Positions 1 through 64,000 are shown, counted from the stretch's first letter. The stretch is 64,000 nucleotides of DNA from Turneriellaceae bacterium (GCA_050304475.1 JBNLDQ010000026.1:376-64375); one strand, 5' to 3'. Made by a program: numbers and translations. Notes: generated by a model not told the origin, from the letters alone.

Positions 1-416
1 ATTTTTGGCGCTTCAGTTCTATTTGTCCCTTGCGCCGGATAATCAATCAACATTTCAGAGAAAGTTAAAAGCATATTCTTGTGTTCAGGGTTCAATTTGC
101 TAAAATTGGCGATTAATTTCATCGAATTTTTATCTAAGTGATTTTCATTTATGGTATCTGAAAACATAGAGCCGCGCCCCGTGTTCAGCCATTCGATATT
201 TAAAGAGTAATGTTTTTCAAGCGCCAGTTCAAGATACTTTGTAATGCCGCTCTGGCCTCTTAAAATTCTGCTGAATTGAGGTTGGGTTAAATTTAACTTG
301 AATGCAAATGTTTTTTGTCTGTAACCTAAACTTCTGAAATGCACATAAAACTTAAGAAGCCTTTCAAGTTTTTTATTTTTATCGGGCTTGGGCGATGTTT
401 TCGACTTTCTACTCAT
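1..416 (-). CDS. CI-repressor-like HTH regulator, partial (3' end lies beyond the window; absent from the ORF track)
   Basis: Manual translation of the minus strand from the ATG at 416 gives MSRKSKTSPKPDKNKKLERLLKFYVHFRSLGYRQKTFAFKLNLTQPQFSRILRGQSGITKYLELALEKHYSLNIEWLNTGRGS... It has an HTH plus a W-L-x-T-G-x-G signature shared with 6748..7107 and 7129..7522. The frame stays open to position 1. Confidence 0.6.
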   Translation of the reverse strand, partial: MSRKSKTSPKPDKNKKLERLLKFYVHFRSLGYRQKTFAFKLNLTQPQFSRILRGQSGITKYLELALEKHYSLNIEWLNTGRGSMFSDTINENHLDKNSMKLIANFSKLNPEHKNMLLTFSEMLIDYPAQGTNRTEAPK

Positions 417-1479
417 AAAATATCAGATTATCGACGCAAACCGCAAATACTGCGACTACTCGGGGTACAGGTGGGATCAACTCATTCGCCTGAACTATCT
501 TGATCTCTTGTTCAACCGGAATTTTAAAGTAGAAGACTTAAAGAAAAAAAGAAACAAAATCAACTACAAAATCTTTGAAACCCCGCACAAAACAATAGAC
601 GGCAAACTCATGCCCGTCAGAGCGGGCGTCGTCTACTCTAAAAATATAATCTATATATTTATTGACAACATCACCACCGAAGTTGAACTCATGAACAAAG
701 TTCAACAATGGAGGGTACAAATGGAAAAATTATTAGCAGGATTAACAAATAATGAAGATGTTGGTATTCTAATCTATAAAAATGTCGCAGGTTTTTGTTT
801 CGCAAATGATTTTATATGTGAAACTTTAGGATACAATAAAGATGAACTATTAGAATTAGGGTATTTTTATGATGTTTTGCATAAAGATGATTTTAACAAG
901 GTTTTTACGCAATTTAATGAGCTATTGGAAGGTAAAAGACAAAAAATAAAATCACAGGCAAGATTCATACGTAAAAATGGTACTATAATTTCGGCTGATT
1001 TTTTAGCAACTAATTATACGGATTCTAACGGAGACCCTTTGACAGTAATGGAGGTTGAGAATATAGTTGATACAACAGAAGTTATGGAGGATACAAACAC
1101 TAGCAACTTTGAAAAAATTTTGTCGCTTATAGATGAACGAGATTATAAAGGGGTTTTAATTAAAGAAATTGGTGGTGGCCTTTACGGAAATCAGTTGGGT
1201 TGCAAAGCCCTGGGATATAATTTAAATGAAATAATGCAATTGAAAGGGCCTGAAATTGCACATAAAGAAAGTTTTGGTGTTGCATTAAAATCCATGATTA
1301 AACTTGTAGCAAGCTTAAAATCCTCATTAAATTTTGACTGTAAATTTCAAGGTAAAAATGGAATTAATATAATTTCAAATATAACATTAAAGACAAAAAA
1401 AGAATCTGGCACTCGTTTTGTTATTTTAATTATGAACGATATTACCAGAAGTAAAATATTGGATAACGAGGTAGCTTAA
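388..1479 (+). CDS. PAS-domain-only protein (about three PAS folds, no output domain)
   Basis: ORF track. It contains repeated PAS-like segments (FICETLGYNKDELLELGYFYDVLHKDDF...ARFIRKNGTIISADFLATNY...VENIVDTTE). The TTG start at 388 overlaps the divergent HTH gene by 29 nt. An alternative ATG at 721 (GGAGGgtacaaATG) has the same start context as the downstream paralog, so the true start is uncertain. Confidence 0.65.
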   Translation: MGDVFDFLLIKYQIIDANRKYCDYSGYRWDQLIRLNYLDLLFNRNFKVEDLKKKRNKINYKIFETPHKTIDGKLMPVRAGVVYSKNIIYIFIDNITTEVELMNKVQQWRVQMEKLLAGLTNNEDVGILIYKNVAGFCFANDFICETLGYNKDELLELGYFYDVLHKDDFNKVFTQFNELLEGKRQKIKSQARFIRKNGTIISADFLATNYTDSNGDPLTVMEVENIVDTTEVMEDTNTSNFEKILSLIDERDYKGVLIKEIGGGLYGNQLGCKALGYNLNEIMQLKGPEIAHKESFGVALKSMIKLVASLKSSLNFDCKFQGKNGINIISNITLKTKKESGTRFVILIMNDITRSKILDNEVA

Positions 1480-1560
1480 CAAAATTTTGAGAATACTACG
1501 TTAGCGTAATTTGTTTACATAAAAGATCGATAATGGATAAGATATTTAGCCGGTCGAGCG

Positions 1561-1609
1561 AAAGGGGGCGCCAAAAACTGCATGATGTAAAATATCATGC
1601 CCCCTTTTT
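1561..1609 (+). terminator. Intrinsic terminator after the first PAS gene
   Basis: The GGGGGC arm (1564-1569) pairs with GCCCCC (1599-1604), and there is an inner CATGAT/ATCATG stem. A T5 run follows at 1605-1609. The conserved box GCCGGTCGAGCG lies immediately upstream. Confidence 0.6.
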
Positions 1610-1627
1610 AATAGGAATGAGGTACAA

Positions 1628-2368
1628 ATGAATAAAATATTAGCGGGGTTAGCAAACAAAGAAGGAGTGGGTATTTTAATTGCAAAAAGTTCTTTTGGCC
1701 TTGTTTATGCCAACGATTTTATTTGCGAAACTTTTGGTTATACTAAGGATGAACTTTTACAATTAGATATAACCTACATAATGGATTGGAAATCTCAAGA
1801 GGATAAAATAGATAAATATTTTGCCGTATTAAATGGTGATACACATAAAACAAAAATGTCGATACGATTTGTACGAAATAATAAGAGTATCTTTATAGCT
1901 GAAACGAATATTACAAATCATGGTGACAATACAGTTATCGAATTAGAAAATATTACCGATACTGGAGAAACATTTAGTGCTATTGATAATAGTGCATTGA
2001 TGAAAACAGCCGAGAAATATGATACAAATGAAGCTGGTATATTGATTATTTCTACAAAAGAAGGGGTTTCTTATGCTAACAAAGTAGCCTATGAAGCGTT
2101 TGGCTATAGTAAAAATGAAATTCTTAATTTAAACCAGCCTAACCAGTTTACGCATTCTAATGATCTCTCTAAACTAACCCGAAAAGCAATTACAGTTTAT
2201 ACCGGACTTTCATCGAAAGCGGAATTTCCTGTTCGTTTTTTAAAAAAAGACGGGGGTGTTTTTTCGGCAGATCTGGCATTAAGCAAACATAAAGAAGACG
2301 GTATCAAATTTCTAATCATGCAATTTGACAACATTGAACACCTGGGCGACGCGGCGGCGGCAAGTTAA
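1628..2368 (+). CDS. PAS-domain-only protein (two PAS folds), paralog of 388..1479
   Basis: ORF track. MNKILAGLANKEGVGILIAKSSFGLVYANDFICETFGYTKDELLQL parallels MEKLLAGLTNNEDVGILIYKNVAGFCFANDFICETLGYNKDELLEL in the upstream gene. An SD-like GAGG sits 6 nt before the ATG. Confidence 0.75.
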   Translation: MNKILAGLANKEGVGILIAKSSFGLVYANDFICETFGYTKDELLQLDITYIMDWKSQEDKIDKYFAVLNGDTHKTKMSIRFVRNNKSIFIAETNITNHGDNTVIELENITDTGETFSAIDNSALMKTAEKYDTNEAGILIISTKEGVSYANKVAYEAFGYSKNEILNLNQPNQFTHSNDLSKLTRKAITVYTGLSSKAEFPVRFLKKDGGVFSADLALSKHKEDGIKFLIMQFDNIEHLGDAAAAS

Positions 2369-2408
2369 TTGTAATTACTCTTTGCGAGCCAGGAGGGCGA
2401 GCCAAAAC

Positions 2409-2498
2409 CCTGGCGCCACCGCCCATGGAGGGGCGGCGCTTCGCCAGGCGGCTTTTCTTTTGGTTACTTTTCTTTTGCCGCCCCAAAAGAAAAGTAAC
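2409..2498. terminator. Two consecutive hairpins between convergent genes (probable bidirectional terminators)
   Basis: The first is a nested GC-rich hairpin, CCTGGCG...CGCCAGG (2409-2448), followed by CTTTTCTTTT. The second is a perfect 14-bp stem, GTTACTTTTCTTTT / AAAAGAAAAGTAAC (2463-2476 / 2485-2498). Both sit between the PAS gene stop (2368) and the minus-strand lipoprotein stop (2579). Confidence 0.55.
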
Positions 2499-2578
2499 GC
2501 TTGAATGCGGTCGAGCGAAAGGGGAATTAATCTGTCGTTGCGAACCATGCGGGTTGGCAAATCTTGCACACACCGCCA

Positions 2579-3004
2579 TTACCGGGTTGGTTTGACAAAG
2601 TACCCGCCCCCCTTCAAACCGGTAAAGTCATCGATAGAGCGTTTGTCGTTGACCGGTTTTACTTCAATATGATACTCGCCATCTTTATCAAGATAGATGA
2701 CATCGCCGGCTTTCTTGTGGTTAAAAGTTATACGATATTGGTCATTATTTTCGCAAAAAATACGAAGAGAATGCCAGTTACAATTTTCAGAATAAAAAGC
2801 AAGATCGACAAGCTGGCTTTGGCAAACGAGTTTCTTACTCTCATAAATGGTAATATATTTTATATTTGTATCATACAGCAAAGAATAACAAACATGCGGG
2901 AGAGGGGCGGTATTTTTTGTTGCCTGCGGTCTTTTTGCAGGTTTGCAGCTTACGCAAAAAAAGGCCAAGAGTAAAATAAATGTGATTTTACTATTAAACA
3001 ACAT
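2579..3004 (-). CDS. Small Cys-containing lipoprotein, tandem paralog 3 of 3
   Basis: ORF track, trimmed to the internal ATG at 3004. MLFNSKITFILLLAFFCVSCKP is a signal peptide with a lipobox-like VSC. The C-terminal 26 aa (KPVNDKRSIDDFTGLKGGGYFVKPTR) are identical to paralog 2. Confidence 0.7.
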   Translation of the reverse strand: MLFNSKITFILLLAFFCVSCKPAKRPQATKNTAPLPHVCYSLLYDTNIKYITIYESKKLVCQSQLVDLAFYSENCNWHSLRIFCENNDQYRITFNHKKAGDVIYLDKDGEYHIEVKPVNDKRSIDDFTGLKGGGYFVKPTR

Positions 3005-3026
3005 AAAACGTCTGTTCAAACTGCCA

Positions 3027-3458
3027 TTACCGGGTTGGTTTGACAAAGTACCCGCCCCCCTTCAAACCGGTAAAGTCATCGATAGAGCGTTTGTCGTTGA
3101 CCGGTTTTAATTCAACACGGCGTTCGCCATATTTTTCAAGAGTGATAACATCGCCTTCTTTCTTGTACTCAAAGTTTAAATCAAACTGGCCAATGTTTTC
3201 ACAAACAAAGACAAAGTAATGTTTGCTGCAATTCTCGGAATACAAAGACAAAGATACGCCTTTAATCTTGCTTTGACAAACCAATTTGTTATTTTCATAA
3301 ATGCTAATAACTTTTATATTTGTATCGTAGGGAAAAGCGGAACAAAAATACGGGAGAGGGGCGGTATTTTTTGTTGCCTGCGGTCTTTTTGCAGGTTTGC
3401 AGCTTACGCAAAAAAAGGCCAAGAGTAAAATAAATGTGATTTTACTATTTAACAACAT
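3027..3458 (-). CDS. Small Cys-containing lipoprotein, tandem paralog 2 of 3
   Basis: ORF track, trimmed to the ATG at 3458 (MLLNSKITFILLLAFFCVSCKP). It has four conserved Cys after the lipobox and the same C-terminal tail as its neighbours. Confidence 0.7.
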   Translation of the reverse strand: MLLNSKITFILLLAFFCVSCKPAKRPQATKNTAPLPYFCSAFPYDTNIKVISIYENNKLVCQSKIKGVSLSLYSENCSKHYFVFVCENIGQFDLNFEYKKEGDVITLEKYGERRVELKPVNDKRSIDDFTGLKGGGYFVKPTR

Positions 3459-3480
3459 AAAACGTCTGTTCAAACTGCCA

Positions 3481-3900
3481 TTACCGGGTTGGTTTGACAA
3501 AGTACCCGCCCCCCTTCAAACCGGTAAAGTCATCGACAGAGCGTTTGTCGTTGACCGGTTTTACTTCAACACGGCGTTCGCCATATTTTTCAAGAGTGAT
3601 AACATCGCCTTCTTTCTTGTGGTCGAAGGTTAAATCAAATTGACCCTTGTTTTCGCACACGATGCGAAGGAAATGGTGGCTGCAATTCTCGGAATACAAA
3701 GACAAAGATACGCCTTTAATCTTGCTTTGACAAACCAATTTGTTATTTTCATAAATGCTAATAACTTTTATATTTGTATCGTAGGGAAAGGCGGAACATT
3801 CAAGCGAGGGAGGTTGACCGATTTTTACCTCGCTCGGCCTTTGTGTCTGTTTGCAATTTACGAACATACACATTATAAATATAAAGCACAATTTATTCAT
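3481..3900 (-). CDS. Small Cys-containing lipoprotein, tandem paralog 1 of 3
   Basis: ORF track. The signal/lipobox is MNKLCFIFIMCMFVNCKQ. The core (SAFPYDTNIKVISIYENNKLVCQSKIKGVSLSLYSENC) is nearly identical to paralog 2. It starts 6 nt after the S8 protease stop. Confidence 0.7.
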   Translation of the reverse strand: MNKLCFIFIMCMFVNCKQTQRPSEVKIGQPPSLECSAFPYDTNIKVISIYENNKLVCQSKIKGVSLSLYSENCSHHFLRIVCENKGQFDLTFDHKKEGDVITLEKYGERRVEVKPVNDKRSVDDFTGLKGGGYFVKPTR

Positions 3901-3906
3901 GAGGGC

Positions 3907-6105
3907 CTAATTACAACCGCTGCCCCAATCGAAAAAGCCGGAATTCGGCGGTTGCGGGGGCGTCTGAGCCAAAGCCGAACCGATATTGATCATACCATGG
4001 CCGGTGCAAGCGTCTTTGCCGGGGCCGGTATAGCAATTCGATGCGGCGTTACCCCCGCCGACGCCAATATCGCGGGCCGAATCATAGATAATTTGACGCA
4101 CTTCGGCAGGGCGTAAGGTATCGTTTAAAGAAAGAATTAAACTGGCCAGGCCGGCGACCATGGGCGCCGCCATGGAAGTACCGATCGCATAATATTTGTT
4201 ATTGCCAATACCGGGATACGTTGTCAAAATATCTTCACCGGGCGCTGCAACATCAACTTTACCATAGTTAGAAAAAAGCGATGTACGCTGAGAATTTAAG
4301 GGTGATACATCATCAACAATCATAGAAGCCACTGAAATCACAGTAGACCAACCGGCGGGAAAAACCTGCACCGTTTCACAACCATTGATCACCCCGCCGG
4401 GGCAGGTCCAGTCGCCGATATGATCGTTGTTATATTCATCGCCGTTGCCGACCGAAGCGACGACAACCACTTTGTTTGATTCGGCTTTTTTTATTGCAGC
4501 GTAAAATTTTGGCATATTATTAAAGCAGTCGATATTTTGCCAGGGGTCGTACCAGCAATAGTGTATGCCCACATGGCTCATGCTCATATTAATGACATTG
4601 GCGCCGTCTTTAATCGCTTCTAAAATCGCGGTTGTATTATTTTCAACACTGGAACAAATGTTGTTGCCATTTTTACAAGATATTGAGCTGTCAGAATCTC
4701 TGCTTTGGTCATATTGCATGGTGCGGTAAGAATAGATGGGGCTTCGCCAATTGATACCGGCGATGCCATCGGTGCCGTTGTCGCCCGGCGCGGCAAGTAT
4801 GCCCGCTACCGCCGTGCCGTGCTCGCCAATATAACTGGCATTTGATTCGGTTACGGTGCAACTATACGGGTCAGGCGTATAGCAGCCGCAGGCGTCGCAA
4901 ATATTGTCGTCCTGGCACCATCCGTCATAGATGGCTTTTTGTTTTTTGATGCGATTCGATAAATCGTAATTACGCGTATCGACGCCGGTATCAATCAGCC
5001 CAATTTTAATATTTGTACTGCCGTGCGTTTTATCCCAACCGGCATAGGCATTGATCGCTTTCAGATATGGGCCTTGTGAGCCTTGACCGGCGTTGGGTTG
5101 CGCTACAATATCTTGCGGTAAAAAAGACGGGGTCACTATTGAATTCGGATAAACTTCTTCAACGGAATCAAGCCGGCTATATAAAAACATCGCCTTGATA
5201 ATATCGGTAGATGAATAAAAGTAAAAGTAATACTTTCTGCCAAATTCGGACTCTTTTAAAGATTGCATGAAGGCGGAATTGTCGTCTTCAAATATCGACA
5301 GGTAGGGGCGAATGCGTACGCACAAAAGCTCGTCGTTGAGTTGATTGATTTCAGGGATATTGGTTATGCGGGGCAGACCGTAATCATCTTTAGAAATTTC
5401 AAGTTTTTCTTTTGTAATAACAATCAAATAACCGGGTATAAATGGCGGCATCGATTCGAATTCTTGTATTTGAATAACCGGCCGCATTATATAACCGCTA
5501 CCGGGCGAGTAATGAATATTATCGGTGTTGAAATTTAATGTCATCGTATGAAAAAAACCTGAAATGATGGTAAATTCACCGTCAATTTTTAAGCCGCTCT
5601 GCGAAGAACTGGGTATCGTCAGCGGGTAGGTTTGTTGGTTGTCTGTGACAGTGTTGCCATTTGGGCTCAAGACCAATCTGATTTGTTTATATAACCCCGC
5701 CGGTAAGGGTGCATTGTGCAAAAATAATAGACCCATATCGTTTTGAAGTTCCAGCAGGTTAAATTTGCCAGTTTGATGCGAAACTTCAATAATATTGTCG
5801 TTGATGTCGACCAATGCAACTTTGACAACGTCGATCATGACCTCGGTAAACGATTGAGTTGAAATAACGCTGTTACCGCCTTTTGCGTTTAGAGCAAACC
5901 GGGCTTGCTCTTTGCCATTTACAGTGACCCTGTAATCGCCATTTATCACATTTTGGGCATAATCTACCCCGACAGTCTGCGCTTGTGAAAACACGATTCG
6001 TTTTCGCGGATAAAATAAAAGCAATATGGCAAGAACCAATAACGACAATTTGTAAAAACGCTTAAATGACATGAACATGTATAATAAATATGTATAATGT
6101 GTCAA
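3907..6105 (-). CDS. Secreted subtilisin-family (S8) serine protease with a DUF4382-like N-terminal domain and an I9-like propeptide
   Basis: The catalytic triad motifs are present: LIDTGVD (Asp), HGTAVAGI (His) and GTSMAAPMVAG (Ser). The N-terminal segment GKFNLLELQNDMGLLFLHNAPLPAGLYKQIRLVL...PSSSQSGLKIDGEF matches the DUF4382 pattern. The signal peptide is MSFKRFYKLSLLVLAILLLF, so the true start may be the internal ATG near 6072. Confidence 0.9.
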   Translation of the reverse strand: MTHYTYLLYMFMSFKRFYKLSLLVLAILLLFYPRKRIVFSQAQTVGVDYAQNVINGDYRVTVNGKEQARFALNAKGGNSVISTQSFTEVMIDVVKVALVDINDNIIEVSHQTGKFNLLELQNDMGLLFLHNAPLPAGLYKQIRLVLSPNGNTVTDNQQTYPLTIPSSSQSGLKIDGEFTIISGFFHTMTLNFNTDNIHYSPGSGYIMRPVIQIQEFESMPPFIPGYLIVITKEKLEISKDDYGLPRITNIPEINQLNDELLCVRIRPYLSIFEDDNSAFMQSLKESEFGRKYYFYFYSSTDIIKAMFLYSRLDSVEEVYPNSIVTPSFLPQDIVAQPNAGQGSQGPYLKAINAYAGWDKTHGSTNIKIGLIDTGVDTRNYDLSNRIKKQKAIYDGWCQDDNICDACGCYTPDPYSCTVTESNASYIGEHGTAVAGILAAPGDNGTDGIAGINWRSPIYSYRTMQYDQSRDSDSSISCKNGNNICSSVENNTTAILEAIKDGANVINMSMSHVGIHYCWYDPWQNIDCFNNMPKFYAAIKKAESNKVVVVASVGNGDEYNNDHIGDWTCPGGVINGCETVQVFPAGWSTVISVASMIVDDVSPLNSQRTSLFSNYGKVDVAAPGEDILTTYPGIGNNKYYAIGTSMAAPMVAGLASLILSLNDTLRPAEVRQIIYDSARDIGVGGGNAASNCYTGPGKDACTGHGMINIGSALAQTPPQPPNSGFFDWGSGCN

Positions 6106-6309
6106 ACGATATTATACTTAAATATAGAAATATTATAGTATTGTTGTTATGTACTTATTATTAATGAATATATTATTTCAAGTTTGTTCAAAGCCGGGGG
6201 TTAAGCGAGAACGGCTTGCCGGTCGAGCGAAAGGGGGCAGTGATAACTTATAGATGCAAGAAATCATGGCCCCCTTGTTTTATAAGTAAAGCCAGGCTTG
6301 GTTTATCAA

Positions 6310-6549
6310 TTATTTAGTCTGGACTTTCAACAATTGTCTGTTAATACCCCAAATGGCGTTTGTATCGATTTTAGGTATGCTTTTTATAAGCGCTTGTATG
6401 ACTTGCATGTCTTTTGAAGCACCTAGAATTGTGTTTCTAAAGCGCTGGTATTCTTTTGACCCTTTAAAACCCATGGCATTCGCCGCTTCTTTAATAAATC
6501 GGTATTTTAACTGTATCGCTGATTTCAGGTATTCTGTGTTGTTAATCAT
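6310..6549 (-). CDS. Small Cro/YdaS-like putative DNA-binding protein
   Basis: ORF track, trimmed to MINNTEYL. AAAGGAG lies 8 nt upstream of that ATG. It is divergent from the CI-like HTH gene across an AT-rich region full of palindromes. The function is inferred only from size and context. Confidence 0.4.
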   Translation of the reverse strand: MINNTEYLKSAIQLKYRFIKEAANAMGFKGSKEYQRFRNTILGASKDMQVIQALIKSIPKIDTNAIWGINRQLLKVQTK

Positions 6550-6747
6550 TTTCATATCTCCTTTGCCGGTAGTTGGTATAATCAATATGTAGAATTGAAA
6601 TAATTATTCAATAAATATTTATTCTATAATTCTATAAGAATATAAATAAGATACAGTGAGCGAAAGTTTTGATTAAATTATTTTGAAATACACAAGATCG
6701 ACAAGAATAGTATTAGTCAAAATGTATTATATAATAATTATACGTCA

Positions 6748-7107
6748 ATGGCCCCGCTAAATGGCAATATCTTGGAACGTTTAGATTGTTTAATTAGAGA
6801 AAGTGGAATGAACCAGAAAGAGTTTGCCCGGTTGGTTGGCATGAGTCCGTCAGCTATTACAGAATTGTTAAACGGCAGAGTTAAGAAAATATCGAATCCG
6901 TTTTTGCTTATATTATTTTTACAATTTGGCATTCGCAAGCAATGGCTTTTGACCGGCGAGGGTGCAATGTCTAACCCTGTCATTAAAACGAAAACAGGTT
7001 TTGAAGTAAATATTCTTGCATCTTATAGAAAACTATCGGCTACAAACCTACGTGCGTTTAAAGTAATATGCGATGCAATGAACGAAAAACAAAGGTTAAA
7101 ATTGTGA
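6748..7107 (+). CDS. CI-repressor-like HTH regulator
   Basis: It contains the HTH QKEFARLVGMSPSAITELLNGR and the WLLTGEG signature. It is a paralog of 1..416(-) and 7129..7522. Confidence 0.7.
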   Translation: MAPLNGNILERLDCLIRESGMNQKEFARLVGMSPSAITELLNGRVKKISNPFLLILFLQFGIRKQWLLTGEGAMSNPVIKTKTGFEVNILASYRKLSATNLRAFKVICDAMNEKQRLKL

Positions 7108-7128
7108 ATGAAAAGGAGATACAACGAA

Positions 7129-7522
7129 ATGATTATTAACAAACAAGTGCAAGAAAGGTTGCTAGAGGTTATTACAAGTTCCAATTTAAACAAAAGCCGT
7201 TTTGCAAATTCACTCGGTATTCAACCATCAGTTTTAAGCGATATATTTTCAGGTAAAGCAAAAACATTTAACTGATACATTTATCGCTATACTGGAATTA
7301 AAGCATGGGATTAATCCGGTTTGGCTTGAAACAGGTATTGGAGAAAAATATAAAAGTCAGATTGTGATATCTGATCAAGAAGAAATAGAAATTTTAAAAA
7401 TGGTCAGGTCTCTGAACAAAGATAACAAAATTCTTATCAAAATAATATTAAGCACTTTACTAAAAAGCCAACTTGAGCAAGAAAATACACTCACAAAAAG
7501 TATAGAAGAGGCAAGCGGTTAA
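7129..7522 (+). pseudogene. CI-like HTH regulator paralog interrupted by a +1 frameshift at an in-frame TGA (7273-7275)
   Basis: The ATG at 7129 is preceded by AAAGGAG. Frame 1 reads MIINKQVQERLLEVITSSNLNKSRFANSLGIQPSVLSDIFSGKAKTFN*. The +1 frame continues DTFIAILELKHGINPVWLETGIGEKY... to a TAA at 7520-7522. The joined sequence aligns without gaps to the 6748..7107 paralog if T7273 is skipped. Confidence 0.6.
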
Positions 7523-7604
7523 TCGTCATTACAAAAAATATGATATAAAAAATGAATAACTATATTTAGAATGATATTCAGTGCCTTAAAAAGGAATTGG
7601 CCCG

Positions 7605-7802
7605 ATGTTCCGGGAAAACACGGAGCACAAACGCCTGGATTTAAAATCATCCCGCCTGCTGAAAAATTACGAAATTTTAGATGAAGACTATCAAAAAATG
7701 CTGCTTATTTTATCCGATTCTCTGGTCAAATACCAAAAAACCGGGTATCTAAGCAAACCTGACTCGTTTTTAAATACGCTGGATTACGGCGCGAAATTGT
7801 AA
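7605..7802 (+). CDS. Small protein carrying only the C-terminal motif of the neighbouring HTH family
   Basis: LLKNYEILDEDYQKMLLILSDSL aligns with LIANFSKLNPEHKNMLLTFSEML, ILASYRKLSATNLRAFKVICDAM and ILKMVRSLNKDNKILIKIILSTL from the three HTH paralogs. Confidence 0.4.
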   Translation: MFRENTEHKRLDLKSSRLLKNYEILDEDYQKMLLILSDSLVKYQKTGYLSKPDSFLNTLDYGAKL

Positions 7803-7825
7803 AGATTGCCTGTTTAAATGAAAAT

Positions 7826-8647
7826 ATGGTTTACAAAAAATCCAATGACCAGTATTTGTGCAAAATGTCGTTGACTTCCGAACAAAAAGACCATTTGATC
7901 AAGCTAAAAAAGCTGGAACGGCAATTTGAAGGGATCATCAAAACCACGCAAAATGCCGAACAATTGCATCGATCGAAAGTGGAACTGAAAAAGGTCAAAG
8001 ACCTGATTGACGAAATTGACCCGAACGGCGCGTATGATGATATTTACGAATCGACCATTAAACCCTCCGCAACCAGCTCTGCCAATCTAAATAAATATAC
8101 CGTTTTATCGAAATTTCCCCTGCAAAAAGCGTCGCCGCATTCAACCAATGCCGATGTCAATATGATGCACACAATTTTAGACGCATGGGAAACCGTATTC
8201 ATGTCGGCCCTTTTTGACAAACATGTCAAGCTTGACTACTCGCTGACCAGCGAGCGTGATACGCATTATTCTCATCTGGCCAATCTTAAACAATATTTCA
8301 GGGCTCTTGTCGACACCACTGAAGATCATCACAACGCCACGCGCGAAGATTCCCGGTTGCAGCTGGCCGAAATGAAACGAAGGTATTCGCGGCAATATCT
8401 CCACGAAGGGGCCAATTACCTGCGAAAACTCAAGAAATTCTGGGAAGATATCGACCGAGATGTACAAAACCAGGGCACAAAGTGCACGAACTGGCATGAA
8501 CAAATGTCAGTTGACGACCGTTTTGAAGAAGACTCTTTTTTAATGAAACTTTCGGTCGCAAATGTGATCCATCAATCCGCTGTTTTTCTAAGCGAATCTT
8601 TGGACGCTCTGCGTTTGCCGGCGATTCCCGATCAAAGCGACAGGTAA
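7826..8647 (+). CDS. Hypothetical protein (coiled-coil-like N-terminus)
   Basis: A long ORF with no recognisable motif. An alternative start is at 7865 (MSLTSEQ). Confidence 0.5.
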   Translation: MVYKKSNDQYLCKMSLTSEQKDHLIKLKKLERQFEGIIKTTQNAEQLHRSKVELKKVKDLIDEIDPNGAYDDIYESTIKPSATSSANLNKYTVLSKFPLQKASPHSTNADVNMMHTILDAWETVFMSALFDKHVKLDYSLTSERDTHYSHLANLKQYFRALVDTTEDHHNATREDSRLQLAEMKRRYSRQYLHEGANYLRKLKKFWEDIDRDVQNQGTKCTNWHEQMSVDDRFEEDSFLMKLSVANVIHQSAVFLSESLDALRLPAIPDQSDR

Positions 8648-9357
8648 GCGCTCATCTTTGCCGCAAGCTCTTCGCCCAGACGAATTCCTTTTGGCTGCAG
8701 ATAAAATACATCGTCAAGGTAACCTTCCGGCTGCAGCAACGTTCCTAAAACGCTCCATAACTCATGCGTCTCATAGCAATCCAGTACCAGCGGCGCCTCA
8801 AAACTGGTAACCGGTATTTCCGCTTTCTCCAGTATTTTCCAGATTGCCTCTGACAGGGGCTCGCGAACGGCCGGGTTGTTGCGGCAAATTGCCTCGACAA
8901 CGGCTTTTAAATTATGATTGCTCACCCACCTGGCGTATGCCCACCGGTGAGCGGGGGTTTTTTTATCCGAATACGATTGCTTTGCGAGACAATCATAGGC
9001 AGCGCAAATGCTTTCGCCGTAAAAAGAAAAATTCTGCGGCCGGTTTAAGGCGGCGACTTGTTTATGCGGCGACCCCGCCGGGTGAAGCAGGCAACCGGGT
9101 TGCTTTTTTCCGTTTTTACCGTTGGCAAACCCAAGGAAAGGGCAAACATAAACATTTTCGTGAATTTTATATTGGTTCAATTGCGTTTCTTTTTTTTGCC
9201 GAAACTCAAAAAGCGCGTGTTGTCCGCTTAGATCAAGCCCGATAAACAGATCGGTATTCTTTTGCAGCCACTTGATGCGTTCATTCTCGTCTAACGCCAG
9301 GTTAAAAAGACCGCAACAAGCGGAGCAAGAGTTGCGCCCGTTAAAGCAAGGGTTCAT
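8632..9357 (-). CDS. Cys-rich YkgJ-like (CxxCxxCC-type) putative Fe-S/Zn protein
   Basis: Trimmed to MNPCFNGRNSCSACCGLFN, with further Cys at VCPFLG, PGCLLHP and CAAYDC. It is in an operon with the upstream MBL gene (17-nt overlap). Confidence 0.5.
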   Translation of the reverse strand: MNPCFNGRNSCSACCGLFNLALDENERIKWLQKNTDLFIGLDLSGQHALFEFRQKKETQLNQYKIHENVYVCPFLGFANGKNGKKQPGCLLHPAGSPHKQVAALNRPQNFSFYGESICAAYDCLAKQSYSDKKTPAHRWAYARWVSNHNLKAVVEAICRNNPAVREPLSEAIWKILEKAEIPVTSFEAPLVLDCYETHELWSVLGTLLQPEGYLDDVFYLQPKGIRLGEELAAKMSAYLSL

Positions 9358-10333
9358 AGCGTGATTTTCGGCCGCGCGGGGCCAAAATAGCGCGAATTCC
9401 TTCGCGGCCCAGATAAATATTCGGTTTCGACTGGCCCATGGCGTCGCGGTGTTCAATCGCTTTGGCCAGGTTGTCATATATCTTTTCGTCGTGATACGCG
9501 GGTTCGTGGTGAATCAACATCACGTTTTTTACGTTCCAGCGAAGCGCAAGATTGACAATCATCGTGCAACTGGTATGCCCCCAATCGAATTTTTGAAACG
9601 ACTCATCTAACGTATACTGGGCGTCAATGGCCAGCAGGTCGGCGCTGTGATAAAAGGTCGAATCATCTTCCGGGTTTTCGAGGTATTCGCCGGTATATTC
9701 CACGTCTGTGGCAAAGACAAACGTGCGGCCTTCTTCGGTAAATTTATAAGCGGTAGAACCGCCGGGGTGTTTTTGCAAAAATGATGTCACCTGCATGCCG
9801 TCCGGGAAAAGAAGCGGATCTTGCGGGTCAATGAGATGAAACTCTTTCTCGGCGGCAAGATCGTCAAAAGGCTTCGGAAAAAACCTCTCTGTCTGCTGGT
9901 AACGCAACCGGTCATGCAAGTCATCCAGTACGGAATAAAATCGAATTACATTGCCGGGTATGTAGATCGGCTTAAAAAAGGGAAGCCCGCAAATATGGTC
10001 CCAGTGGGTATGCGTGATAAAAAGATTGATCACAGCCTTCCCCTGGCCGGCCGGTCCGTCCATGAGTTTGTCGCCTAAAACGCGAATGCCGGAACCAGCA
10101 TCAAGGATATACAGATTTTCTTCTTCGCTTTTCACCGAAACGCAGGTTGTGTTCCCGCCCGCCAAATACCTCAAAGACGGCGGTAGGTTATTGATAAACC
10201 GTTTGATCTCTACGTCAGAGTTAAGACCTTTTTCAGGGACGCGCTTTAATATGCGTTTTAGCTTGTGACGATACTCTACGGTGCGCGTTGGCGCAGCAAG
10301 AGAACCGCGTGTACCCCAAAACTCGACGATCAT
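9341..10333 (-). CDS. MBL-fold metallo-hydrolase
   Basis: It has the HxHxDH motif (ITHTHWDH) and downstream ATDVEY / DWGHTS metal-ligand regions. Confidence 0.8.
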   Translation of the reverse strand: MIVEFWGTRGSLAAPTRTVEYRHKLKRILKRVPEKGLNSDVEIKRFINNLPPSLRYLAGGNTTCVSVKSEEENLYILDAGSGIRVLGDKLMDGPAGQGKAVINLFITHTHWDHICGLPFFKPIYIPGNVIRFYSVLDDLHDRLRYQQTERFFPKPFDDLAAEKEFHLIDPQDPLLFPDGMQVTSFLQKHPGGSTAYKFTEEGRTFVFATDVEYTGEYLENPEDDSTFYHSADLLAIDAQYTLDESFQKFDWGHTSCTMIVNLALRWNVKNVMLIHHEPAYHDEKIYDNLAKAIEHRDAMGQSKPNIYLGREGIRAILAPRGRKSRYEPLL

Positions 10334-10441
10334 TTGTCATTCTGACACACCTACAGAAATAGTAAACAAACAAAATATCCATTGATTTACAACGGCTCTT
10401 TTTGCTTGTCAATGCGCTCCGTTTCCAGAAAATGAAATGGT

Positions 10442-10894
10442 ATGCAAGATGTTGTGACTGTGAAATTTCATCGACTGGAAACCGGCGTAGGCCTGCCGGA
10501 ACGCAAAAGCGGGGGCGCAGGCGCCTACGATATCAAGGCATTTTTAACGGAACCGCTCCAACTGAAGCCCGGCGAACGCGCGGCGATTCCTACCGGGTTA
10601 AAAGTAGAAATTCCGGACGGGTTTATCCTTAGCGTGAGACCCCGGTCCGGCCTGGCAATCAATCATGGCGTTACCTGTATCAATTCCCCCGGTACAATCG
10701 ACTCTGACTACCGGGGCGAGATTAAAATATTAACGGTAAATTTAGGCTCCGAACCCTTCACGGTGCAAAAAGACGAAAGGATTGCGCAACTGGTTCTCGA
10801 AAGAGCCTTTCAAATCAACTGGCAAGAAGCCCAAGATGATCTTGCCGAATCCGAAAGAGGAGAAAACGGCTTTGGGTCAACCGGTCGAATCTGA
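10442..10894 (+). CDS. dut: dUTP diphosphatase
   Basis: The motifs AGAYD, RPRSGLA, IDSDYRGE and RGENGFGSTG are present. Confidence 0.9.
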   Translation: MQDVVTVKFHRLETGVGLPERKSGGAGAYDIKAFLTEPLQLKPGERAAIPTGLKVEIPDGFILSVRPRSGLAINHGVTCINSPGTIDSDYRGEIKILTVNLGSEPFTVQKDERIAQLVLERAFQINWQEAQDDLAESERGENGFGSTGRI

Positions 10895-12539
10895 AAAAAC
10901 GCCGGAAGAAGTCAGGCAAGAGCTAAAAGACGACAAGCTCTACGCTCTTTTTGGCGGCGGTGTCGGTTCTTTTGGCCGTAACTTTTCCATTTTTACCTAC
11001 CGCGGTCAAACTGTCTGGATCGACATTGGTTGCGGTTTCCCCAATCAAAATTACCCCGGCTTATCGAGAACGATTCCTTCGTTTGAAGTCATGAAAAACT
11101 TTCCGCCGAATGTCGTCATCTTGACGCATGCGCATGAAGACCATATTGGCGCGGTGCCCTATGCGGTGGAATTCATACCCCCGGAAACCCCGGTCTTTGC
11201 CAGCCCTTTTACCATTGCCCTTGTCAAAAAAAAATTACGAGAAACGGGCATCCGGGAAAATTCGCTAAACCTGATCCCCGTTGAACAAAACGGAGTTTTT
11301 CATCACGATACCTTTGAATTGGGCGCCTATTTTGTACCGCATTCTATCCCCCAGACCTTTGCCGTCGGAATGAATATTTATGCAAGTGAAAACAAACTGC
11401 ACAAGAAAATATTTTTTACCAGCGATTATAAGCTGCACGGAGAAGAGAAAAACTTTGCATCGGAAGATATTCAAAAATTCGGCCCGGCCGACTATCTTTT
11501 TACCGACTCGACCGGCGCCTTAATGGCGGGTACTTCCATCGACGAAACCGAAGTCAGGCAAAACCTGGAAAAGGTAATTTCATCCTGGGAAGGCCGCATT
11601 ATCGTTACTACTTTCTCCTCGCAAATTGCCCGGATCAAAAGTATCTATGAGATTGCGCAAAAGTTGAACCGCCCGATCGGGATTCGCGGGCACAGCATCA
11701 GGGTACACTTGCAAGCCGCCCACGAAACGGGAGAGTTCCCCGTCCCCGCCTGGAAAATAGCGTCGCCCGACCCGGAACACCCCAAAGCCATCTGGCTGGT
11801 CGCCGGCTGCCAGGCGGAAGAAGGCTCTTCTTTTCAACGTTTCTCCAGCTCCGGCCTGGGAAAGATGAGCCCCCATAAGGGCGATCTGGTGATCTACTCA
11901 GGAAGCGTGATCCCGGGAAACACCGAACAAGTTCTCGGGGCGCTCAACCATTTGGCGTTACAGGGAATCGCAATTTACGGAATGGAAAGCGGCCAACTGC
12001 CGGTCCATACAAGCGGTCACGCCCGGCAAGATGAGCTTGCCCGGATGGTCGAATGGGTACGGCCTTCCGTTGTGGCTCCGGTTCACGGCGACCCGATGCA
12101 TTTTCAGGCGTTTACTTCATTCCTGGGCAAATTCCCTGATTTAACATTTTCCATGATTTCGGATCGATTTGTTTATGAACTGGCAAAACAACCCAAACCC
12201 GTTTTACCAATCGACACCGATCCTGTTTTTATAGACGCAAATGAAATCCACCATGAAAAAAAGTTGTATTGTCACAGGCGCAATCTTGCCACATCGGGCA
12301 TATGCAATATCATCGTCGCGGAAGGCGACGGCCGGGTGGAGTTGTTGCAATATGTCGGCACTTGCAGCGACGATTTTTTAGCCGAAAAAATGCCGTTATT
12401 AGAAACCGACATTCAGAAAATTTTTAACCGTGTGTATGAAAAGGGCAAAGCCAAAGAGAATAAAGTAAAACAAAAAATCTCAAAAGTAAATCTCAAACAC
12501 CTGGAAAAAGCGCCGTTTGTAAATTTAATTTATATTTAA
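10836..12539 (+). CDS. rnj: RNase J-like metallo-beta-lactamase/beta-CASP ribonuclease
   Basis: FGGGVGSFGRNFSIF...VWIDIGCGFP...LTHAHEDHIGAVPY matches the RNase J N-terminal pattern. The track ORF begins at 10782 inside dut. The start was placed at MILPNPK and is uncertain. Confidence 0.75.
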   Translation: MILPNPKEEKTALGQPVESEKTPEEVRQELKDDKLYALFGGGVGSFGRNFSIFTYRGQTVWIDIGCGFPNQNYPGLSRTIPSFEVMKNFPPNVVILTHAHEDHIGAVPYAVEFIPPETPVFASPFTIALVKKKLRETGIRENSLNLIPVEQNGVFHHDTFELGAYFVPHSIPQTFAVGMNIYASENKLHKKIFFTSDYKLHGEEKNFASEDIQKFGPADYLFTDSTGALMAGTSIDETEVRQNLEKVISSWEGRIIVTTFSSQIARIKSIYEIAQKLNRPIGIRGHSIRVHLQAAHETGEFPVPAWKIASPDPEHPKAIWLVAGCQAEEGSSFQRFSSSGLGKMSPHKGDLVIYSGSVIPGNTEQVLGALNHLALQGIAIYGMESGQLPVHTSGHARQDELARMVEWVRPSVVAPVHGDPMHFQAFTSFLGKFPDLTFSMISDRFVYELAKQPKPVLPIDTDPVFIDANEIHHEKKLYCHRRNLATSGICNIIVAEGDGRVELLQYVGTCSDDFLAEKMPLLETDIQKIFNRVYEKGKAKENKVKQKISKVNLKHLEKAPFVNLIYI

Positions 12540-12573
12540 CCGAAAATCAAAAGCGTACAAGCAAAATAACAAC

Positions 12574-13185
12574 ATGAGACGAAAAGAATTTTTAATCACG
12601 GAAGAAAAAGCGTTAGCGGAAATACTAAATCAAACCGAATGGGGCACTCTCGCCTTAACGGAAAAAAACGGAACCCCGTATCAGGTTCCGGTAAATCATG
12701 TCTGGTTTAATTCTTCTTTGTACTTTCATTCCGCCATAAACGGAAAAAAAATCAAGCTGCTTAAAAACAACGAAAAAGCGCATTTTAACGCCGTTCTGCC
12801 GCTTTCGATCATTCCGTCGTATTATACCGACCCGGAGATGGCGTGCAACGGCACACAGTTTTTTCTTTCGGTTTCGATGGCGGGCAACGCCCGGTTTGAA
12901 ACGGACCCCGTTCAAAAAGGCAAGGTGTTAAGCGCGTTAATGCAAAAACTCCAGGCAGAGGGGGGTTACGGCGCCATCGACCCCGAAAATGAAAGATACC
13001 GGAAAGAGCTGAAAGCGACAGCCCTCGTTGAAATCAAACCGCAAGAGATGGCGGGGAAATTTAAACTGGGCCAAAACCTGACCATGGAAACAAAAAAGCA
13101 TATTGTCAACGAACTGCACAAACGAGGCAAAGAGATTGACCTGTTGACCATCCAATGGATTAATAAATACATGGGTGAAATTTAA
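12574..13185 (+). CDS. Pyridoxamine 5'-phosphate oxidase-family FMN-binding protein
   Basis: Its size and the N-terminal pattern (EWGTLALTEKNGTPYQVPVNHVWFNSSLYFHSAINGKK) are typical of the split-barrel flavoprotein family. Confidence 0.6.
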   Translation: MRRKEFLITEEKALAEILNQTEWGTLALTEKNGTPYQVPVNHVWFNSSLYFHSAINGKKIKLLKNNEKAHFNAVLPLSIIPSYYTDPEMACNGTQFFLSVSMAGNARFETDPVQKGKVLSALMQKLQAEGGYGAIDPENERYRKELKATALVEIKPQEMAGKFKLGQNLTMETKKHIVNELHKRGKEIDLLTIQWINKYMGEI

Positions 13186-14378
13186 TTTTGTCGGTCTGCC
13201 CCGCAGATGTTTCCGATTACCCGCCCTAAAATTGAAATTCCTTTTTCAATGGTTTCGGAATCGACGCAAGAATAATTCAATCGAAACGCATTTACATTCT
13301 CCCGGCCAATGTAAAACGGATCGCCGGGAACAAATGCGACATCGGACTTGATGGCTTCCTGAAACAATTCCATAGCCGGCAAACCGTCAGGCAATGTCAC
13401 CCAGAGAAACATCCCGCCATCGGGTTGCGTATAACGGACCGATTTCGGAAAATATTTCCGGATAGCGGACACCATGGCGTCGCGCTGTTCCCCATAGGTC
13501 TTTACAATTTTGGCAATGTGATCATCAATATCGTTATTCGCCAAATAGTGCGACAATATTCTTTGCGAAAAAAAGTTTGAATGCAGGTCAGAAGCTTGTT
13601 TTGCAATCAAAAGTTTTTCAAGCAGAGCGTCTTTTGCCACTATCCACCCCAGCCGAAAAGAAGGTACAACGGTTTTAGAGAAAGAGCCCAGCAAAACGGT
13701 ATTTCCGGGTATCCGCGCATAAAACGAATCAATGGAATTGCCCTGAAAACGCAAATCTCCGTACGGGTTATCTTCAATGAGAATCGTTTTGGTTCCTTTG
13801 ATAATTTCAGCCACCTGATCGCGCACGTTTTTACTATACGTTATGCCCGAGGGATTCTGAAAGTTAGGAACAGTATAGCACAACTTAATGGGGCGCTCTT
13901 TGAAAATGCGATCCAAAACCTGGGTGTTCATGCCATCCTGATTGAGAGGGACCGGATAAAAAACGGGACGATATAAAGAAAACGATTGAATGGCGCCAAG
14001 GTACCCCGGTTCCTCAATAACAACATGATCCTGCTCATTGATCATTGTTTTGCCGAGCATATCAAGACCCTGCTGCGAGCCGGTTGTAATGATGATATTT
14101 TCCGGAGAGACTTCCAACCCTTGTTTTACGCGGTAACGGTTTGCAATCCACCGGCGTAACTCAAGATCGCCTTCCGAAGAGCTATACTGCAACGCATCTT
14201 CAATATCGGTTTGAAATACGTTCGCGCACGCCTGCTGTAACTCTTTCACCGGAAACAATTTTCTATTGGGGAGACCGCCCGCAAAGGAGATGATATTTTT
14301 ATCCGCCGTGACTTTTAAGATTTCGCGTAAAAACGAACGGGGAACGTCCGAAATTCTGTCGGAAAAAATACTGCCCAT
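13182..14378 (-). CDS. Class I/II PLP-dependent aminotransferase
   Basis: It has the PLP-lysine motif SFSKTVVPSFRLGW and the motif NPSGITYS, and is about 400 aa long. Confidence 0.85.
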   Translation of the reverse strand: MGSIFSDRISDVPRSFLREILKVTADKNIISFAGGLPNRKLFPVKELQQACANVFQTDIEDALQYSSSEGDLELRRWIANRYRVKQGLEVSPENIIITTGSQQGLDMLGKTMINEQDHVVIEEPGYLGAIQSFSLYRPVFYPVPLNQDGMNTQVLDRIFKERPIKLCYTVPNFQNPSGITYSKNVRDQVAEIIKGTKTILIEDNPYGDLRFQGNSIDSFYARIPGNTVLLGSFSKTVVPSFRLGWIVAKDALLEKLLIAKQASDLHSNFFSQRILSHYLANNDIDDHIAKIVKTYGEQRDAMVSAIRKYFPKSVRYTQPDGGMFLWVTLPDGLPAMELFQEAIKSDVAFVPGDPFYIGRENVNAFRLNYSCVDSETIEKGISILGRVIGNICGADRQN

Positions 14379-14421
14379 TGAATAAAAAATGAAAATTGAC
14401 TCATCGTGTCATCGTCTATTT

Positions 14422-14988
14422 TTAATTATGAAATTCGCCTTCTTCTTCGGGTTTCAAACATCGCTCTTTGGCGCTCTCGGCGTCTTCATTGTATCGGGAA
14501 AATTCGGTAACCGCCTTTTCCGGAGAGAAGGTCTCTTCTTTTTTTTCCGTATCCAAACGTCGGATCATTTTGCCGTCTTGAAAGTAAGTTCGCGCGGTTG
14601 TCATTTCAATTTCATTTTCATCAAAATCTTCTTCCATGATATGCTGGCGGTACTTATAAGATTCCTCATAGACAAAAATCAGGCGGTTTTGCTCAAAATA
14701 ATAATAAGAAAGATAACGGCCGATTTCTCCATAAACTCCGATCTCAATTTTACGAAATTCTTCTTTGTTTAAATAACACGTTACGCTGCCGCCTTCCGTC
14801 GATTCCCATAACGGTCCCCTGGCAATTTCCCGGTAATGGCTTATGTTGCTTTCCGTTTCGTTATATATTTTCCGGATATGCAAAATCTCCGGGGGATCCC
14901 CGGCCCAGATCCATGCGGTTGCCAAGGAAAAAATAGCCGCTAAAGTAATACGTTTTGCATTTATCATACCGGATCCTTTTATTATCAA
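14422..14988 (-). CDS. Hypothetical secreted protein
   Basis: It has the N-terminal signal-like segment MINAKRITLAAIFSLATAWIWAG. No recognisable domain. Confidence 0.5.
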   Translation of the reverse strand: MIIKGSGMINAKRITLAAIFSLATAWIWAGDPPEILHIRKIYNETESNISHYREIARGPLWESTEGGSVTCYLNKEEFRKIEIGVYGEIGRYLSYYYFEQNRLIFVYEESYKYRQHIMEEDFDENEIEMTTARTYFQDGKMIRRLDTEKKEETFSPEKAVTEFSRYNEDAESAKERCLKPEEEGEFHN

Positions 14989-15189
14989 TTCGCTATATGG
15001 CAGTCATTTCTCCACAAAAACCAAATGCCCGCTGAATTTTCGATAAAAACAGTACTTTGATAAATTCACGAATGCGATTTCATTTATAAATTTTCAAGTA
15101 TTTTTTGGCTTTCTGTAAATCCGGTGCCGGAAAGGTTGCCATCGTTTTCATTCATTGAATCGGCAGGGGAAGCGGCTCTGGCGCGTACC

Positions 15190-15321
15190 TGACGTACATG
15201 GATGTACTAATGCCGTCGAAGCCACAGATGGCGAGAGACGGCCTCGCTCCGGCTATTTGCATTTTTCTCCCTAACCACCCCCGCCCTGTTGGGTGGGGCC
15301 GGAAGGGCTCAAATTTTTCGG
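15190..15321 (-). repeat. Full-length copy of the GC-hairpin intergenic element (HP1 + GCAAATAGCCGGAGC linker + HP2)
   Basis: The reverse complement reads CCGAAAAATTTGAGCCCTTCCGGCCCCACCCAACAGGGCGGGGGTGGTTAGGGAGAAAAATGCAAATAGCCGGAGCGAGGCCGTCTCTCGC. It is collinear with the copies at 27790..27886 and 34733..34841. Confidence 0.8.
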
Positions 15322-15433
15322 TATTTGCTGTCATAATCGCCATTTTTAGCGTATTTTTGCCGTATTTGAATTTTTTTGAAAACCAGCGGCAATACAGTGA
15401 AATAAAACCCCGCAAATATGGCAGAAATGAAAA

Positions 15434-15463
15434 GAACCCTCAAAGCATACACTTTGAGGGTTC
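15434..15463 (-). terminator. Intrinsic terminator after the PA-like/RCC1 gene
   Basis: A perfect 12-bp stem, GAACCCTCAAAG / CTTTGAGGGTTC. On the minus strand it is followed by TTTTCATTTC, and a T-run is also present on the plus side. Confidence 0.7.
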
Positions 15464-15477
15464 AAATTTTTTGTTTT

Positions 15478-34841: not shown

Positions 34842-34970
34842 AAAGTTCGTTTCGATTTTCAGCGGAAATCTCGCAAAATTTTATGGCCTAAAAGGTACAT
34901 TTTCGATAACTTGGTACTGTTTACAAAAAATTATCGGACAAAAGAGAGAAAATGGGGGTTAAACAAACGT

Positions 34971-35294
34971 ATGGATGAATATCGGAAAGGAATTCGCTTT
35001 GATCCTGAGCCCATGGATACCGCTATTATTGCCGTTTCGGATGAGGCTCGTCAAAATTACAACAACAGGGGCTATGCTTTTCGCGGCGATATCCCCGCTT
35101 TGATTGAAAATGAGTCGCATACCGGTTGCAGCCTCTTGGTGATCCTTCACGGAGAAGAGGAGAGCGGACTTCTTCAATTGGATACGCCTTGTGTCGTTAA
35201 ATTGGGGAAACTCAACCCTTTGGCCGGGGTTGTAAAATGGAAAAAAGAGATTGAGGAAAATATTTTTCGCATTGGCATTGAAATCACGGAATAG
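34971..35294 (+). CDS. Putative PilZ-domain protein
   Basis: It has an RxxxR-like motif (RKGIR) near the N-terminus and ENESHTGCSLLV resembling the D/NxSxxG motif. The track start is a TTG at 34911. Domain assignment is tentative. Confidence 0.45.
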   Translation: MDEYRKGIRFDPEPMDTAIIAVSDEARQNYNNRGYAFRGDIPALIENESHTGCSLLVILHGEEESGLLQLDTPCVVKLGKLNPLAGVVKWKKEIEENIFRIGIEITE

Positions 35295-35375
35295 GCAGGC
35301 GCTGCCGCTTTTCATTGAAAAAACATTGCCGGGTCAGACCAAAATATAAACCTGTAAACCTGCGGAAGGTGTTAT

Positions 35376-36299
35376 ATGTCAAATCAATCCTCAAAACAAA
35401 ATAGATACGAACCTATCACTGGCGAGGTTCCGGAAAATCGCAAAGAGCTGTTTTTGGATCTTATCCGGGAAGCCTCTACCAATTTGCCGGGCGATGTCGT
35501 TCGGGAAATCGAAAAGCGTAGGGCGAACGAAAACCCCGAATCGCAAGCCGCAAGGGCTCTTGGCATTATTCTTGAGAATATCGACCTTGCCTGCAACATG
35601 GAGACCCCGATCTGCCAGGATACCGGGACCGTTATTTTTCATATTGAATACCCCACCGGGCTCAGCACCCTTGACTTAAAAGAAGATCTTACGGCTGCGG
35701 TTGTCGAGGCTACCAAACGCGGGTATCTGCGCCCGAACTCTGTCGACTCGGTTACCGGCGAGAACCCCGGCGACAATACCGGCATCGGTTCGCCCGCCTT
35801 CTTTTTTGAAGAAACCCGCGGCAAAAAATTAAAAATTCAACTCATGCTTAAGGGCGGCGGCTGCGAAAATGTCGGCGCTCAATATACTTTGCCCCATGTT
35901 CCCCTTGACGCCGGACGAGATATCAAAGGCGTAAAAAAAGTGGTTCTTGACGCTGTCGTCAAAGCCCAGGGCAAAGGCTGCTCGCCCGGAATTCTTGGCG
36001 TTGGTATTGGCGGCGACCGCGTCACCAGCGCTTTAAAAGCCAAAGACCAAATCTTTCGGCCGCTGACTGACACCAACCCCGACCCTGTTTTGGCGGAAAT
36101 GGAAAGCGACATTCTCGAAAAAGCCAACAAACTGGGTATTGGTCCCATGGGTTTTGGGGGGTCTACCACGCTTTTAGGCGTTAAAGTCGCTAAAATGCAC
36201 CGGGTGCCGGCCAGTTTTATTGTCAGCATTGCTTACATGTGCTGGGCCACCCGCCGTAAAACTCTGAAAATTGAAGACAAACGCTATGTCATTGAATAA
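35376..36299 (+). CDS. Class I (Fe-S) fumarate/tartrate hydro-lyase, alpha subunit
   Basis: It has PICQDTGTVIFHIEYP, and the LKGGGCENVG and GIGGDR patterns. The beta subunit gene follows. Confidence 0.85.
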   Translation: MSNQSSKQNRYEPITGEVPENRKELFLDLIREASTNLPGDVVREIEKRRANENPESQAARALGIILENIDLACNMETPICQDTGTVIFHIEYPTGLSTLDLKEDLTAAVVEATKRGYLRPNSVDSVTGENPGDNTGIGSPAFFFEETRGKKLKIQLMLKGGGCENVGAQYTLPHVPLDAGRDIKGVKKVVLDAVVKAQGKGCSPGILGVGIGGDRVTSALKAKDQIFRPLTDTNPDPVLAEMESDILEKANKLGIGPMGFGGSTTLLGVKVAKMHRVPASFIVSIAYMCWATRRKTLKIEDKRYVIE

Positions 36300-36348
36300 T
36301 CATTGATTTCGCAAACCGCTAAGTTCAAGTAAAAACACAGGAGAAAAC

Positions 36349-36984
36349 ATGGCCACAGATATCATACCCCTTCACTCCCCCAACATCACGGAAGAGCAAA
36401 TCAGGGCTTTGAAAAAAGGCGATATTGTCTCAATTACCGGCAGAGTTGTCACCGGCCGCGATGTTGCCCATAAATACTTAAAAGACGCCTTTTTTTATAA
36501 AGAGACCTATGACCCGAAAGACGCCGAGGTATTGAACGAACTAAAAACCCACCTGCAGGGCGGAATTCTGTATCATTGCGGTCCTGTCGTTGTCAAAGAC
36601 GAAAATGGCAATTACAAATTTACCGCCGCCGGCCCCACCACCTCTATCCGGGAAGAACCGTACGAGTATGACACCATTAAACTTCTGGGTCTGCGCGGGG
36701 TCATTGGCAAAGGCGGCATGGGCCCGAAAACCCTCAAGGGTTGCCGCGATTTTGGCGCGGTTTATTTGCATGCTATTGGCGGCGCCGCAACCTATACCGC
36801 CCGGCGGGTCGTTAAGGTACATGGCCTTTTAAAAGAAGAATTTGGCACACCCGAAGCGTTCTGGATCATTGACGTTGAAAACTTTGAGTGTATTGTTACC
36901 ATGGATTCTCATGGCAACAGTCTTCATGACAGCGTTGAAGAGACATCGCAAAATATTCAAAAAGAACTCAACTCCGCTTTTTAA
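36349..36984 (+). CDS. Class I (Fe-S) fumarate/tartrate hydro-lyase, beta subunit
   Basis: It has GRVVTGRDVAHKYL, YHCGPVV and IGKGGMG motifs. Confidence 0.85.
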   Translation: MATDIIPLHSPNITEEQIRALKKGDIVSITGRVVTGRDVAHKYLKDAFFYKETYDPKDAEVLNELKTHLQGGILYHCGPVVVKDENGNYKFTAAGPTTSIREEPYEYDTIKLLGLRGVIGKGGMGPKTLKGCRDFGAVYLHAIGGAATYTARRVVKVHGLLKEEFGTPEAFWIIDVENFECIVTMDSHGNSLHDSVEETSQNIQKELNSAF

Positions 36985-37018
36985 CGAAATGAACTTTCCC
37001 CGGAAGTGACGTCTGGAT

Positions 37019-38305
37019 ATGAAACCCCAAAACGTTCGGCTGCTTCTCATCGGATCGGAACTTTTAAACGGTTATATTGCCGATAAAAATCTCGCGTACT
37101 TTGCCCGAAAACTGTATAACCTGGGGCACCGTGTCATTGAAACGCGCATTATCCACGATTCTCCGGAAGCCATTTTAAGCGTGTTAAACGAATGGTCGAA
37201 AACCGGGGATCTTTTAATTACTACCGGCGGCCTTGGGCCGACCGATGACGATACCACTGTTGATACGCTTTGCTCTTGGCTTGGCGTCGAACCTGAATTT
37301 AACCAGGATATTATCAAAAGAATTGAAAAAGTGATTTTTGAACGTTATAAGAGTGAAAACCGCATGAATGAAGAGCTGAAAAAGCGGATCTTGCGGCAGG
37401 CTCGCATACCCAAAGGCGCTATCGCCCTCAAAAACACCGCCGGCCTTGCCCCCGGTATTTTTCTCCCGGACGTTCCTTTGATTGCGTTGCCGGGTTTTCC
37501 GGTTGAAATTGAATCGATCTGGCCGGATGCGCAAAAACGGATCGAGAGCCTTGCGTTAGCCCGTTTCGCCTCTCGCGTTGTACCGATCTGGGGCGTCGCC
37601 GAAGGCACTCTCTTTGACACGATTCATCCGCCGGAAAAAATTCAAATGGGGGTTCACGCCCTGCCCTGGGGCAGTAAGCTCTTTTTCATGACGCCGCTGG
37701 GTTCCCCGGAGGATGAAAAAAAGCTTGATGATTTTGTTCAGGAAATTGAAAGAAAGTATAAGCGCCATATCATGGATGACCCGGTGGAAACCTGGGTCGC
37801 TTATTTGCAAAAAATTTCTCTTACGTTTGCCACCGCCGAGAGCTGTACCGGCGGTTTAGGCGCCAAGCTTGCCACCGATCTTGCCGGCGTCTCTTCGGTT
37901 TACCGCGGCAGCGCCGTCGCATATGCCAATGAAATCAAAGAAAACATTCTTGGCGTTTCTCATTCGATCATTGAACAATATGGCGCCGTCAGCAAAGAAA
38001 CGGCTCAAGCCATGGCGGAAAACACCCGGGAAAAATTCAAAACCGGTTTTGCCTTTTCTACCACGGGCATTGCCGGTCCTTCGGGCGGCACCCCGGAAAA
38101 GCCGCTGGGCACCGTTTACATTGGCATCGCATCGCATGCTCATGAGACGCTGGTTGGTAAGTTTTTGTTTCCGTTTAGCCGCGACCGTTTTCGCGAGGCT
38201 GTGGTTTACACAGCTTATTTGGCGTTATGCCAGCGTTTTTGTCTTATGGCAAACAAAACGGAATGGGATAATTCACACCTTGGTAAAATCTTTCGCCCCG
38301 TATGA
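37019..38305 (+). CDS. cinA: CinA-family protein (MoCF-like N-domain plus nicotinamide-nucleotide amidase C-domain)
   Basis: IGSELLNGYIADKN, TTGGLGPTDDD and ATAESCTGGLGA are present. Confidence 0.85.
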   Translation: MKPQNVRLLLIGSELLNGYIADKNLAYFARKLYNLGHRVIETRIIHDSPEAILSVLNEWSKTGDLLITTGGLGPTDDDTTVDTLCSWLGVEPEFNQDIIKRIEKVIFERYKSENRMNEELKKRILRQARIPKGAIALKNTAGLAPGIFLPDVPLIALPGFPVEIESIWPDAQKRIESLALARFASRVVPIWGVAEGTLFDTIHPPEKIQMGVHALPWGSKLFFMTPLGSPEDEKKLDDFVQEIERKYKRHIMDDPVETWVAYLQKISLTFATAESCTGGLGAKLATDLAGVSSVYRGSAVAYANEIKENILGVSHSIIEQYGAVSKETAQAMAENTREKFKTGFAFSTTGIAGPSGGTPEKPLGTVYIGIASHAHETLVGKFLFPFSRDRFREAVVYTAYLALCQRFCLMANKTEWDNSHLGKIFRPV

Positions 38306-38349
38306 CCCGAAAGCGGACGGAGCTTGCCGTGTTCGTAGACGGCGAATTC

Positions 38350-38703
38350 TTACCCCACGACCGGGTAATGGTCGTCAAATGAAGATTCGGTGGTAAAATA
38401 CAGCAGAGTATTTAAACGGGCCATACGAATGACGCTTAAGATTGCCTCGGAAGCACCGAAATAAATCAGCTCGACCCCGTGTTGTTTTGACTCCTGGACC
38501 AGTTTAATCAGTATGCTCAGGCCCGAAGAATCGACCATCTCCAGAAATTTCATATTCAACCCTATCGCTTTATGACCGTCTTCTTTCATCATACCAAGCA
38601 TGTAGGTTTCAAATTCGGGACTATTGGCCATGGTAAGGCGACCGGTGCAAAGAAGCTCGATGGCCCCTTCGCGTAAAATCGGTTTTAAATTTAAATCTTT
38701 CAT
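38350..38703 (-). CDS. STAS-domain anti-sigma-factor antagonist-like protein
   Basis: It is 117 aa. MKFLEMVDSSGLSILIKLVQES is the typical SpoIIAA-like segment (DSSGL). Confidence 0.75.
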   Translation of the reverse strand: MKDLNLKPILREGAIELLCTGRLTMANSPEFETYMLGMMKEDGHKAIGLNMKFLEMVDSSGLSILIKLVQESKQHGVELIYFGASEAILSVIRMARLNTLLYFTTESSFDDHYPVVG

Positions 38704-39037
38704 GAAATTTATACTCTGAAAATAGAATTTTAGGGGCGAGTTTTGGTGTAAACTATTATTCTACCTAAAATATTTTTTTTATATTCTGGAAATTATTCAT
38801 TCCAAACCTGGGGCCGGCTTTTCTCGCATTGCTTTGGGCTTGACGTTTGCCGGGAATATTTGTTGGGGGGAGCTTCATCCGGCGTTATTTTCTTGAAATG
38901 ACGCCGGATGAAGCGGGGGGGGGAAGACTTTCCCCCCTTTCGCCTCTTTTTTGCCAGAAAAAATCCGTTGAGCGCAATTACCTGGAAAAATTGTATACAC
39001 TGCCTGCGAGTTTGTCGATATTTGTATAGATAGCCTT

Positions 39038-39676
39038 ATGGAAATTGAAGCGAAAAGCGAATTTAGTTATATTCTCCAGTCCAATGAGCTGGCGAAACGG
39101 ATAGCCGGGCATGCTATTATCATTAAGTTAAACGCGCTTAACGCGCTTTTGCTTGCTTTGCGCCTGGATGAAAATATGCAGGGGTATATCGTGGTTACCG
39201 ATGAGTTTATTCGTTTCAGCAAGGAAATCATTGACTTGGCTGGTGGTTTGCGGCACAAAATCAATATCCAGGTGCAAGACATTTCCACTCAATTGAAGTT
39301 TGAGAACAAGTACCGTCTTTTTAACCGCGCCATTACGCGCTCTTCCCGGGCCGTTATGCTGGAGAGCGTCGGTACATTTATGGATGTGAACATGAAACGA
39401 ATGAACGGCTTTATCGGCAATATGTATACGTACGGTTCCGATGTTCTTACGTTGTTGCGCCGCAGCGAAAAATTTATTTTGCGGGGCGATATCCTGGCAA
39501 TGCAGGCAAAAATTGAAGGCGCCTATGCGGAGACTTCGCAGGAAATTTTCAAAGATGTTGCCAGCTCTCTGCATGACTCGATTCAGGATATCAAGAAAGC
39601 TGTCTCTTCAATGATTGGTATTTTGGAAACCCATTTAAAAGAATATGAGCAAAAAAAAGATTTAGTGGAAAAGTGA
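39038..39676 (+). CDS. Short soluble MCP-like protein with a divergent signalling tip
   Basis: LNALLLALRLDENMQGYIVVTDEFIRFSK aligns without gaps to the MCP tip consensus [29 protein letters not shown]. There is no TM or sensor domain. Its stop lies 1 nt before the next ATG. Confidence 0.5.
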   Translation: MEIEAKSEFSYILQSNELAKRIAGHAIIIKLNALNALLLALRLDENMQGYIVVTDEFIRFSKEIIDLAGGLRHKINIQVQDISTQLKFENKYRLFNRAITRSSRAVMLESVGTFMDVNMKRMNGFIGNMYTYGSDVLTLLRRSEKFILRGDILAMQAKIEGAYAETSQEIFKDVASSLHDSIQDIKKAVSSMIGILETHLKEYEQKKDLVEK

Positions 39677-39677
39677 C

Positions 39678-40574
39678 ATGAAGAAATTGACGCACATTTA
39701 TCAAGAGCCTAACCATTCCTGGGCTGTGGCGCACCGCGACCCGGAGCGCCCTGACTATATTATCGATACCAATGAGTATATTATCTCTATCGATGATGAG
39801 ACCATCATAACCGACCCCGGCGGAATGGAGGTTTTTCCTTCGGTATTTACTGCGATTACCGGCGATTATAACCCCGAAGAGATCAAGGCGATTTTCGCGT
39901 CTCACCAGGATCCGGATATCATTTCTTCATTGTCGCTCTGGCTTGAAATTAACCCGCGCATGAAATGTTACATATCCTGGCTTTGGGGCAATTTTATTCC
40001 TCACTTTGGCGGCAACAAAAGCACGTTTAAACTTATTCCCGACGAGGGGATGGAAATTCGCTTGGGCGGCAAACGACTGCAAGCCATACCCGCGCACCAC
40101 CTTCATTCTGCCGGGAATTTTCATTTGTATGACCCCCAGGCCCGTATTTTATTTTCGGGGGATGTCGGAGCGGCGCTTTTGCATACCATTGATATTTATG
40201 TCCGCGACTTTGATAAACACATTCAATATGCCAAAAAATTTCACCAGCGCTGGATGGGTTCCAAGGAGTGCAAACTCAACTGGTGCGAGCGCGTATCTCA
40301 AATGGAGATCAATATGCTGGCCCCGCAGCATGGCTGCATTTACCGGGGGAAAGACGTAGAGCGCTTCATCAACTGGTTTGCCGAACTACCCATTGGCATT
40401 GCAGAGTGCCATAGCGACATGGCCAAAGCGCAAGAAGAAGAGACGGATGAAGAAGAACCGGAAATTGAAATCATTGAAGAAGAGACGGAACTTGCGGATA
40501 AACCCGCAAACGGCGATGCAAATGGCGAATCCGATGATATTGAAATTGATGACGAAATTGAGTTTGTCGACTGA
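39678..40574 (+). CDS. MBL-fold, ODP/flavodiiron-N-domain-like protein with an acidic C-terminal tail
   Basis: It has a variant metal motif (ASHQDPD) and later IPAHHLHSAGNFHLYD and FSGDVGAA. The tail is EEETDEEEPEIEIIEEETELADKPANGDANGESDDIEIDDEIEFVD. Confidence 0.55.
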   Translation: MKKLTHIYQEPNHSWAVAHRDPERPDYIIDTNEYIISIDDETIITDPGGMEVFPSVFTAITGDYNPEEIKAIFASHQDPDIISSLSLWLEINPRMKCYISWLWGNFIPHFGGNKSTFKLIPDEGMEIRLGGKRLQAIPAHHLHSAGNFHLYDPQARILFSGDVGAALLHTIDIYVRDFDKHIQYAKKFHQRWMGSKECKLNWCERVSQMEINMLAPQHGCIYRGKDVERFINWFAELPIGIAECHSDMAKAQEEETDEEEPEIEIIEEETELADKPANGDANGESDDIEIDDEIEFVD

Positions 40575-40679
40575 TTCTTTTGCTTTACCTTCGCTTTTCG
40601 CTTGTTTTTAAAAACGGAGAAATCCTGACTTTGGCTGGACAACCCCACTTTGGCTGAAAAATTGGCAGGTTTGTATATC

Positions 40680-41213
40680 ATGAAAAAATTCAACATACGT
40701 TTTATTTGTATTGTTATTATTGTCTGGGCCGCCGATACGTTCTCAAAACTTTGGGCCGTCAAAGCGCTAACCTCTCAACCGAAGCTGGAGTTTCTGGGCG
40801 AGCTGTTGCAATTTCGGCTGATTTATAACACCGGCGGGATCTTTGGCGTGGCGCCCGGCAACGCTCTTGTTTTTCAAGCCTTAACCGGAATGGCAATTAC
40901 GTTTTTATTGCTATATTATTACAAGCACCCCGACCGCGGCAGTTTGTTTGATTTGTCTATTTCGCTGGTTTTAGGCGGAGCCCTTGGCAACTTTACCGAC
41001 CGTTTTTTTCGGCCCGGCGTTGTCGACTTTATCGATATGGATTTTTTTGATATTCCCGCTATCGGAATTTACCGCTGGCCCACCTACAACATTGCGGATG
41101 CTTTTATATCCGTCGGTACCGTTTTGATGATTATTTCGTTTCTTAGTTTTGAAAGAGTGCAGGCGAAAAAAGATAAGCAAGACGAAGAGCGCGCGCTTCA
41201 TACCGATCGCTGA
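40680..41213 (+). CDS. lspA: Lipoprotein signal peptidase II
   Basis: It has the NTGGIFG and YNIADAFISVG motifs and four TM segments. The start was set at MKKFNIRF; the track TTG start is 40650. Confidence 0.85.
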   Translation: MKKFNIRFICIVIIVWAADTFSKLWAVKALTSQPKLEFLGELLQFRLIYNTGGIFGVAPGNALVFQALTGMAITFLLLYYYKHPDRGSLFDLSISLVLGGALGNFTDRFFRPGVVDFIDMDFFDIPAIGIYRWPTYNIADAFISVGTVLMIISFLSFERVQAKKDKQDEERALHTDR

Positions 41214-41238
41214 ACCAAAATCGCAGCGTAATCGCAAC

Positions 41239-42243
41239 GTGAACAAACGCTTTACACTATCCGAAAATACAAGGCTTGATACGGGTATTGCGCAGACCTA
41301 CCCTGATCTTTTTTCCAGGGCAAAGGCTCAAAAATTAATACGCGAAGAGAAGGTTCGCGTGAACGGCAAAACCTGCGCCAAACCCTCGTTTGCCAGCGAA
41401 ATGACTTCGGAAGTCGATTTTGATTTTGAACCTGAAACTTCGTTTGTATTAAAACCCAACGACAAAGGGGTTCCGATTGTATACCAGGACAATGACCTGG
41501 CGATCATTCACAAACCGTCCGGGATCACCGTTCACCCCGGGGCCGGGAATCGAAACGATACCCTGGTTCATTCTCTTTTAGCGCAACTGGAAACGCTCTC
41601 TACCGGGGTTGACCCGCAAAGGCCCGGCATCATACACCGCCTTGACCGGGAAACGGAAGGCTTGATGGTGGTGGCAAAGACCAATCTGGCCCATCGCGTG
41701 ATTGCCGAAGCGTTTCAAAACCGGGAAGTGGAAAAGGAATACCTTGCCTGGGTATGGGGGCGAACAGAAGCCGAAGGCGTTGCCGAGGGTTTTATTGGCA
41801 GACACCGGACCATTCGGCGCAAAATGGTTTTTTTGGATCAGCCGCAAGACGAGACCTGGAAAAGCGCCTCTCTGGACTACCGGCTTGAAAAATGGCTCGA
41901 CCCCTTTTCGCTGGTCCGAATTCGCCTGCACACCGGCCGCACTCATCAAATCCGCGCTACTTTTTCTTATCTCAACCACCCGGTTGTCGGAGATCCTCTT
42001 TACTCTAAAATTCACCGCCGGGTTCAAAATGCGGGGTTAAGCGCAAATACCGAAAAAATTCTCGAAAAGCGCGGCATGCTTTTGATTGCCAGCCGCTTGT
42101 CTTTTCAACACCCCACCAGCGGAAAAAAACTGGAATTTACGTTACCCCTGCCCGAACGCTTTCATCTTGACACCCTTATGGAAATCAAACAACGTGAAAC
42201 GCTCCCCGGGAGTGGCGCAAACTCCGGAACATTGGAAGCATAA
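41239..42243 (+). CDS. rluD: RluA/RluD-family 23S rRNA pseudouridine synthase
   Basis: It has an S4-like N-terminus and the catalytic motif HRLDRETEGLMVVAK. The start was placed at an in-frame GTG just after the lspA stop; the track ORF begins at 41149 inside lspA. Confidence 0.8.
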   Translation: MNKRFTLSENTRLDTGIAQTYPDLFSRAKAQKLIREEKVRVNGKTCAKPSFASEMTSEVDFDFEPETSFVLKPNDKGVPIVYQDNDLAIIHKPSGITVHPGAGNRNDTLVHSLLAQLETLSTGVDPQRPGIIHRLDRETEGLMVVAKTNLAHRVIAEAFQNREVEKEYLAWVWGRTEAEGVAEGFIGRHRTIRRKMVFLDQPQDETWKSASLDYRLEKWLDPFSLVRIRLHTGRTHQIRATFSYLNHPVVGDPLYSKIHRRVQNAGLSANTEKILEKRGMLLIASRLSFQHPTSGKKLEFTLPLPERFHLDTLMEIKQRETLPGSGANSGTLEA

Positions 42244-42272
42244 ATAAAAGATGTCTTTAGCGAAGATACTCA

Positions 42273-44330
42273 ATGAACTCTGCCCGGGATAATATCGAAG
42301 ACACGGAAAAAAAACGAATTCGGGAACACTTGCTGGAGCGCGTTCGCCTTGCGCCTTCAACCCCCGGCTGCTATCTATGGCTGGGCGAGAACGAAGAACC
42401 GGGTTCGGATCGAAAAGTTCTCTATGTCGGTAAAGCGATCAATTTGCGCTCGCGCACCCGGCAATATCTCAATACCGACGATTATAAAACTCTCTTTCTC
42501 ATGGCCAGGGTGCGCGACATCGACTGGATCTCAACCAACAATGAGGTGGAGGCGCTGCTCCTTGAAAATAATCTCATTAAAAAACACAACCCGCCGTATA
42601 ACGTACGCCTGCGCGACGATAAAAGTTACCCCTATCTTTGTTTGACCATGGGCGAGCCTTTCCCCCGGTTGATTGTCACGCGAAAAAAGAAGAACCCGAA
42701 GCACTTGTATTTCGGCCCATACATCGACGCCGGGGCCGCCCGCAATACATTGGCATTGATCCACCGGATTTTTCCTATCCGGAAAAGGGCTCTGAAACTG
42801 CCTTTAAAAAAGCCGGCTCGCCCCTGCCTGAACTATCATATTGGCCGTTGTCTTTCACCGTGCAGCGGCAAGGTGGGCATCGAAGAGTATGGGGAACTGA
42901 TACAAAAAATAAAATCTTTTCTCGAAGGAAAAAACGACGAGCTGGTCCGGTTGCTGCAAAAAGAGATGGGCGAGTTTTCGGAAAACCAAGAGTATGAGAA
43001 AGCGGCAGCCAGGCGGGACATGCTGCGGGACATTGAAACCCTTTACGCCGATCAATCCGTTCATGCCGAAGAAGAAAACCAAAACTACGATGTCATTGGC
43101 ATGTATGTCGTCTCCAGGCGCGAGCTGGCCGAATCTCTGGATATGGAAACAATCAGCTACCAGCGGCAATTTCGGGAACAATCGGCTTACCTGGCTCAAT
43201 TTGTTCTGTTGCGCGTGAGAAACGGCAACTTGATCAATAAGGGAGCCTACACCATGACGGATATTCCCGCTGAAAAAGACGATGAAAATTTACGCAATGA
43301 ATTTATGGACGGGTTTTTTCGGGAATACTATTTGCAATTGCCCGACCCGCCGCCCAGGATTTTTGCCGGCTCCCCTTTTTTTAACGGCGAGATCTGGAGC
43401 CAGGCCATCAAAAAAAGCGCCGGGGTTTCGGCAGAGATCATTTCGCCGGAAAACGGCAGCTTAAAACATACCGCCCCGGAGGGGCAAGGTGCAAACCGGG
43501 GTTTAATGAAAATGGCCGTAAACAACGCGCGCCTGACGTTAAGAGAAAAAGTGCTTTCGGAGCAAATTCGAAACCAAAGATTCGGGTTGCGCCAAATTCA
43601 AAAATTTCTCGATCTGGAACGCCTGCCGGAAATTATCGAGTGTTACGACATTTCAAACATACAAGGCAAACAAGCGGTCGGTTGCGGGGTCTACTTAAAA
43701 AACGGGATTCCATACAAGGCCGGTTACAGGCGCTACAAAATCAGGACCAAAGAGACGCCCGACGACCCGGCGATGATGCATGAAGTCCTGGACCGGCGTC
43801 TTGCCCGGTTAAAGAGCGATAAACGCGAAATCGCGGCGCCTGATTTGATTGTCATTGACGGGGGCGCCACCCAACTCAATGCCGCGCTGGAAGCCCGCAG
43901 GAAAAACGGAGCGAAAATACCGATGATCGGCTTGGCAAAAAAGCTGGAAGAAATTTACACCGAAGAGGGTGAAATTTTGCAAATGGATAAAAACAGCCCC
44001 GGTATGCTCATTTTGCGTTTGGCCCGCGATGAAGCGCATCGTTTTTCTGTTTCTTATCACCGGACCCTGCGCAACAAGAAAAGTTTAACATCTTCGTTTG
44101 CCGCCATACCGGGGATGGGCCCGCAAAAAACGGCCAAAGTTTTGGAGATGATTCAAAACGGAAAGCTTTCCGGTTCGGACCGCAAGAAGTTGCGCGAAAC
44201 AGCCATCTCAATCAAGGGAGTCACCCCGGAAATGGCCGATCGCATTGTTGAAACAATTCAAACGATTGAATCGATTCGCTCGGCTTCGCCGGAAAAAGAA
44301 ACTACGGAAAAGTCAAACGAAGCGGATTAA
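42273..44330 (+). CDS. uvrC: Excinuclease ABC subunit C
   Basis: It has a GIY-YIG N-terminus (GCYLW...LYVGKAINLRSR), a UVR domain (YEKAAARRDMLRDIE) and a C-terminal endonuclease/HhH region. Confidence 0.95.
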   Translation: MNSARDNIEDTEKKRIREHLLERVRLAPSTPGCYLWLGENEEPGSDRKVLYVGKAINLRSRTRQYLNTDDYKTLFLMARVRDIDWISTNNEVEALLLENNLIKKHNPPYNVRLRDDKSYPYLCLTMGEPFPRLIVTRKKKNPKHLYFGPYIDAGAARNTLALIHRIFPIRKRALKLPLKKPARPCLNYHIGRCLSPCSGKVGIEEYGELIQKIKSFLEGKNDELVRLLQKEMGEFSENQEYEKAAARRDMLRDIETLYADQSVHAEEENQNYDVIGMYVVSRRELAESLDMETISYQRQFREQSAYLAQFVLLRVRNGNLINKGAYTMTDIPAEKDDENLRNEFMDGFFREYYLQLPDPPPRIFAGSPFFNGEIWSQAIKKSAGVSAEIISPENGSLKHTAPEGQGANRGLMKMAVNNARLTLREKVLSEQIRNQRFGLRQIQKFLDLERLPEIIECYDISNIQGKQAVGCGVYLKNGIPYKAGYRRYKIRTKETPDDPAMMHEVLDRRLARLKSDKREIAAPDLIVIDGGATQLNAALEARRKNGAKIPMIGLAKKLEEIYTEEGEILQMDKNSPGMLILRLARDEAHRFSVSYHRTLRNKKSLTSSFAAIPGMGPQKTAKVLEMIQNGKLSGSDRKKLRETAISIKGVTPEMADRIVETIQTIESIRSASPEKETTEKSNEAD

Positions 44331-46093
44331 CTGCATTCGCCTTCGCCATATTCCATCACATAAGGCGAATCTTTGCCCCAATCGTAATGAAGCATTTCGT
44401 CTTCTTCCACCGGCATTTTTTCGCTGCTGAATTCTGCGACAATGTCGGTCATTCGCTCCTTGCTCAGACCGGTAATAAAATCATCAAACGATGCATTCTC
44501 GGAAGCTTCGTTTTGAAATATTTCAATCAAACGGTGTATGAACCTGGGGATTCGCCGGGCCAGGATTTTTTCATTGATTTTAACGCCCATGCGCACTTCA
44601 CCGGCGCTCAACAAAGCCCCGCCATAATAAAGGTTATAGGCAGGCGCCTGTTGTTCGTCCGAAAAGGTAGTATCGGCCCGCCCTGAAAAACCCAGCGTCG
44701 CCACATGGTGCCGCGCGCAGGAGTTTGAGCACCCCGAGACATGAATGGTTGCGCCCTCGAACCGGGCGTCTTGGCGCCAGGTATCGTCAAACTCTTCCGA
44801 CAAGACCCTGGCTAAACCCGGCGAATGGGTGATCCCCGCCGCGCAGGTTGCGGAGCCCAGGCAAGTAATCACATCGGCAAAACTGTGGTGACCGGGACGG
44901 CCCAGACCTTCGCTCGTCAGATAGTCGTAAATTTTTCCAAAAAACTCTTTCTTGTTTTCAGGGGCGACAACCAGTCCTTTGAGCACCGCATCTTGAGAGT
45001 CGCTCAGCGTAATATAACCCTTTGCATTGCCATCGCGCCAACCGTCAAGTTGATCGGCCAGGGCGCGCAACGTCTCAGGAGTAAAATCACCGTTTGGAAC
45101 CCGAACAATGACCATGTACTCATTTTTGCGAACGGTGGGTTTTATATTTTGTTCAAACCAAAAATGTTTGGCGGCTTCGGCGCTGCGGTCAAACGGATTT
45201 GAATAATCAAACTCTTCGGGTTCGACTATTTTCGCTTCTATCTCGGGAAGTTCGATTCCTTCGCTTTGTATGGCCGCCAGCTCTTCTTCTACGTAACCGA
45301 GAAACGTTTCAAACCCGATTTTGTTCAATTGAAACTTCAACCGGGCTTCGCTGCGTTTTGAGCGGTCGCCGTGTTTGTCAAACGCCCTCAAAATCGCCAG
45401 CGCGTGCAACAACGTCTCTTCTACGGGGATAAACTCTTTGTAAAGCCGGGACGCCATGGGGTTTGAGCCTAACGCGCCGCCCATGAAGACCTTAAAGCCC
45501 GGTTTACCATCGGAAAGAGCCGCGATAAACCCGAGGTCGTGGATCGAGGCGCCGGCATAATCTTTCTCATTTTCGCTGAAACCGATTTTAAACTTCCTCG
45601 GCAGATGTTGCGTAACGCGGTTTCTTAAAAAGAAATGCACCGTTTGCTCAACTGCCGGCATGATATCAAAAAGCTGGTCGCGTCCGTCGCCGGCAAAGGG
45701 CGAAGTAATGATGTTGCGGATGGTAGCCCCGCTCGATTCGCGCGTTGTCAGCCCGTGATCGGCTAACGTTTGTAAAAGCGGGATAATGTTCCCGATCTTG
45801 ATAAAGTAAATTTGAATATCCTGGCGCGTTGTGATATGCATCGAGCCTTTGGCGTACTTTGAGACGGCTTCGCATAAACCGTCCACTTGATTCCGGTTTA
45901 AGCGTCCGCCGGGTATTTTCACCCGGATCATAAACTGGGCCGGTTGCCGCTGGCCGTAAACGCCCTGGATCAAACGCCGGTGTTTAAATTCTTCGGGGTC
46001 AAAGGTTCTATTTTGAAAACCTTCGATTTTTTCCTGAAACTCTTTTAATTCTTCGTCAACTACGCCGTTACGCGCAAAATAAAATTCGCTCAT
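44327..46093 (-). CDS. Ferredoxin-type sulfite/nitrite reductase hemoprotein (siroheme/4Fe-4S)
   Basis: The cluster/siroheme Cys motifs TCLGSATCAAG and VSGCSNSCARHH are present. The start was set at MSEFYF. Its ATG overlaps the cysH stop (TAATG at 46091-46095). Confidence 0.85.
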   Translation of the reverse strand: MSEFYFARNGVVDEELKEFQEKIEGFQNRTFDPEEFKHRRLIQGVYGQRQPAQFMIRVKIPGGRLNRNQVDGLCEAVSKYAKGSMHITTRQDIQIYFIKIGNIIPLLQTLADHGLTTRESSGATIRNIITSPFAGDGRDQLFDIMPAVEQTVHFFLRNRVTQHLPRKFKIGFSENEKDYAGASIHDLGFIAALSDGKPGFKVFMGGALGSNPMASRLYKEFIPVEETLLHALAILRAFDKHGDRSKRSEARLKFQLNKIGFETFLGYVEEELAAIQSEGIELPEIEAKIVEPEEFDYSNPFDRSAEAAKHFWFEQNIKPTVRKNEYMVIVRVPNGDFTPETLRALADQLDGWRDGNAKGYITLSDSQDAVLKGLVVAPENKKEFFGKIYDYLTSEGLGRPGHHSFADVITCLGSATCAAGITHSPGLARVLSEEFDDTWRQDARFEGATIHVSGCSNSCARHHVATLGFSGRADTTFSDEQQAPAYNLYYGGALLSAGEVRMGVKINEKILARRIPRFIHRLIEIFQNEASENASFDDFITGLSKERMTDIVAEFSSEKMPVEEDEMLHYDWGKDSPYVMEYGEGECS

Positions 46094-46845
46094 TATGACT
46101 CCTTTTCCGCATTTTTGTTCGCCACATGCAATCCGCATTCTTTATGGGCGCAATCTTCCCACCACCATCTGCCGGCCCTGGGTTCTTCGCCTTCCAGAAT
46201 CGGACGCGTACAAGGAGCGCAGCCAATACTGGCATAGTTTTTCTTATGCAAAATATTAAACGGGACTTTGTGTTTTTCTACGTATTTCCAGATCTCGTCA
46301 TCCGTCCAGTGGAGTAGAGGGTGAATCTTGATAATAGAGTTCTCATAGTCCAGCTCGATAATGGGAATCGATTCCCGTTCGGGCGAATGTATTTTCCGAA
46401 TCCCGGTGATCCAGATTTGTTTTCCGGCGAGAGCTCTTTTGAGAGGTTCAACCTTACGAATATGGCAGCATTCGACTCTGTTTTCAACGGAATCGTAAAA
46501 GCTGTTTTGCCCTTTTGTATTCAATAAATTCTGCAACAGTTGCGTATCGGGAACAAAGGTTTCAATCGGCAATTTATACTTATCTGCCGTTCGCCGTTGC
46601 AACTCAATTGTTTCATTAAACAATCTCCCCGTATCAATCGTAAAAATATGAACCGGGAAGTTGTTTCTTGCGATCATATCGGTCAAGACCTGATCTTCAA
46701 CCCCGAATGAACTGGAAAAAACAACCCCTTCGGGTATTTCCGATGTGACCGCTTGAATCACCTCTTCGGCGTTTTTACCGTTTAACTTCCCCTGTTGTTT
46801 TTCTACGTACTCTTTTTTTGTCTCAATAGTTTTTAAATCTAACAT
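46093..46845 (-). CDS. cysH: Assimilatory APS/PAPS reductase (Fe-S-type Cys pattern)
   Basis: It has the C-terminal KECGLH, plus VECCH and GCAPCT cysteine pairs typical of the Fe-S-containing APS-reductase form. Confidence 0.9.
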   Translation of the reverse strand: MLDLKTIETKKEYVEKQQGKLNGKNAEEVIQAVTSEIPEGVVFSSSFGVEDQVLTDMIARNNFPVHIFTIDTGRLFNETIELQRRTADKYKLPIETFVPDTQLLQNLLNTKGQNSFYDSVENRVECCHIRKVEPLKRALAGKQIWITGIRKIHSPERESIPIIELDYENSIIKIHPLLHWTDDEIWKYVEKHKVPFNILHKKNYASIGCAPCTRPILEGEEPRAGRWWWEDCAHKECGLHVANKNAEKES

Positions 46846-46918
46846 AATATAATACCCTCGCTTTTTGCTTTAATACCAGAAAATAGATTGTATAAAAATC
46901 TGGAACGACCGTTAACAG
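46846..46918 (-). promoter_or_regulatory. Leader-cysH spacer with a weak hairpin plus U-run overlapping the last Cys codons and the stop
   Basis: The RNA segment CUGUUAACGGUCGUUCCAG (46918..46900) can form an interrupted 6-bp stem and is followed by AUUUUUAU. No strong GC-rich terminator is visible by eye. Confidence 0.3.
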
Positions 46919-47043
46919 CAGCAACAGCAACAACAAAGACGTGAGTTGAGAGGAAGACAACACAGAGAAGAACCGCTTTTGGCAATAGTTAACTTTGGTG
47001 CGTAAACGTTTTTCATATTCGACGCAGGCTCAAATTTGAACAT
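46912..47043 (-). CDS. Candidate cysteine-rich leader peptide (43 aa) upstream of cysH-sir; not in the ORF track
   Basis: Manual translation gives MFKFEPASNMKNVYAPKLTIAKSGSSLCCLPLNSRLCCCCCCC*. GGAGGAG (47053..47047) lies 3 nt before the ATG at 47043. The TAA at 46914..46912 lies 66 nt before the cysH ATG. Confidence 0.6.
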   Translation of the reverse strand: MFKFEPASNMKNVYAPKLTIAKSGSSLCCLPLNSRLCCCCCCC

Positions 47044-47109
47044 GTTCTCCTCCGATAATTTATGTACAAGCTATTAAATGATAGATATCCCGGCAATTTT
47101 TTTTTAGGG

Positions 47110-48294
47110 CTAAGGTTGTATCGTATTGCCTTCCTCCAGGGAGGGTTCATTGAAAAACGAAGGCGGTAAAATACCTTCCGGTTGTTCATCGGCTTCGCCG
47201 GTATCTTCTTTAGGCTCTGACGTCTTTTCAAGCTCTCTGGTTTCCAGCAACAAGTTTCGCGCTTCAGTCTCCCATTGCAAGGCTACCTGGCTGTATTTAC
47301 CGTCGGGGAATTCGGTTCGCGCTTTCGAGAAAGCTGATACGGCTTGGTTGTATTCCGCCTTTTCATAATAGGCTTGCCCCATTTTTATATATGCGTTTTC
47401 ATCTCGCGTCGCAGGGCGCCGGGCTACGACATCTTCAAATGTGGCAATCGCTTGATCGTATTGCTTTTCCATTATATAAATATTGCCTAAATAATACAAG
47501 CTGTCTTCGGCATGGGAAGTATAGGTAAAGTTTTCTGCAATAAACGAGAAATATTTTTTTGCGCTTTCGGGTTCTCCAACACTCAGCGTATCGGCTCCCG
47601 TTCGGAACATAGAATCGGCAAAGCGGGTTGCCATATCTTCGCGGTTTCGATTACGATCGACATAAATATTAAAGAATTTTTGATACTGTAAAAAAGCTTC
47701 TTCATGACGCCCCGTTTGAAAATAGGCCCTTGCCAACTCCATATTCGCTTCCGGATTTTTCGCATTTTCCGAAAGAGCAATTTCATAGTTTTTCATGGAT
47801 TGATCAAACTCTTTCTGGCGCGCATAGTAACGGGCAATTTCCACATAAATATCGGAACGCAAATTCGGGTCGACAGTTTTTGAAAGCAAAACCATGAGGC
47901 CGTTAAAACCCTCTTCCGTATTGTAGCGGGACAACTGCAGTTTTGATATTTTAAAACGGACCTGGTCGGCCAACTCTTCATCCATTTCGGTCGCCAGTAA
48001 ACGACGGTATTTGCCGATTGCCACATCGATATTGCCAAGTTTTTCATAAGACTCGGCCAGATGGTATAGCGCTTCTTTCGCCTGCTCGGTATCGGGAAAA
48101 TGCGAAGCGACGGTGGTGAAAAGTTCAACCGCTTTCTTCATGGTTTCTTCGCTATCCTGTTCAAGTAATAGCTTGCCTTTGGTTAACAATGCGCTGGCTT
48201 CGCGGTTAGGCGCAAAGTATTCTTCATTGACGGTAATGACACCCAACCCGGACAACATTGCCAGAGAACCGATTACTAAAAAGATATTTTTCAT
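47110..48294 (-). CDS. TPR-repeat lipoprotein or periplasmic protein
   Basis: It has the signal MKNIFLVIGSLAMLSGLG and multiple TPR-like units (e.g. AKEALYHLAESYEKLGNIDVAIGKY, AEDSLYYLGNIYIMEKQYDQAIATF). It overlaps the upstream gene by 4 nt. Confidence 0.75.
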   Translation of the reverse strand: MKNIFLVIGSLAMLSGLGVITVNEEYFAPNREASALLTKGKLLLEQDSEETMKKAVELFTTVASHFPDTEQAKEALYHLAESYEKLGNIDVAIGKYRRLLATEMDEELADQVRFKISKLQLSRYNTEEGFNGLMVLLSKTVDPNLRSDIYVEIARYYARQKEFDQSMKNYEIALSENAKNPEANMELARAYFQTGRHEEAFLQYQKFFNIYVDRNRNREDMATRFADSMFRTGADTLSVGEPESAKKYFSFIAENFTYTSHAEDSLYYLGNIYIMEKQYDQAIATFEDVVARRPATRDENAYIKMGQAYYEKAEYNQAVSAFSKARTEFPDGKYSQVALQWETEARNLLLETRELEKTSEPKEDTGEADEQPEGILPPSFFNEPSLEEGNTIQP

Positions 48295-50159
48295 TTTTCC
48301 ATACTCTCCAAGGTTCGGCGATACCAGAAATCCGCTCGCTCACCGTAAACTTCGCGCACAACGGGGTTTAAGAACTGGTCAAGCGCCGGCCGGTAATCGC
48401 CAATGTAATAGTTGGCCATACCCGAATAAAATATCGCTTTCGCGCGGATCGGTTTGGCTTTATCATGGCGAAACGGAGCCAGCTCGCGCAAAGCGGCCTC
48501 GTAATCTTTTTTCAGATATGTATTTTTTAAAACCAAATTTAACTCGGCTTCGGAACGTCGAACTTCGCTGTCGGGCACCATATAGTCCGGGAGTTCCATG
48601 GCCGATTCGGTATCGGGCAGGTACGGTTCTTCGTTCGGATCTATGCCGGCAGATTGCCCCTTTTTACCCTTTCGGCCCCCGCGAAAATCGACCGGGCCAA
48701 TGAGATTTTCATATTCGGTAAAAGCGGGCGGAACCAACCCCTTGCCCGTTTCATAAAAAATGGCGTAGTAGTACAACCCGGAAACCGGGGGTTTGTCTTC
48801 CAGCGTAACGGAGCCCGGCTTTAAATAACCGACGGGCGTACCGAGAATGACATCGCGCATCTCTCCGGGTTTTTGCCGAAACCGGTAAATTTTTACCATG
48901 CCCTCTTCAACAGGCAGAGGCGCCTGCCCGCGAGACCAGGTAAGGACAACCGTGTTATTCACAGCCTGGGCGGTTAATTCCGTAAAAATGGAAGCGCCCT
49001 TCCCGGGTGAAACTTCCGGGGTTTTATCCGGGATATCCTGGGGGGTTTCTTGAACCTGCTTATTGCCGGCCGGGTTTATCATGACATTGCCGCCGGGGAT
49101 AAATGCCTTGCTCAACTCGCCCCGGCTATTTTGGGTGACAATGGCATAATAGTAATCGCCCGAAGCTACCTTGCTATCAATATAGTTATTTTTCGTACTG
49201 TTCACATAAGCGAGAATCGTGGCGTTTTTTAAAGCTTCATCATTGTCCATGATCCTGCGGGACCGGTAAATGATATATTCGTAATCGCCGCTAACGACAT
49301 CGCTTTCCCAGGAAAGTTGAATTTGATCTTGAACGCGAAAGGCCTGGATCTTGCGGACCGTCGGAATTTCGCCAATCTGCATGATGATACCGTTGATGGT
49401 AAAAGAATCGCCCGCGGCAAGATGGCGGTTTTCTTTTTCGCTTGCGTCGGTTGTCGTTACGGCATAGAACAAATTTTGACCTACGGGAGGTTTCGTATCG
49501 TCAAAGTAGTTTTTCCCCCCGCGAACAATGCCCAACCTGACGGCTTGCTCTAAAACGGATGACGAGTCGATAGGTTGCGTATATCGATAGACAATAAAAT
49601 AGACATAGGGGTTCGGTTCGTATTCCCACTGCACCCGGATCGTATGCTTATCGAGAAAGCGAGCGCGGATGCTTTTGACAATACTAAGCGAAGTAAATTT
49701 TTTTTTGTCCGACGACAAAATCGTCACCGGCCGCAGCGTATAATTTTCACCCGGCGTTAAAATAACGCTTTGGTCTTCAACAGCTTTACGGGAAACAACC
49801 GCATAGTAGTAATTGCCCGCCCCCTCGGGGATATCGCGGTAAACCGTGGCTCCCCCATCGAGAATGGCAATTGTTTTGGACTCAAGCAGGGTTTGCATCG
49901 TTGAAATGGGAATGTCGGAGCGAATCACGGATAGTCTGGCCGGTTTTTGCGAAATATGCCAATTGATTAAAATTTCGCCCACAGAAGGGTTTACCAGCTC
50001 GGCCTTGAGTCCGGTCACCGCCGAAGGCGTCGAGTCAACGCGAATAACATCGATATCGCTTTGGGTCGTATAATCCTTTTCCGGCAAAATAAATTGCGCT
50101 AAAACTGGCGATAAAAACCCTAAAAAAAGAGCAAGTATTGGATAAAGACGCAATTTCAT
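48291..50159 (-). CDS. Secreted protein with four beta-sandwich (FN3-like) modules ending in YYYA(V/I), plus a C-terminal helical region
   Basis: The signal is MKLRLYPILALFLGFLSPVLA. The recurrent module ends are GNYYYAVV, NLFYAVTTTD, GDYYYAIVTQN and GLYYYAIFYE. Confidence 0.65.
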   Translation of the reverse strand: MKLRLYPILALFLGFLSPVLAQFILPEKDYTTQSDIDVIRVDSTPSAVTGLKAELVNPSVGEILINWHISQKPARLSVIRSDIPISTMQTLLESKTIAILDGGATVYRDIPEGAGNYYYAVVSRKAVEDQSVILTPGENYTLRPVTILSSDKKKFTSLSIVKSIRARFLDKHTIRVQWEYEPNPYVYFIVYRYTQPIDSSSVLEQAVRLGIVRGGKNYFDDTKPPVGQNLFYAVTTTDASEKENRHLAAGDSFTINGIIMQIGEIPTVRKIQAFRVQDQIQLSWESDVVSGDYEYIIYRSRRIMDNDEALKNATILAYVNSTKNNYIDSKVASGDYYYAIVTQNSRGELSKAFIPGGNVMINPAGNKQVQETPQDIPDKTPEVSPGKGASIFTELTAQAVNNTVVLTWSRGQAPLPVEEGMVKIYRFRQKPGEMRDVILGTPVGYLKPGSVTLEDKPPVSGLYYYAIFYETGKGLVPPAFTEYENLIGPVDFRGGRKGKKGQSAGIDPNEEPYLPDTESAMELPDYMVPDSEVRRSEAELNLVLKNTYLKKDYEAALRELAPFRHDKAKPIRAKAIFYSGMANYYIGDYRPALDQFLNPVVREVYGERADFWYRRTLESMEK

Positions 50160-50363
50160 TATAAAATCCCCTGTGTCACTACTTCACACAGTAACATAGT
50201 TATTTTCGGCTAATTTCGCCTTAATTTGAAGCGATATTTCGCCAAACGCCTTAAAATGGCTCACTCTTTTTCGGGTCACAATCATTTCCATCAATGTAAT
50301 TTTTTTAAAAAATCCCGCCAATATCGATAAAACATCGAAAAATGGCCGATTTAGATAACAGGA

Positions 50364-50482
50364 CTGAAAAAAGTACCGACTTCTGGCTCCCACCCATATA
50401 TGGGTGGGATGTACCGGATTTCCGTTCGAGAAATTCGGTATTAGCACAATCTCTCACTTTCGTATCGCAATTGTGCGTCAAG
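50364..50482 (+). repeat. GC-hairpin repeat interrupted by a 67-nt module
   Basis: CTGAAAAAAGTACCGACTTCTGGCTCCCACCCATATATGGGTGGGA is followed by CCGGATTTCCGTTCGAGAAATTCGGTATTAGCACAATCTCTCACTTTCGTATCGCAATTGTGCGTCA, and then GGTTAGTGGGAAC, which is the tail of the long subfamily. Confidence 0.75.
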
Positions 50483-50619
50483 GGTTAGTGGGAACGAAGT
50501 TACACCGCCCGGATCAATAAATTCCGGTAGACAACCGGGTCCCGTCAAATAGGCCCGCCAGGAAATACGCGAAAAAGTTTTTAAATCAAGAAGTTTAAAT
50601 GCCGGTCGTAAAAATAGTT

Positions 50620-51138
50620 TTACGAAAAATCCTTATAAAGCATGCTGGGTTGAATGCCTTTGTTATTCTGATACTTGTTGCTTTGGTACTCTTCAAAGTC
50701 GCCAAGAATACTATGATAAAAAATCTGCGCTATCCCGACATTCGGGTAAATTACAATGGGTTGAACGGCAAAAATCTCCAGGGTCCAGTACCCTTTAAAA
50801 CCGATGTCGCCAAATCCGGCGGTTACGTGAACAAACATCCCCAGGCGCCCGATAGAACTGCGCCCTTCCAGCATCGGAACCAGATTATGGGTTTCGGTAT
50901 ACTCGTTGGTCCGCCCAAGGTAGAGTTTGTTCGATTCTAACTGAAAACCTTCGGCCGGAATTTTAATCGGGGTTGCCGGGTTCGGCGTTTTCATATCGAG
51001 AACATCATTGTCATAGGCCAGAAGTTCGTCCGACAAAGTTAAATTATAGCTGTTTGGGTTCAGGTTTTTTTCGTTATACGGCTCGATGATAATATCGCTT
51101 CCGATTCTTTTTTTAATTTCAAGTCCCGATAAGATCAT
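50620..51138 (-). CDS. dcd: dCTP deaminase
   Basis: Trimmed to MILSGLEIKKRIG...IIEPYNEKNLNPNSYNLTL. The GFKGYWTLEI region is typical. Confidence 0.9.
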   Translation of the reverse strand: MILSGLEIKKRIGSDIIIEPYNEKNLNPNSYNLTLSDELLAYDNDVLDMKTPNPATPIKIPAEGFQLESNKLYLGRTNEYTETHNLVPMLEGRSSIGRLGMFVHVTAGFGDIGFKGYWTLEIFAVQPIVIYPNVGIAQIFYHSILGDFEEYQSNKYQNNKGIQPSMLYKDFS

Positions 51139-51157
51139 TTTGCCGCTCCGCGCCTGC

Positions 51158-52258
51158 CTACGACAGGGCTTTCTCCAGGTTATTGACAACCATATCGTAT
51201 GCTTCAATTAATTTTTTCATGTCATCGCTGACATCGCCGGCGTTTTTATCGACGGTTGTAATCGGAAACCCTTTTTCGCCCGATTCCATGATTTTTTGCG
51301 ATAGCGGAATACTGCCCAGCAAGCTAACGTCCAACGCCTTTGCCATCTTTTTACCGCCATCTTGCGAAAAAATATGCGAACTTTTCCCACAATGGGGGCA
51401 GATGAATTCGCTCATGTTTTCGATAATGCCTAACACGGGCAAATTTACCCTGGCAAACATATCAACAGCGCGCTCCGCGTCAAACAACGCTACGCTTTGC
51501 GGCGTGGTCACAATCACAGCCCCCTCAAGCTCAATGAGTTGAGCAAGCGATAGCTGCACATCCCCCGTGCCCGGAGGAAGGTCAATGAAAAGATAATCCA
51601 GGTCGCCCCATGAGATATCAAATAAAAACTGCTCTAACGCCTTGCCAAGCATTGGCCCTCGCCAGGGTACCGACTGGTGTTGTTCGATTAAAAAAGAAAA
51701 GCTGATCATTTTAATACCGTGTTTGGTAAGCGGCATTAATTTACCGCTTTTATCAACCGCGACATCGGCTTTCCCTTCATAACCGGCCATCTTGCCAATG
51801 GAAGGCCCGTAAATATCGGCATCGAGAATGCCCACTTTATAGCCCTTCATCGCCATAGCGGCCGCCAGGTTAATGGTGGCGGTAGATTTGCCGACCCCCC
51901 CTTTCCCCGAACCGACGGCGATAATATGCTTGATGTTATCCAGATTGCGTGCAGGAGGCAACCCCTGGCCTGCCTGACCTTGAGCCTGCCCGGTGGTTTC
52001 GCTTGAAGTCTCGGCAAACCGGACAGAGATCGCTTTCGGGTCAAAACCGGCTTTTGAAACAGCCGTTTTAACGGAAGCCTCGAGTGATAATTGCGCCGCC
52101 CGTTCTTTGGGCTCAGAAAGCAAAATCTGAAGAACGCCATTGGTCTCACTAACGCTTTTCACCGCTTCGGAAACTGTCTGATTTGAATCGGGCAGTTGAA
52201 TTTCGGATAAGGTCGATAAAATCTTATCTTTGTCGGGAATATCGGATTGTGCGGACAT
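51158..52258 (-). CDS. mrp: Mrp/ApbC-family Fe-S cluster carrier ATPase
   Basis: It has a DUF59-like N-terminus, the deviant Walker A GKGGVGKST, and the CPHCG motif. Confidence 0.9.
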   Translation of the reverse strand: MSAQSDIPDKDKILSTLSEIQLPDSNQTVSEAVKSVSETNGVLQILLSEPKERAAQLSLEASVKTAVSKAGFDPKAISVRFAETSSETTGQAQGQAGQGLPPARNLDNIKHIIAVGSGKGGVGKSTATINLAAAMAMKGYKVGILDADIYGPSIGKMAGYEGKADVAVDKSGKLMPLTKHGIKMISFSFLIEQHQSVPWRGPMLGKALEQFLFDISWGDLDYLFIDLPPGTGDVQLSLAQLIELEGAVIVTTPQSVALFDAERAVDMFARVNLPVLGIIENMSEFICPHCGKSSHIFSQDGGKKMAKALDVSLLGSIPLSQKIMESGEKGFPITTVDKNAGDVSDDMKKLIEAYDMVVNNLEKALS

Positions 52259-52323
52259 GTGTGGTGAAACTCCTTTTCAGTTGCCGTTATTGGTGAAAAC
52301 TTAAAATACGGTGTAAAGCAGTA

Positions 52324-52545
52324 TTATTCCTTATCATCAGGCTGATCAAGCGGCTTTTCTTCGATGATTTTTGCCACCCCGGAAATATCCTTTTCCGTTT
52401 TACCTTGCGGCGAATGATAGTTGCGGTATTTCTGATTCGTTGCCGTAGCCTTGAACATCAATTTGACAATGCGAACTACCGTCAAGACAATTGAAAAAAG
52501 AACAAAAATGAGAATAAATCTTAGTATCATCGATACAACAATCAA
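52324..52545 (-). CDS. Small membrane protein
   Basis: It has a single hydrophobic N-terminal helix (MILRFILIFVLFSIVLTVV). It lies between pcnB-like and mrp on the same strand. Confidence 0.4.
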   Translation of the reverse strand: MIVVSMILRFILIFVLFSIVLTVVRIVKLMFKATATNQKYRNYHSPQGKTEKDISGVAKIIEEKPLDQPDDKE

Positions 52546-52554
52546 ATAACAGGA

Positions 52555-54000
52555 CTACCTGTTCCTGCGCCTGCCTCCTCCCGATGAGCCTGAACCTCCG
52601 GAACCTGGCGAAGCTTTTCGCCGACGGGGCGGTCTTCCGCCGCCTTGGTTTGAACTTTTGGCCTCTTCCGGGGTGCGGTTTCTAAGCGGCCGCGGAGAGC
52701 TTTTTCGGATCACATTCGGCAATTTCTTTCGCAAGCCGATTTCCCAAAAAAGGGCTCTTTGAATACCGGCGTCGTCTCGATTTGCCCGCACATGAATTTT
52801 ATAATACGTAAACGCTTCGGGAAAAAACACTTTGCTTTTAAACGACCTAACCCACGGTTTGGTTTCGTCTTCGACTTCCTGGTGAAATTGCCGTTGGGCG
52901 CTAAACATTTGAAGAAGTCGTTCAAATTCGCGTTTTGTCAGTCCCAGTTCGGCATTGATTTCGCTCAAACGGTGTTTAATATCGTTTTCAATTTTGCGGT
53001 CCCGCGGATCCCCCGAAAACAGATCGTCCAGATAACCTGAAGCCATGATCGCAAAATAAATGGAAGTGTTGATATCTTCATGTTCAGAAATCATACGGTC
53101 GGCTATTTGCAGACGAATGCCAAGATAACTCTGCCCGAATTTTTTAGGCCAGGGAGAATGCAATTCCGAATACTTTTTCGTGATAATCGGAAAAAGAGCG
53201 TCAAAAAGTTTTAACTCTACCATTGATTTAAAAACATCAAACGTACTGCCGGTTCTGAAAATCTTGTTAAACTCTTCATGAAGCCGCGCAACCGAAGCTT
53301 TTTGAATCAAGCGGCGGTTTTTTTTGATCCCCGACACCAGGCGCGAATGAAGTTCAAAGCCAAACAAACTGGCAAATTTAATCGCCCGCAACATCCGCAC
53401 GGGATCTTCGGGGAACGAGATATTTTCATCGCCAATGTTTTTAACAATTTTATTTTGCAGGTCGTCGTAACCGCCCGTATAATCGATAATCGATTCGTTG
53501 CGAATGTCAAAAAAGAGAGAATTAATGGTAAAATCCCGCCGCGCCGCATCTTCTTTAAATGAACCAAACTCATTATCATGTTGAATCAACAGTTCGTGCT
53601 TGTTTTTCGCTTTTTCGCGCGAAAGCGGCAACGAACGCGCCGTAGAAACTTCAATGATCTTGTTCCCTTTAAAAACAACATGAATGATTTTAAAACGCCG
53701 GCCAATCACGCGAGAGTTTACAAACAGCTTGCGTATTTCGCTGGGCGTGGCATTCGTCACAATATCGTAATCTTTTGGCGAACGATTTAACAGCAGATCG
53801 CGAACGCAACCGCCTACGATATAAGCTTTGTAACCGAACTGATTTAAACGCCCTATGACTTTCTGAGCGTCATGATCAATCATTGATTTGCGGATGTTAT
53901 GAAAATCGGCGTAGTAGCGTTTCCCCTGAGGGTATTTTAATATATATTCCGTAGACGTATGGTCGGGCGGGATAAAAATATTCTTTATCCATGATAGCAT
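52555..54000 (-). CDS. Poly(A) polymerase / CCA-adding nucleotidyltransferase family protein with an Arg/Gly-rich tail
   Basis: It has the GGCVRDLLL and RRDFTINSL motifs. The C-terminal tail is GGGRPPRRRKASPGSGGSGSSGGGRRRNR. Confidence 0.8.
   Translation of the reverse strand: MLSWIKNIFIPPDHTSTEYILKYPQGKRYYADFHNIRKSMIDHDAQKVIGRLNQFGYKAYIVGGCVRDLLLNRSPKDYDIVTNATPSEIRKLFVNSRVIGRRFKIIHVVFKGNKIIEVSTARSLPLSREKAKNKHELLIQHDNEFGSFKEDAARRDFTINSLFFDIRNESIIDYTGGYDDLQNKIVKNIGDENISFPEDPVRMLRAIKFASLFGFELHSRLVSGIKKNRRLIQKASVARLHEEFNKIFRTGSTFDVFKSMVELKLFDALFPIITKKYSELHSPWPKKFGQSYLGIRLQIADRMISEHEDINTSIYFAIMASGYLDDLFSGDPRDRKIENDIKHRLSEINAELGLTKREFERLLQMFSAQRQFHQEVEDETKPWVRSFKSKVFFPEAFTYYKIHVRANRDDAGIQRALFWEIGLRKKLPNVIRKSSPRPLRNRTPEEAKSSNQGGGRPPRRRKASPGSGGSGSSGGGRRRNR

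Positions 54001-64000: not shown

Follow-up and report, generated by a model that had tools for sequence, protein, structure and literature searches.

A conserved cysteine-rich leader ORF, a candidate cysteine sensor, upstream of the cysH-sir operon of a Leptospirales-like spirochete

The cysH-sir operon and the ORF that precedes it

The window, meaning the whole 64-kb stretch of DNA analysed here, harbors on its minus strand a two-gene cysH-sir module. The first gene, cysH (46093..46845), codes for a thioredoxin-dependent APS/PAPS reductase: it matches PF01507 (5e-47) and passes the cut-offs of both TIGR02055 (thioredoxin-dependent APS reductase) and NF002537 (the NCBIfam model for phosphoadenylyl-sulfate reductase), and its CC...CxxC motif is invariant in the five CysH proteins compared below. 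The start of the second gene (44327..46093) overlaps the cysH stop in a TAATG at 46093. Its product is a NirA/Sir-family sirohaem reductase with NIR_SIR and NIR_SIR_ferr domains, which reaches no equivalog cut-off in NCBIfam and has its best match in the NirA family; from its domains and context it is presumably a sulfite reductase. The same contig encodes an FtsH protein (31456..33408) sharing 65-76% identity with proteins of Spirochaetia, Leptospiraceae and Turneriella; judged by it, the window comes from an uncultured Leptospirales-like spirochete.

Directly upstream of cysH and on the same strand lies a 43-codon ORF (47043..46912) that reads MFKFEPASNMKNVYAPKLTIAKSGSSLCCLPLNSRLCCCCCCC and stops at a TAA (46914..46912). 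Nine of its 43 codons specify Cys, and the final seven (TGT TGT TGC TGT TGC TGC TGT, 46935..46915) do so consecutively; they are presumed to form the stalling or sensing site. Another Cys pair (TGT TGT, codons 28-29) is found at 46957..46962, and a Cys or Cys-Cys cluster also precedes the final one in each of the related loci. On the minus strand, translation signals are present in the form of GGAGGAG (47053..47047) followed by AAC and the ATG at 47043. The leader stop is separated by a 66-nt spacer from the cysH ATG (46845), which has its own Shine-Dalgarno sequence, GAGGG (46855..46859). All these details (the ORF at 47043, its seven terminal Cys codons, the GGAGGAG, the spacer length and the TAATG overlap) agree exactly with the preliminary description of this DNA. 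The run of seven TGY codons is the single run of at least four in the 64-kb window when both strands are scanned, and no other credible Cys-run small ORF was identified there. It is not a pure repeat, TGT and TGC being mixed, and TRF detects only a 9-nt period with 2.4 copies. A family search with the leader peptide returned no match in Pfam or NCBIfam.

Upstream of the ORF, a -35-like hexamer TTGCCG (47091..47096), preceded by an A-tract, is followed after 17 nt by the -10-like hexamer TAGCTT (47068..47073), the end of which is 24 nt upstream of the leader ATG. The -10-like box is a weak match in the window and was not flagged by a consensus scan. A further candidate promoter within the spacer, TTAACG-17-TACAAT (46915..46887), was rejected, being at chance level and not conserved. 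A terminator-like hairpin with a T-run (GAAGGTATTTTACCGCCTTC GTTTTTCAAT) is also present at 47159..47178 on the minus strand. It falls inside the 3'-terminal part of the TPR gene located upstream, whose stop codon follows some 50 nt later.

Conservation of the leader and of its reading frame

A CysH search over 5.8 billion protein clusters returned only four relatives above 60% identity (74%, 64%, 62% and 61%), all from other metagenomes. Their loci are hereafter L002 to L005, the window being L001; the 5' end of L005 lies off its contig. A short ORF with C-terminal Cys clusters precedes cysH in all four relatives; counting the window, its stop codon and the start of cysH are 64-71 nt apart in each locus. 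The predicted peptides are MFKTETASTMNASFSNNDNIGGSSICCILSPSSLCCCSC in L002, MNRSPNYIRRQYGQKNVTPSSYISTTAFYFITNCSSHSYCPSCCCR in L003, MNRSANHFTHWHGQRDVIFYSKVSFQKSVPCSSCLCSPSSCCCR in L004 and, with its beginning cut, SCLSSTCCPSCCCR in L005, each ending at a stop codon. A Shine-Dalgarno sequence and an ATG in the Cys frame are present in every locus that retains its 5' end (the window and L002-L004), the former being GGAGGAG in L002 and AGAGGAG in L003 and L004. The cysH Shine-Dalgarno sequence and an ATTATG start context are likewise conserved in 5/5 loci. The preliminary description had proposed a search of relatives as a check, loss of the ORF or of its Cys run (as in a length-variable TGY microsatellite) being the outcome that would have spoken against it; the ORF and its Cys clusters are instead retained in the four closest relatives.

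The arrangement of TTGCCG, 17 nt and a -10 box recurs upstream of the leader in the four loci where this region is available, with TAGCTT in the window, TATTTT in L002, TATAAT in L003 and TAATAT in L004. This conserved promoter-like element speaks against transcription beginning downstream of the ORF; as far as can be judged from sequence, it likely begins upstream. The A-tract and TTGCCG (47091..47110, minus strand, in the window) are invariant across these four diverged loci. This conservation exceeds what a -35 element needs, so that the segment could also, or instead, be the binding site of a sulfur-responsive regulator. The genes further upstream differ among the loci (a TPR gene, a GDSL lipase, cobS), suggesting that the leader ORF travels with cysH-sir.

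The leader was not encountered outside this group: a scan of genome contigs for Cys clusters upstream of 80 more distant cysH genes (identity at most 59%, mostly from Bacteroidota) found none with a leader. Cys-rich frames observed before cysH in Chitinophagaceae were rejected as off-frame reads of a conserved peroxiredoxin gene. In L012, L015, L022, L042, L050 and L066 (around 1150..1460), a peroxiredoxin-like gene (...ITYPASTGRNF.EVLRVIDSLQLT...VKPYLRYTPQP) ends just before cysH, and its off-frame translation is rich in Cys and imitates a Cys leader in naive scans. A metagenome scan for (TGY)6+TRA returned 120 loci, mostly CTG, CAG or TTG microsatellites, often lacking an in-frame start and with no sulfur-gene context, and is therefore uninformative on the prevalence of such leaders. 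Among the few matches that are not microsatellites is an ATG-started small ORF (MLVKDIISYFLMRMRIAQHSMCCCCCC, then a stop) at about 2280..2430 of L166, a JGI metagenome contig, which ends 57 nt before a 474-aa ORF.

The differences between related loci allow the reading frame to be assessed. Between L003 and L005, the last seven codons differ by five synonymous and no non-synonymous changes in the Cys frame, by none and five in the +1 frame, and by one and four in the +2 frame. In the block that can be aligned between the window and L002, the corresponding counts are three synonymous and two non-synonymous in the Cys frame, and none and four in each of the other two frames. These figures point to the Cys frame as the one under selection, and only this frame has a conserved Shine-Dalgarno sequence with ATG and a conserved stop. 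The +1 frame is open from the middle of the ORF to the cysH start in 5/5 loci. The +2 frame is also largely free of stops, a consequence of the low A content of the region. Public gene calls nevertheless follow the +1 frame, as a hydrophobic 'protein' across leader and spacer, in L004 (587..736) and L005 (1..132), and the Cys frame is never called. These calls are likely a systematic misannotation, and they flag a problem of annotation pipelines, which either miss the leader ORF or choose the wrong (+1) frame. Taken on the comparative evidence, the leader ORF is real, conserved and previously unannotated.

Predicted RNA structure at the end of the leader

A local hairpin can be folded in each of the five loci from the final Cys codons, the stop codon and the nucleotides that come next. 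The stop falls within or beside the loop, and a run of four to six U follows the hairpin. In the window, the hairpin (46927..46900) has a predicted energy of -6.4 kcal/mol (z = -0.1, on a par with shuffled sequences), and a U5 run (46898..46894) starts 13 nt after the stop codon; this is the weak hairpin with U-run already noticed in the preliminary description. The predicted values are -8.6 kcal/mol (z = -2.8) with U4 in L002, -11.8 kcal/mol (z = -3.4) with U5 in L003, -6.5 kcal/mol (z = +0.1) with U5 in L004 and -9.7 kcal/mol (z = -2.2) with U6 in L005. The U-run starts at the same 13-nt offset in L003, L004 and L005, and 16 nt after the stop in L002. The hairpin is thus significant in three of the five loci (L002, L003 and L005) but does not exceed chance in the window or L004, and a terminator scan did not call the hairpin/U-run element. 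The predicted layout is conserved, yet it is thermodynamically marginal in the window itself.

The hairpin reads UUGUUGCC-GUUAA-GGCAACAA in L003 and UUGUUGUC-GAUGA-GACAACAA in L005. These two differ by one compensatory exchange of C-G to U-A, the 5' partner of which is a synonymous third-codon position; with five loci in total, three of them closely related, the covariation rests on this one base pair. The minimum-energy stem ends 5 nt short of the U-run in both, and two further base pairs across a 2-nt bulge, placed by hand and not computed, would narrow the gap to 1 nt. A second hairpin with U5 (ACAAACGUGUUUGU AUUUUUAUU) is found directly before the cysH Shine-Dalgarno sequence in L002 only (1995..2030). 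L002 is also the sole locus with a statistically strong pairing between an anti-Shine-Dalgarno segment of the leader and this sequence.

No other structure emerged. Rfam searches of the whole window at the gathering threshold, of 46700..47250 at E up to 10, and of 20 loci (L002-L005 and 16 outgroup loci) at the gathering threshold were all negative. The fold of the whole leader in the window is no better than that of shuffled sequences (z = +0.3 and +1.2). No conserved alternative that could act as a mutually exclusive antiterminator or pause structure was found, nor any 1:2/2:3/3:4 structures, and the absence of a classical terminator/antiterminator pair suspected at the outset thus holds.

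Candidate regulation, known counterparts and origin of the operon

Several features of the attenuator class are found here: a short ORF that is equipped with start signals and lies in the 5' leader of a biosynthetic operon, enrichment in codons for the end product, and conservation in 5/5 loci of the clade as opposed to 0/80 in the outgroup. Like the trp, his, leu, thr and pheA leaders of Enterobacteria, the ORF is rich in end-product codons and precedes a biosynthetic operon. It differs from them by the lack of 1:2/2:3/3:4 alternatives, of a strong GC-rich terminator and of any Rfam match, and by the fact that the regulatory codons constitute the 5' arm of the sole conserved hairpin.

The control of cysteine genes by stalling at Cys codons is already established, so that the leader described here is a further example and not a new principle; the initial remark that Cys-run leaders are rarely if ever described was overstated. 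Leader peptides with Cys runs were predicted in Actinobacteria in 2005, upstream of the cys operon of Mycobacterium and P. acnes and of cbs of B. longum (Seliverstov et al., PMC1262725). Like the present leader, these short ORFs precede cysteine genes and carry runs of Cys codons close to their stop. They have no obvious terminator, and a Rho-dependent mechanism was suggested for them. These predictions are computational and concern another phylum, whereas a conserved hairpin and U-run directly after the stop is a feature of the present loci.

In M. smegmatis, experiments identified leaderless polycysteine small ORFs, for example one ending in CCCCCCCC before its stop, as attenuators that respond to cysteine (Canestrari et al. 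2020, 10.1101/834739). They act by sequestration of the Shine-Dalgarno sequence and control several operons in a 'Cys ribulon', with Ms5788A and Rv2334A as examples (10.1101/834739). The similarities are extensive: in both cases a short unannotated ORF, overlooked by annotation pipelines, is the first cistron of a cysteine-metabolism operon, the Cys run lies at the very C-terminus (CCCCCCCC there, CCCCCCC here), and there is no classical terminator/antiterminator pair. The mycobacterial family is defined by at least two consecutive Cys codons, as a rule C-terminal, upstream of cysteine-related genes, and such codons are present here as well. However, the mycobacterial transcripts begin at the AUG or GUG itself, whereas the present ORF has a strong Shine-Dalgarno sequence 3 nt before its ATG and a promoter-like element about 25 nt beyond that. 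Moreover, the Cys codons of mycobacteria pair with the region around the Shine-Dalgarno sequence; here such pairing is predicted in the window, with a duplex at chance level in 4/5 loci, and the Cys codons pair instead with the bases just after the stop, followed by the U-run. Finally, mycobacteria are Actinobacteria, and the present leader belongs to Spirochaetota as judged from FtsH. Because of its Shine-Dalgarno sequence, its other pairing partner and its other phylum, we place the leader outside the mycobacterial family. An independent origin is likely.

A third counterpart is the uORFC-8-2 motif upstream of cysS in Rhodobacterales, a predicted uORF with Cys codons that is accompanied by stems and a U-run (Brewer et al. 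2021, PMC8632094). It shares with the present leader conserved Cys codons inside a stem and a 3' U-run, and ribosome-mediated attenuation sensing Cys-tRNA was proposed for it. The motif, which is alphaproteobacterial, combines a tandem pair of Cys codons (positions 14-15) with two stems and controls cysS instead of sulfate reduction; we set it apart on its description only. No report of Cys leaders in spirochetes or Leptospira was found in the literature searched.

We regard it as probable, on the comparisons above, that the ORF is a leader sensing Cys-tRNA, whatever the read-out. The cysteine-sensing leader put forward in the preliminary description is thus supported as far as sequence comparison reaches. 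Ribosome stalling, together with the direction and level of control, is what we infer in the following scheme. Transcription would begin about 25 nt ahead of the leader Shine-Dalgarno sequence, at the conserved sigma-70-like promoter, and ribosomes would translate the 43-codon leader on the cysH-sir mRNA. When charged tRNA-Cys is scarce, they would stall at the Cys codons near the end of the leader, above all in the terminal run. These last codons would form the 5' arm of the hairpin, with the stop codon in its loop, the post-stop sequence as its 3' arm and the U-run next to it. A ribosome held on them would block this terminator- or pause-like hairpin, and more transcripts would extend into cysH-sir. 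When cysteine is plentiful, the ribosome would finish and leave, the freed Cys codons could pair with the post-stop segment, and expression would drop.

A sensor with specifically this hairpin/U-run read-out is a tentative proposal, to which we give somewhat less than even chances. A ribosome tightly coupled to RNA polymerase would mask the 5' arm also at plentiful cysteine, and the hairpin could still form if stalling occurred at the first Cys pair, so that polymerase pausing or loose coupling must be assumed. More doubtful is the fuller reading of a minimal two-part attenuator, in which the sensing codons would themselves be the 5' arm of a terminator or pause hairpin with the stop in its loop, an antiterminator would be dispensable, and the whole would have evolved independently in spirochetes for an APS-reductase/sulfite-reductase operon. 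If true, Spirochaetota would gain their first described case of amino-acid leader-peptide control, and its wiring would differ from that of both the classical and the mycobacterial Cys attenuators.

The same sensor could have another read-out. As in mycobacteria, the Cys codons of a vacant leader, or the pyrimidine-rich codons between its Cys clusters, could pair with the cysH Shine-Dalgarno sequence and block initiation, and stalled or queued ribosomes would free it. Besides being demonstrated for Ms5788A (10.1101/834739), this mechanism agrees with the centroid fold of the window, in which CCUC in the leader is paired to GAGG in the cysH Shine-Dalgarno sequence. The segment concerned is CUU CCU CUC (46948..46956, minus strand), a possible anti-Shine-Dalgarno; since the best leader:Shine-Dalgarno duplex of the window is at chance level, this pairing weighs little. 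In a constrained partition function, placing a ribosome on the Cys run increases the predicted accessibility of the window's Shine-Dalgarno sequence from 0.16 to 0.42, and L002 has a 12-bp duplex of -17.8 kcal/mol that beats 99% of shuffles (p ~0.006). However, compared with shuffles and other windows, the duplex is at chance level in four of the five loci, the window among them, accessibility is unchanged in L003-L005 and rises in L002 only when the whole ORF is occupied, and the mechanism does not account for a U-run conserved at a constant distance from the stop. We therefore hold this translational read-out unlikely. A Rho-dependent one, as in the tna operon, is a still smaller probability: release at the stop would bare a C-rich and G-poor spacer, Rho would terminate before or within cysH, and a ribosome stalled at the leader end would mask the loading site. 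It was proposed by Seliverstov et al. for the terminator-less mycobacterial Cys leaders (PMC1262725), and the C/G ratios of the spacer are 3.2, 5.5, 1.9 and 5.0 in L002-L005 versus about 1 locus-wide. Nevertheless, the ratio is 1.1 in the window's own spacer, 64-71 nt is short for a rut site, and with its good Shine-Dalgarno sequence the translation of cysH should protect it from Rho. Neither of these two read-outs is generally supported.

Other explanations dispense with sensing altogether. The ORF might code for a functional small Cys-rich peptide, for example metal- or sulfur-binding, with a weak terminator of its own, and be simply a neighbour of cysH. Some non-Cys residues are kept within subfamilies (MFK.E.AS.M in the window and L002, MNRS.N in L003 and L004), and the post-stop hairpin and U-run could be the terminator of such a gene. 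However, the two subfamilies have in common only the Cys clusters and the ORF position, the final cluster is not constant in its Cys count (CCCCCCC, CCCSC, CCCR), and no protein family matches. The spacer has no conserved promoter for cysH, its single match in the window being at chance level, and the distance to cysH is fixed while the upstream neighbours vary; all this makes such a peptide quite unlikely, at about the same level as the Rho-dependent read-out. That the real gene is instead a hydrophobic peptide of the +1 frame (such as AVLLCVVFLSTHVFVVAVAAV) is very improbable. This frame is open in every locus and has been called in two of them; however, it has no conserved start, Shine-Dalgarno sequence or stop, every codon difference in it is non-synonymous, and its hydrophobicity is the automatic outcome of a U-rich sequence. 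Its openness as a sign of such a peptide or of frameshifting was rejected on the same substitutions, and since +2 is open too. Even less credence can be given to a functionless chance ORF on a slippage-prone TGY microsatellite, a reading that the comparative data contradict. Cys runs do differ in length by locus (7 versus 3+1 versus 3), and metagenomic (TGY)6+stop matches are nearly always by-products of CTG, CAG or TTG repeats. The repeat is impure, though, five diverged loci retain the ORF together with start signals, promoter, fixed spacing and frame-specific synonymous change, and the ORF is absent from the 80 outgroup loci.

A Cys-tRNA-sensing leader here would extend cysteine sensing by polycysteine leaders beyond Actinobacteria, as a Shine-Dalgarno-led version in a spirochete lineage. 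The occurrence of such a version beside the actinobacterial ones would suggest that this solution arises repeatedly. With a length of about 200 nt, the region would also offer a compact and easily mutated case of control of a downstream operon by a stalled ribosome without an antiterminator.

The operon itself may have a different history from the rest of the genome. Below 60% identity, the CysH relatives are of Bacteroidota type only, in contrast to the clearly spirochaetal FtsH, and this discrepancy between the two proteins suggests that the cysH-sir module may have been acquired horizontally. Elsewhere in the window, a very long ORF of 2592 aa (56201..63979, minus strand) reaches close to the window end.
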